Of a DNA stretch of 41,201 bases, positions 1 to 41,201 are shown piece by piece. The DNA is from an uncultured Bacilli bacterium (GTDB lineage: Bacteria; Bacillota_I; Bacilli_A; RFN20; CAG-631). The notes under the pieces are model-generated. The model was not told the DNA's origin and did not search any database. It saw nothing but the letters and a program-made list of their open reading frames with translations. How positions within the stretch are numbered: position 1 is the stretch's first letter; each line of letters opens with the position of its first letter. The DNA lies in assembly GCA_934202505.1 (NCBI GenBank), contig CAKPXW010000002.1, positions 1-41,201 of the forward strand. Reading direction: 5' to 3'. The position numbers were made by a program, and so were the translations under genes.

Positions 1-415
1 CTTCTACTTCAACAATTCTTGGATCAAGAGAAAAAGCTAATTTTTCTGCTTTAATTGCTAAAGATATTTTTTCACTTGTAGGAATAGATGCAAATTTATC
101 TTCATATTTTAAAGCTTTTGCATATTTTGCTGAGCCTGCAAAAATGCCAACTTCTTTAGTATCTTCAATATATTTAGCGTTACTTAAAACATCATGTAAT
201 AATGAATCTATATCGTTTAAATTTTCAGTAGTTGCTACTCCCATTTTTCCATTTACTATTCCTCTTGCATATAATGTTTTATTATCTGCCACACTATATT
301 TTTCAACTTTACTATGGTAAATGGAAAAAGACAATGTATTGGAAGAAGATAGTGAAAGTTCTAATTCTTCTATTCCTAATTCTTTGGCTTTATTAAAAAT
401 ATTAGTAAATTTCAT
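1..415 (-). CDS. pmbA: PmbA/TldE-type partner of TldD (N-terminal part; 3' end runs off the window)
   Basis: Minus-strand ATG at 415..413, one nt after the tldD stop. My translation MKFTNIFNKAKELGIEELELSLSSSNTLSFSIYHSKVEKYSVADNKTLYARGIVNGKMGVATTENL... stays open to position 1 and resembles the TldD/PmbA family N-terminus. Absent from the ORF track because there is no stop in-window. Confidence 0.75.
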   Translation of the reverse strand, partial: MKFTNIFNKAKELGIEELELSLSSSNTLSFSIYHSKVEKYSVADNKTLYARGIVNGKMGVATTENLNDIDSLLHDVLSNAKYIEDTKEVGIFAGSAKYAKALKYEDKFASIPTSEKISLAIKAEKLAFSLDPRIVEVE

Positions 416-416
416 T

Positions 417-1817
417 TTATTTTCCTCCTTGCCCACCAACAGTTATTTTAGAAACTCTAATTGTTGGTTGACCTACATCTGCTGGAATTGACCCACTGGC
501 AGCACCACACATTCCTTGAGAACGTTTTAAATTGTTAGCAATCATATCAATATTAAATAAAATGCTTGCTCCATTTCCAATTATTGATGCGCCTTTAACA
601 GGTTTAGTTATCTTACCATTTTCTACAAGGTATCCCTCTCTTACAGCAAAATTGAAATCTCCTGTTGTTGGATTAACTGATCCTCCGCCTAAAGAGGCAG
701 CATATAAGCCATACTTTGTTGATTTAATAATTTCTTCTTTTGTTGAAGTTCCATTTCCGATGAATGTATTCGACATCCTTGATGTTGGCTCATATTTATA
801 TGATTCTCTACGGCAAGCACCATTTCCTTTTTCGTTCATAGCACGTCCATTAAAGTTATCTACTAGATAATTTACCAATACGCCATTTTTAATTAATTGA
901 TTGCATTGAGTTTTATTTCCTTCATCATCAAAATTCCCAGATCCCCAGCCACCATCAATTGTTCCATCATCAAAAGCATTGACAATATCTGAAGCAATTT
1001 TAGTGCCCTTTTTACCAGAAAATACTGATAAGTTTTTAGAAACTGCTGAAGCTTCAAGGCCATGTCCACAAGCTTCATGGAAAATAACCCCACCAAAGCC
1101 ATTATCAATAATAACTGGCATTTCTCCAGAAGGACAATCAATTGCATCTAACATAATTAGAGCACTTTTTGCTGCTTTTATAGCAACTTCTTTTAAATCA
1201 ATATCATCTTTGAAAAACTCAAATCCTTTTTGAGCGCCAGGTCCTTCTCCATTTTCTTGCATTATGCCATCTTTAGTGGCAATAGCACTAATGAATACTC
1301 TTCCTCTAACATGACGATCTTTACATATTTTTCCATCTGTATTATATATTTCAACTTTTTTATCTACTGTTGAATATCTAATATCAACTTTTGTAATCTT
1401 TTCATCATAATCTTTAGCTGCTTGATAAGCTTCTTTTATTAAAGAAAATTGATTATCAAGAGGAATTGAATCATAATTAATTTTTGGTAAATTTTTATTT
1501 TTTGATCTTACAACTTTTAAAGGAGCAACTTGATATTCTTGTTTTCCTTCAAAACTATCTTTCAAAGTAGATGCAAGTTTCATTAAGCCTTTAAATGTTA
1601 AATCATTTGTATATCCATATACACATTTATCTTTTTTGAAAATACGAATTCCACAACCATATATGGTATTTGAACTTATTCTAGAAACCTTTCCTTCATC
1701 AAATAAATACACATTATTTTTAGTATTTTCAAAAAATAATTCTCCATAGTCTCCACCTGTTTTTAAAGTGGTATCTAGTATTTCTACAATTTTATTTTTC
1801 CCTAACATACTTTTCAA
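417..1817 (-). CDS. tldD: TldD-family zinc metalloprotease
   Basis: 466-aa ORF with the FHEACGHGLE motif typical of TldD, a Gly-rich C-terminus, and tight coupling to a downstream PmbA-like gene. Confidence 0.9.
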   Translation of the reverse strand: MKSMLGKNKIVEILDTTLKTGGDYGELFFENTKNNVYLFDEGKVSRISSNTIYGCGIRIFKKDKCVYGYTNDLTFKGLMKLASTLKDSFEGKQEYQVAPLKVVRSKNKNLPKINYDSIPLDNQFSLIKEAYQAAKDYDEKITKVDIRYSTVDKKVEIYNTDGKICKDRHVRGRVFISAIATKDGIMQENGEGPGAQKGFEFFKDDIDLKEVAIKAAKSALIMLDAIDCPSGEMPVIIDNGFGGVIFHEACGHGLEASAVSKNLSVFSGKKGTKIASDIVNAFDDGTIDGGWGSGNFDDEGNKTQCNQLIKNGVLVNYLVDNFNGRAMNEKGNGACRRESYKYEPTSRMSNTFIGNGTSTKEEIIKSTKYGLYAASLGGGSVNPTTGDFNFAVREGYLVENGKITKPVKGASIIGNGASILFNIDMIANNLKRSQGMCGAASGSIPADVGQPTIRVSKITVGGQGGK

Positions 1818-1925
1818 TCTCCTTTCAAGATATAATACTATATTTCTTTTATAAAGAAAAGATTTATTTTTACTTTTACTATGCTTGTGTTTGTATTATA
1901 ATTATTTATGTGGAGGTATTTTTTT

Positions 1926-3683
1926 ATGAAAAATATAAAAAAGCAAATTACAGGTTTAATAGTAGCTACTTTATTATGTGGAAGTTGTGCTAATCCTTTA
2001 GAAAGTGATAGTAATAACATTATTAATAGTATTCTTGATAAAATAAGTGACTATTTAAGTGATAGTAATTATTCAAGCGATGAGATAAGTTCTATTGAAC
2101 AAGAAATTTCTAGTATCTTAGAATCTTCTCCTGAGCAAGAAAGTAGTAATAATTATTTAGATAGTTTATCTATTACTTCTATTGCTAATGCATTAAAGAT
2201 TGCTCAAAAATTAGATAATGGAGCAAGTACTAACACTAAATATTATTTAAAAGGAAAAGTAGTAGATTTATCAAACACTATTTATGGTAATTGCTATCTT
2301 CAAGATAATGATGGCAATAAAATTCAAATTTATGGTTCTTATTCTTTTGATGGCTCTAAAAGATATGATTCGATGTCTAATAAATTTAAAGATGGCGATG
2401 AAGTTATTTTCTATGGAATTTTAAAAAATTATTTCAATGAAAACACTTCTACTAATTATTATGAAATGGAAAATGCCTGGACTATTGGAATAAATGGAGT
2501 TTATCAAGGAAATAACACTGATGGGCCTAATGATTCAGATAGTTCTAATCCATCAGATAATGAAAACTTTGTTGATACATTAGACTTAACTTCTATTTCA
2601 GATATTATTTCTATTGCAAGTTCTCTTGCTAATGGAGAAACATCAAAGGAAAAATATTATGTTCTAGGTAATGTTACAGATTTATACAATACTACTTATG
2701 GTAATTGCTATCTTCAAGATAATGATGGTAATAAAATTCAAATTTATGGTTCTTATTCTTTTGATGGTTCAAAAAGATATGATTCGATGTCTAATAAGTT
2801 TGTCGAAGGTGATGAAGTTGTCTTCTATGGACCTGTTATGAATTATTATGACTCACAAAAGCAAGTGAACAAATATGAACTTGTTAATGCTTGGACTATT
2901 GCTATTAATGGCGTTGACCAATCAAAAGCAGCTCCAAATCCTATTGATCCTAACCCAATTACTCCAGATAATCCAATTTATCCATCTGAAGATGGTTGGA
3001 CAAATACAGATATGAAAGACTATTATTCAGGAATTTCTTTAAAAGAAACAGGAGATACTCTTCTTTCATCTTTAAGAACTTTAAATAATAAAATGCGTAA
3101 AAAAACTGTTGGATACAGTGGACTTTGGACTTATTATAGTCAAACAGATTATGATCCTAACAATAAAAATCAATACCTTGCTTTCTATCAAGGCGTTGGT
3201 GGAAGTAAAAGTGAAATGAATAAAGAACATGTTTGGCCAAAATCACGTGGTGGAAATTTAGTCGATGGTGATTTACATATGACTCGTCCAACTTTTACAA
3301 AAGATAATTCAAGTCGTGGCCATTCTTTCTATGTTGAAGGAAGAAACCATTCATCATCTGGTTGGGATCCTAAAGCTGCTGGAATGAAAGAACAATATCG
3401 TGGTCAAGCAGCTCGTATTATTTTCTATTGTGTTGTAGCAAGTAATCAATTAAGTCTTGTTGATAAAGATAATGATGCAACATCTAATAAAACAATGGGA
3501 AAATTATCTGATTTATTAAAATGGAATTTAGAATATGATGTTGTTCAAAGTGAACTAAATCGTAATAACGGTGCTCAAAATGTGCAAGGAAATAGAAATC
3601 CATTTATTGATAATCCTGGAATGGCTTGTGCCATTTGGGGTAATACAAATACCACTACAAAATCTATTTGTGCAGGTAAATAA
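1926..3683 (+). CDS. Secreted lipoprotein nuclease: two OB-like repeat modules plus a C-terminal endonuclease I family domain
   Basis: GGAGG lies 9 nt before the ATG at 1926. Signal peptide and lipobox (LLCGSC). C-terminal motifs EHVWPKSRGG, AARIIFY and QGNRNPFID match Endonuclease_1 (PF04231). Confidence 0.85.
   Translation: MKNIKKQITGLIVATLLCGSCANPLESDSNNIINSILDKISDYLSDSNYSSDEISSIEQEISSILESSPEQESSNNYLDSLSITSIANALKIAQKLDNGASTNTKYYLKGKVVDLSNTIYGNCYLQDNDGNKIQIYGSYSFDGSKRYDSMSNKFKDGDEVIFYGILKNYFNENTSTNYYEMENAWTIGINGVYQGNNTDGPNDSDSSNPSDNENFVDTLDLTSISDIISIASSLANGETSKEKYYVLGNVTDLYNTTYGNCYLQDNDGNKIQIYGSYSFDGSKRYDSMSNKFVEGDEVVFYGPVMNYYDSQKQVNKYELVNAWTIAINGVDQSKAAPNPIDPNPITPDNPIYPSEDGWTNTDMKDYYSGISLKETGDTLLSSLRTLNNKMRKKTVGYSGLWTYYSQTDYDPNNKNQYLAFYQGVGGSKSEMNKEHVWPKSRGGNLVDGDLHMTRPTFTKDNSSRGHSFYVEGRNHSSSGWDPKAAGMKEQYRGQAARIIFYCVVASNQLSLVDKDNDATSNKTMGKLSDLLKWNLEYDVVQSELNRNNGAQNVQGNRNPFIDNPGMACAIWGNTNTTTKSICAGK
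2148..2919 (+). repeat. Internal tandem duplication (period 414 bp, 138 aa) inside the nuclease gene
   Basis: GGTAATTGCTATCTTCAAGATAATGATGG... starts at 2286 and again at 2700. The ~130-bp cores are nearly identical and encode YGNCYLQDNDGNKIQIYGSYSFDGSKRYDSMSNKF in both copies; the flanks are more diverged. Confidence 0.9.
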
Positions 3684-3685
3684 CA

Positions 3686-5659
3686 ATGAAAAAAATCACT
3701 TATTATTATAATTATATCAACCCTACTCCAGAAAGTAATCCTGAAGGTGCATTTGCTCCTGCTTGTCGTGGACAAGATCAATTAAATATTTATACATATG
3801 ATTTTAAAGACAAAACAAAAGACAATTTTACAGGGACTAATCCTTGGGGAATCGAAGCTTCTATTGACAAAAATGGTATTGTCAAAGATATTTCTTGTAA
3901 AGTAAAAATTCCTTTTAATGGTTTTGTCCTTTCTGGGAATTCCAAAGGTCTTGATTTTATTAATAATAATATTTCTTTAGGATCTAAAGTTATCATAGAC
4001 AATGTAAACCATGTAATTATTGTGGAAACAGATCCTATAAAAACTAAAATTATTACTTTAAATAATAAAAGAAAACACATTTATAAAATGCTAAATATTG
4101 CTAATAAAAACGCATATCTTTTAGATTATGATTTAATTAATAAAAACTTAAATACTTTAGATAATATCAATGTGGAATTAAAAAGTAATACAAAGAATAT
4201 ACGTAAATTTAATCAACTTTATAAAAAAGCCTTGAATATTGTTGATACTTTATATTTATTATGTTCAAATAGCCCTATGATTTTTTCAAGAGGATGTTGG
4301 GAAAGACCAGAAGCAAAAACACTTTCTGATCTTATAAAGCGTTTAAACATTATGAAAAAATGCAATATAAATACTTTCTATGTTGAATCTTTTTATAATG
4401 GAAATATACCAGGCATTTCTTCTATTACAGAAACTAGTGAAGAAGTTAGAAATTGTAATTATGGAAAATATGGTAATGATTACTTACTAGCTTTGATTAG
4501 TGAAGCTCATAAACGTAATATTGAAGTGCATGCTTGGGTAGAGTGCTTCTTTGTTGGAGAAAAATCCTCTCAATGGAAGGATAGATATCCTGATTCTTGG
4601 CATATGGTTAACTATAATGGGACTTTTGTTCAAGGAAAAGGAGATGGAAATTCTGAACTTGTAGAAAATGACTTTATCTTTTTAGATCCTGCTAATCCTG
4701 AATGCCATCAATATGTTCTTTCTATATATAAAGAATTGTTAACAAAATATGATTTTGATGGTATTAATGTTGACTACATTCGTTATCCTCATGGTAATTA
4801 TCAACTATCAACCTCTAATGGTTACAGTGAATATGCTATGGAGGAATTTAAAAGAATATATAATCTAACAGGTGATGTTCGTGAACTTGTAAAAGACAAC
4901 AAAATCAATTCATTATGGACAAAATATCGTTGTGATAAAATAACGCTTTTAATGAAAGAAATTAAAGAATTAGTTGATTCTCTTGATCATAAAATATTAA
5001 TTTCTATGGCTGTAGTTCCAGAAACGAATTATGCCATTAATAATAAAATGCAAGATTGGGTGTCTTGGGTAAAAAAAGGATATATTGATATTACATTCCC
5101 AATGGCTTATTATTTTGGTTGTGAAGAAGTAGCTAAATCTACTAAAGAATTAGTAAAGTTTAATAATTTAAAAGCTTTCTCTTATACAGGAATTGCTCCT
5201 AATTATATAGGTGGTAAACCTATGCTTGCAGCAGAACAAATTAATACTGTTTTTGAAAATGGTGCTGAAGGATATTGTATTTTTTCTTTTGATAGTATAA
5301 GTAAAAACAAACAAATTCAAAAAGTATTAAGAACTGGTCCAAATAAAAATAAAGCTGTTTCTCCACATTCTGATTATAAAAGAATATGTAATATATTCTA
5401 TAAAGAATTTGCTTTAAAGAAAACTCATTTTATCAATGTTTTCCAAGAAAGTGAAAGTAATTTTTCTTATATTTTAAAAGAAATAAATAATTTAAAATAT
5501 AGTAAAGATATTATAGATTGCATCAATAATGTTGAGATTATTAAAGCATTAGTAAAAATTCATTTTAATAAGCAATCACTTATTACTGCTACAAAAGAAT
5601 TAAACTATTTATTACATATATTAACTATTCATGAATACATTAACGAAAAAAGTTGTTAG
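3686..5659 (+). CDS. Glycoside hydrolase-like family 10 (GHL10, YngK-like) protein with extra N- and C-terminal regions
   Basis: 657-aa ORF starting 2 nt after the nuclease stop. Motifs NTFYVESFYNG, EVHAWVECFFVG and DGINVDYIRYP are typical of PF02638-type TIM-barrel proteins. Confidence 0.75.
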   Translation: MKKITYYYNYINPTPESNPEGAFAPACRGQDQLNIYTYDFKDKTKDNFTGTNPWGIEASIDKNGIVKDISCKVKIPFNGFVLSGNSKGLDFINNNISLGSKVIIDNVNHVIIVETDPIKTKIITLNNKRKHIYKMLNIANKNAYLLDYDLINKNLNTLDNINVELKSNTKNIRKFNQLYKKALNIVDTLYLLCSNSPMIFSRGCWERPEAKTLSDLIKRLNIMKKCNINTFYVESFYNGNIPGISSITETSEEVRNCNYGKYGNDYLLALISEAHKRNIEVHAWVECFFVGEKSSQWKDRYPDSWHMVNYNGTFVQGKGDGNSELVENDFIFLDPANPECHQYVLSIYKELLTKYDFDGINVDYIRYPHGNYQLSTSNGYSEYAMEEFKRIYNLTGDVRELVKDNKINSLWTKYRCDKITLLMKEIKELVDSLDHKILISMAVVPETNYAINNKMQDWVSWVKKGYIDITFPMAYYFGCEEVAKSTKELVKFNNLKAFSYTGIAPNYIGGKPMLAAEQINTVFENGAEGYCIFSFDSISKNKQIQKVLRTGPNKNKAVSPHSDYKRICNIFYKEFALKKTHFINVFQESESNFSYILKEINNLKYSKDIIDCINNVEIIKALVKIHFNKQSLITATKELNYLLHILTIHEYINEKSC

Positions 5660-5680
5660 TTTATAGCTAATAACTTTTTT
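5647..5680 (+). terminator. Rho-independent terminator overlapping the GHL10 stop codon
   Basis: AAAAGTTGTTAG / CTAATAACTTTT forms a 12-bp stem (one G-T pair) followed by a T-run. Confidence 0.6.
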
Positions 5681-5770
5681 GTATCATTAACTATTTTGTA
5701 AAAAAAATCATTTATATTTTTTATTTTGTATTATATAATAAACTATAATTATATTAAAAGGAGGAAACCT

Positions 5771-7735
5771 ATGAATAAAAAATTATTATTACTTTCATCT
5801 TTATTAATACTTACTAGTTGCAATAAAGGAAATGAATCTAATTCTTCAAATAATATTGATTCAAATACAATAACTGAAAACTCTACAAGTAATATTCCAT
5901 CTAATAGTGAGGTTAGTAGTTTACCACAAGAAGAAACTTTTGATGATTTAATTACTAAAATGTTAAATTCTTCTCCTGAGATATCTTTTGAAAATTATCA
6001 AAAATGTCTTGTAATATGTGATGAATTGTACACTACCTATGATACACAAACTTATAAAAAAATTAAAGACGCTGGTATCGATAGATCATGGCCTGAAAAA
6101 TCAGCAAATCTATATTTATCATATTGGCAAGCTCATAGTAAACTTATGAAAGCTTTAAAGAAAGTTTTGCAAAATGATTCCAATTTTATTTATTATAATT
6201 CAAGAATAGAAAATTGTGATTTTTATAAAAACTTAGATGAAAACAATTTTTATGTTGATAGAAATTATGTTGACATTGATCTTGATGAGTTAGTAAATCT
6301 TGGCAATACTATTGAAAGCGATTTAGATAATTCATCTATGACTAAAGAAGACTTAGCAAAAAAACTTGAACAATATGATCATTTGTTTGGCTCTTTATTA
6401 AATAACAAACAATTATCTTCTTTGCAATCTGATATATTTGCCGATGATGAAACTTTACAAGATTTATCAGCTACTTATGATGAAAAATATAATGATTTAC
6501 TAAATACTTATAAAGCAATTTTTAAAAAAGCTTTATTAAATGATAAATATAAAGACTATATTTATACTTATTTTGATTTTACAGAAGAAGATTATCAATT
6601 TTTCATTGATGTTGAAATATATGATGATGAAACTATGGCTTTATTAAATAAAGAGACAGAGTTAGTCTCTTCTTATGAAAAAGCTTATAATATGGAAGAT
6701 TCAAGTTTTGACTATGCTCAAAACTATTTAGATTTAGTTACAGTAAGAAATCAAATTGCTAAAGTTATGGGTTATTCTAACTACTATGAATATGCTTTTA
6801 AAGAAGTTTATGATCGCGATTATAGTGTAAAAGAAGCTTCTAATTTAACATCTAATATTTTAAGCAGTACTGATTTAAATACGGCAAACGATCTTTTGTA
6901 TGAATCTATTGCATCAAAATATAATGAGTTAATGACATCTTATCTTAAAGAATCTGCTTTAATGGAAATGTTAACATATTGTGAACAAATTGAACCTAGA
7001 GCAAAACAAGCACTACTTGAACTTGAAACATATGGAAACTATAACTTTGAATATCGTAGTAATAAATATGGAGGTTCTTATGTTTGTACTATTGATTCCA
7101 ATTCTAATAGATTTATTTTAGTCAATAGATCTGGAACAATTATGGATTATTCTACTGTTTCTCATGAATTTGGACATTATACTGCTTTAACCCAAAGTGA
7201 TCCAAATCTTGAAGGAGATACTTATTCTCTTGATATTTGTGAAGTTCATTCTCAAGGAATGGAATACTTAATGACTAATTTTTATAGATCTTTGCTTGGA
7301 GATAGAAAAAAAGCAAATCTTCTTACAAATTATGAAGTATATAATGCTATTTGGACATTACAATCAGGTTCTGCAATTGCTTCTTTTGAAGAATATGCCT
7401 ATACTACAACAGACACTTTAACTACAAGTAAATTAATGGCAAAATCTAATGAATTATTAGGTGGTATTGGTACAACTGTTAAATATTATGATATTCCTCA
7501 TATTTTTTCATCACCTGCTTATTATATTTCTTATGTTACATCTTTAATTGCATCTCTTGAATTATTCTCAATGGACTTTAATGAAGCAATAAAATCTTAC
7601 CAAACTATCGTAAGTTATGGTGAAAGTAATAATTTTAAATTTGTTTTAAATAAAGCTAATTTAAAAGATCCTTTTACTGATGATGCATGGCAAACTGTTT
7701 TAACAAAAATAAAATCTGTTGCTGGTGTAAAATAA
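5771..7735 (+). CDS. Lipoprotein, M3-family (oligoendopeptidase F-like) zinc metallopeptidase
   Basis: AAAGGAGG RBS before the ATG at 5771. MNKKLLLLSSLLILTSC lipobox. HEFGH zinc motif with a downstream CEVHSQGME Glu, as in the M3 family. Confidence 0.75.
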   Translation: MNKKLLLLSSLLILTSCNKGNESNSSNNIDSNTITENSTSNIPSNSEVSSLPQEETFDDLITKMLNSSPEISFENYQKCLVICDELYTTYDTQTYKKIKDAGIDRSWPEKSANLYLSYWQAHSKLMKALKKVLQNDSNFIYYNSRIENCDFYKNLDENNFYVDRNYVDIDLDELVNLGNTIESDLDNSSMTKEDLAKKLEQYDHLFGSLLNNKQLSSLQSDIFADDETLQDLSATYDEKYNDLLNTYKAIFKKALLNDKYKDYIYTYFDFTEEDYQFFIDVEIYDDETMALLNKETELVSSYEKAYNMEDSSFDYAQNYLDLVTVRNQIAKVMGYSNYYEYAFKEVYDRDYSVKEASNLTSNILSSTDLNTANDLLYESIASKYNELMTSYLKESALMEMLTYCEQIEPRAKQALLELETYGNYNFEYRSNKYGGSYVCTIDSNSNRFILVNRSGTIMDYSTVSHEFGHYTALTQSDPNLEGDTYSLDICEVHSQGMEYLMTNFYRSLLGDRKKANLLTNYEVYNAIWTLQSGSAIASFEEYAYTTTDTLTTSKLMAKSNELLGGIGTTVKYYDIPHIFSSPAYYISYVTSLIASLELFSMDFNEAIKSYQTIVSYGESNNFKFVLNKANLKDPFTDDAWQTVLTKIKSVAGVK

Positions 7736-7736
7736 A

Positions 7737-8300
7737 ATGCAACTATATTGTTTAGAAGTTAATGACTATTCAGCAAATATTGATATGTCTATTTTTCCTT
7801 TAAATTTACAACAACATATCAAACAATATCAAGGAAAAGATAGAATTAATAGTTACTATGCTTATAAGATTTTATATGATAAAATCGATGATTTTAATAT
7901 AGAATTTTCTTTAAATGGTAAACCATTATTTAAAAACCATTTTGTATCGATAAGTCATAGTGAAAATATGGTGTTGGTAGCTATTTCTTTTAAAAATGTT
8001 GGAATTGATTTGCAATGTCATAAAAAAATAAGTAAATCATTAATTGATAAAATCGTTCCTAATAATCATATTAATGCAGTCTATAATGATAATAACTTAT
8101 TTTTTAACTATTGGTGCCTGATGGAAGCAAAATGTAAATATGATGATGGTAAATTAGTAAACTATTTTAAACAAGATATTACTGGTAAAACTTTAACTAT
8201 TACTGATAGAAGCAAAAATTGCTATACTATTGGTATAGTAAGTAATGATACAAATATTAACATTAAAAAAATGGAGATTAATAATGGAAATATCAATTAA
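7737..8300 (+). CDS. 4'-phosphopantetheinyl transferase family protein (divergent)
   Basis: SISHSENMVLVAISFKNVGIDLQ and WCLMEAKCK resemble the PPTase motifs (G-I-D-x-E and W-x-x-K-E-x-x-x-K). Starts 1 nt after the peptidase stop. Confidence 0.6.
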   Translation: MQLYCLEVNDYSANIDMSIFPLNLQQHIKQYQGKDRINSYYAYKILYDKIDDFNIEFSLNGKPLFKNHFVSISHSENMVLVAISFKNVGIDLQCHKKISKSLIDKIVPNNHINAVYNDNNLFFNYWCLMEAKCKYDDGKLVNYFKQDITGKTLTITDRSKNCYTIGIVSNDTNINIKKMEINNGNIN

Positions 8301-8763
8301 AAAAGCCACAAGTAAACTTGTCAATTATGAAAATATAATTGAGCAAATAAAATCTTTAGAAGATGTGCATCCGCTATCTTTACTATCATCTTGTATTGCT
8401 CTTTTATACAACTATATTGATAAAGTATCTTGGGCTGGAATATATCTATATGACAATGATAAAAATCAATTATATGTTGGTCCATATCAAGGAAATATTG
8501 CTTGTTTGAACATTATTATGGGTATGGGAGTTTGTGGGGCTGTTGCTATGCTTAAAAAGACAAAAATTGTTAAAGATGTTAGAAAGGAAAAAAATCATAT
8601 TTATTGTGATGAAAAAACACTTTCTGAAATTGTTGTTCCTATCTTAAAAAATGAAATGATTATTGGTGTTATAGATATTGATTCATATACTGTAAATAAT
8701 TTTAATGAAATTGATCAATACTATTTAGAAAAAATTGCCAAAATTATTTCATTAAAGTATTAA
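8284..8763 (+). CDS. GAF domain protein, free methionine-(R)-sulfoxide reductase (MsrC/YebR)-like
   Basis: GGAG RBS before the ATG at 8284. WAGIYLY...LYVGPYQG...GVCG...HIYCDEKTLSEIVVPI matches the small GAF/MsrC family. Overlaps the PPTase stop. Confidence 0.75.
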   Translation: MEISIKKATSKLVNYENIIEQIKSLEDVHPLSLLSSCIALLYNYIDKVSWAGIYLYDNDKNQLYVGPYQGNIACLNIIMGMGVCGAVAMLKKTKIVKDVRKEKNHIYCDEKTLSEIVVPILKNEMIIGVIDIDSYTVNNFNEIDQYYLEKIAKIISLKY

Positions 8764-9197
8764 TTTAAAATTATTATACCTATACTTAAATAAGTTGCTA
8801 TAATTAGCCATATTAAATAAAATAGATTTAAATATAAGTATTTCTTTTTTTCTTTTGCTAGGTAGTAAACAAATACTATGCTTACTAAAATAATTAAAAA
8901 TAATACAATTAATCCTATTACAAATGAACCAATGAAAAAGAAAAATAAATTCCATATAAGGTGTAATACTAACACATATAAATATAGAAAGTATGCACCT
9001 TTTTTTTCGTATCCATCAAGCATTGTGTAAGCAAGAATTAAATAAATAATAGTCCATGCTATAGAAAACATAAAATCTTTAGGAGCAAGTGGTGGAAGAG
9101 TTAAATCATTATATTTTACTTTTCCAAACATAATAAAAAGTCCACTTCCTATAATTGTAATTAATAATGGAGTAAGGACTTTTACATATTTTTTCAT
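8760..9197 (-). CDS. TspO/MBR-like tryptophan-rich membrane protein
   Basis: 145 aa with about 5 TM segments. The LPPLAPKDFMFSIAWTIIYLILAY segment resembles the TspO signature. Confidence 0.55.
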   Translation of the reverse strand: MKKYVKVLTPLLITIIGSGLFIMFGKVKYNDLTLPPLAPKDFMFSIAWTIIYLILAYTMLDGYEKKGAYFLYLYVLVLHLIWNLFFFFIGSFVIGLIVLFLIILVSIVFVYYLAKEKKKYLYLNLFYLIWLIIATYLSIGIIILN

Positions 9198-9242
9198 AAT
9201 ATCACCATTTTTAGTATATGATTATATTAGGGTGATAATACA

Positions 9243-9659
9243 CTATTTATTTTTATATAATGTTATTTCTTCTTTATTTTCAAATAAATGTTTAAATCTA
9301 GTAACATCTATATAACAATTCTCTTTTACCATAAATGTCTTTAAAACATCAAATAATGTTTTATTACTTATATTAGCAAGGCATGCTAAATAATAGATAT
9401 TCTCACCGGCGTTAACTAATATCACTGTTTCATTGCAAATTGATATTATAAAGCCAAAATCTTTATTTTCCATTTCTAGACTATCAATAAGTATAGAATT
9501 TTCGAAATTATTAGCATTAATGACATACCTTTTTACTTTACTTTCAATAATTGGTTTTGTTTTATCAAGTTCTCCTTCAAATAAAAATGAATTATTTAAT
9601 GTTTCGTCGTATTTTACAAAATAAGGAGTCCTTATATATCTAAATTGTACATTTTCCAT
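9243..9659 (-). CDS. Hypothetical protein
   Basis: 138-aa ORF with GGAG-containing upstream sequence; no motif recognised. Confidence 0.5.
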   Translation of the reverse strand: MENVQFRYIRTPYFVKYDETLNNSFLFEGELDKTKPIIESKVKRYVINANNFENSILIDSLEMENKDFGFIISICNETVILVNAGENIYYLACLANISNKTLFDVLKTFMVKENCYIDVTRFKHLFENKEEITLYKNK

Positions 9660-9731
9660 AGTGTATTTCTCCTTTAAATTAATAGTAAATCATTGTATGT
9701 TATTTTTCAATAGCTAAAATTTCAAAAAAAC

Positions 9732-9760
9732 TTGAAATAATTCCATAAAAATGATAATAT
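9732..9760 (+). promoter_or_regulatory. Sigma-70 type promoter for tRNA-Trp
   Basis: TTGAAA (9732..9737), 17-nt spacer, TAATAT (9755..9760), 15 nt upstream of the tRNA 5' end. Confidence 0.6.
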
Positions 9761-9775
9761 ATCTCTTGCAAATAT

Positions 9776-9849
9776 AGGGGCATAGTTAAATGGCTTAACA
9801 ACGGTCTCCAAAACCGTCAATCTGGGTTCGATTCCTAGTGCCCCTGCCA
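9776..9849 (+). tRNA. trnW: tRNA-Trp (anticodon CCA), CCA-3' encoded
   Basis: Folded by hand: acceptor AGGGGCA/TGCCCCT, anticodon stem ACGGT/ACCGT with loop CTCCAAA, T-arm CTGGG-TTCGATT-CCTAG, discriminator G, then CCA. Confidence 0.9.
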
Positions 9850-9922
9850 TTAAGAATGCATTAGTTTGATACAGTAAAAATGTATTAAACTTTTTTTATT
9901 TTTACGGGAGTTTGATTCTTAC
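9848..9922 (+). repeat. Left copy of a ~75-bp imperfect direct repeat (candidate attL), abutting the tRNA 3' end
   Basis: CATTAAGAATGCATTAGTTTGATACAGTAAAA... recurs at 13608..13681. The first 33 nt have one mismatch; overall about five-sixths identity by hand alignment. Confidence 0.85.
9863..9898 (+). terminator. Rho-independent terminator of tRNA-Trp (inside the left repeat)
   Basis: AGTTTGATACA / TGTATTAAACT forms an 11-bp stem (one G-T pair) with a 7-nt loop, followed by TTTTTTT. Confidence 0.7.
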
Positions 9923-10000
9923 CGTATGTTCGAACATTCGAACTTTGATACATATAATTTTCATTTTAAATTGTGAATTTTTGAAATTCTATATGCTTAC

Positions 10001-10080
10001 TATTGAACGATTATTTTAACAAATGAACGATTACTGAAACTATTGAACGTTTACTCCAACAATTAAACGATATAAATAGA
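10001..10080 (+). repeat. Four iteron-like direct repeats with exact 20-bp phasing
   Basis: TTGAACGATTA (10003), ATGAACGATTA (10023), TTGAACGTTTA (10043), TTAAACGATAT (10063). Confidence 0.85.
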
Positions 10081-10126
10081 AAATTCTTTATAAGTAAAAA
10101 AAATATGTAATTTTGCAGTTTTATCA

Positions 10127-10154
10127 TTGATTTATTACCAATTTTCGATATAAT
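10127..10154 (+). promoter_or_regulatory. Putative promoter of the AlbA_2-like gene
   Basis: TTGATT (10127..10132), 16-nt spacer, TATAAT (10149..10154). Confidence 0.5.
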
Positions 10155-10182
10155 AAACTTGGTAATAAAAGTTGGTGATAAA

Positions 10183-11580
10183 ATGAAAATTAAAGAAATA
10201 ATTAATGAACTATTGCAATTTTCTAAAGAAAGAGAGTGGTTTGAGTTTAAAGAAAATTGGTTTCAACCTGTCGCTCTTGGAGAATATGTTTCTGCTCTTT
10301 CTAATGCGGCCGCTCTTTTAGGAAAGGACTATGGATATTTTGTATGGGGGATAAATGATGAAACTCATGAAATAGTGGGAACTGATTTTGATTATTACCA
10401 AGACTATAGACATGAGCCATATCAAAACTATCTAAATAGAAATCTCTCTCCACGAATCAAATTTGAGTTTGGTGAAGATGTTATTAATGGAAAAAGAGTT
10501 GTTATTTTAGCCATTGAAGCAGCAAAAGAAATCCCAACTTCATTTAATAAAGTTAGATATATTCGAATTGGGTCATCAAAAGATTCAATGGAAAATAATC
10601 CTAAAAAGGAAAAAGAACTTTTTAAAATACTTGAAAATGGTTATCCAACAATAGTTAATACTGAATCACTATATCAAGATTTAACATTTGAAAAATTGTT
10701 CATGTATTATGGAAGCAAAGGAATAAGTATCAAGCAAGAAACATTTAAAAAAAATCTTCATTTATTAACTCCTGATGGAAAATACAATATAATGGCGCAA
10801 CTTCTTTCTGATAACTCCCAACTACCATTAAGGTTATCAATATTTGAAGGAGAAACAAAAGGATCAAATCTTTATGCTATTAAAGAATTCGGATTTGATT
10901 GCCTTTTATATTCGCTAAAAAATCTTTTAGATTATGGAGATGTTATCAACATAATTCAATCTGATGAAACAAATAGAAAAGAAGAAAGAAAAGAAACGCC
11001 GTTGTTTGACATAAAATCATTCAATGAAGCTATAGTTAATGCGGTTCTTCACAATAAATGGGTTGATGGAAATGAGCCTATGATAACAGTATACTCTAAT
11101 AGAATTGAAATTCTTTCTAGAGGCACAATAGCTCCATCTCAAACATTAGAAGGTTTTTATTTAGGAGAATCAGTGCCTGTAAATGAAAAATTATCAGAAA
11201 TCTTTGCTCAATTAAGAATAAGTGATAAATCTGGAAGAGGAGTTCCAAAAATTGTTGAAAACTATTCTAGAAATGCTTTTGAATTTAGAGACAATTCAAT
11301 AGTAGTTACTATTCCATTTAATTATAATAGAAAAGTTGGTGATAAGGTTGGTAATAAAATTGGTAATAATCCTACAACTAGAAAGCATGGATTAAACTTA
11401 ACAAGGGAAAGAATCATGTCAGAAATGAGACATAATCCAAATATTACTAAAGTCGAACTTGTTATATTATTAGGTATAAGTAATACTGCAGTTGATAATA
11501 ACATAAGATATCTAAGAGAAAATGGCTACATAATTAGAGTTGGCGAAAATAAAAATGGTTACTGGAAAGTTTTAAAATAA
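10183..11580 (+). CDS. AlbA_2/Schlafen-like domain + HATPase_c_4-like + C-terminal winged-HTH protein (often annotated as RecG-like putative transcriptional regulator)
   Basis: EREWFEFKENW near the N-terminus is typical of AlbA_2. The central NAVLHNKW...GRGVPKI resembles the divergent ATPase-like module. The C-terminal ITKVELVILLGISNTAVDNNIRYLRENGYI is a wHTH. ATG at 10183 is preferred over the TTG at 10159. Confidence 0.7.
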   Translation: MKIKEIINELLQFSKEREWFEFKENWFQPVALGEYVSALSNAAALLGKDYGYFVWGINDETHEIVGTDFDYYQDYRHEPYQNYLNRNLSPRIKFEFGEDVINGKRVVILAIEAAKEIPTSFNKVRYIRIGSSKDSMENNPKKEKELFKILENGYPTIVNTESLYQDLTFEKLFMYYGSKGISIKQETFKKNLHLLTPDGKYNIMAQLLSDNSQLPLRLSIFEGETKGSNLYAIKEFGFDCLLYSLKNLLDYGDVINIIQSDETNRKEERKETPLFDIKSFNEAIVNAVLHNKWVDGNEPMITVYSNRIEILSRGTIAPSQTLEGFYLGESVPVNEKLSEIFAQLRISDKSGRGVPKIVENYSRNAFEFRDNSIVVTIPFNYNRKVGDKVGNKIGNNPTTRKHGLNLTRERIMSEMRHNPNITKVELVILLGISNTAVDNNIRYLRENGYIIRVGENKNGYWKVLK

Positions 11581-11660
11581 CAAAAATAATTATGAAATTG
11601 TTTGATTTTTTGATGTTGCTGAAAAATATGTAATTGTGTAAGAAAAGGAAATAAATAAAA

Positions 11661-12011
11661 ATGAAAAAGATAAATGCAGTAGATTATTTAGGAAAAGAAG
11701 TAACTTTAAAAATTGATAGACCATTAGGTTCAAGACATCCACAATATGGTTTTATCTATATGTTAAATTATGGATATGTACCTAATACTATTAGTGGAGA
11801 TGGTGAAGAATTAGATGCATACTTAATTGGAGAATTTGAACCAGTTACATCTAGTAGTGGCAAAGTTATTGCAATTATACATAGGACTAATGATGACGAT
11901 GATAAACTTATTGTTTCTAAAAATGGGAATGATTATTCGGATGATGCAATTAGAGCATTAACTGAATTTCAAGAAAGATTCTTTGATTCAATAATTATAA
12001 GAAATAAATAA
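11661..12011 (+). CDS. Small inorganic pyrophosphatase-like protein
   Basis: 116 aa. GDGEELDAYLIGE and IHRTNDDDDKLIV resemble the acidic metal-binding core of family I pyrophosphatase, but much shorter. Confidence 0.5.
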   Translation: MKKINAVDYLGKEVTLKIDRPLGSRHPQYGFIYMLNYGYVPNTISGDGEELDAYLIGEFEPVTSSSGKVIAIIHRTNDDDDKLIVSKNGNDYSDDAIRALTEFQERFFDSIIIRNK

Positions 12012-12037
12012 TTTATTAATAGAAGAAAGGTAATTTT

Positions 12038-12673
12038 ATGAGTTTTGATTTTAAAAAAGAATATAAAGAATTTTATATACCTAAAAACAAGCCAAGTATT
12101 GTTGAAATACCAAGAATGAATTATATAGCTGTTAGGGGAATAGGAAATCCAAATGAAGAAAATGGTGATTATCAAAACACTATTGGTTTATTATATGGAG
12201 TAGCATATACAATAAAAATGAGTTATAAGGGAACTCATAAAATAGAAGGCTTTTTTGATTATGTTGTACCACCACTTGAAGGCTTTTGGTGGCAGGATGG
12301 TTTAACTGGAAGCATTGATTATGATAATAAAGAAGCAATGCATTTTATATCAATTATTAGATTGCCTGATTTTGTGACTAAAGAAGATTTTGAATGGGCC
12401 ATTGAAGAAGCCACAAAGAAAAAGAAACAAGATTTTTCAAGAGTTGAATTTTTAACTTATGATGAAGGCTTATGTGTTCAATGTATGCATATAGGTTCCT
12501 ATAATGACGAACCTGCAACCGTTAATACAATGCATGAATATATGAAAGAAAATGGTTATGAACTAGATATAACTGATAAAAGATATCATCATGAAATCTA
12601 TTTAAGTGATCCAAGAAAATGTGATAATAATAAATTAAAAACTGTCATTAGACACCCAATAAAGAAAAATTAA
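12038..12673 (+). CDS. GyrI-like small-molecule-binding domain protein
   Basis: FDFKKEYKEFYIPKNKPSIVEIPRMNYIAVRGIGNPNEENGDY... and CVQCMHIGSYNDEP are characteristic of the GyrI-like (PF06445) family. Confidence 0.8.
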   Translation: MSFDFKKEYKEFYIPKNKPSIVEIPRMNYIAVRGIGNPNEENGDYQNTIGLLYGVAYTIKMSYKGTHKIEGFFDYVVPPLEGFWWQDGLTGSIDYDNKEAMHFISIIRLPDFVTKEDFEWAIEEATKKKKQDFSRVEFLTYDEGLCVQCMHIGSYNDEPATVNTMHEYMKENGYELDITDKRYHHEIYLSDPRKCDNNKLKTVIRHPIKKN

Positions 12674-12841
12674 TAGGGATAGTACCAATCACTTTTAAGA
12701 ATCTAATAGTTAAAAAGAGCTAATCATTTCATTCAGTCTTATTTTAAATATCATGATTTGCTGTTGTATCCATTATGTACCACTAAGCGTGGATATCAAT
12801 TGAAATTATTTGATGTTAATATAGTTTTAGGAGGTGCTACT

Positions 12842-13453
12842 ATGGATATAATTAAGATTGGAAATTTTATCCGTGAATGCAGGAAAAATAAAAATTTAAC
12901 ACAAAAGCAGTTAGCGGATAAATTATTTATTGAGCCTAAAACTATTTCAAAATGGGAAACGGGAAATGGTTTGCCAGATGTTTCGATAATGAAAAATTTA
13001 TGTAATGAATTAGATATATCTTTAAGTGAACTATTTATAGGGGAATATGGTAAAGATGAATCTTATGAATTAATAACAGAACAAATACTCTTAAAAGAAT
13101 TTGAAAAAGAACGAATACGAAATAAAAAAAATTTAATTGGTGAAATTTTAATAGGATGTGCTTTTATTGCTGTTGTAATCACATTAATATTATTTGTAGG
13201 ATTTGTACCTATTGCAACATATTTGAAAATAATACTAGTTGCATTAGCATTAATCTTTATTGTTGTAGGAATAACAGGATTAATATTATTAGATGCTAAT
13301 ATTGGATATTTTGAATGTGCAGAATGTCATGAAAGATTTGTACCTTCAGTTAAAGATTATACTTTTGGATTACATACATTTAAAAAAAGAAAGTTAACTT
13401 GTCCTAAATGTGGTAAAAAGACTTGGTGCTCTAAAAGAATTAATAAAATATAG
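12842..13453 (+). CDS. Membrane-tethered XRE-family HTH protein with a C-terminal zinc ribbon
   Basis: GGAGG RBS before the ATG at 12842. HTH_3 (LTQKQLADKLFIEPKTISKWETG), two predicted TM helices, then CAECHERF...CPKCGKK. Confidence 0.75.
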   Translation: MDIIKIGNFIRECRKNKNLTQKQLADKLFIEPKTISKWETGNGLPDVSIMKNLCNELDISLSELFIGEYGKDESYELITEQILLKEFEKERIRNKKNLIGEILIGCAFIAVVITLILFVGFVPIATYLKIILVALALIFIVVGITGLILLDANIGYFECAECHERFVPSVKDYTFGLHTFKKRKLTCPKCGKKTWCSKRINKI

Positions 13454-13528
13454 AAGTTAATAAATAAATGTCATTTTAAAAGCTTCCAACAAGAAATATT
13501 AAGTTGATTATAAAATAGGAATGTTATT

Positions 13529-13585
13529 GCGTTACGCAAAATAGAGGCAGGGTTACGCAAATTGATAGAAACGTTACGCATTTTG
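13529..13585 (+). repeat. Three direct repeats with exact 21-bp phasing
   Basis: GTTACGCAAA (13531), GTTACGCAAA (13552), GTTACGCATT (13573), ending about 25 nt before the right direct repeat. Confidence 0.85.
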
Positions 13586-13607
13586 TATCAAATGTTGTGT
13601 TTCTAGA

Positions 13608-13681
13608 CATTAATAATGCATTAGTTTGATACAGTAAAATGTGTCGAACTTTTTTTGCTTTTACGTGGGTTAATTCTTATC
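13608..13681 (+). repeat. Right copy of the ~75-bp imperfect direct repeat (candidate attR), also a terminator-like hairpin
   Basis: CATTAATAATGCATTAGTTTGATACAGTAAAATGTGTCGAACTTTTTTTG... The hairpin AGTTTGATACA / TGTGTCGAACT is kept through G-C and G-T pairs and is followed by a T-run. Confidence 0.85.
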
Positions 13682-13806
13682 ATTTGTTTTACCTTATGAG
13701 CAATAATGCTACACTTATAAAATGATTTATTTTGCCAAATATTTCGCCATTGTATTGATTTATTTCGTCAAAATTCATATAATTAATATAGTAAAAGGTG
13801 AAATAA

Positions 13807-14304
13807 ATGAATGTAAAAATTGTTTGCTCATTCCTTATTTTGTTAGTTGTTTCATTAACAGGATGTACCACGATTTCTAGCAGTGAAAACACTAGTATTG
13901 ATAGTGGAAGTATTAGTGTTGATAGTGGGAGTATTAGTTTTTCGGTAGAAGGTAGTTCTTCAGGCGAATCTGGGAAAACTGATGGTGAACTTATTTTTGT
14001 ATCCGAAGAAGAACAATTGAAAAACAGTGACTTGGTTTATCAAGTTGTAGTGACTAAAAGAGGAGGAGTTGAATTCATTGATAATCAACTCTATACGGTT
14101 TATTATTTCGAAATTTTAGAAATTATTAAAGGTGAAGAAACAATAAATTATGCTTATTTTAGAGGAGACACAACAGAAAACAGCAGTGTGACAAGTTCTA
14201 CTGATGAAAAATTGATAGAAAATGAAAATTATAAATTATATTTACAAAACAGAAACGGCAAGTATATAACAACAGCAGGATATCAAAGTATTATAAAACA
14301 ATAA
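13807..14304 (+). CDS. Hypothetical lipoprotein
   Basis: Signal peptide with lipobox LTGC and a Ser-rich linker (SIDSGSISVDSGSIS). RBS AAAGGTG. Confidence 0.65.
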   Translation: MNVKIVCSFLILLVVSLTGCTTISSSENTSIDSGSISVDSGSISFSVEGSSSGESGKTDGELIFVSEEEQLKNSDLVYQVVVTKRGGVEFIDNQLYTVYYFEILEIIKGEETINYAYFRGDTTENSSVTSSTDEKLIENENYKLYLQNRNGKYITTAGYQSIIKQ

Positions 14305-14341
14305 GGAACTTTTGGTAGATTAAACCTTATAAAATATTTAT

Positions 14342-14373
14342 GCTCACACTTCAAACGTGTGGGCTTTTTATTT
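14342..14373 (+). terminator. Rho-independent terminator after the lipoprotein gene
   Basis: GCTCACAC / GTGTGGGC 8-bp stem with a 7-nt loop, followed by TTTTTATTT. Confidence 0.65.
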
Positions 14374-14901
14374 CTACTTTTACACATGCCTGGTGGTTAT
14401 GCTGCCATCCAGGACCTTTTTGATTATTGATTCGACATAGCTACTGTTCAAATTGTTCATAAGATTTTCTTTCAGTGAGAACAATATGTACCATAAGCAA
14501 TTAGGTGAAAACAAATAACGGTATAATCACACAATAGATGTGACAAAGTTGACTTTTTGAGCAATTTATGGGAAACTTAGAGCAAGATAATTTGTTATAC
14601 AAATTATGAAGTTGCTAACTCCAAATAGCCTATAAAAAATGCAAAAACATAGGCAAAAGGAGTGGACAAGGCAGGAAAAATGTTGGACATTCATTAATAA
14701 TCAAACAAGATGTAAGTCTACCATTTGAGTGAATATAATAAAACTTTACCGCACTACTGCATAGAAAATAGCCTATGAGCGGTGCTATTTCGATTTTATA
14801 AGGAATAAAAACACAACATTAAAGCAGTTTAGGTTTTAGCTAAGAAAAAACCTATCTTTCAAATCTTACAAACGAAAAAAGTTAGAAAGAGGTGAAATAT
14901 A

Positions 14902-17900
14902 ATGAAAAAATATTTTAAAAAAACAAGTATTGCTATAATAATTGTTATGATGTTCATTTTCGCTATTTTTGGTGGCGAGACAATTACAATTCATACAAAC
15001 GCCGATAATACAAAATATAAAACAGTCGTGAACGCTCAAGGTGTCAAGACAGAAAAAGGGACAAAAGCGACAACGCAAGTAGAATTAGGAAATTATATCA
15101 GCCTTGGTAAGTACAACGGCAAGGATGTAATATGGAGGTGCGTCAGTATTGATGAGAAAGGGTTACTTATGCTTGCCGATAACATAATCGACACACTCCC
15201 TTACGACGCTAAGACCAACGACAACAACCGTTCTAAGTCACACAGCCGCAACAATAATCGTGATAACCGCGGCTCTAACTATTGGAAAGACAGCAATATG
15301 CGTTCTTGGCTCAATTCTACGGCAGTATCAGGCGAAGTGAAGTGGCTATGTGGTAATCCGCCAAGGGCCGGTTATGTAAATGAAAATGCGTATGACCAAA
15401 AAGCCGGTTTTTTGAACGACTTTTCCAAAGCCGAGATTGCCGCAATGAAGAACGTGACCCAGCGCTCTTTGGTATCACACCCTGAGTACAATCATGGATT
15501 TCATGATGGTGATGGTCGCTCTGATTTGGAATTTAATGAGAACATTGAGAACGTTGCCAGTAATTTCAACAGTGCATATGGCGAAAACTCGACCGAAAAG
15601 GTTTTTCTGCTAGACGTCCAACAAGTCAATAGAGTGTGGAAAAATTTCGATAATTATTATATAGGCAGAAAAGAAGGATTTGCTTGGCCTTATTGGCTAA
15701 GGACACCTCTTTCTAGTTGCAACCACCTAATGCGCTATGTGGGCAGCAATGGATTTGTTGGAAAAGATTACCCAACAAATGCTATTGGAGTAAGACCTGC
15801 GTTTTATCTAGATTCAGACTATTATGTAACAACCTCCGGCAATGGCAGTGCAAGCAATCCTTATGTTGGCTCTGCACCTGATAAAATCGAGGACGACTAT
15901 ACCATAGCCGAGTCGGAAGAAGACCCAAATCAAGAATGGGACGTAAGCCTTGACCAACAACTTAAACTTACCCTTGGTCCATACTATTCTAGCGATGGCA
16001 AATATGCCACACCGACTATTCCTATCTATACTATCCAAAAGACAAGAAGTGACACCGAAAATATGGTAATTCTTATTTGTGGCGAGGGTTACACCAAGAG
16101 TCAGCAACAAAAGTTTATCAATGATGCAAAAAAAGTATGGGAAGGAGCAATTCAGTACGAACCATATCGTAGTTATGCCGACCGCTTCAACGTATATGCA
16201 CTTTGTACGGCGTCAGAGTCGAGTTTTAACAATGGTGATAGTACATTTTTTGATGTTGTTATAGATAAAAAGGTTGGGCCGATGATTTCAGTAAATAAAA
16301 GTAGTTGGAAAAACCATATTTTCGAACGCTGTATAGGACCTGCATTCATTGAACAAATTCACGACGCTCATATTCCTAATAAAACTGATCCTGATACATT
16401 TATTTGGGACGATGATAAAATGTACCCGCCATTTTATTATGTGCACAACTATATTAATCAATTTGCTTTGCTAGTCAATACGTCTCAAGATTTTGGTGGT
16501 TCACATAGAAATTATAAACGTGGTATCCATTATTTTATAACCCCAGCCGATAACAATCGTGCGCAAAAGTCTTTTGCACATGAGCTTGGTCACGGGTTGC
16601 TAGAACTTGGCGATGAATATATGACTTCAGCCGCAGAATCAATTGACTATACTTCGCTAAATGTGGCATATAATCACAATCCGGAACAAGTAAAGTGGAA
16701 AAAATTACTAGGGTTTAGAAAAACTTTTACATGCAATACACATCCTTCTTATACTGCTTACAATTCCAGTTGGGAATGCCTTATGCGTGATACCAACTAT
16801 CAGTTCTGTGAAGTATGCAAGTTGCAAGGGTACAAGAGAATGTCGCAACTCATAGATGGCAAAAGCCTCTATGTCGCCGACCCAGAAGTTAAGAAATATA
16901 TAGACAGGTATACTAACCCATCGGACTTTGTGGAAACAAATTACAATGGATATATTAATTTTATAAATTATCGTGAGGGAGTTTTGCTTAGCGGCTGGAA
17001 CAAAAACAAATTCAACACGGGTATGGTAGGTGAGAAAATTCAACTTCGCACCATCGTGCAAAATCTTTCAGACACTACGGAACGCCAAGTTACTATGAAA
17101 TTGTGGATAAAGCATGCCGATGGAAGCGTTGCAACTACAACTAGCGGTCAAATGCTAGAAGCAACACAAACTTTTACTATTCCTGTATGGAGCGAAAAGA
17201 GTAAGTTTTGGCAAAAGGGAGCTTTGGAATATAATGGTAGTGATTTGAATTCTGGATTGGAGAATTGTGAGTTGATTTACCAAATTCCACTAGACGCAGT
17301 GCTAAATAACGGCGACACCGTTGCCTTTGAAGTAACTGACGAAAACGGAAATGTGCTTGCTCACGACAATACCGAAACCCAACCATATGCAAACATTAAT
17401 ATTGAATATAAATTTGAGGACGGAAGTCCAATGCCTAATGCAACTAAAGCCGTAATACCTCTTGCAGTGGGAAGCTATGTTAATTGGACGACTGCTCCAT
17501 CACTTTATGGACATGTACTTAGCAAAGTTGATGGCCTAAATCAAATTGTAAGCGGGAGCGGCCAAACGGTGACGTACTATTATGCCAAAAAAATAGACAC
17601 CCATATTCACGATTGGAGTGATTGGGTAAGCAATGGTAACGGAACGCATACCCGCACTTGTACGAAAGATAGTAGTCATACCGAAACAGCAAATTGTTCG
17701 GGCGGAATGGCCACTTGCACAACAAAAGCGGTTTGTGACGTTTGCAAAACAATGTATGGCGAAACTGCATCTCATAACACAACGCAATATGGCGGAAAAG
17801 ACGGCACGGGACACTGGAATACTTGTTCGACTTGCGATAACAAATTCAACTTTGAAGCACATACTCCTGACAGAGAAAAAGCTGATGAAACCACCCCTGT

Positions 17901-24428: not shown

Positions 24429-25886
24429 TTAATAATTTAAGTTATTAGCTGTTGTGGCTAAAACTAGATTATCATCAATTAGTTTAAACTTCTTTTTCTC
24501 GTAATGTAATATAACCGGAAGATAAACCAAGTTAACAAGTACCCAACTGATTGGGAAGGCCGCATATAACCAATAAATAGTATGGAAAAATGGAGTTTTA
24601 AATATTGTTAATAAGAATAAAATTCTTGTTCCTGAGCAACCAATCATTGTAATAATTGCTGGTGGGGTAGAAACTTTCATACCTCTTAAATAGTTACTAT
24701 TAATATCCATCCAACCATCAATGCAATAAGTAAATGCTAATATAAATAATCTTTCTTTACCAGCATTTAAGGCATTTTCAATAATTATATCATCTGATTC
24801 TGTAATAAATATTGATAATAGTTTATGCGGAATTGCTGCACATACAATTGCACATATAGACCAAAACATCATCATCCAAATAAAAGAATACCAATAACTT
24901 TTACGAATATTTTGTTTATTCATTGCTCCAAAATTTTGGCCAACTAAAGATACTACACCAATTGCAAATGAATCAAGCATTGCAAAAATGTAACCTTCTA
25001 TTTGTGATGAAGCACTAGCTCCAGAAATTATTTCATTTTCTGAAATAGCAACTCCATTTATTGTATAATTATGAATTGTATATAAAGAAGATTGAATTAA
25101 AACATTAGGGATACAAAAGGCAAGTCCTTGAAGTCCAGCAGGAATACCTATTTTTAAAATGTCTAATAATTCTCTTTTAGAAACTTTAAGTTCTTTTAAA
25201 TGCAATTGTACAAATCCATTTTTATTATTCATAAAAATTAAAATAATTAATGTTGCAGAAATTATTTCAGAAATCACAGTAGCATAAGCGACACCTGCAA
25301 CATCCATTTTGAAAAAATAAACAAAAACAAAATCAAACGCAACATTTATTGCCCCAGAAATTGCAAGAACATATAATGGTCTTCTTGAATCTCCAAGCGC
25401 TCTTAACATTTGTGAGCCATAGTTATAAACCATTAAAAATGGTACTCCTAAAAAATAAATTTTAAGATATCTAGTAGCATTTACTATAATATTAGATGGA
25501 GTATCCATTAGTTCAAGAAAAACAGGAGACATAAAAAATCCAAATATTCCAAATATAATACCACCTACTATAGCAATTATAAATGAAGTATGTAATATTC
25601 TATTTGCTCTTTCTTTTTCATTTGAACCTTTAGCAACTGATATGCAAACATTTGAGCCAGTTGCTAAAGATACTAAAACTGTAATAATTAAATTAATTAA
25701 GGCTGAGTTAGATCCAATGGAAGACATTGATAATGGACCTCCACCAAAATTAGATACTGTCCATAAATCAATAGTCGTATATAATAACTGCAATATCGTA
25801 GTAAACATCAACGGAAGTACAAATAGTGGAATTTTCAAGAACAAGTTTCCTTTTGTTAAATCAAGTTCGGATTTTACTTTACTCAC
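24429..25886 (-). CDS. MATE family efflux transporter
   Basis: 485 aa, about 12 TM segments. N-terminal LTKGNLFLKIPLFVLPLMFTTILQLLYTTIDLWTVS is typical of MATE/NorM-like pumps. Confidence 0.85.
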   Translation of the reverse strand: MSKVKSELDLTKGNLFLKIPLFVLPLMFTTILQLLYTTIDLWTVSNFGGGPLSMSSIGSNSALINLIITVLVSLATGSNVCISVAKGSNEKERANRILHTSFIIAIVGGIIFGIFGFFMSPVFLELMDTPSNIIVNATRYLKIYFLGVPFLMVYNYGSQMLRALGDSRRPLYVLAISGAINVAFDFVFVYFFKMDVAGVAYATVISEIISATLIILIFMNNKNGFVQLHLKELKVSKRELLDILKIGIPAGLQGLAFCIPNVLIQSSLYTIHNYTINGVAISENEIISGASASSQIEGYIFAMLDSFAIGVVSLVGQNFGAMNKQNIRKSYWYSFIWMMMFWSICAIVCAAIPHKLLSIFITESDDIIIENALNAGKERLFILAFTYCIDGWMDINSNYLRGMKVSTPPAIITMIGCSGTRILFLLTIFKTPFFHTIYWLYAAFPISWVLVNLVYLPVILHYEKKKFKLIDDNLVLATTANNLNY

Positions 25887-26002
25887 AAATTACACCTTCT
25901 TTTCTTTTACGCAAAGCGTAAGACTTATTATAATACTTTATATTATAATTTGCACTCATATTTTTATTTGTAAGCACTTTCATTATTTTTTCGTAAAATA
26001 TC

Positions 26003-26031
26003 TTGACCTAAAGTAACCTTTAGCGTATAAA
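26003..26031 (+). promoter_or_regulatory. Putative promoter of the AKR operon with an embedded palindrome
   Basis: TTGACC (26003..26008), 17-nt spacer containing CTAAAGTAACCTTTAG, TATAAA (26026..26031). Confidence 0.45.
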
Positions 26032-26063
26032 ATAATTATATGTGTAGAAAGGAATTTAGATAT

Positions 26064-27176
26064 ATGAATTATTTTGCTAATGTCAAAAATAATTTTGGTT
26101 TTGGTTGTATGCGTCTTCCTCTTAAAGATGAAAAAGTCGATTATGATGTTTTTAAAGAAATGATTGATTACTTTTTAAATGAAGGATTTAATTACTTTGA
26201 TACAGCACATATGTATGTTAATGGATTAAGTGAATCTGCCTTAAGAGAATGTCTTGTAAAACGTTATCCTCGTGATAAGTATATATTTACAAATAAATTA
26301 TCTACTTCTTATTTTTCAAAAGAAGAAGAAATCATTCCTCTTTTTGAAAGTCAACTTAAAGAATGTGGATTAGATTATTTTGATTTTTATCTTATGCATT
26401 CTCAAGACAAAGAAATTTTTGAAAAATATAAACGTTGTCATGCTTATGAAATGGCTTTAATGCTTAAAAAGCAAGGAAAAATCAAACATTTTGGCATATC
26501 ATTTCATGATAATGCTAAAGTTTTAGATGAAATACTTACTGAATATCCACAAATTGAAGTTGTACAAATTCAATTCAACTATTTAGATTTTAATGATGAA
26601 GCAATCCAATCAAAACGCTGTTATGAAGTATGTAGAAAGCATAATAAGCCTGTAATTGTTATGGAACCTGTTAAAGGTGGAAGTCTTGTAAACTTACCAA
26701 GTGATGCTAAGAAAATATTAGAAGATTTACATGGTGGATCTACTGCTAGTTACGCTATTCGATTTGCCGCAGGATTTGAAGGAATCTTTATGGTTTTATC
26801 AGGGATGAGTAATCTTGAGCAAATGAAAGATAATCTTTCCTATATGAAAGATTTCAAACCATTAAATGATAAAGAAAAAGAAGCCATTGAAAATGTATGT
26901 AAAGTATTCTATTCCTTGAATATCATATCTTGCACAGCATGTGGATATTGTCTTGATGGCTGTCCCAAACATATTCCAATTCCCAATTTATTTGCTTGTA
27001 TGAATGCTAATATTATTCATCAAGATTGGAACTCTTCTTCTTATTATAATATTTATACAAAAAATGGAGCTAAAGCATCAACTTGTATAAAATGTGGAAA
27101 ATGTGAACATATTTGTCCTCAACACTTGCCAATTAGAAAATTATTAGAAGATGTTTCTAAAAAATTTGATAATTAA
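26064..27176 (+). CDS. Aldo/keto reductase with a C-terminal 2x[4Fe-4S] ferredoxin-type domain
   Basis: FGCMRLP, FDTAHMY and YLMH AKR motifs. C-terminal CTACGYCLDGCP and CIKCGKCEHICP clusters. Start 26064 or 26040. Confidence 0.8.
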   Translation: MNYFANVKNNFGFGCMRLPLKDEKVDYDVFKEMIDYFLNEGFNYFDTAHMYVNGLSESALRECLVKRYPRDKYIFTNKLSTSYFSKEEEIIPLFESQLKECGLDYFDFYLMHSQDKEIFEKYKRCHAYEMALMLKKQGKIKHFGISFHDNAKVLDEILTEYPQIEVVQIQFNYLDFNDEAIQSKRCYEVCRKHNKPVIVMEPVKGGSLVNLPSDAKKILEDLHGGSTASYAIRFAAGFEGIFMVLSGMSNLEQMKDNLSYMKDFKPLNDKEKEAIENVCKVFYSLNIISCTACGYCLDGCPKHIPIPNLFACMNANIIHQDWNSSSYYNIYTKNGAKASTCIKCGKCEHICPQHLPIRKLLEDVSKKFDN

Positions 27177-27194
27177 TAAAAGGAGTAAAACATT

Positions 27195-27767
27195 ATGATT
27201 GAAAATATTTTAATAAATAAAAATTTATCTATTCGTACTAGAATAACTATTAAAAGCTTAATTTCTATTAGTCTTATTATACTTTCTGTATGCTTACCTC
27301 AAATGGCCCATTTAATCATTAAAAATCAATCTGGAATTAAATTGTTACCAATGTATTTTCCTATTTTAATCGGTGGATGTTTATTAGGAATTAAATATGG
27401 ATTATTTGTAAGTATATTTTCTCCTATTATGAGTTATCTATTTACATCATTATTAAATAATCCAATGCCTACTTTAGAAAGATTACCTTTCATGATAGCT
27501 GAACTTTCTATATTTGCTATTATTACTGGATTATTTTCTAAAAAAATTGCTAAAAATCCTTATCTTTCTTTTATTGCTGTAATTCTTGCATTTATCGTAG
27601 GAAGATCTTCTTTCTTATTACTAACAATAATCTTCCAAAATATGGTTTCTTTTACTCCAACTATAATTTTTAATCAAATAAAAATGGGGTATTTGGGAGT
27701 TATAATTCAAACAATAATTGTTCCATTAATTATTATATTAATTCAAAACAAAATGATTAAGGAGTAA
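27195..27767 (+). CDS. Small integral membrane protein, ECF-transporter S-component-like
   Basis: 190 aa with about 5-6 TM helices; AGGAG RBS. Family assignment is tentative. Confidence 0.5.
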   Translation: MIENILINKNLSIRTRITIKSLISISLIILSVCLPQMAHLIIKNQSGIKLLPMYFPILIGGCLLGIKYGLFVSIFSPIMSYLFTSLLNNPMPTLERLPFMIAELSIFAIITGLFSKKIAKNPYLSFIAVILAFIVGRSSFLLLTIIFQNMVSFTPTIIFNQIKMGYLGVIIQTIIVPLIIILIQNKMIKE

Positions 27768-27770
27768 CAA

Positions 27771-28178
27771 ATGACTAATCTTGATCAAGCTATTTCTCAA
27801 TTAAACAATCATTCTATTGTACTTATTGATGAAAAGGAAATCATAGTAAGTGATCAAAAAGGAATTATCCCTTTACTTGAATTAATAAATAGTAATAAAG
27901 AATTAAGCAACTTTTCTATTGCAGATAAAGTTGTAGGAAAAGCTGTAGCAATTTTAATACTAAAAGCTAATATTAAAAATGTATATGCTAAAACTTTATC
28001 AGTTTCTGCTAAAAATCTTCTTGAAAAAAGGCATATAAATGTAAAATATTCTTTTCTAGTTGACGTTATTAAAAATAAAGACAATACAGATATTTGTCCT
28101 ATGGAAAAAGCAATTGCAAATATTGATGATATTGAAGAAGGCTATAGAATTTTAAAAGAAAAGGTACATATAAAATAA
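27771..28178 (+). CDS. DUF1893 (TM1506-like) domain protein
   Basis: 135 aa. GIIPLLELI, DKVVGKAVA and ICPMEKA segments match my memory of DUF1893. Confidence 0.55.
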   Translation: MTNLDQAISQLNNHSIVLIDEKEIIVSDQKGIIPLLELINSNKELSNFSIADKVVGKAVAILILKANIKNVYAKTLSVSAKNLLEKRHINVKYSFLVDVIKNKDNTDICPMEKAIANIDDIEEGYRILKEKVHIK

Positions 28179-28189
28179 CATGTATAATA

Positions 28190-28217
28190 AAAGGTTGGGC
28201 GCAATTGCTCAACCTTT
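28190..28217. terminator. Bidirectional terminator between convergent operons
   Basis: AAAGGTTGGGC-GCAATT-GCTCAACCTTT 11-bp stem (one G-T pair) with a T-run after and A-rich sequence before. Confidence 0.7.
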
Positions 28218-29163
28218 ATTTTGTATTTGCAAGATTTAAAACTGGATCTTTTATTTCTTTTATTTTTTCAATGCTTTCTGGAACTAAAACAAGTTCATCT
28301 TCTTGATATTCTTCTGACCATCTAGAAGTAATTTTAGCTTTAATATGCAACCACATACGATCTTTTATTGTAAAAGTGGCATTATCAATCGCTAGATGAC
28401 CATATAATTGAATATCATTACTACAACATGTCATAGCTAAACGTCCGGCAATAAAAGTCTTTTTAGGCAATGATTTTGATAAAACTGCCATACAATTAAA
28501 TTCAACAACTTTATCTATATATTTATCACGATGATCAAATGTATCTATATACCAAATACCATAGTCTTCATCCTTAATGTTAATAACTGGTGCTTCTATG
28601 TCATAAGGTAATTCTATTTCAAAAGCATCTTGTAGTCTACCTTCTTTATCCATTTCCATAAATTGGGCATTACCATTTGTAAGTTTAAAACTACTAGAGT
28701 AAGGTGCAAGTTTATCTAATTCACCATTCACATTAATAAATACAACAACATCTGATTGTTTAATTACATCAAGAAATTGTTGACGCATATTAGCAAAATA
28801 AATTGGAAAAGTTTTAAAATTTATAAAGTTAATCATTTGATAAACTTTAAAGAACTCAGGAAATTGGATTAATTTTAAATCCCACATACCATTAAGTTCA
28901 ATTACAATTCTACTTGGCATTTTATCAATAACTAATTCTTGAAGTTTCAACACAGAGAACTCACTTTGATCTTCAAAATATACCACTTCTGAATTATATT
29001 TTTTTAGGAATTCTTCTTCGTATTCTACTTCGCCTTGTTCACAAGCAAGAATTAAAGTTTTACCTTTTTTATAAAAATCATCACCAGCAATTGTATCTTT
29101 TATAAATGTTGTTTTCCCAGATTCTAGTAAACCATCTATAACATAAATAGGTAATGTTTTCAT
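28216..29163 (-). CDS. G3E-like P-loop protein fused to a Cys-containing C-terminal domain (DUF1980/YcgQ-C-like)
   Basis: Walker A GLLESGKTT but no CxCC motif. The C-terminal GRLAMTCCSNDIQLYG resembles the CCxxD motif of TIGR03943/DUF1980 proteins. Confidence 0.55.
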   Translation of the reverse strand: MKTLPIYVIDGLLESGKTTFIKDTIAGDDFYKKGKTLILACEQGEVEYEEEFLKKYNSEVVYFEDQSEFSVLKLQELVIDKMPSRIVIELNGMWDLKLIQFPEFFKVYQMINFINFKTFPIYFANMRQQFLDVIKQSDVVVFINVNGELDKLAPYSSSFKLTNGNAQFMEMDKEGRLQDAFEIELPYDIEAPVINIKDEDYGIWYIDTFDHRDKYIDKVVEFNCMAVLSKSLPKKTFIAGRLAMTCCSNDIQLYGHLAIDNATFTIKDRMWLHIKAKITSRWSEEYQEDELVLVPESIEKIKEIKDPVLNLANTK

Positions 29164-29164
29164 A

Positions 29165-30382
29165 TTATCCTCTATTGAAGAATAATTCTTCTATCTTATG
29201 TTCATCAATTTTTGAACCAATTACTACAATTCTTCCTGTATAGTCAGGTTCTCCTAAACGAATTTCGTAGTCTCCAACAACATAATCAAAGTAATACCAT
29301 TTTTCATTGTCACTTGCTTTTAAAATTCCTTTTGAACGTAAAATTATTCCAAGAGATTCATCAGTTGCTAATGTATTTAAGAATTTTTCAAGTTGTTCTT
29401 TACTTATAGAAACAGATGTTTCTTTACCCCAACTTGTAAATACTTCATCGGCATCATGACCATGGTGATGATGATGTTCATGACCTTCTTCATGATGATG
29501 ATGGCAGCAACATTCATCGTCATGATCATCTTCATGTTCTTCTTCATGATGATGGTGACAACAACATCCATCGTCATGATCATCTTCATGTTCTTCTTCA
29601 TGATGGTGATGACAACAACATCCATCGTCATGATCATCTTCATGTTCTTCTTCATGATGATGATGACAACAACATTCATCATCGTGATCATCTTCATGTT
29701 CTTCTTCATGATGATGATGACAACAACATTCATCATCGTGATTATGTTTATGTTCTTCTATCATTTGTTGAAGCATTTCATCTTTTAAAGATACTTTTTC
29801 TTCTAAAACAGCTAATAATTTATTTCCATCTAATTGAGAAATTGGTGTTGTTATTATATTAGCGTGATCATTCTTTTCTTTTATTAAATCAACAACTTCT
29901 TGGATTTTTTCTTCAGTTGTTTTATCAGATTTTGATACTACAATAGTATTTGCGGCTTCTATTTGATTATTAAAGAATTCGCCAAAATTTTTCATATACA
30001 TTTTTGCTTTTGGCCCATCAACAACTGTAGCAATAATATTTAATTTTAAATCAGCATCTACTTTTAAAACAGCATTAACAATATCTGATAATTTTCCAAC
30101 TCCTGATGGTTCAATAATTATTCTTTCAGGATTAAATTTATTAATAACTTCTTTCATAGAAGATTCAAAATCTCCTACCAAAGAGCAACAAATACAACCA
30201 GAATTTATTTCTTTAATATTAACTCCTGATTCCTTTAAAAAGGTTCCATCTATTCCTATTTCTCCAAATTCATTTTCAATCAAAACAACTTTTTCTTTTT
30301 TAAAAGAACTTTCAAATAGTTTTTTAATAAGTGTTGTTTTCCCAGCTCCTAAAAAGCCTGAAATAACATCTACTTTTATCAT
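29165..30382 (-). CDS. COG0523 (CobW/ZigA/ZagA-type) G3E metallochaperone GTPase with an expanded Cys/His repeat linker
   Basis: GFLGAGKTT Walker A, GCICCS metal motif, EPSGVG, CobW_C-like C-terminus, and five HDDECCCHHHHEEEHEDD repeats in between. Confidence 0.85.
   Translation of the reverse strand: MIKVDVISGFLGAGKTTLIKKLFESSFKKEKVVLIENEFGEIGIDGTFLKESGVNIKEINSGCICCSLVGDFESSMKEVINKFNPERIIIEPSGVGKLSDIVNAVLKVDADLKLNIIATVVDGPKAKMYMKNFGEFFNNQIEAANTIVVSKSDKTTEEKIQEVVDLIKEKNDHANIITTPISQLDGNKLLAVLEEKVSLKDEMLQQMIEEHKHNHDDECCCHHHHEEEHEDDHDDECCCHHHHEEEHEDDHDDGCCCHHHHEEEHEDDHDDGCCCHHHHEEEHEDDHDDECCCHHHHEEGHEHHHHHGHDADEVFTSWGKETSVSISKEQLEKFLNTLATDESLGIILRSKGILKASDNEKWYYFDYVVGDYEIRLGEPDYTGRIVVIGSKIDEHKIEELFFNRG
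29479..29757 (-). repeat. About five tandem copies of a 54-bp coding repeat
   Basis: Plus-strand unit CATCGTCATGATCATCTTCATGTTCTTCTTCATGATGATGGTGACAACAACATC repeats head-to-tail from about 29515, with only a few substitutions per copy. Confidence 0.9.
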
Positions 30383-30677
30383 ATTATCCTCTCCTTTTTG
30401 ACTAAACTATATTGTACCACATTTTTTTAAATGTTAACATTCTTAAAAATATTATTTTTAACAATTTAATTTATGATTGTCACTTAAATTGATACCATTG
30501 TGGGACACTTATTATCTTTTTTTAGTAAAAATATAATATTTGTGGGACAAAAATGCTATTTTAATTGAAAAATCGTTTTAAATTTGCATTTTTTTTGATA
30601 TAATTAATGTAGTTTAAGAAATTGAAAAAAAATTTCTTTATTTTAAAATATGTAAACAAAAATAGGAGGAAAATAAA

Positions 30678-31439
30678 ATGGCTACAACTAAAAAGACTGC
30701 TACAAAAGTTGAAGAAGTTAAAGTATCTAATGTTCAAGGAAAATTTGAAGTATTTCCTGTAGGTGATGTATTTATGTATAGATTAAAAGCATCAAATGGA
30801 GAAATTCTTGTTACATCAGAGTTATATTCTTCATTAAAAGGTGCTAAAACTGCTATTGATACCGTAATAAAAAGTATAAATGATGGAACTATTAGTGTAA
30901 CTAAAGATAAGCATAGTTATTATCAATTTAAGTTATTTAGTTCTAATAAAAGACTTTTAGTTGCTTCGGCCAATTACCCATCCCAAGATCGTTGTGAAAG
31001 TGCTGCACAATCATTTAAAAAATTTGCAGTAAACGCAAAGATTGTTGAACTTGAAAAAGATGAAGAACAACTAATAGAAGAAATCACTATTGAAAAGAAA
31101 GAAAATAAAAAAGGTGGAAAACTAATTATTAGTGTTGCTGATGGCGAATTTGATTTTAAATTAACTGCAAGTAATGGAGCAATTATTGCTTCTTCAGAAA
31201 TTTATAAATCAAAAGCTGGTGCTGTTAGTGGAATTGATACTTTTAAGCAAGCTATCGCTAATGGAAAGTTTTTTGTTGTTAAAGATAAACGATCTATGTA
31301 TCAATTCAAATTATATTCTTCTGCTGGTAGAGTAGTTGTTTATGGAGAAGTATATAAAACAAAAGCACAAGCTATTTCTGCTGCTAATTCTGTTACTTCT
31401 TTTATTGAAAGTGCTGAACTTGTTGACTCTACAAAATAA
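30678..31439 (+). CDS. YegP-family protein with four DUF1508 repeats
   Basis: AGGAGG RBS. Four copies of the F(x)F(K/R)L(x)A/S(x)NG...(I/L)(x)(x)S(E)(x)Y(x)(S/T)K(x)(x)A pattern, e.g. YRLKASNGEILVTSELYSSLKGAKTAI and FKLTASNGAIIASSEIYKSKAGAVSGI. Confidence 0.8.
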   Translation: MATTKKTATKVEEVKVSNVQGKFEVFPVGDVFMYRLKASNGEILVTSELYSSLKGAKTAIDTVIKSINDGTISVTKDKHSYYQFKLFSSNKRLLVASANYPSQDRCESAAQSFKKFAVNAKIVELEKDEEQLIEEITIEKKENKKGGKLIISVADGEFDFKLTASNGAIIASSEIYKSKAGAVSGIDTFKQAIANGKFFVVKDKRSMYQFKLYSSAGRVVVYGEVYKTKAQAISAANSVTSFIESAELVDSTK

Positions 31440-31463
31440 AAATCATTTCCATACAAAACAAAA

Positions 31464-31510
31464 AAACTCTAGTAAACTATGCCATAATATTTATGTTTAT
31501 TAGAGTTTTT
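31464..31510. terminator. Bidirectional terminator
   Basis: AAACTCTAGTAAAC / GTTTATTAGAGTTT 14-bp stem (one G-T pair) flanked by A- and T-runs, between convergent genes. Confidence 0.6.
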
Positions 31511-31530
31511 AATTTATAATTTTATTAATC

Positions 31531-31806
31531 TTATTTATGCTTCCAACTATAGTATTGTTCATCTATAGAATAGTCAAATTCTTCTTCTTTATTTTCATAT
31601 ACAACGAACTTATTATTTTTATATAAAGAGAGAAAATCATCATAACTAACACTATATTTGGCATTACTATCTATTACCATTATTTTATCGTTTTTAATAA
31701 AAAAATAACATTTATGATTATTTTCAAACAATAGTAAAATTTCTTTGCTTTTTATTAATTTTAAAGCATCTATAACATTATCAACTATTTTTAAATCTTG
31801 TTCCAT
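31531..31806 (-). CDS. Hypothetical small protein
   Basis: 91-aa ORF with a GGTGAAAAAATG RBS context; no motif recognised. Confidence 0.5.
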   Translation of the reverse strand: MEQDLKIVDNVIDALKLIKSKEILLLFENNHKCYFFIKNDKIMVIDSNAKYSVSYDDFLSLYKNNKFVVYENKEEEFDYSIDEQYYSWKHK

Positions 31807-31873
31807 TTTTTCACCTTATTTCATTTTAAGTATACATATCTTAAAATATTATTACAATTATTTTGGAGAAATT

Positions 31874-32695
31874 ATGAAAAAAAGTAAAATATTAAGAAAT
31901 TTAATAATTAAATCCTTACTTATTTGTTTAGTGGGTACTTTTTCATTTTTTACTTTTTCTTCTGTAGATGAAAACATTCAAATAAAGCAAGAAATTAATG
32001 ATTTCAAAAAAAACAGTTCTTTTTATTGTTATAGCCAAAAATATAATACAAATTTTTATATTGTACATAATAATAATATTTCCAACACTTCTACTTCACC
32101 ATCTTTTTCCATTGTTAATGAAGAAATATATCCAGGATATAATGGCGATATTTTATGTTCTTTAAAAAATGAACATTATAATAAAGTAGTGTCTTCCTTG
32201 TTTTCATTTTATTTTGGAGGACATGCTGCTTTGGTATGTAATGGAGAAAAATTATTTCAAACTACTGGATATTCTCCAACTAAAGAAAATTATGCTACTT
32301 ATGATGAAAACAATTGGTTATACAATCATGACATTCGTTTTAATTATGTAGGATTAAAAATAAATGTCTCTCAAGAAGAAAAAGATTTAGTTGTTAAAGA
32401 AAGCATTAAACTTCAATATAAGCCTTATAATTTTCTATTTATTATTAACAATAAAAATGCGTATTATTGCACAGATTTAATTGAAAGATTATATAAAGAA
32501 TATACTAAAGTAAACTTAAATGAAGATGAGATTATTGTATCTGTGCAAGATATTATTGTTTCTTCTTATTCTTCTATATTTTTATATAAAGAACTAAATC
32601 CTATTTCTAAAGAAAATAGAGATAATAATCTTGGTGATTATAATATGTATTTTTTAGATGATGGAAATGACTATCTTAATTACTTAAGTAAATAA
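31874..32695 (+). CDS. Membrane-anchored permuted papain-like (YiiX/NlpC-P60 superfamily) protein
   Basis: GGAG RBS before the ATG at 31874 and an N-terminal TM. The His-then-Cys order (FGGHAALV ... YYCTDLIERLY) suggests a permuted papain fold. Confidence 0.5.
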   Translation: MKKSKILRNLIIKSLLICLVGTFSFFTFSSVDENIQIKQEINDFKKNSSFYCYSQKYNTNFYIVHNNNISNTSTSPSFSIVNEEIYPGYNGDILCSLKNEHYNKVVSSLFSFYFGGHAALVCNGEKLFQTTGYSPTKENYATYDENNWLYNHDIRFNYVGLKINVSQEEKDLVVKESIKLQYKPYNFLFIINNKNAYYCTDLIERLYKEYTKVNLNEDEIIVSVQDIIVSSYSSIFLYKELNPISKENRDNNLGDYNMYFLDDGNDYLNYLSK

Positions 32696-32696
32696 T

Positions 32697-32745
32697 AAAA
32701 ATCTTCAAAATGTGTTTTACAATTTAACACAAATTGAAGATTTTA
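32697..32745. terminator. Bidirectional terminator
   Basis: AATCTTCAAAATGTGTT / AACACAAATTGAAGATT long stem with an internal AA/AA mismatch, flanked by A- and T-runs. Confidence 0.7.
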
Positions 32746-32747
32746 TT

Positions 32748-41201: not shown

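Follow-up and report, generated by a model that had tools for sequence, protein, structure and literature searches.

Positions 9848 to 13609 of the window, a stretch of 41,201 nt from an uncultured Bacilli bacterium, hold a non-autonomous unit from a family of integrative cassettes that insert site-specifically. Each unit is bounded by a conserved left-end module (LE) and a right end (RE). We put at about 0.55 the probability that such cassettes are mobilized in trans, through conservative site-specific recombination at a CA dinucleotide by the large serine recombinase (LSR) of an autonomous relative, and so come to form head-to-tail arrays. The features of the locus are collected in Table 1.

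Table 1. Features of the cassette and its surroundings (window coordinates).
Feature	Position	Strand	Basis or remark
tRNA-Trp (anticodon CCA) with encoded CCA end	9776..9849	+	ARAGORN; Rfam tRNA, 61.4 bits
Attachment point, last two bases (CA) of tRNA-Trp	9848-9849		Junction with the element
LE module	9848..10075	+	More than 100 copies elsewhere (genomes and metagenomes), all starting at CA
Hairpin GTTTGATACA / TGTATTAAAC, loop 9874-9880, then T-run	9864..9903	+	
T-arm-like stretch GGGAGTTTGATTCTTACC (GGGTTCAATTCCTACC in most copies), then GTTCGAAC..CGAAC	9905..9952	+	LE alignment
Second TTTGATACA box	9944-9952	+	LE alignment
Four iterons (T/A)TGAACGATTA, 20-nt phase	10003..10073	+	Repeat-family search
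Promoter-like site upstream of cargo gene 1	10127-10154		Promoter scan (predicted)
Cargo gene 1: SLFN_AlbA_2 + HATPase_c_4 + winged HTH, 465 aa	10183..11580	+	Pfam
Cargo gene 2: short inorganic-pyrophosphatase-like protein, 116 aa	11661..12011	+	Pfam PF00719, 2e-9
Cargo gene 3: GyrI-like small-molecule-binding protein, 211 aa	12038..12673	+	Pfam PF06445, 1.6e-21
Cargo gene 4: XRE-type HTH protein, 204 aa	12839..13453	+	Pfam HTH_3
RE of the cassette	13530..13609	+	Sequence; ends with CA at 13608-13609
Second, short LE copy (right "direct repeat")	13608..13709	+	Profile search extends the weaker copy to 13709
Lipoprotein gene	13807-14304	+	Pfam
High-G+C M64-peptidase-like surface-protein gene	14902-18948	+	Pfam

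The original prediction described the locus accurately. ARAGORN and Rfam agree on the end of tRNA-Trp at 9849. The imperfect direct repeat of about 75 nt, estimated by hand at five-sixths identity, aligns (9848–9921 with 13608–13681) with about 10 mismatches and two single-base gaps, an identity of about 84%. Its 32-nt core, CATTAAGAATGCATTAGTTTGATACAGTAAAA, occupies 9848–9879 and recurs with one mismatch at 13608–13639; two matches occurred in none of 100 dinucleotide shuffles. A search for other copies of the core, proposed at the same time, gave no third site in the 41-kb window but more than 100 LE loci in genomes and metagenomes. The phased short repeats inside both ends are four TTGAACGATTA-like iterons on the left, starting at 10003, 10023, 10043 and 10063 (20 nt apart), and three GTTACGCA units on the right, at 13531–38, 13552–59 and 13573–80 (21 nt apart). 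Pfam domains could be assigned to the four plus-strand accessory genes, and no recombinase or transposase family matched any of the 30 larger window ORFs scanned with Pfam (39 ORFs reach 100 aa). The G+C content of the cassette, about 27–28%, is the same as that of its flanks.

In the window, LE runs from CA through an 8-nt spacer, GCATTAG, a hairpin, a T-run, a T-arm-like stretch and GTTCGAAC/CGAAC repeats to the second TTTGATACA box and the iterons. Across the family the module is 100–280 nt long and about 80–90% conserved in sequence, with TTTGATACA boxes and four or five TTGAACGATTAC iterons at 20-nt spacing; the iterons are kept in most full-length copies elsewhere, as the variant TAGAACGATTAC in one diverged LE. 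This AT-rich module is found in contigs of 26–54% G+C, a sign of mobility. The hairpin and T-run have the look of an intrinsic terminator that would end the tRNA transcript. When 40 different versions of the loop, 3′ arm and tail are compared, 87–100% are paired at each position of the hairpin, and nearly all changes in the 3′ arm preserve G–U or A–U pairs, in keeping with a terminator. The box TTGATACA lies at 9866–9873, that is, +17 to +24 from the CA.

The position of LE follows a rule. LE was surveyed at 23 loci in genomes and 80 in gut metagenomes; of 112 copies counted, 56 have the 20-mer GCATTAGTTTGATACAGTAA placed exactly 8 nt past a tRNA CCA, and most of the remaining copies, which are not at a tRNA, come directly after an RE. 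Eleven tRNAs carry the module (Trp, the most frequent, His, Leu-GAG, Pro, Ser-GCT, Arg-ACG, Arg-TCG, Ala, Gly, Thr and Cys). The joint between unit and chromosome falls precisely on the CA of the tRNA CCA end. Units keep one orientation throughout, all LE copies of a locus being direct, and are stacked head to tail, RE being followed by LE or by a truncated LE. Because LE stands after 11 tRNA species and after the REs of other cassettes, the right-hand copy in the window reads as the truncated start of a next unit or as a scar in a head-to-tail array, and such stacking gives rise to the 75-nt "direct repeat." The repeat had been interpreted as an attL/attR core; it proves to be the first part of the family's own LE module. 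The second copy resembles LE for about 100 nt only and lacks the iterons; a terminator-like hairpin was called at 13623–13650, with a T-run.

RE has a conserved build: iterons, a TGTATCAA box, about 15 nt, and CA. In the window the box occupies 13584–13591 (−24 to −17), 15 nt before the CA, and cassettes in L006, L008, L010, L013/14, L018 and many metagenome loci end in this way too, with other variants of the iterons. The resulting arrangement, TGTATCAA-N15-CA-N15-TTTGATACA, shows exact symmetry in the window and in L008, L018 and others, which speaks for an LSR acting on these ends in trans. L010 is a single 2.4-kb unit in which tRNA-Trp-CCA adjoins LE and RE-CCA adjoins native DNA; RE-CA is also joined to native DNA in L006, L013/14 and L033. 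At clean junctions the sequence common to both ends is CA or CCA alone. The native flank of L010 carries TTGATGCA (7/8 matches) at +17 to +24, and that of L006 matches at 6/8 positions; a box-like motif in just two of the four RE–native junctions counts against the LSR model.

Comparison between genomes shows that these units travel. Positions 9847–13028 of the window match 1529–4661 of L012 at 91.9% nucleotide identity (about 3.2 kb), and the L012 copy lies beside tRNA-Arg(TCG), with homology beginning exactly at CCA. When relatives were compared at the tRNA-Trp locus, as had been recommended, a sister strain (flank protein 91% identical) was found to carry MarR, SDR, flavodoxin and DUF8412 cargo between LE and RE at the same tRNA-Trp; in one species, whose flanks are 98.7% identical or more, the same LE precedes five or more different cargos. 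The cassette has changed its site between tRNA-Trp and tRNA-Arg, and near relatives differ in cargo. The original proposal of an integrase-less cassette mobilized in trans, now or formerly, is upheld by the L012 copy, the sister-strain cargo and the recurrence of the same build in more than 100 loci; its reading of the repeat as an att core is not borne out, and the tyrosine integrase implied by its CIME parallel is doubtful. These observations also contradict the reading of the repeat as an ordinary REP-like or terminator element, its two copies coincidental or locally duplicated around four ordinary chromosomal genes. The repeat does have a hairpin and a T-run, which agrees by half with the scattered generic terminator considered in the prediction, and the composition of the cassette is that of its flanks, but the repeat stands only at tRNA ends or cassette REs, at fixed spacing and always in one orientation. 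With the cassette found at another tRNA in another genome, and with different cargo in the sister strain, this reading is scarcely tenable.

If the cassettes are mobilized in trans, both insertion and excision would be conservative site-specific recombination at the CA dinucleotide, by an LSR that an autonomous relative provides; that such an enzyme acts on the LE and RE ends is what we infer. Its site would be pseudo-symmetric and about 50 bp long, with boxes at −24 to −17 and +17 to +24 around the CA. At the tRNA, one half-site would be replaced by the universal T-loop (GGGTTCGA, −24 to −17), which would account for the use of many tRNAs. An existing tRNA–LE junction would be the best target, which would account for arrays. 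Each unit consists of an LE, which gives the tRNA before it a terminator and has TTGATACA boxes and iterons phased at 20 nt, followed by variable cargo and by an RE with iterons of its own, the inverted TGTATCAA box and a final CA.

Candidate enzymes are present. LSR genes occur at nine loci (about 9%), adjoining REs; they lie upstream of LE copies that have no tRNA and share their strand. At L055, a fragmentary LSR gene has its stop codon about 90 nt before the RE. The LSR of L062 has Resolvase, Recombinase, Zn_ribbon and DUF4368 domains, and homology to a 98%-identical relative stops at a perfect inverted repeat, GTTTGATAC-TT-GTATCAAAC, that contains the 9-mer of the LE box. In L026 two LSR genes (441 and 529 aa) lie side by side, and the small L018 cassette looks like a deletion derivative of this element. 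Several points tell against an LSR acting in trans. The window has no recombinase, LSR genes are confined to about 9% of LE loci and fall into at least three distant lineages, and relatives of the L026 pair, 88–89% identical, reside in siphophage-like prophages without any LE, so that LSR-bearing DNA could be just more cargo. Known serine integrases use simple sites of about 40–50 bp, which would leave the conserved iterons of LE and RE without a role, and it is tyrosine integrases that typically have arrays of arm-type sites.

The iterons would be such arm-type sites if the cassette were a CIME-like remnant, served by a lambda-type integrase and an excisionase encoded elsewhere, with its core at or near CCA or within the 75-nt segment. 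The location at a tRNA 3′ end, the phased repeats in both arms, and tandem arrays reminiscent of the accretion of ICEs and CIMEs all fit this explanation, as does the existence of the 75-nt segment as a separate piece, with a short LE after RE (window, L008) or after a tRNA (L002, L017, L092). In another species, a comparable though unrelated element at tRNA-Trp, likewise without a recombinase, is flanked by the 7-nt repeat TGCCAAA; this length suits the overlap region of a tyrosine recombinase and speaks against the LSR model. The CIME parallel of the original prediction, however, implies a tyrosine integrase, and phmmer searches with XerD and lambda Int (E up to 10) found none in 621 ORFs around about 100 LE loci, where LSRs were found. 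The CA or CCA common to both ends is too short for the usual overlap region of 6–8 bp; LE and RE iterons are unlike, those of RE varying by subfamily and those of LE being constant; and the tRNAs that precede one and the same LE, 11 in all, have unrelated 3′ ends, so that the repeat has no tRNA sequence. A CIME-like origin is possible but unlikely.

Neither an excised circle nor an exact empty site, both of which the original prediction had envisaged, was seen for the LE family. L092 differs from L018 by a 2.5-kb deletion that ends inside LE and is not a precise excision. Between strains, homology often breaks within LE (+160 to +190) and not at CA, and LE truncation points are scattered across copies. 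These features count against an LSR in trans, and the breaks and truncations fit homologous recombination and decay. Together with the L092 deletion they could mean that no dedicated recombinase operates now: LE would be a conserved terminator-plus-promoter module, like the PeSL cassettes of T4-type phages, cargo would be swapped by homologous recombination between LE copies after DNA uptake, and the window cassette would be a fixed, immobile remnant. The terminator and promoter-like sites in LE and the lack of any recombinase in most units agree with this. Left unexplained are the placement of LE at the same nucleotide after 11 different tRNAs, the conserved build of RE, ending in CA before native DNA or the next LE, the exact symmetry of the boxes around CA, and the uniform orientation; we consider the explanation improbable.

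A DDE or HUH transposon moved in trans is still harder to accept. Tn7-like elements have several repeated protein-binding sites in both ends and insert in one orientation, and IS200/IS605 ends carry a hairpin close to the junction. A Tn7-like element with a tRNA attachment site would match the one-orientation insertion at tRNA genes and the repeated, protein-binding-like sites in both ends; an IS200/IS605-like element with subterminal hairpins would match the hairpin 15 nt from the left junction. Among the 25 of 146 matched Pfam families listed for 139 representative neighboring proteins there was no TnsB-type or HUH transposase, and the cassettes have neither TGT...ACA-type terminal inverted repeats nor a fixed-length target duplication past CA/CCA.

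The cargo is varied. Cargo gene 1 has only a weak PADLOC match (PDC-S50, 5e-7). A homologue of cargo gene 2 is followed directly by an LE copy in L001, L056, L073 and L104. The translation of cargo gene 4 has a hydrophobic, membrane-like middle and CxxC pairs, and its RstR-like NCBIfam match is below cut-off. The lipoprotein and M64-like genes (13807..18948; 39–44% G+C versus about 27%) are probably further members of the array: LE is followed by an M64-like gene in L005 (tRNA-Ala), L018, L032, L060, L062 and L103. No RE was found downstream of these genes in the window. The only transposase-related genes seen near LE loci belong to unrelated insertion sequences, namely an IS30-like ORF (recognized by eye) and IS66 and IS21 (IstB) matches.

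Several known systems share parts of this design. TnpX/TndX-type elements (Tn4451, Tn5397) use a two-base crossover, and the joint of their ends resembles the target, as would be the case here; the L062 LSR also has a C-terminal DUF4368, presumably common in clostridial recombinases of this type. In contrast, Tn4451 and Tn5397 carry their own recombinase, cross over at GA, and are not tRNA-specific. SCC and ψSCC elements of staphylococci occupy a fixed chromosomal point (rlmH/orfX) in one orientation and form head-to-tail composites with short repeats between; many (ψSCC) lack ccr and depend on large serine recombinases in trans. The present cassettes resemble them in the fixed insertion point, orientation and stacking, and probably in their dependence on LSRs, of which L026 even has a pair of genes; but they insert at the CCA end of tRNA genes of many kinds, their LSRs are not Ccr (110–127 bits against cut-offs of 700–900), and their ends, on which LSRs would act, are long conserved modules with iterons and a terminator. 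CIMEs derived from ICESt1/ICESt3-type ICEs of streptococci have att-type ends without integrase or transfer genes, undergo accretion, and are presumed to be mobilized in trans. The likeness extends to the recombinase-less att-type ends, the tandem arrangement with related elements and the presumed mobilization, whereas CIMEs use a tyrosine integrase, one site (the 3′ end of fda) and a longer identical core. Near the present cassettes no tyrosine recombinase was found, CA/CCA alone is common to the ends, and the sites belong to 11 tRNA species.

Tycheposons of Prochlorococcus have partial tRNA copies at their flanks; a tyrosine recombinase is present in 910 of 937, and a minority have large serine recombinases (bioRxiv 10.1101/2020.12.28.424599). 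Like the present family, they bring cargo to several tRNA genes, serial integration pushing older elements inward, and their degenerate remnants build variable islands in small genomes. The present repeat, in contrast, starts at CCA without tRNA sequence, most units are recombinase-less, and one conserved LE serves all. Integron cassettes likewise form arrays of small, mostly promoter-poor cargo units, each with a structured recombination module, on one platform and with the recombinase encoded outside the cassette; here there is no IntI, attI or attC, the module is 5′ of each unit, and the platform is a tRNA end.

Beyond recombination at CA, homologous recombination between LE copies would probably add further shuffling of cargo. 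The hosts are low-G+C human-gut Bacilli known mostly from metagenomes, with relatives including CAG:288, CAG:449 and UBA bins. The family, which appears to be undescribed, is widespread in uncultured human-gut bacteria, and most of its copies are without a recombinase.

It is highly probable (about 0.85) that the window segment behind tRNA-Trp belongs to a family of mobile cassettes. The cassette begins, as the original prediction had it, at the end of tRNA-Trp(CCA), which is placed at 9776–9849, and the imperfect direct repeat of about 75 nt that was thought to bound it is present, its two copies being about 84% identical with two single-base gaps. The 32-nt core of the repeat, starting at 9848, has a second copy at 13608, with one mismatch, and no further copy in the window; two matches were not obtained in any of 100 shuffles, and a profile search traces the weaker right copy to 13709. 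Phased repeats likewise lie inside both ends, in the numbers tabulated below. No match to a recombinase or transposase family was obtained for the 30 larger open reading frames scanned (of 39 with at least 100 aa in the window), in keeping with the description of the cassette as recombinase-less, and scans of its four genes with Pfam, NCBIfam, and PADLOC revealed no recombinase or transfer genes. The composition of the cassette shows no difference that would distinguish it from its flanks. A known defence system was considered as its cargo and set aside, the PADLOC matches being weak or domain-level.

Features of the window cassette, with the order of elements in the conserved left-end module (LE)
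Feature	Position (nt)	Composition
Left phased repeats	10003–10073	four TTGAACGATTA-like units, 20-nt spacing
Right phased repeats	13531–13580	three GTTACGCA units, 21-nt spacing
Right end (RE) of the cassette	13530–13609	
Cargo gene 1		SLFN_AlbA_2 + HATPase_c_4 + wHTH protein
Cargo gene 2		short pyrophosphatase-like protein
Cargo gene 3		GyrI-like protein
Cargo gene 4		XRE-HTH membrane protein
LE elements 1–3		CA; 8-nt spacer; GCATTAG
LE elements 4–5		hairpin GTTTGATACA / TGTATYRAAC; T-run
LE element 6		stretch resembling tRNA T-arm, GGGTTCAATTCCTACC
LE elements 7–8		GTTCGAAC..CGAAC; second TTTGATACA box
LE element 9		second hairpin with T-run, one subfamily only
LE element 10		four or five TTGAACGATTAC iterons, 20-nt spacing

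The left copy of the repeat is the start of a longer module, LE, whose conserved stretch of 100–280 nt extends far beyond 75 nt and whose iterons are the left phased repeats of the window. Exact matches to the 20-mer GCATTAGTTTGATACAGTAA, the search probe for LE, were found at 23 loci in a set of species-representative genomes and at least 80 loci in metagenome contigs; about 12 metagenome record names say human gut, and the remainder carry accession numbers alone. The 20-mer starts exactly 8 nt past a tRNA CCA in 56 of the 112 copies counted. The tRNAs ahead of it among these copies are Trp (35), His (6), Leu-GAG (4), Pro (3), and Ser-GCT (2), with single copies behind each of the Arg-ACG, Arg-TCG, Ala, Gly, Thr, and Cys tRNAs. 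The AT-rich module is almost invariant across contigs of 26–54% G+C, and all copies within a locus share one direction. It is carried by no known phage or plasmid in the collections searched: the 20-mer has no match among IMG/VR viral contigs, and blastn of a full LE against the phages of GenBank and the plasmids of PLSDB found nothing.

Variation in the 3′ arm of the LE hairpin consists almost entirely of transitions that preserve A-U or G-U pairs on the plus strand, and the right repeat copy in the window scored as terminator-like. From these features LE is predicted to open with a terminator for the upstream tRNA. A permissive Rfam scan of 9600–13900 gave nothing but tRNA; LE thus matches no Rfam family and is not a described RNA family. 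The alternative that the repeat is a generic terminator scattered after unrelated genes is right in one respect, in that a hairpin and T-run are present, within nt 15–55 of the repeat only. The scatter itself is not seen, either after unrelated genes or in both orientations, the sites being tRNA CCA ends or the right ends of cassettes, always in direct orientation.

Most of the 52 LE copies that have no adjacent tRNA have a right end (RE) just upstream. RE is built of two to four iterons with a spacing of about 21–26 nt, a TTGTATYAA box, about 15 nt, and CA. The iterons are of the GTTACGCA variant in the window and of the variants GGGTATGCA, GTACGCA/TATACGCA, GGGTGCTAAA, or GGTATTAGGTTCGTTC elsewhere. 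The terminal CA of RE is followed by another LE in the window, in L008 and L018 (LE-bearing contigs, as are the other L-numbered loci except where they are comparison contigs), and in many more, and by unrelated DNA in L010, L006, L013/14, and L033. The plainest case is L010, a clean single unit of 2.4 kb that reads tRNA-Trp-CCA, LE, a Sel1-repeat gene, RE-CCA, and native DNA, with nothing in common between its junctions beyond CA or CCA. The picture suggested by these sequences is of LE–cargo–RE units that form head-to-tail arrays anchored at a tRNA end. The right-hand repeat of the window is then a truncated LE of the next unit, or the scar of one. More than 100 loci contain units bounded by an LE and RE of the window type.

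Several kinds of observation bear on mobility. The window cassette is found at 91.9% identity over 3.2 kb in L012, where LE and the first three genes, to the contig end, adjoin tRNA-Arg(TCG) in another gene context, with homology starting at CCA. A sister strain, with 91% identity in the flank protein, has after the same tRNA-Trp an LE of the other subfamily, then MarR, SDR, flavodoxin/Fer4, and DUF8412 genes, and finally an RE and a degenerate LE. In another species, with TypA-MreB-YqeY-tRNA-Trp flanks at least 98.7% identical, at least five different cargos lie behind the same LE, among them EcoRI-type and other restriction-modification systems and surface proteins. Cargo also recurs behind different tRNAs: tRNA-Leu in L021 and L027, and the second LE of a tRNA-Trp array in L008, each have a two-component system behind them, and M64-like surface proteins are found behind tRNA-Ala in L005 and, in the window and L018, within arrays at tRNA-Trp. 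The idea of an integrase-less cassette mobilised in trans is therefore supported in substance, on the strength of the L012 copy and the exchange of cargo in the sister strain; the nature of the repeat and the likely recombinase have had to be revised.

Assemblies also seem to break repeatedly at LE. Eight contigs of the window's species were fetched for the gene flanking tRNA-Trp, and five of them (L106, L107, L109, L110, and L112) end about 200 nt from that gene, close to the tRNA–LE junction, as would be expected of repeated or polymorphic sequence. Four LE contigs (L002, L005, L012, and L020) are binned as Azospirillum sp. CAG:239, Prevotella, and Gemmiger formicilis; their G+C content of 28–39% and their gene content resemble those of the Bacilli loci, and the odd bins reflect either mis-binning or transfer across phyla.

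Some of the neighbouring DNA has features of its own. The window gene at 14902–18948 (plus strand) encodes a 1348-aa M64-peptidase-like/DUF6273/Flg_new_2 surface protein. Its G+C content is 39–44%, against about 27% for the genome, and it contains Cys-rich internal repeats at 17683–17744 and 18037–18098. Because segments near-identical to the C-terminal part of its product occur behind tRNA-Ala in L005, and homologues follow LE at several loci, the gene is probably foreign cargo of the window's array. At L013+L014 (DJQS01000017.1, 40001–56000), 11.9 kb between two LE copies at tRNA-Trp holds two Dam-type methyltransferases, an AlwI-type endonuclease, a Cap4-nuclease-like protein, an SMC-like ATPase, an 879-aa protein with a sigma-70 region-4 HTH, and an IS30-like insertion; the stretch has the look of a defence island assembled within the same array. 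Two other genes of the window contain repeats. In a CobW/COG0523-type GTPase gene (29165–30382, minus strand) a 54-nt unit is present six times in tandem (29406–29813), a repeat expansion within the coding region. In an Endonuclease_1/OB-fold gene (1908–3683) a 218-nt segment occurs twice, 414 nt apart and 82% identical (2216–2847), an internal domain duplication.

None of the loci fetched offered an exact empty site for the LE family. L092 was considered as one and rejected, since it is an imprecise 2.5-kb deletion, and in the species of L010 the closest flank-protein cluster yielded just a 2-kb contig, with no exact empty site. Homology between strains frequently breaks within LE, and LE is truncated at various points between +50 and +190; a contribution from homologous recombination and decay is clear. 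A second crossover at the right edge of the 75-nt segment, where a pseudo-"CGA" end comes after the T-arm-like stretch, was dropped as an explanation because of this dispersion.

The only clean pair of empty and occupied sites comes from another gut Bacilli species, in which an unrelated element without a recombinase inserts at tRNA-Trp. The site is vacant in L179 (..CCCCTGCCAAA joined to TTGG) and filled in L183 (9200–13600) by a 4.37-kb insert between copies of the 7-nt repeat TGCCAAA. This element has its own terminator hairpin, two iteron sets, and no recognisable recombinase, and its sequence is not related to that of the LE/RE family; extra units and IS1595 copies are present in some strains of the species. 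The pair indicates that recombinase-less elements are common at tRNA-Trp in these bacteria, and its 7-nt repeat keeps a tyrosine-type mechanism in play. For the LE family itself, phmmer searches with XerD and lambda Int (E up to 10) found no tyrosine recombinase, and hence no IntI-like protein, among 621 open reading frames of at least 100 aa near LE, a result whose reach is that of the relatives HMMER can recognise.

Around a non-palindromic CA, TGTATCAA occupies –24 to –17 and TTGATACA occupies +17 to +24, delimiting a putative site of about 50 bp (13584–13633 in the window), and at clean junctions CA or CCA is the sole identity common to the partners. At the tRNA-Trp junction the positions –24 to –17 fall on the T-arm GGGTTCGA (9824–9831), which has the same xGxxTCxA pattern as TGTATCAA. 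The native flank of L010 carries TTGATGCA at +17 to +24, with 7/8 matches to the box; the L006 flank has 6/8, and those of L033 and L013/14 show no match. This arrangement fits a serine-integrase-type site. Recombination would occur at CA, the universal T-loop-to-CCA geometry of tRNA would furnish one half-site, and a resident tRNA–LE junction would be the preferred target, giving rise to arrays. The odds that a serine recombinase acts at CA in this way are close to even, if anything a shade lower. Tn7-like, IS200/IS605, IS607, Xer/dif (IMEX), integron, and retro-element readings were set aside, neither matching enzymes nor matching end structures having been seen. Serine integrases are not known to need accessory sites in arrays, and such an enzyme would therefore not account for the conserved iterons. 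That the iterons are constant in LE and variable in RE suggests two different binding partners.

Large serine recombinases (LSRs) are present next to REs in 9 of about 100 LE loci, the window itself having none. The genes lie on the LE strand, upstream of LE copies without a tRNA, and the proteins represent at least three distant lineages in these roughly 9% of loci. Units that bear LSRs and share the ends of the window type are L026, L055, and L062, as well as L091 with a diverged LE. L026 and L072 encode a pair of 441 and 529 aa; the L036 protein has 510 aa and a reading frame that extends into the CA–LE junction; five loci hold C-terminal fragments. In L055 the RE begins about 90 nt past the stop codon of an LSR gene fragment. 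L091 is a decayed yet complete unit, consisting of tRNA-His-CCA, a diverged LE of the same build with TAGAACGATTAC iterons, an LSR fragment, and a junction with the next LE.

L062 encodes a 544-aa LSR whose domains are Resolvase, Recombinase, Zn-ribbon, and DUF4368, and an IMG/VR contig encodes a relative that is 98% identical to it. The two contigs cease to be homologous at a perfect inverted repeat, GTTTGATAC-TT-GTATCAAAC, whose 9-mer is also that of the LE box and which sits about 85 nt downstream of the gene (L062 2420–2450; 7920–7945 in the comparison contig L116). This repeat is likely to be the att core of the L062 enzyme. The TTGATAC palindrome was rejected as a general feature of the clade, being confined to the 98%-identical relative; relatives no more than 60% identical show different sequences. 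The small L018 cassette (CAG:288) seems to derive from the LSR-bearing L026 element through two deletions. The idea that the L026 pair belongs to an LE-bounded element was discounted, its nearest relatives lying at the ends of tailed prophages without LE. Its link to LE is weaker than in L055 and L062, and LSR-bearing DNA could, given such relatives, itself be cargo.

The family is closest in behaviour to the SCC/ψSCC composites at rlmH and to CIMEs, two systems of recombinase-less tandem cassettes mobilised in trans, and closest in genomic role to the tycheposons of Prochlorococcus. It belongs to none of these. SCC integrates at the 3′ end of rlmH (orfX) by means of CcrAB or CcrC, whereas this family is found at the CCA end of tRNAs and its LSRs are not Ccr, the best NCBIfam scores being 110–127 bits against cut-offs of 700–900. 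In tycheposons and other tRNA islands with tyrosine integrases, the flanking repeats hold the 3′ part of the tRNA and a phage-integrase-type recombinase is carried by the element or its relatives. Here the repeat starts at the CA of CCA with no similarity upstream, and thus contains no tRNA sequence, and no such recombinase was detected among the 621 open reading frames near LE. The family is therefore classed as a probably trans-mobilised site-specific integrative cassette. Its new traits are the exact CCA junction, the many tRNA species, the shared 100–280-nt entry module with a predicted tRNA terminator, and a probable serine recombinase; no published description of it was found in the literature searched.

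A broader proposal, considerably less probable than the action of a serine recombinase at CA and on balance unlikely, is that a recombinase, probably an LSR, would use the tRNA T-loop at a fixed distance from CCA as a generic half-site. It would build integron-like head-to-tail arrays of recombinase-less cassettes behind many tRNAs, each cassette having its own tRNA terminator and iteron-controlled entry module. Such arrays would be a main platform for the exchange of genes, among them restriction-modification systems, surface proteins, and regulators among genome-reduced uncultured human-gut Bacilli.

The host bacteria are abundant in the human gut and known mostly from metagenomes, and little is known of the routes by which restriction-modification systems, surface proteins, and regulators enter their small genomes. 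The 20-nt signature at tRNA ends provides a direct handle for cataloguing variable genes and permits the tracking of strains, and the cassette system may account for assembly breaks at tRNA-Trp. The conserved iterons hint at a DNA-binding partner. A serine integrase that accepts many tRNA ends would, if real, be an unusual solution to target recognition, and might be developed to place DNA behind tRNA genes in organisms that resist standard transformation.

Follow-up and report, generated by a model that had tools for sequence, protein, structure and literature searches.

Phased direct repeats in the arms around a crossover core are known from lambda-type attP regions, where a tyrosine integrase binds arm sites spaced about 10-11 bp apart through its N-terminal domain and accessory proteins (Xis/RDF) occupy tandem sites. 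Contiguous direct repeats are found elsewhere as well: four direct repeats of about 20 bp are the classic iteron format, and the pSK41 parC centromere consists of four 20-bp tandem repeats. Serine integrases are prized in genome engineering for their simple sites. The att sites of large serine recombinases (LSRs) measure about 50 bp and have a dinucleotide core (PMC5499577; PMC10083194), and the known ones need no auxiliary DNA (PMC5499577). CIMEs (defined in PMC5704250) and the SCCmec and psi-SCC composites are made of elements that have no recombinase of their own but retain the sites at both ends and accrete one behind another at a conserved gene's 3' end; a recombinase presumably acts on them in trans. 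Arm arrays are thus already known for tyrosine integrases, and tandem cassettes without a recombinase as CIMEs and SCC composites. In the literature searched, we found no description of an LSR-type site with conserved phased arrays in its two arms, nor of a half-site made of T-loop and CCA that could serve at many tRNAs. Targeting of multiple tRNAs through the T-loop-to-CCA segment is likewise absent from the LSR survey PMC10083194.

The locus described here shares traits with each of these systems. It lies in a window of 41,201 nucleotides (the whole stretch of DNA that was analysed) from an uncultured Bacilli bacterium, in which a cassette without integrase (9850-13609) sits exactly after the CCA of a tRNA-Trp gene. 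As in lambda-type attP, its phased boxes are of different types in the two arms and hold a conserved position relative to the core, but the associated recombinases are LSRs, the spacing is 20-21 bp, and the binding protein is a presumed one. As in LSR att sites of the Bxb1, A118 and phiC31 type, inverted motifs mark the outer parts of an imperfect palindrome of about 48 bp, the dinucleotide at its centre is non-palindromic and is the only junction repeat, and LSR genes adjoin attP. Unlike those sites, this one has conserved arrays on both sides of the core, and on the bacterial side the half-site is formed by the stretch from T-loop to CCA that all tRNAs share, which would permit multi-tRNA targeting. 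CIMEs and SCC elements use one target gene and have an ICE or an SCC element as autonomous relative, whereas here any tRNA CCA end can serve, the autonomous relative is a tailed prophage, and the ends carry phased box arrays. Finally, the array resembles iterons and pSK41 parC in its four contiguous direct repeats with conserved core and variable linker, a format that suits cooperative binding on one DNA face, but it is chromosomal, tied to a recombination site, and has no linked Rep or Par genes.

The array and the cassette that carries it

The sequence reads as four 20-bp units in phase on the plus strand (9998-10077): U1 (9998-10017, TACTATTGAACGATTATTTT), U2 (10018-10037, AACAAATGAACGATTACTGA), U3 (10038-10057, AACTATTGAACGTTTACTCC) and U4 (10058-10077, AACAATTAAACGATATAAAT). 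Their 10-nt cores, at 10004, 10024, 10044 and 10064, are TGAACGATTA, TGAACGATTA, TGAACGTTTA and TAAACGATAT; the core of U4 is degenerate, with 3 mismatches to TGAACGATTA. TRF reported the repeat at 10002-10071 (period 20, 3.5 copies, 76% matches, 0 indels, score 77). Self-identity of the array at lag 20 was 44/60. This is the peak of the 41-kb window over all lags from 12 to 30, and all 200 dinucleotide shuffles stayed below it (mean 35.3, maximum 39). A chance product is excluded, and the four phased repeats listed by the initial annotation are real. Within the window, TGAACGATTA at up to 1 mismatch was confined to the array and one other site (a 1-mismatch match).

Several identities for the array were considered and set aside. 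An RNA element was rejected, as an Rfam search for one gave the tRNA as sole match and the predicted fold left the array region unstructured. A promoter inside the array was rejected because the TTGAAC hexamers lack a correctly spaced -10 box. Likeness to cre or to an SOS-box was judged by eye and dismissed, and an Xer/dif-type module was discarded as no dif-like core was recognised.

The tRNA-Trp (CCA) gene on the host side of the junction (9776-9849, plus strand; ARAGORN, Rfam tRNA score 61 bits) provides the B half of the site. Its T-loop GTTCGAT (9826-9832) is followed by 15 nt and the central dinucleotide CA (9848-9849). The P' half-site, identified by sequence and alignment, comes directly after it (9850-9872, plus strand) and consists of N16 (TTAAGAATGCATTAGT) and TTGATAC (9866-9872). 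A predicted hairpin, AGTTTGATACA / TGTATTAAACT followed by a T run (9863-9898, plus strand), looks like a terminator substituting for the tRNA gene's own; in the module alignment its copies differ by G-U-compatible changes. It escaped a terminator scan, its stem being too poor in G-C pairs.

Further inward lies a block (9903-9952, plus strand; fold and pattern match) with a T-arm-like hairpin (9903-9926; left-module consensus GGGTTCAATTCCTAC), GTTCGAAC..TTCGAAC (9928-9943) and a second TTTGATACA (9944-9952). It includes a pseudo half-site TG-N16-TTGATAC, with a minus-strand match at 9927-9951. About 100 module copies conserve the block, with the pseudo half-site as TG/GG-N16-TTGATAC. Judged by this sequence, it is possibly a fossil attL, a tRNA 3' fragment plus P' half-site captured by an ancestral element. 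The TTCGAACATTCGAAC doublet that had been noted at 9929-9943 is indeed present, and it belongs to this conserved end module.

The array itself, hereafter the L-box array (core TGAACGATTA; evidence from TRF, shuffles and conservation), ends 47 bp upstream of the predicted promoter of the AlbA_2 gene, in agreement with the initial estimate of about 50 bp. The promoter and operator region (10127-10182, plus strand) contains TTGATT (10127) and, at a spacing of 16, TATAAT (10149-10154); the inverted repeat TTTATTACCAA / TTGGTAATAAA flanks the -10 box on both sides, and the direct pair GGTAATAAA / GGTGATAAA comes after it. This operator is a probable site of autoregulation. The GTTGGTAATAAA motif occurs again within the AlbA_2 coding sequence (11332-11369) as a 12-bp repeat encoding KVGDKVGNKIGN, just ahead of the wHTH domain. 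Pfam scans identified four cassette genes, all on the plus strand: an AlbA_2+HATPase_c_4+wHTH gene (10183-11580), a pyrophosphatase-like gene (11661-12011), a GyrI-like gene (12038-12673) and a gene for an XRE-HTH membrane protein (12842-13453). No recombinase was found by Pfam scans among these four genes and 29 further ORFs of the window. A whole-cassette megablast against plasmids and phages yielded one GyrI-like match, with no match in the phage collection.

The right arm contains an R-box array (13530-13580, plus strand) of three copies of (C/G)GTTACGCA, i.e. CGTTACGCA, which start at 13530, 13551 and 13572 with 21-bp spacing. Pattern matching placed the P half-site immediately beyond it (13585-13609, plus strand): GTATCAA (13585-13591), N16 and CA (13608-13609), with which the cassette ends on the right. 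Neither box type was found in inverted form in the opposite arm of this cassette. Repeat search and alignment revealed the left module of a next, older unit at 13610-13690 (plus strand); it comprises a P' half-site whose TTGATAC spans 13626-13632, the hairpin, and a T-arm-like piece that is degenerate. As in a CIME or psi-SCC element, the stretch 9850-13609 therefore has both arms but no recombinase and abuts the next left module at 13610. A pattern search of the window for a P half-site downstream of the older unit, at its right end, found none.

The two left modules form a direct repeat that is nearly exact over 32 nt (9848-9879 versus 13608-13639) and continues at 83% identity to about 9930 (about 83 nt). 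The repeat end can be set at either point, so the array starts 68-119 bp past the left direct repeat, for which the initial annotation gave about 80 bp. Within the older unit, TATTT(T/C)G(C/T)CA occurs three times (13728, 13740 and 13761) upstream of a lipoprotein gene (13807). The same region (13723-13772) contains two copies of the 17-nt sequence TGATTTATTTyGyCAAA, 33 bp apart, which may be another operator.

Conservation of the array in a family of tRNA-associated elements

When metagenomes were scanned with the module hairpin, 110 stretches were recovered. Most of them come from the human gut, and about 100 contain the whole left module of about 100 bp. A tRNA gene on the same strand lies directly ahead of the module in 55/112 copies. 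These tRNAs represent 13 anticodons, with Trp-CCA accounting for 30/55, and the offset is identical in 52/55. Most of the remaining module copies come after the conserved right end of a previous unit, indicating that units are stacked in tandem. Closed cassettes of 0.75-8.8 kb were delimited in 11 loci. Scans of IMG/VR with the hairpin and with the array pattern gave chance matches only. One related module (L010, about 200-430) is preceded not by a tRNA but by the end (3') of a tmRNA-like gene (GGGGTTCGACTCCCC...CCACCA), for which ARAGORN made no call in the partial locus.

The array was found by TRF with period 20 in about 45/109 post-module regions. A chained search detected 50 arrays at most 400 nt from the hairpin, starting 135-161 nt from the hairpin start. 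The starts cluster, within 1-2 nt, at 139, 149 and 159 nt from the core hairpin, i.e. in steps of one helical turn, a 10-bp quantisation that rests on three spacer types only. In all full left arms, this 80-bp array of four units is found about 150-175 bp from the crossover. Each unit keeps its own variants throughout about 40 distinct arrays, with the consensus sequences AAyGATTGAACGATTAyCyT (U1), AACAAATGAACGATTAyAGG (U2), AACTATTGAACGTTTACyCC (U3) and AACkATTGAACGATTATTGT (U4). Copy number drifts from 1 to 5 units, and in one locus (L246) U1 and U4 are fused. Collapse to a single unit is common (16 copies), and four units are therefore not required for persistence.

Column entropy in 27 distinct four-unit arrays was 0.32 bit, compared with 0.85 in the 40 nt upstream and 1.30 in the 40 nt downstream. 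Within the units of these arrays, mean entropy was 0.16 at positions 1-16 and 0.93 at linker positions 17-20, the pattern expected if the core were constrained by protein binding. The exact sequence TGAACGATTA occurs 124 times in 816 kb of family loci, versus 3.5 copies expected from composition; 107 copies are in arrays and 16 are single-unit remnants at the same position. Only 1 of the 124 lies elsewhere, and the motif is thus not dispersed through AT-rich DNA, a distribution that would have argued against a dedicated array. Homologous loci conserve both the array and its phasing, and a sister family has another motif with a 19-bp period at the same place. The array is a conserved, constrained and position-fixed part of the left arm in a family of elements that insert at the CCA end of tRNA genes.

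The sister family (L006, L008 and L011) has CA-N16-TTGATAC and the hairpin, followed by 1, 2 or 4 copies of CTACTAGAAAAACGATACC with a 19-bp period, about 100-160 nt upstream of the respective AlbA_2 genes. Another locus (L213) contains 30-bp composite units AAACGATTT...GGTGGTTTCA in both arms (9250-9360 and 10230-10340) of a 1.25-kb cassette.

The cargo behind the arrays is diverse. It was surveyed by Pfam on 221 cluster representatives, families being taken as the top 25 per batch, a cut-off that makes the survey uninformative for rare families. The cargo includes XRE/C-proteins with D12 methyltransferase, C5 methyltransferase, and EcoRI-like and DpnII-type endonucleases, as well as AlbA_2, a large surface protein, SIR2 and SNF2 proteins. 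Cargo genes are nearly always oriented like the tRNA, and cargo-specific DNA with its own promoter starts right after U4 in at least 5 different contexts. The window also has a gene for a large surface protein outside the cassette (14902-18948; 1348 aa; DUF6273, Peptidase_M64 and Flg_new_2), with a GC content of 37-43% against a background of about 27%. Its relatives are frequent cargo of the same cassette family and adjoin the LSR pair in prophages (L318, L319).

Geometry of the attachment site and associated recombinases

Spacings around the junctions are nearly invariant. The distance from GTATYAW to TTGATAC was 34 nt in 19/21 distinct cassette-to-cassette junctions, the distance from the T-loop GTTCRAN to TTGATAC was 33 nt in 37/40 distinct tRNA junctions, and the central dinucleotide was CA in 64/73 distinct junctions. 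In tRNA numbering, T-loop positions 53-59 are followed by 15 nt and then by C75-A76. The fixed spacings and the central CA together define GTATCAA-N16-CA-N16-TTGATAC, an imperfect palindrome 48 bp long that has the CA of the tRNA CCA as its centre. The site thus has the properties of an LSR site, i.e. an imperfect palindrome in the range of about 40-50 bp and a central dinucleotide that is the sole sequence common to both junctions. This geometry fits the sites of large serine recombinases and not tyrosine-recombinase cores, as far as sequence can indicate.

Other end types were compared and rejected. A lambda-type core would have a 6-8 bp overlap between inverted repeats, whereas here the motifs are 34 bp apart around CA. 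An integron attC was dismissed as no IntI was found, the junction CA|TTAAG does not match G|TTRRRY, and the cassettes carry their own promoters. Tn7-like ends were discarded because left and right boxes differ and the array is about 150 bp from the junction, not at the terminus; no Tn7-type (TnsB-like) transposase was among the families listed in the cargo census.

Homologous right arms contain 1-4 copies of GGGTATGCA, GGGTGCTAA or TGTACGCA at spacings of about 21-31 bp, and in every subfamily the last R-box is 2-4 nt from the P half-site. A phmmer census found LSR genes in at least 10 family loci. LSR pairs are the sole recombinases that recur in family loci, and they are located at the right end of Heliusvirales-like prophages, adjoining the right arm. 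A heuristic regular-expression search for catalytic motifs (not an HMM search) detected no tyrosine recombinases in 992 kb of family loci. The prophage right end has the order HTH, SHOCT, LSR1 (440 aa), LSR2 (529 aa), moron and right arm; the same prophage also carries tail, holin and HNH genes. The small HTH and SHOCT proteins upstream of the LSR pair are encoded at 6299-6685 and 6657-6941 in L209, and at 59598-59996 and 59989-60198 in the phage record PV036447.1 (see below). An 8.8-kb unit (L231) consists of a left arm with four array units, two LSR genes and a right arm, and is a deletion derivative of the prophage that joins the left arm to the LSR end. L246 and L209 were also checked and were not contiguous. 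An IMG/VR scan with the LSR recovered relatives at 22-50% identity only. A recombination product (empty site or circle junction) was not seen, and the LSRs are linked to these ends by association only.

The best phage-database match to LSR2 (53.5% identity) is in PV036447.1, the Anaeroplasmataceae phage NatCom_34063 (Ca. Heliusvirales). This record starts with CACCA|TTAGAGTACATTAGTC|TTGATAC, with N16 between the two motifs, followed by the hairpin and a T run. GAACGATTAC boxes are at 176, 196 and 225, and an XRE ORF and a methyltransferase come next. At the other end of the record, the LSR pair is followed by three GGGGTGTCG boxes and by GTATTAA-N16-CA. Its arms are linked by a 31-bp perfect inverted repeat, AGTGTTAGAACGATTACTTCCGACACCCCTA, which includes one L-box and one R-box, and its L-box core is the same as that of the family although the rest of the arm is unrelated. 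The Heliusvirales paper makes no mention of tRNA, integrase or attachment sites. The left end of an Oscillospiraceae Heliusvirales phage is coding and leaves too little space for such an arm, so that the arm feature is specific to one lineage.

Possible roles of the array

The initial annotation had offered three kinds of binder for the repeats: a recombination directionality factor or integrase arm domain, a replication initiator, or the wHTH and XRE proteins of the cassette itself. The first agrees best with our results, since the array forms the inner part of a conserved arm beside the att site, does not depend on the cargo, and is matched by an array at the half-site of the other arm, but the enzyme would be an LSR and not a tyrosine integrase. 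The annotation is thus supported in part, for recombination arms and against the cassette's own regulators.

We favour the reading, at slightly less than even probability, that the array binds an element-encoded protein, absent from the window, which acts with the right-arm boxes on recombination. Three observations speak for a role in recombination: the R-boxes of every subfamily come within 2-4 nt of the P half-site, PV036447.1 has L-box and R-box paired in each of its two arms, and it is with respect to the core, and not the cargo, that the array holds its position. The main counter-argument is that known serine integrases do without auxiliary DNA, so that such a role would be unusual. The window array is probably an orphan, as the 41 kb contain no gene for a recombinase and none for a plausible binder.

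The proposed mechanism would be as follows. A pair of LSRs from Heliusvirales-like prophages with the same ends would move the elements, and the window cassette would be a decayed or satellite derivative, mobile only with help in trans. The L-boxes, as a phased array, would be bound cooperatively by an element-encoded, sequence-specific protein, for which the small HTH protein whose gene directly precedes the recombinase pair is a candidate. The L-box array and an R-box protein beside the recombinase-bound core would then set up or control attL x attR or attP x attB recombination, through directionality or synapsis. We infer both the identity of the binder and the function of the array from sequence comparison.

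A broader version of this model is more speculative, and we regard it as possible but somewhat unlikely as a whole. LSR phages of Anaeroplasmataceae and related gut Bacilli would have a lambda-like, multi-protein attachment region, in which a serine integrase is controlled by phased arrays of L-boxes and R-boxes on both arms, with an inverted composite site coupling them. This integrase would read the T-loop-to-CCA segment and could therefore use any tRNA. The same arms would allow integrase-less cassettes of defence genes to be mobilised in trans and stacked behind tRNAs. If this is true, an LSR lineage with conserved auxiliary arrays would represent a new layer of control over directionality or synapsis, and the T-loop and CCA half-site would explain how one recombinase uses many tRNA genes. 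The architecture also defines widespread, unannotated small cassettes in human-gut Bacilli, with restriction-modification and other defence genes stacked behind tRNA genes, which can now be found from their ends.

Alternatively, the array could be a transcriptional insulator or operator at the prophage end, where a repressor blocks read-through from the tRNA or represses or activates the first moron promoter after U4. One to three terminator-like hairpins are stacked between tRNA and array, the commonest cargo type has a promoter -35 that overlaps the end of U4, and cargo is almost always co-oriented with the tRNA, all of which would be in keeping with this idea. The promoters behind the array, however, vary with the cargo and are 0 to about 270 bp away while the distance to the att core is held, the R-boxes abut a recombination half-site and no promoter, and PV036447.1 pairs both box types in both arms. 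We therefore consider a purely transcriptional role unlikely.

The array might also be one half of a replication origin (iterons) or of a packaging signal that is split by integration, rebuilt upon circularisation and active only after excision. Arrays are present on both sides of attP, the units are within the range of about 17-22 bp for tandem iteron repeats with a conserved core, and restoration of a function by circularisation has precedent in other integrated elements. The repeat format is the part of the replication-initiator proposal that stands, but no cassette has a Rep gene: none was found among the four cassette genes and 29 window ORFs (Pfam) or the families listed in the cargo census. 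Moreover, no locus links a Rep or terminase gene to the arms, neither a DnaA box nor an AT-rich element for unwinding was noticed next to the array, and single-unit arrays persist widely. A split origin or packaging signal is thus quite improbable.

Less probable still is a neutral relic, i.e. an ancestral tandem duplication at a phage end that was inherited by all descendants and is functionless now. The unit-specific variants do point to one ancestral 80-bp array and not to ongoing homogenisation, and the drift in unit number would be natural for a relic. Yet it is the 4-nt linkers that take up the substitutions and the 10-nt core that is spared, variability is far higher in the flanks, the diverged family has an array of other sequence at the same place, and PV036447.1 retains the core in an otherwise unrelated arm.

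The relation between array and AlbA_2 gene was followed in 80 loci with AlbA_2 relatives, from assemblies of gut Bacilli, Acholeplasmatales, Anaeroplasma and Clostridia. The AlbA_2 promoter and the TTTATTACCAA / TTGGTAATAAA operator are kept in all 80, and the array is present only in the closest few. The operator is conserved as far as the Lachnospiraceae homologues, which are without array; the array is likewise absent at the AlbA_2 homologues of L002, L004, L005 and L012. The close AlbA_2 loci follow different tRNAs (Arg-TCG, Pro-TGG and Trp). One of them (L001) has three units, with exactly 20 bp gone, and another (L003) has four units with the CG mutated in every core. The L-box array is neither an operator of the AlbA_2 gene nor specific to it. 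In the third proposal of the initial annotation, the AlbA_2-wHTH or XRE protein of the cassette would bind the array, and the AlbA_2 gene would be regulated in this way. The position of the array 47 bp upstream of the promoter and the two DNA-binding proteins of the cassette might suggest this, but it is largely refuted by the distribution of the array, which occurs in dozens of cassettes with neither gene, is missing at AlbA_2 genes elsewhere that keep their own operator, and is present in L003 without an XRE gene, leaving this option a negligible probability.

The CG loss in L003 extends to both box sets. Every CG in the four L-box cores and three R-boxes of this locus (5760-5840 and 7920-7990) is changed to TG, CA or CT, and the CGs of the TTCGAAC doublet are retained. 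The loss could reflect methylation-driven decay or co-variation of both box sets.

Another tandem repeat of the window is of a different nature. A 54-nt repeat at 29461-29764 (5.6 copies, 92% identity) lies within a gene for a CobW-family GTPase (29165-30382, minus strand), is coding, and is rich in His, Asp and Glu codons.

What the first reader, a model, noticed from the sequence alone, without database searches (positions are those of the whole stretch)
10183..13453. Cargo resembles a conflict/stress module: Schlafen-like ATPase-wHTH, mini-pyrophosphatase, GyrI-like binder and a membrane-tethered XRE/zinc-ribbon protein
Seen: four co-oriented genes. (1) AlbA_2 (EREWFEFKENW) + ATPase-like + wHTH. 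(2) A 116-aa protein retaining only the acidic core of family I pyrophosphatase. (3) A GyrI-like ligand-binding protein. (4) XRE HTH + 2 TM + CxxC...CxxC ribbon. Established: AlbA_2/Schlafen-type domains and membrane-tethered XRE regulators are recurrent in mobile elements and defence islands, and GyrI-like domains bind small molecules. Inference: this may be a sensor-effector set, with nucleic-acid targeting controlled by a small molecule or nucleotide that the mini-PPase could hydrolyse. It could equally be four unrelated cargo genes. I do not recognise it as any named defence system.
Basis: inference. Interest (0 to 1): 0.55.

Follow-up and report, generated by a model that had tools for sequence, protein, structure and literature searches.

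The report
Four unrelated cargo genes beside tRNA-Trp
The four genes are real, but they do not form one defence system: they are separately inherited accessory genes (a Schlafen-type immune nuclease, a miniature pyrophosphatase, a toxin-hydrolase-like GyrI protein and a membrane-bound regulator) sitting in a small repeat-flanked insert next to a tRNA gene of a gut bacterium.

Summary
Observation confirmed.

Interpretation mostly not supported. In about 200 loci centred on homologues of each of the four proteins, the set recurs only in three close relatives. Even there it is decaying or mosaic.
- Gene 1 is a single-gene prokaryotic Schlafen (pSlfn) of the published Slfn-GHKL ATPase-HTH class. 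Its 63-83% homologues sit alone in ICE-like and phage contexts, never with genes 2-4.
- Gene 2 is a compact family-I pyrophosphatase fold (pLDDT 92). It belongs to a family of more than 7,000 members found in many gut Bacilli, often beside or fused to NUDIX.
- Gene 3 is not merely a ligand binder. It aligns over its full length with Lin2189 (E 4e-62), a characterised cyclopropanoid hydrolase, and keeps both catalytic Glu. Homologues 81-90% identical occur across phyla in unrelated contexts.
- Gene 4 (XRE HTH, two membrane helices, four-Cys ribbon) is a pseudogene or a stub in the relatives.

Identity profiles place a recombination breakpoint in the gene 1/gene 2 spacer.

New context: the block (9848-13688) starts at the 3' end of tRNA-Trp. 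It is bracketed by an ~80-nt direct repeat carrying the terminator hairpin. No recombinase is present in the 41-kb window.

An ordinary accessory islet; low to moderate interest.

The parts
9776..9849 (+). tRNA-Trp(CCA); the accessory segment begins at its last two bases
   Evidence: ARAGORN; Rfam RF00005, 61.4 bits. Similarity to related loci starts at the tRNA, with nothing shared upstream.
9848..9930 (+). Left copy of the ~80-nt direct repeat: tRNA trailer plus an 11-bp-stem hairpin at about 9863-9891, followed by a T-run
   Evidence: Repeat families D2, D3 and D20. An exact 25-mer occurs twice in the window against 0 expected. blastn gives 83 nt at 83% identity. RNA fold -13.8 kcal/mol, z -4.1.
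9928..10073 (+). Conserved 'left end': GTTCGAAC/ATTCGAAC palindromes (9928-9943), then three to four TTGAACGAT-type repeats spaced 20 nt apart (9999-10073)
   Evidence: Repeat family D1 and pattern search. The same module stands at the left end of the blocks in L012, L040 and L097.
10127..10154 (+). Sigma-70-like promoter match (TTGATT-16-TATAAT) in front of gene 1
   Evidence: Consensus scan, 10 of 12 matches. The region 10121-10198 is conserved upstream of gene 1 homologues in L098, L099 and L040. Consensus match only; not shown to be active.
10183..11580 (+). Gene 1: prokaryotic Schlafen (Slfn nuclease - GHKL-type HATPase_c_4 - winged HTH), 465 aa
   Evidence: Pfam. The E16-x4-E/D21-F-K motif is invariant in 66 distinct homologues. 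PHROG 12156, E 9e-51. The PADLOC hit to PDC-S50 covers the N-terminal domain only. The architecture class is described in PMC13056530.
11581..11660 (.). Spacer that contains the recombination breakpoint between module A (gene 1) and module B (genes 2-4)
   Evidence: 100-nt identity profiles. Against L040, identity is 96% up to 11575 and 82-90% after. Against L012, it is about 60-65% up to 11575 and 92-98% after.
11661..12011 (+). Gene 2: miniature family-I-type pyrophosphatase, 116 aa
   Evidence: Pfam and NCBIfam. AF2 model with pLDDT 92. The listed Foldseek PDB matches (50) are all family I PPases, TMq 0.5-0.7. Acidic and aromatic core invariant in 33 sequences. 7,499 homologues.
12038..12673 (+). 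Gene 3: Lin2189-like GyrI-family protein (probable cyclopropanoid cyclopropyl hydrolase type), 211 aa
   Evidence: Pfam. PDB 3B49 and 5X5M, E 4e-62 over the full length. Catalytic E157/E185 of Lin2189 align with E158/E186.
12842..13453 (+). Gene 4: XRE HTH - two membrane helices - CxxC...CxxC ribbon, 203 aa
   Evidence: Pfam, hydropathy and Cys positions, conservation.
13531..13582 (+). Conserved 'right end': three GTTACGCA repeats spaced 21-22 nt apart
   Evidence: 3 matches against 0.18 expected. Also present at the right end of the blocks in L097 and L012.
13608..13688 (+). Right copy of the direct repeat, with the terminator hairpin at 13623-13650. Similarity to all related loci stops at 13688-13691.

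Best explanation
The region is a 3.8-kb accessory islet (9848-13688) placed immediately downstream of tRNA-Trp in a low-GC gut Bacilli genome. It is bounded by a duplicated ~80-nt tRNA-trailer/terminator sequence. It is a mosaic of at least two modules with separate histories, and its genes act independently.

Module A is a promoter plus one self-contained immune gene, a prokaryotic Schlafen. Inferred mechanism: the N-terminal Slfn domain (E16, E21) is a metal-dependent RNase, most likely a tRNase. It is held in check by, and activated through, its own GHKL ATPase and wHTH domains when a phage cue appears.

Module B holds three genes.
- A compact pyrophosphatase typical of this bacterial lineage. 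Inferred: it hydrolyses PPi or a nucleotide pyrophosphate bond, working alongside NUDIX/Ham1-type house-cleaning enzymes.
- A Lin2189-like GyrI-family hydrolase. Inferred: it detoxifies cyclopropane-type DNA-alkylating natural products.
- A membrane-anchored XRE/zinc-ribbon regulator. Inferred: a local transcription factor, dispensable.

Shown here: domain content, fold, conserved residues, repeat boundaries, mosaicism and lack of conserved co-occurrence.
Inferred: every biochemical activity, and how the islet arrived (probably site-specific recombination in trans, or recombination between terminator repeats).
For: Lack of conserved co-occurrence
- The co-occurrence table over about 200 loci shows only close-relative repeats of the set.
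- 85 loci centred on gene 1 (63-83% identity): none has a PPase or GyrI-like gene, and none of the 39 scanned has a tRNA.
- Their neighbours are ArdC-like and helicase/methylase-like ICE genes, an OLD-like ATPase plus a UvrD-like helicase, or phage tail and tape-measure genes, in DNA of 32-53% GC.
- 80 species-level PPase loci: gene 1 is adjacent in one (L040); L012, found separately through a 91%-identical PPase, is the other. Recurrent neighbours elsewhere are NUDIX (10 loci), Ham1, radical SAM and a UvrD-like helicase.
- The PPase domain is fused to NUDIX, GNAT, glyoxalase or kinase domains in other proteins.
- GyrI-like homologues of 81-90% identity are named from Saccharibacteria, Bacillota and Bacteroidota. 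They lie in unrelated contexts and on 14 IMG/VR contigs.
- XRE-TM homologues sit beside ODP-NUDIX or acyltransferase genes.

Mosaicism and decay
- Mosaic identity profiles with a breakpoint at 11581-11660.
- Gene 1 is reduced to an 81-aa remnant in L097. Gene 4 has two stops and a frameshift in L097 and is a 17-codon stub in L012. Genes 3 and 4 are absent in L040.

Boundaries
- Direct repeats and hairpins.
- The same arrangement occurs next to tRNA-Gln (L012), tRNA-Trp (L040) and tRNA-Leu (L097).
- Shared similarity runs only from the tRNA to 13688.

Family assignments; PMC13056530; PMC5684135.
Against: - The four genes could be one transcription unit. No + strand terminator was found between the promoter-like site at 10127 and the hairpin at 13623.
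- Gene 1 and the PPase are adjacent in three combinations with discordant divergence: protein identities 100/100, 97/77 and 49/91%. A functional link could also produce this.
- A GyrI-like gene and an XRE-TM-ribbon gene (36% identical) co-occur once more in an unrelated 49%-GC mobile element, L199.
- No empty tRNA-Trp site and no recombinase were found, so insertion is inferred from repeats and varying contexts only.
- The two HisKinase-class pSlfns tested in E. coli gave no protection against the phage panel used (PMC13056530). Defence by this architecture class is therefore unproven.
- The neighbour samples are capped at 80 loci per scan and biased towards close relatives.
Confidence: 0.7

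Rival explanations
1. First reader's model. The four genes form one sensor-effector conflict system: the Schlafen-like protein attacks nucleic acid under control of a small molecule or nucleotide, which the GyrI-like protein senses and the mini-PPase degrades, with the membrane XRE protein as regulator.
For: Co-orientation, short spacers, and a single terminator after gene 4. Remnants of the same four-gene order in L097 and L012.
Against: There is no co-occurrence outside three close relatives, seen from any of the four sides. Components are lost piecemeal. There is a recombination breakpoint between gene 1 and gene 2. No multi-gene PADLOC system matches. Gene 3 carries the catalytic residues of an enzyme. 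pSlfns are described as single-gene systems (PMC13056530).
Confidence: 0.05
2. Two-gene partnership. The mini-PPase is a functional partner of the Schlafen protein, for example by removing PPi or a nucleotide made or used by its GHKL ATPase, or by acting as an antidote. On this view the slot upstream of the PPase is kept filled with varying pSlfn alleles.
For: pSlfn-PPase adjacency occurs in three allele combinations: the window, L040 (97/77% identity; the cassette there holds only these two genes) and L012 (49/91%).
Against: 0 of 85 pSlfn homologues at 63-83% identity have a PPase within 10 kb. About 83 of 86 PPase loci lack a pSlfn. L097 keeps the PPase after losing the pSlfn. The three cases share the same conserved left end, so common descent followed by allele replacement explains them.
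Confidence: 0.1
3. Module B is a small stress or detoxification operon. The membrane XRE/zinc-ribbon regulator controls the adjacent GyrI-family hydrolase (and the PPase) in response to an envelope or small-molecule signal, and gene 1 is merely a neighbour.
For: Genes 2-4 are inherited as one block at 92-98% nucleotide identity in L012 and L097. The PPase-GyrI spacer is 26 nt. A GyrI-like gene and an XRE-TM-ribbon gene co-occur independently in L199, separated by a GNAT gene.
Against: The regulator is a pseudogene in L097 and a stub in L012, while PPase and GyrI stay intact. GyrI-like homologues in seven other fetched contexts lack such a regulator. XRE-TM homologues at 76-89% identity sit next to other genes. 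The 168-nt gap places gene 4 downstream of its supposed targets.
Confidence: 0.15
4. The flanking repeats are copies of a dispersed intergenic terminator repeat (REP/MITE-like) and say nothing about insertion. On this view the four genes are simply native neighbours in a variable region.
For: The repeat is a terminator-like hairpin whose stem covaries between copies. No recombinase is present in the window. L097 holds four such hairpins in 7 kb.
Against: There are only two copies in 41 kb, and they bracket exactly the segment shared with other genomes. The same bracketing occurs in 4 of 4 related loci, next to three different tRNA genes. The repeat extends beyond the hairpin into the tRNA trailer. 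No copies occur in about 1.2 Mb of PPase loci from 80 other species, apart from two weak regex matches.
Confidence: 0.15

Closest known systems
Prokaryotic Schlafen (pSlfn) single-gene phage-defence proteins, 'HisKinase-HTH' architecture class (Nat Microbiol 2026, PMC13056530)
   Same: A full-length PF04326 Slfn domain at the N-terminus with an E-x4-E/D acidic pair, followed by a GHKL/HisKinase-clan domain and an HTH. This class makes up 19.2% of the 5,930 pSlfns catalogued. The gene stands alone and is carried on mobile DNA.
   Different: Defence was demonstrated for the DUF262 and Ig-like fusions, not for HisKinase fusions. The window shows no specific match to a known defence system within 10 kb, whereas 69.6% of pSlfns have a defence-gene neighbour. 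No activity data exist for this protein.
[quoted passage not shown]
   Same: Same length and a full-length alignment (E 4e-62). Both catalytic glutamates are kept (E157/E185 align with E158/E186). Six of seven substrate-contacting aromatic positions named in the paper are kept: Y45, Y53, Y57, W84, Y155 and Y188.
   Different: W99 of the aromatic cage is Met here. The host is an uncultured gut bacterium with no known yatakemycin or CC-1065 producer nearby. The substrate is unknown.
Family I soluble inorganic pyrophosphatase (for example E. coli Ppa, about 175 aa)
   Same: The beta-barrel fold and the Y/NYGY...D-x-D/E-x-x-D...D-rich-K metal-binding and phosphate-binding core.
   Different: Only 116 aa. 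Pfam profile positions 1-29 and 116-153 have no counterpart, so the equivalents of E20/K29 and Y141/K142 are missing or unclear (E. coli numbering, from my own knowledge of the enzyme). It falls far below the NCBIfam equivalog cut-offs. It also occurs as a domain fused to NUDIX, GNAT, glyoxalase or kinase modules.
tRNA-associated genomic islets and cis-mobilisable elements (CIMEs): att-flanked elements that lack their own recombinase (comparison from my own knowledge, not from a tool)
   Same: Position at the 3' end of a tRNA gene, flanking direct repeats, no integrase inside, tandem arrays (L097), and variable cargo.
   Different: No cognate integrase or parent element was identified. The repeats coincide with a terminator hairpin. 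The same element ends occur beside three different tRNA genes. Excision or an empty site was not demonstrated.

Membership tests
Prokaryotic Schlafen (pSlfn) | Slfn domain (PF04326) longer than 100 aa with a significant HMM match | tested here: met
   Residues 16-136 match profile positions 1-117 of 118; E 2.7e-19, 70.3 bits against a cut-off of 25.3.
Prokaryotic Schlafen (pSlfn) | N-terminal acidic catalytic pair (E15 and D20 in RorSlfn5) | tested here: met
   E16 and E21 have the same five-residue spacing at the start of the domain. They are invariant (E/D at position 21) in 66 distinct homologues of 49-97% identity. Caveat: matched by position and spacing only, not by direct alignment to RorSlfn5.
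Prokaryotic Schlafen (pSlfn) | Fusion to a putative sensor module; here the HisKinase (GHKL) + HTH class | tested here: met
   HATPase_c_4 at 296-364 and HTH_24 at 404-450. The class is listed in PMC13056530.
Prokaryotic Schlafen (pSlfn) | Location near known defence genes (a statistical trait: 69.6% lie within 10 kb) | tested here: not met
   PADLOC scans of the four genes, the two ORFs flanking the block, and ten neighbours gave only generic HTH, RmuC and ArsR-wHTH hits. Some homologues elsewhere lie beside an OLD-like ATPase and a UvrD-like helicase; this rests on reading the sequences, not on an HMM test.
Prokaryotic Schlafen (pSlfn) | Phage-triggered, Mn-dependent tRNA cleavage and a defence phenotype | not testable with these tools
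   Needs cloning, phage challenge and RNA-end mapping.
Family I inorganic pyrophosphatase | PF00719 match above the gathering score, and the PPase fold | tested here: met
   37.9 bits against 23.5. AF2 model pLDDT 92, pTM 0.86. The listed Foldseek PDB matches (50) are all family I PPases, TMq 0.5-0.7.
Family I inorganic pyrophosphatase | Full-length enzyme (about 170 aa) with the complete active-site set; equivalog-level match | tested here: not met
   116 aa, covering only profile positions 30-115 of 153. NCBIfam 34.3 bits against a cut-off of 246, and 25.8 against 200.
Family I inorganic pyrophosphatase | PPi hydrolysis | not testable with these tools
   An enzyme assay is required.
Cyclopropanoid cyclopropyl hydrolase (CCH) subfamily of GyrI-like proteins | Full-length homology to a characterised CCH | tested here: met
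   Lin2189 (3B49): E 4e-62, query 3-208 against chain 9-210.
Cyclopropanoid cyclopropyl hydrolase (CCH) subfamily of GyrI-like proteins | Catalytic acidic pair E157 and E185 (Lin2189 numbering) | tested here: met
   They align with E158 and E186 (the alignment read against PMC5684135; chain index minus 3 gives the native number, checked on Y46, Y54, Y58, W85 and W99).
Cyclopropanoid cyclopropyl hydrolase (CCH) subfamily of GyrI-like proteins | Aromatic cage Y46, W85, W99, F154 and Y187 | tested here: inconclusive
   Y45, W84, Y155 and Y188 are conserved or aromatic, but W99 aligns with M101.
Cyclopropanoid cyclopropyl hydrolase (CCH) subfamily of GyrI-like proteins | Hydrolysis of yatakemycin or CC-1065-type warheads | not testable with these tools
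   An enzyme assay is required.
Known multi-gene anti-phage system (PADLOC-DB 2.0) | Two or more of the four proteins match components of one catalogued system | tested here: not met
   Gene 1 hits only PDC-S50 (N-terminal domain) and, marginally, a CARF3--CARF_TM model. Genes 2 and 3 have no hit. Gene 4 gives only generic HTH hits.
Conserved gene cassette (operon-level system) | Co-occurrence of the families in phylogenetically separate genomes | tested here: not met
   Co-occurrence table over about 200 loci and its components.
tRNA-integrated genomic island / CIME-like element | Flanking direct repeats, one abutting the 3' end of a tRNA gene | tested here: met
   9848-9930 and 13608-13688. 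The same arrangement occurs at tRNA-Gln, tRNA-Trp and tRNA-Leu in L012, L040 and L097.
tRNA-integrated genomic island / CIME-like element | An integrase or recombinase in the element or nearby | tested here: not met
   No recombinase domain in any sizeable non-nested window ORF of 90 aa or more.
tRNA-integrated genomic island / CIME-like element | An empty site or an excision product | tested here: inconclusive
   Exact-protein look-ups of the flanking genes returned only the same strain.

The most novel reading that the evidence does not exclude
The block may represent an undescribed kind of integrase-less mini-cassette. Its features would be:
- direct repeats of 60-135 nt at both ends, here the trailer and terminator hairpin of a tRNA gene;
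- conserved ends carrying phased repeats (four TTGAACGAT-type at 20-nt spacing on the left, three GTTACGCA at 21-22 nt on the right).

Such cassettes would shuttle Schlafen alleles and other conflict genes between tRNA trailers of gut Bacilli, moved in trans by an unidentified recombinase. The recurrent pSlfn-miniPPase pairing could then be functional rather than historical.
Probability: 0.15. Interest if true: 0.55.

Novelty: new member of a known kind. Interest (0 to 1): 0.27.

Why it matters
The result stops a false lead: this is not a new four-gene defence system, so cloning the whole cassette as a unit is not justified.

Three useful points remain.
- A gut-Bacilli example of the most common but experimentally unproven pSlfn class (Slfn-GHKL-HTH). 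Allele swapping between conserved flanks is the pattern expected of an immune gene.
- A very large, uncharacterised family of ~114-aa pyrophosphatase-fold proteins. They are linked to NUDIX enzymes by genomic neighbourhood and by gene fusion.
- A Lin2189-like hydrolase that stays more than 80% identical across phyla of host-associated bacteria. This hints at selection by a widespread cyclopropane-type genotoxin (speculation on my part).

The repeat-bounded, recombinase-less islets next to tRNA genes deserve a genome-wide look.

Tried and rejected
- Empty-site search. Exact-protein look-ups of the two flanking genes (the 138-aa ORF and the 165-aa lipoprotein-like ORF) returned only the same strain.
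- Source element for the repeat. Scans of viral contigs for the hairpin and for the left-end palindrome found nothing.
- PDB sequence search for gene 1: no hit. NCBIfam: no model for genes 1 or 3.
- Rfam at permissive threshold over 9500-14950: only the tRNA, so no riboswitch or leader explains the long spacers.
- Idea that the upstream phased repeats are operators for gene 1's own wHTH. L098 and L099 have similar wHTH recognition regions but different upstream repeats. L012 has a wHTH domain 51% identical to the window's but the same repeats. L097 carries the repeats without the gene. Not supported; left unexplained.
- Idea that the tRNA adjacency relates to Schlafen tRNase activity. Homologues at 63-83% identity have no tRNA nearby, so it is more likely an integration-site effect.
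- Literature search for a described mini-PPase family: nothing relevant.
- Composition: the block (27-28% GC) does not differ from its flanks, so GC gives no evidence for or against foreign origin.
- Structure prediction of gene 1 was not attempted.

Full report
**What is there.** The window is low-GC DNA (about 27%). The same sequence lies on a 39-kb metagenome contig. The closest named relatives of its genes are uncultured gut Bacilli, including Coprobacillus sp. CAG:826. Between 10183 and 13453 there are four intact, co-oriented ORFs.
- SLFN_AlbA_2 + HATPase_c_4 + HTH_24 (465 aa);
- a 116-aa protein matching only positions 30-115 of the 153-position pyrophosphatase profile;
- a 211-aa GyrI-like protein;
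- a 203-aa XRE HTH protein. It has a hydrophobic stretch at residues 95-157 that fits two membrane helices, and four invariant cysteines.

**Surroundings.** tRNA-Trp(CCA) ends at 9849. Starting at its last two bases, about 80 nt (9848-9930) are repeated at 13608-13688. An exact 25-mer within the repeat occurs twice in the window against none expected. Each copy folds into an 11-bp hairpin followed by a U-run (z about -4).

Just inside the left repeat lie two TTCGAAC palindromes and three to four TTGAACGAT-type repeats at 20-nt spacing. Just inside the right repeat lie three GTTACGCA repeats at 21-22-nt spacing, against 0.18 expected. No recombinase domain occurs in any sizeable non-nested ORF of the 41-kb window. 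Rfam finds only the tRNA.

**Do the four genes travel together?** I tested this from all four sides.

PPase side:
- 7,499 homologues, nearly all about 114 aa.
- In 80 species-level genome loci, a gene 1 homologue is adjacent only in L040; none carries gene 3 or a full-length gene 4. L012 and L097, found through closer PPase relatives, add the other partial copies.
- Other contexts are chromosomal and varied. The recurrent neighbours are NUDIX, Ham1, a radical-SAM enzyme and a UvrD-like helicase. One is a housekeeping row, ValRS...PPase-NUDIX-Ham1-rpsL-rpsG-fusA-tuf.

Gene 1 side:
- 85 loci with 63-83% identical proteins contain no PPase and no GyrI-like gene. The 39 scanned for tRNAs have none.
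- Their neighbours are ICE-type genes (ArdC-like, and a helicase/methylase C-terminus), an OLD-like ATPase with a UvrD-like helicase, or phage tail and tape-measure genes. These sit in DNA of 32-53% GC.

Gene 3 side: proteins 81-90% identical are named from Saccharibacteria, Bacillota and Bacteroidota. They lie in unrelated contexts and occur on 14 IMG/VR contigs.

Gene 4 side: the 76% homologues sit next to ODP-NUDIX-Na/H exchanger genes, with variable genes upstream. An 89% homologue sits beside acyltransferase genes.

**The few related copies are mosaic and decaying.**
- L040 (Coprobacillus sp. CAG:826) reads tRNA-Trp | repeat | gene 1 (97% protein identity) | PPase (77%) | repeat | rpoC. 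It has no genes 3 or 4.
- L012 reads tRNA-Gln | repeat | gene 1 (49%) | PPase (91%) | GyrI (94%) | a 17-codon stub of gene 4 | a RhuM/Fic gene | repeat.
- L097 reads tRNA-Leu | a variant hairpin | an 81-aa remnant of gene 1 | PPase | GyrI | gene 4 with two stops and a frameshift | repeat | AraC + DUF4886 | repeat ....

Identity profiles in 100-nt steps place a sharp breakpoint in the 11581-11660 spacer:
- Against L040, only 10076-11575 (promoter plus gene 1) is about 96% identical.
- Against L012, gene 1 is about 60-65% identical, but 11576-12875 is 92-98%.
- Against L097, 11676-13575 is 89-99%.

Gene 1 and genes 2-4 are therefore separately inherited modules. Similarity to all these loci starts at the tRNA and ends at 13688.

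**What each gene most likely is.**

Gene 1 fits the prokaryotic Schlafen family described in Nat Microbiol 2026 (PMC13056530). That paper reports the following:
- Slfn fused to a HisKinase-clan domain plus HTH makes up 19.2% of 5,930 pSlfns.
- pSlfns are treated as single-gene sensor-effector proteins.
- RorSlfn5 is a Mn-dependent tRNase with catalytic E15 and D20.
- The two systems that gave defence were the DUF262 and Ig-like fusions. The HisKinase fusions tested gave no protection in that panel.

Here the E16-x4-E/D21-F-K motif is invariant in 66 homologues. My inference is a self-contained, phage-triggered RNase.

Gene 2 gives a confident model (pLDDT 92). The listed PDB structural matches (50) are all family I pyrophosphatases. 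The Y/NYGY, D-x-E-x-x-D and D-rich-K core is invariant. The N-terminal and C-terminal parts of the classical enzyme are missing. The same domain is fused to NUDIX (three of ten proteins sampled), GNAT, glyoxalase and kinase domains elsewhere. My inference is a pyrophosphate-bond hydrolase acting with house-cleaning enzymes.

Gene 3 aligns over its full length with Lin2189 (E 4e-62). Lin2189 is a characterised cyclopropanoid cyclopropyl hydrolase whose E157 and E185 are essential (PMC5684135). Both glutamates and most of the aromatic cage are conserved here; W99 is Met. It is therefore better read as a detoxifying enzyme than as a sensor.

Gene 4 is a membrane-anchored XRE regulator with a cytoplasmic zinc ribbon, and it is dispensable in the relatives.

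**Verdict on the interpretation.** 'Cargo' is right. Gene 1 is a genuine conflict gene, and gene 3 is plausibly a resistance gene. No catalogued multi-gene defence system matches. There is no specific match to a known defence system within 10 kb.

What keeps the rival models alive is limited:
- possible co-transcription;
- the thrice-seen pSlfn-PPase adjacency with discordant divergence;
- one independent GyrI-GNAT-XRE-TM-ribbon arrangement beside two large serine recombinases (L199).

**What remains unexplained.**
- How the islet moves is unknown. No empty site was found, no recombinase, and no viral or plasmid-like source of the repeat.
- The hairpin stem covaries between copies (TTTGATACA / TTCAATACA / TTTGACACA). 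That fits a terminator as well as a recombination site.
- A related gene 1 (83% identical) in L098 stands alone between 135-nt direct repeats of a different sequence. This hints that repeat-bounded single-gene cassettes are a habit of this gene family.
- The phased repeats at the element ends do not track the wHTH of gene 1.

**Scores.** The finding is an ordinary accessory islet with one member of a recently described immune family. Interest is 0.27. Novelty: new member of a known kind.

Noticed in passing
window 9848-9930 and 13608-13688: An ~80-nt direct repeat (tRNA trailer plus an 11-bp terminator hairpin) brackets the four genes. There are only two copies in the 41-kb window. The same arrangement occurs at tRNA-Gln, tRNA-Trp and tRNA-Leu in related loci.
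   Followed up: yes
window 9999-10073 and 13531-13582: Phased short repeats sit just inside the two ends: three to four TTGAACGAT-type at 20-nt spacing, and three GTTACGCA at 21-22-nt spacing. They are conserved in L012, L040 and L097 even where gene 1 is missing. Their binding protein is unknown.
   Followed up: partly
window 14902-18948: A 1,348-aa gene (DUF6273 + Peptidase_M64 + InlB-type repeat, Cys-rich, with a C-terminal hydrophobic stretch) has 37-43% GC against a background of about 27%. It looks like a separate foreign acquisition just downstream of the islet.
   Followed up: no
window 11661-12011; proteins P0001-P0270: The mini-pyrophosphatase belongs to a very large family: 7,499 hits, mostly 114 aa. 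The domain also occurs fused to NUDIX, GNAT, glyoxalase, P-loop kinase, radical SAM and aminotransferase modules. I found no literature on it.
   Followed up: partly
window 12038-12673; P0271-P0390: The Lin2189-like GyrI protein is 81-90% identical in records named Saccharibacteria, Nanosynbacter, Peptococcaceae, Acetatifactor, Butyrivibrio, Muribaculum and Acholeplasmatales. That is unusual cross-phylum conservation and suggests recent horizontal spread.
   Followed up: partly
L098 80-214 and 1962-2096: A gene 1 homologue (83% identical) stands alone between two 135-nt direct repeats (88% identical to each other). Their sequence is unrelated to the window's repeat.
   Followed up: partly
L097 9403-16800: A nested or tandem array lies next to tRNA-Leu. 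Two copies of a variant hairpin (about 9403 and 16750) enclose two copies of the window-type hairpin (11991, 16100). These separate the decayed block from an AraC/DUF4886 pair.
   Followed up: partly
L199 337-5831: In a 49%-GC IMG/VR contig the order is GyrI-like (76%), GNAT, XRE-TM-zinc-ribbon (36% identity, same architecture), then two large serine recombinases. This is an independent co-occurrence of the gene 3 and gene 4 families on a mobile element.
   Followed up: partly
L136 333-5300 and L012 7393-8352: RhuM/Fic genes recur downstream of gene 1 homologues. L136 reads AlbA_2 - RhuM/Fic - GNAT - hydrolase - XRE-TM. This looks like a shared pool of cargo genes rather than a fixed system.
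   Followed up: no
L178-L182 (IMG/VR) and L104-L175: Gene 1 homologues (64-66% identical) are inserted between phage tail genes and the tape-measure gene. In ICE-like contexts they sit beside an OLD-like ATPase plus a UvrD-like helicase (a Gabija-like pair, judged by reading the sequences only).
   Followed up: partly
L071 2472-2810 and 10001-10348; L085 9514-9843 and 10001-10336: Two mini-pyrophosphatase paralogues occur in the same locus. In L085 they are adjacent and divergently oriented.
   Followed up: no
L190-L193: The 76% homologues of gene 4 mark the constant edge (ODP-NUDIX-Na/H exchanger) of a variable hot spot. The upstream content differs between strains: ASCH/Abi_2, AAA+/RNase III, a DNA methylase, or radical SAM.
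   Followed up: no

Follow-up and report, generated by a model that had tools for sequence, protein, structure and literature searches.

What does a COG0523-family GTPase do with a linker that is built from tandem units rich in Cys and His? This question is raised by a gene at positions 29165-30382 on the minus strand of a 41,201-nucleotide stretch of DNA from an uncultured Bacilli bacterium (hereafter the window; coordinates below refer to its minus strand unless stated otherwise). COG0523 proteins are central to cellular zinc allocation during host-imposed starvation. To our knowledge, little is understood of their linkers and partners, and the characterised cases are almost all from aerobes and proteobacteria.

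The gene, referred to here as P1, was delineated by its ORF and Pfam matches. It encodes 405 amino acids and is preceded by the ribosome-binding site GGAGAGG, 7 nt 5' of the ATG. Its G domain (aa 1-198; 29789-30382) contains the Pfam cobW domain PF02492 at aa 4-177 (5.3e-37; 127.6 bits versus a cut-off of 20.7), and its C-terminal domain is the CobW_C domain PF07683 at aa 316-401 (29180-29437; 7.4e-10; 39 bits versus a cut-off of 22). The Walker A or G1 motif GFLGAGKTT (aa 9-17; 30332-30358) and the putative high-affinity CxCC metal site GCICCS (aa 62-67; 30182-30199) are invariant in the alignment of P1 and its relatives (A1), and so are R349, K351 and G352 of RSKG (aa 349-352; 29327-29338), an RxKG sequence of the kind described as an arginine-finger motif (PMC13001444). 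CxCC is the motif that defines COG0523 (PMC11672702), and the N(G/S)CxCC signature between G2 and G3 is found in P1 as NSGCICCS (aa 60-67). At the G4 position, which is NKxD in COG0523, P1 has SKSD (aa 150-153) and its relatives have NKVD, SKTD or SKVD, with K151 invariant and D153 nearly invariant in A1. The P1 G domain is ~75% identical to the nearest clade, and by sequence its nearest solved structure, and the sole relative with a structure solved, is YjiA (1.5e-17). With cobW, CobW_C, GFLGAGKTT, GCICCS and RSKG all present, the COG0523 assignment made in an earlier note on this DNA holds, and P1 is, as judged from its sequence, a GTP-dependent COG0523-type metallochaperone. P1 scores below every NCBIfam equivalog cut-off tried, i.e., those of ZigA (NF038288; 71.9 versus 600), YjiA/YeiR (PRK11537; 88.5 versus 361), CobW (TIGR02475; 82 bits versus 332.1) and HypB.

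The two domains are joined by an inter-domain linker of 105 aa (aa 209-313; 29444-29758), which contains 38 His, 15 Cys, 25 Glu and 20 Asp and is predicted to be disordered (AlphaFold2 pLDDT of ~30). Within the linker, Tandem Repeats Finder and unit alignment identified five in-frame 54-bp units encoding HDD[E/G]CCCHHHHEEEHEDD (aa 215-304; 29471-29740), which in register correspond to nt 643-912 of the gene and run into the terminal His run HEHHHHHGHD (aa 301-310; 29453-29482), whose H307 and H309 do not vary across A1. Tandem Repeats Finder reports the array at 29461-29764 with a period of 54, 5.6 copies, 92% matches and a score of 466, by far the strongest tandem repeat of the window. Units 1 and 2 are identical across 108 bp, units 3 and 4 are two synonymous His codons apart, and unit 5 has its own changes (GAA to GGT and two GAT to CAT) and is degenerate at its end (EEGHEHH), where it merges into HHHGHD. 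The differences from unit to unit are mostly synonymous, consisting of CAT/CAC, GAT/GAC and TGT/TGC wobbles together with a GAA/GGA (Glu/Gly) exchange, and every one of them spares the Cys and His residues. The earlier note had described five head-to-tail 18-aa Cys/His units followed by HEHHHHHGHD, located between the G domain and CobW_C and differing by a few nucleotides including a Glu/Gly codon; the ORF and Tandem Repeats Finder, the Pfam boundaries and the unit comparison, respectively, confirm this description, and the identity of units 1 and 2 supports the recent expansion that it proposed. The overlapping ORFs at 29393-29788 (plus strand) and 29404-29736 (minus strand) were rejected as genes, being by-products of the repeat.

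The number of units varies among related assemblies. A contig 99.9% identical to the window has four units, a relative at 97% has three, and lineages with 97% identity or more carry anywhere from 3 to 9 cassettes, as counted in short-read assemblies. These differences support the length polymorphism that had been suspected from the window, and the P1 linker probably evolves by gaining and losing 54-bp units in frame. The count of five units itself comes from a short-read assembly, in which the assembler can collapse or expand a perfect 108-bp duplication. The array could thus be real and its count still an artefact, with the duplication of units 1 and 2 made by the assembler or a unit collapsed in the four-unit contig. 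Consistent with such an error, one perfect 54-bp unit is the only difference in P1 between the window and the four-unit contig, and His-coding repeats cause demonstrable mis-joins in short-read assemblies: 129 of the 150 best representatives have no recognisable C-terminal domain, and many database relatives are cut at the linker or are chimeric through these repeats. However, ordinary 150-bp reads can span 108 bp, the units carry distinguishing substitutions, and differing cassette numbers are seen repeatedly across many independent samples and lineages, so we regard an artefactual count as rather unlikely. The practical warning is that repeats of this kind fragment metagenome assemblies or lead to wrong joins, and yield chimeric database proteins.

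A promoter-like element can be read from the sequence upstream of P1 (30411-30441), with TTAACA at 30432-30437, a 15-nt spacer and the extended -10 sequence TGgTACAAT at 30411-30419; this element, which the consensus scan did not list because of its short spacer, may be the P1 promoter. The perfect palindrome AATGTTAACATT (30430-30441) overlaps its -35 element and was rejected as an operator, as it shows no enrichment in the window. The Bacillus-type Zur-box consensus TCGTAATNATTACGA, at up to 3 mismatches, matched nothing upstream of P1 or of its homologues at 154 related loci, in keeping with the previous failure to recognise a Zur box upstream; four 3-mismatch matches elsewhere in the window are at chance level. 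A search of 132 non-redundant upstream regions for common palindromes and 8-mers gave only ribosome-binding-site, -35 and -10 signals, inspection of the closest clade showed no common operator, and Rfam returned no riboswitch at the gathering threshold on the whole window or at a permissive threshold on the leader. With neither a Zur box nor a shared operator or riboswitch detected, regulation of P1 by metal is hypothetical, and the Zur control that had been cited as COG0523 background is not supported here.

P1 is accompanied by a second gene, P2 (28216-29163), whose ATG lies 1 nt past the P1 stop codon. Its 315-aa product is composed, according to Pfam, hhalign and AlphaFold2, of a CxCC-less G3E-like P-loop domain (P-loop GLLESGKT, 29110-29133) and a DUF1980_C beta-barrel. 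Pfam matches P2 to DUF1980_C (PF21537; 7e-16; 58.6 bits versus a cut-off of 25.9) and to cobW (6.8e-6), and comparison of the P1 and P2 alignments (A1 versus A2) by hhalign gives a probability of 99.2, with the CxCC loop deleted in P2. The AlphaFold2 model (pLDDT of 88.5) matches HypB and YjiA in Foldseek, with HypB as the top match for the G domain; the N-terminus is accordingly modelled as a soluble G3E fold with no membrane segment, and no sequence relatives of P2 were found among solved structures. In the DUF1980_C domain, the CC-x2-D motif CCSND (aa 246-250; 28414-28428) has C246, C247 and D250 invariant in 29 sequences and aligns with WCCVAD of a membrane-anchored DUF1980 protein in locus L164. 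P2 is an obligatory, translationally coupled partner of P1, which it immediately follows at 134 of the 136 loci. A GC-rich hairpin that a terminator scan found where the P2 and TM1506 genes converge (28190-28217, no strand assigned), followed in the minus-strand reading by TTATTATA, is likely a bidirectional terminator that closes this two-gene operon. P2 was rejected as a full-length TIGR03943/DUF1980 permease subunit: it scores 55.1 versus a cut-off of 88.8 with the match limited to profile positions 90-220, its N-terminus is soluble and no permease is adjacent. An ArsP_1 homologue occurs in L164 only, with none in the window or 163 other loci. We found no publications on the function of DUF1980 or TIGR03943; in the literature searched, one irrelevant table entry names DUF1980, and TIGR03943 does not appear. 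The partner gene is absent from the earlier note.

The neighbourhoods of the pair provide some indication of its metal. In L162, znuA (encoding a protein with a His/acid loop), znuC and znuB are followed by P1 and P2; in L129, znuB is followed by P1; and in L164, znuACB is followed by a Fur::COG0523 fusion, a fusion of a CxCC-less G domain of the P2 type to an ArsP_1 permease, and the membrane-anchored DUF1980 protein. These three are the only loci of 164 with znuABC neighbours, which are absent in the window. The other flanks are housekeeping and unconserved (ABC exporter, Pth, Mfd, L20, PurA and peptidase M29), and conserved neighbours were consequently rejected as a clue to the client. The znuABC, Fur-family, HMA and ArsP_1 permease links of these few relatives had been overlooked before.

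Zinc is the likeliest physiological metal of P1. A reservoir and insertase for Ni or Co would be an alternative, in which the cassettes, like Hpn, HspA and the HypB/SlyD tails, would keep Ni(II) or Co(II) in reserve for anaerobe enzymes such as hydrogenase, CODH, urease, LarA or corrinoid enzymes. In composition the linker does resemble the His-rich Hpn with its CC pairs, each monomer of which takes up 5 Ni (PMC4671568), HypB tops the structural matches to the paralogous G domain of P2, and CobW-family models score about equal to Zn-family models. On the other hand, no gene for a Ni or Co enzyme or transporter or for NikR recurs beside the pair in the 164 loci, neither the window nor the recurrent flanks contain cobalamin genes, the CobW and HypB equivalog cut-offs are not reached, and the only metal-specific neighbours are the znuABC-type importers, the ZnuA with its His/acid loop and the Fur-family domain, all of which make the Ni or Co function unlikely.

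The 15 Cys in triplets and 38 His of the linker would also suit metallothionein-like detoxification, in which the array would sequester excess Cd, Cu(I) and Zn in the cytoplasm with no supply to a client. HMA domains, which are typical of Cu/Cd handling, are found in one relative: P0335 of locus L163 has two HMA metal-binding domains inside the same linker, beside a shorter Cys/His run, and its P2 is kept. An ArsR/HMA/P1B-ATPase efflux operon, mapped from the 99.9% identical contig (L001), lies ~5 kb from P1 in the window. We nevertheless consider this function distinctly unlikely, as the array sits within a complete GTPase chaperone whose conserved CxCC and RxKG a passive sink would not need, the efflux operon does not adjoin P1, the flanks of P1 are unconserved in other loci, and a metal-excess sensor site was not found upstream.

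The linker composition is a trait of the whole subfamily. In 157 of 161 related genes, the encoded His/Asp/Glu linker has two or more Cys; the 161 homologous linkers, which are conserved in composition and variable in sequence, have median contents of 6 Cys and 30 His, and C, H, D, E and G together account for 95% of their residues. In a protein search with the linker alone, HMMER's composition correction discarded all 4700 candidates, which made that search uninformative. In-frame tandem repeats with periods of 18-150 nt are present in 140 of 162 genes, with unit and period varying by lineage. The P1 subfamily is confined to anaerobic gut and rumen Bacillota, where it is widespread in gut Clostridia, Erysipelotrichales-like Bacilli and relatives, and its Cys/His/acid composition persists across lineages that are just 41-53% identical, higher-GC Clostridia included. 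Cultured bacteria that carry the P1-P2 pair include Anaerostipes faecalis AGMB03513, Blautia sp. MSJ-9, Cuneatibacter caecimuris DSM 29486, Petralouisia muris and Bengtsoniella intestinalis BP47G, whereas the nearest relatives with a name are MAGs of Candidatus Caccosoma, 'Bacilli bacterium' and 'Erysipelotrichaceae bacterium'. COG0523 as a whole comprises 17,021 representatives at E <= 1e-3. That Cys/His repeat linkers are family-wide in this Bacillota subfamily had not been seen in the earlier note. It is very improbable that the linker is a neutral, slippage-prone filler tethering two domains, with Cys and His as by-products of CAT/TGT-rich DNA in an AT-rich genome: the variable length and unit sequence, the predicted disorder and the reported non-conservation of the MigC linker (PMC13001444) are compatible with such a spacer, but the composition shared by these distant lineages, the sparing of all Cys and His by the unit differences and the HMA domains beside a Cys/His run in P0335 speak against it.

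With somewhat more confidence than doubt, we propose that the P1 linker is a disordered, copy-number-variable tether that captures and buffers multiple ions, probably Zn, and feeds the CxCC site. The Cys3-His4-acidic cassettes would capture several divalent ions, which at an estimated 1-2 ions per cassette would come to ~5-10 per protein, and the capacity would be set by the cassette number. The tether may keep these ions as a local buffer beside the CxCC site of the G domain. A client would then receive them in the course of the GTPase cycle, for which RSKG, as the arginine finger in the C-terminal domain, would serve as the gate. P1 would work jointly, perhaps by direct interaction, with the translationally coupled P2, a CxCC-less G3E paralogue with DUF1980_C and the invariant CCxxD. 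The invariant COG0523 motifs, including RxKG, the predicted disorder, the linker composition conserved despite divergent sequence, the retained ligands, the variable copy number, the HMA insertion in P0335, the Zn-gene links in L162, L129 and L164 and the precedent of CobW2 argue for this buffering tether. Against it, the Cys triplets would also suit Ni, Co, Cd or Cu(I), znuABC adjacency is limited to 3 of 164 loci, NCBIfam equivalog cut-offs are missed, no Zur box, operator or riboswitch was found, and copy numbers come from short-read assemblies that are prone to mis-joins.

A bolder and doubtful extension is that P1 and P2 constitute an undescribed soluble two-protein metal-trafficking system, tied evolutionarily to a Zur/Znu-linked permease of ArsP_1 and DUF1980, in which the cassette array might be a slippage-tuned reservoir, i.e., a contingency locus through whose rapid changes in copy number strains would match their cytoplasmic metal-buffering capacity to the metal supply of the host gut. 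In L164, both domains of P2 are found attached to the permease and its membrane partner. Such an array may be feasible because an anoxic lifestyle keeps vicinal thiols reduced.

The thiol-rich, repeat-built and length-variable linker together with P2 marks an uncharacterised two-gene module across anaerobic gut Bacillota. If the buffering tether is correct, it would provide the first functional handle on DUF1980 and on ArsP_1/DUF1980 permeases, a natural series of 3 to 9 cassettes for relating linker capacity to metal delivery, and a marker for how individual strains adapt to the metal available in the gut.

Among known systems, the Zn metallochaperones ZigA, ZagA (YciC), YeiR, YjiA and ZNG1 share with P1 the Walker A motif, CxCC, CobW_C with RxKG and a variable linker. 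P1 differs from them in its Cys-rich repetitive linker, its G3E/DUF1980_C partner, the lack of a Zur box and scores far under the cut-offs. The closest functional precedent is CobW2 of Cupriavidus metallidurans, whose internal His-rich region binds ~7 Zn and has been suggested to store or buffer zinc (PMC11340326). A role of the P1 linker in storage or buffering, as had been suggested from the repeats, is plausible, and the concept is already known from CobW2. However, CobW2 is Zur-regulated and is described as His-rich only, with no tandem repeats, copy-number variation or DUF1980_C partner reported, whereas P1 combines Cys triplets with perfect tandem units and lacks a Zur box. With the two-component permease of TIGR03943 (DUF1980) and ArsP_1 (COG0701), P2 shares its C-terminal 120 aa, which is DUF1980_C with the invariant CC-x2-D; unlike the TIGR03943 subunit, P2 lacks a membrane segment and is not flanked by a permease gene.

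Bacterial metallothioneins of the SmtA type hold several Zn or Cd by clustered Cys/His ligands, as is proposed for the P1 array. They are small folded cluster proteins rather than acidic disordered repeats within an enzyme, and have no sequence or fold kinship to P1. The array is also low-complexity and fast-evolving like Hpn, Hpn-2 and the His/Cys-rich tails of HspA, HypB, SlyD and UreE. Hpn, a Ni-binding protein of gastric Helicobacter, is dominated by His with CC pairs, binds several Ni(II) and serves as a reservoir (PMC4671568). The likeness of the array to Hpn is one of composition and not of homology: Hpn is a stand-alone protein of ~60 aa, whereas the array is the internal linker of a 405-aa enzyme, carries its Cys triplet in a regular 18-aa cassette and likely serves a different metal.

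The COG0523-family gene at 29165-30382 on the reverse strand (P1; ORF of 405 aa) encodes a cobW nucleotide-binding domain (PF02492, 5.3e-37, Pfam) and a CobW_C domain (PF07683, 7.4e-10), both of which AlphaFold2 folds with confidence. They flank a linker of 105 residues (38 His, 15 Cys, 25 Glu and 20 Asp) that is predicted to be disordered (pLDDT about 30). GFLGAGKTT is found at aa 9-17, GCICCS at aa 62-67 and, in the C-terminal domain, RSKG at aa 349-352, which fits the RxKG pattern recently described as the 'arginine finger' of COG0523 proteins (PMC13001444). P1 has every sequence feature that defines COG0523; the one equivocal point is the G4 position, where SKSD is found in place of NKxD. 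The linker contains the single outstanding tandem array of the window (29461-29764; period 54, 5.6 copies, 92% matches and a score of 466 by Tandem Repeats Finder), in which five in-register 54-bp units, or cassettes, that each encode HDD[E/G]CCCHHHHEEEHEDD are followed by HEHHHHHGHD (29471-29740, reverse strand, by sequence reading). The first two units are identical, the third and fourth are two synonymous His codons apart, and all Cys and His are spared by the differences between units. ORF calling, Pfam, Tandem Repeats Finder and reading of the units bear out how the earlier note described the array, its motifs and its position. Two ORFs in other frames of the array, 29393-29788 on the forward strand and 29404-29736 on the reverse strand (131 and 110 aa), were rejected as genes and are regarded as by-products of the repeat; their products are Met/Phe/Ile/Thr-rich or Met/Val/Ile/Lys-rich, and comparable antisense ORFs lie over the repeat in many related loci.

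All 120 closest homologues (about 75% identity in the G domain) contain CC or CCC within His/Asp/Glu repeats, with units that vary (e.g., CCCGHHHEHEHHHHDEE, CCCHHDHEHHHDDDDE and CCHHHHHDEEDEDEHE). A wider set of 162 loci from species-representative genomes and metagenomes, with relatives 41-76% identical, includes hosts from Lachnospiraceae, Oscillospiraceae, Blautia, Anaerostipes, Flavonifractor, Christensenellaceae and Erysipelotrichaceae. At least two Cys occur in 157 of the 161 linkers of this set, and the motif is CxC in 80, CC in 33 and CCC in 42. The Cys/His repeat linker pointed out in the earlier note is thus a family trait and not a local oddity. The median count per linker is 6 for Cys and 30 for His, and five amino acids (C, H, D, E and G) account for 95% of the residues; with its 15 Cys, the linker in the window lies at the upper end of the Cys distribution. 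An in-frame tandem repeat with a period of 18 to 150 nt is present in 140 of the 162 genes. It is thus the composition that is conserved, and not the sequence, period or length, a pattern that would be expected under selection for ligand content plus continual slippage. No description of Cys-rich or tandem-repeat COG0523 linkers was found in the searchable literature.

Cassette number differs even between nearly identical loci. In L001, a 66-kb contig from a different sample with 99.85-99.95% identity to the window across 21 kb, the P1 copy is free of mismatches in the 642 nt preceding the array and in the final 300 nt of the comparison, and its array consists of four cassettes, each identical to a unit in the window, with one of the two identical units absent. 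L002, a 97% relative, has three cassettes. When the 120 best homologues were grouped at >=97% identity outside the linker, the count of Cys motifs varied in all 13 lineages, ranging from 3 to 9 overall, and the length polymorphism suspected earlier is thus found in these assemblies, all of which are short-read. Among the 50%-cluster representatives of the G domain, 129 of the best 150 have no recognisable C-terminal domain, and many of the 23 longest examined (P0246, P0257, P0262-P0264, P0266 and others) are chimeric, their His-coding repeat continuing into another protein's sequence or into out-of-frame sequence; by eye the partners are ZnuA-like (the part after the His-rich loop), LarC-like or Ni/Co-efflux-like. 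The chimeras probably arose when low-complexity CAT/GAT repeats were mis-joined in assembly, and assemblers clearly have difficulty at His-coding repeats. The fifth unit in the window may possibly have been created by the assembler; the existence of the array is secure, while the exact count of five, which comes from a short-read assembly, is not.

The partner gene P2 (28216-29163, reverse strand; ORF of 315 aa), which the earlier note passed over, starts one nt after the P1 stop codon, with its RBS within the final P1 codons, and a terminator scan placed a GC-rich hairpin at its end (28190-28217). The N-terminal half of P2 is a G3E P-loop domain with GLLESGKT, ExG and ELNG that is paralogous to the G domain of P1 (probability 99.2, 24% identity over 164 columns, hhalign), except that the seven residues holding CxCC are deleted. 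The C-terminal half is DUF1980_C (PF21537, 7e-16, Pfam), in which a CC-x2-D motif is invariant. AlphaFold2 models P2 with confidence (pLDDT 88.5); by Foldseek its N-terminal half matches HypB and YjiA, and its C-terminal half, predicted to be a run of beta-strands, has a sole match of its size, a weak one to an all-beta subunit. A P2 homologue is found directly 3' of P1 in 134 of the 136 loci with enough sequence and slightly displaced in the remaining two, while the neighbours outside the pair are unrelated housekeeping genes. The functional unit is thus the two-gene operon. The divergent neighbour at 30678-31439 on the forward strand, also present in L001, encodes a 253-aa protein with DUF1508 (YegP-like) repeats. 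In L054, L076, L079 and L081 a Peptidase_M29 metallo-aminopeptidase gene lies directly 5' of the pair on the same strand; this aminopeptidase is a possible client, far from universal.

Rare architectures offer clues to the metal. The gene order of L162 is znuA, znuC, znuB, P1 and P2, and its ZnuA has an acidic, His-containing loop ahead of DEHIWTSP, a kind of loop typical of zinc-specific binding proteins; in L129, znuB is followed by P1. L164 (JGI 3300040755, 145-5994) consists of znuA, znuC, znuB, a single ORF in which a Fur-family domain is joined to a COG0523 protein (P0390), an ORF in which a P2-type CxCC-less G domain is joined to an ArsP_1 permease, and a gene for a membrane-anchored DUF1980 protein that shares the CC-x2-D motif of P2, an order that suggests a permease system linked to Zur/Znu and related to the soluble P2 of the window. 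P0335 of L163 (169-2767), whose G domain is 56% identical to that of P1, has two HMA domains within the linker beside a shorter Cys/His run and keeps its P2 partner. As read from gene order and domain content, these loci connect the pair, in some lineages, with zinc import and a Fur-family regulator, and they show that dedicated metal-binding domains can be accommodated at the position of the linker. They also suggest that the two domains of P2 are the cytoplasmic parts of an ArsP_1/DUF1980 permease system, present in the window in soluble form. Synteny favours zinc in only three of 164 loci, and Ni, Co, Cu(I) and Cd are other possible metals.

The earlier note gave Zur control as established background for COG0523 genes, and no Bacillus-type Zur box (<=3 mismatches) was found upstream in the window or in 154 homologous loci. 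Since P1 also falls below the equivalog thresholds for ZigA, CobW and YjiA/YeiR, it should not be assigned to any named subfamily. The upstream regions of related loci yielded no shared palindrome, and no Rfam elements were found. The leader in the window shows an extended -10 promoter (TGgTACAAT) and a perfect 12-bp palindrome, AATGTTAACATT (30430-30441), overlapping the -35-like hexamer, and nothing else; the palindrome is not enriched elsewhere in the window nor common to related loci, and L068 carries TTTAACTTTTGTTAAA at a similar position. Elsewhere in the window, a 20-bp repeat (core ATTGAACGATTACT; about 3.5 copies) follows tRNA-Trp (9776-9849) at 10002-10071 and lies upstream of a Schlafen/AlbA_2 and HATPase_c_4 gene (10159-11580); the repeat could be an operator or iteron array or an island edge. 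A 1348-aa protein (14902-18948, forward strand) contains Peptidase_M64 (IgA peptidase), DUF6273 and InlB B-repeat-like domains; its segment, with a G+C of 0.34-0.40 vs 0.24-0.30 elsewhere in the window, may have been horizontally acquired. A heavy-metal efflux operon (21807-24376, forward strand), about 5 kb from the pair and annotated by transfer from the 99.9%-identical L001, encodes an ArsR/SmtB-type regulator (HTH_5), a 69-aa HMA protein and a P1B-type ATPase.

P1 is most likely a GTP-dependent metallochaperone with capture-and-buffer cassettes that feed CxCC. We propose that the disordered Cys3-His4-acidic cassettes would gather several divalent ions and keep them close to the high-affinity CxCC site, that release to a client would be coupled to GTP hydrolysis activated by the RSKG finger, and that capacity would be set by cassette number, at an estimated 1-2 ions per cassette if Hpn, with 5 Ni bound per monomer (PMC4671568), is taken as the model. 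We infer that the limitation of the Cys-rich linker to strict anaerobes fits a need for reduced vicinal thiols. The Hpn-like composition would also suit a Ni/Co reservoir, a reading for which the loci provide no Ni or Co gene context. The HMA variant P0335 and the nearby efflux operon hint at a detoxifying sink, a role that fits poorly with a complete chaperone GTPase. The idea of a neutral spacer is contradicted by a composition that has held among deeply diverged relatives and by ligand codons that are spared.

About 40% of COG0523 proteins contain His stretches (PMC2770081). In Cupriavidus CobW2 the internal His-rich region, a predicted random coil, binds some 7 Zn and has been proposed as a zinc store or buffer (PMC11340326), which makes CobW2 the direct precedent for a store or buffer in P1. 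The finding of the earlier note is real and its reading largely sound; its storage idea was already anticipated. What is new is the Cys-triplet cassette chemistry and the regular, hypervariable tandem-repeat construction. Hpn has 28 His and 4 Cys, and the likeness of the P1 linker to it, as to metallothionein, is compositional only. P2 shares DUF1980_C with TIGR03943 but scores 55.1 against a cut-off of 88.8, is not an equivalog, and has neither the membrane region nor an adjacent permease. Also new are the role of the Cys/His array as the hallmark of an uncharacterised P1/P2 module that is widespread among gut anaerobes, and the link of this module to DUF1980 and ArsP_1 permeases.
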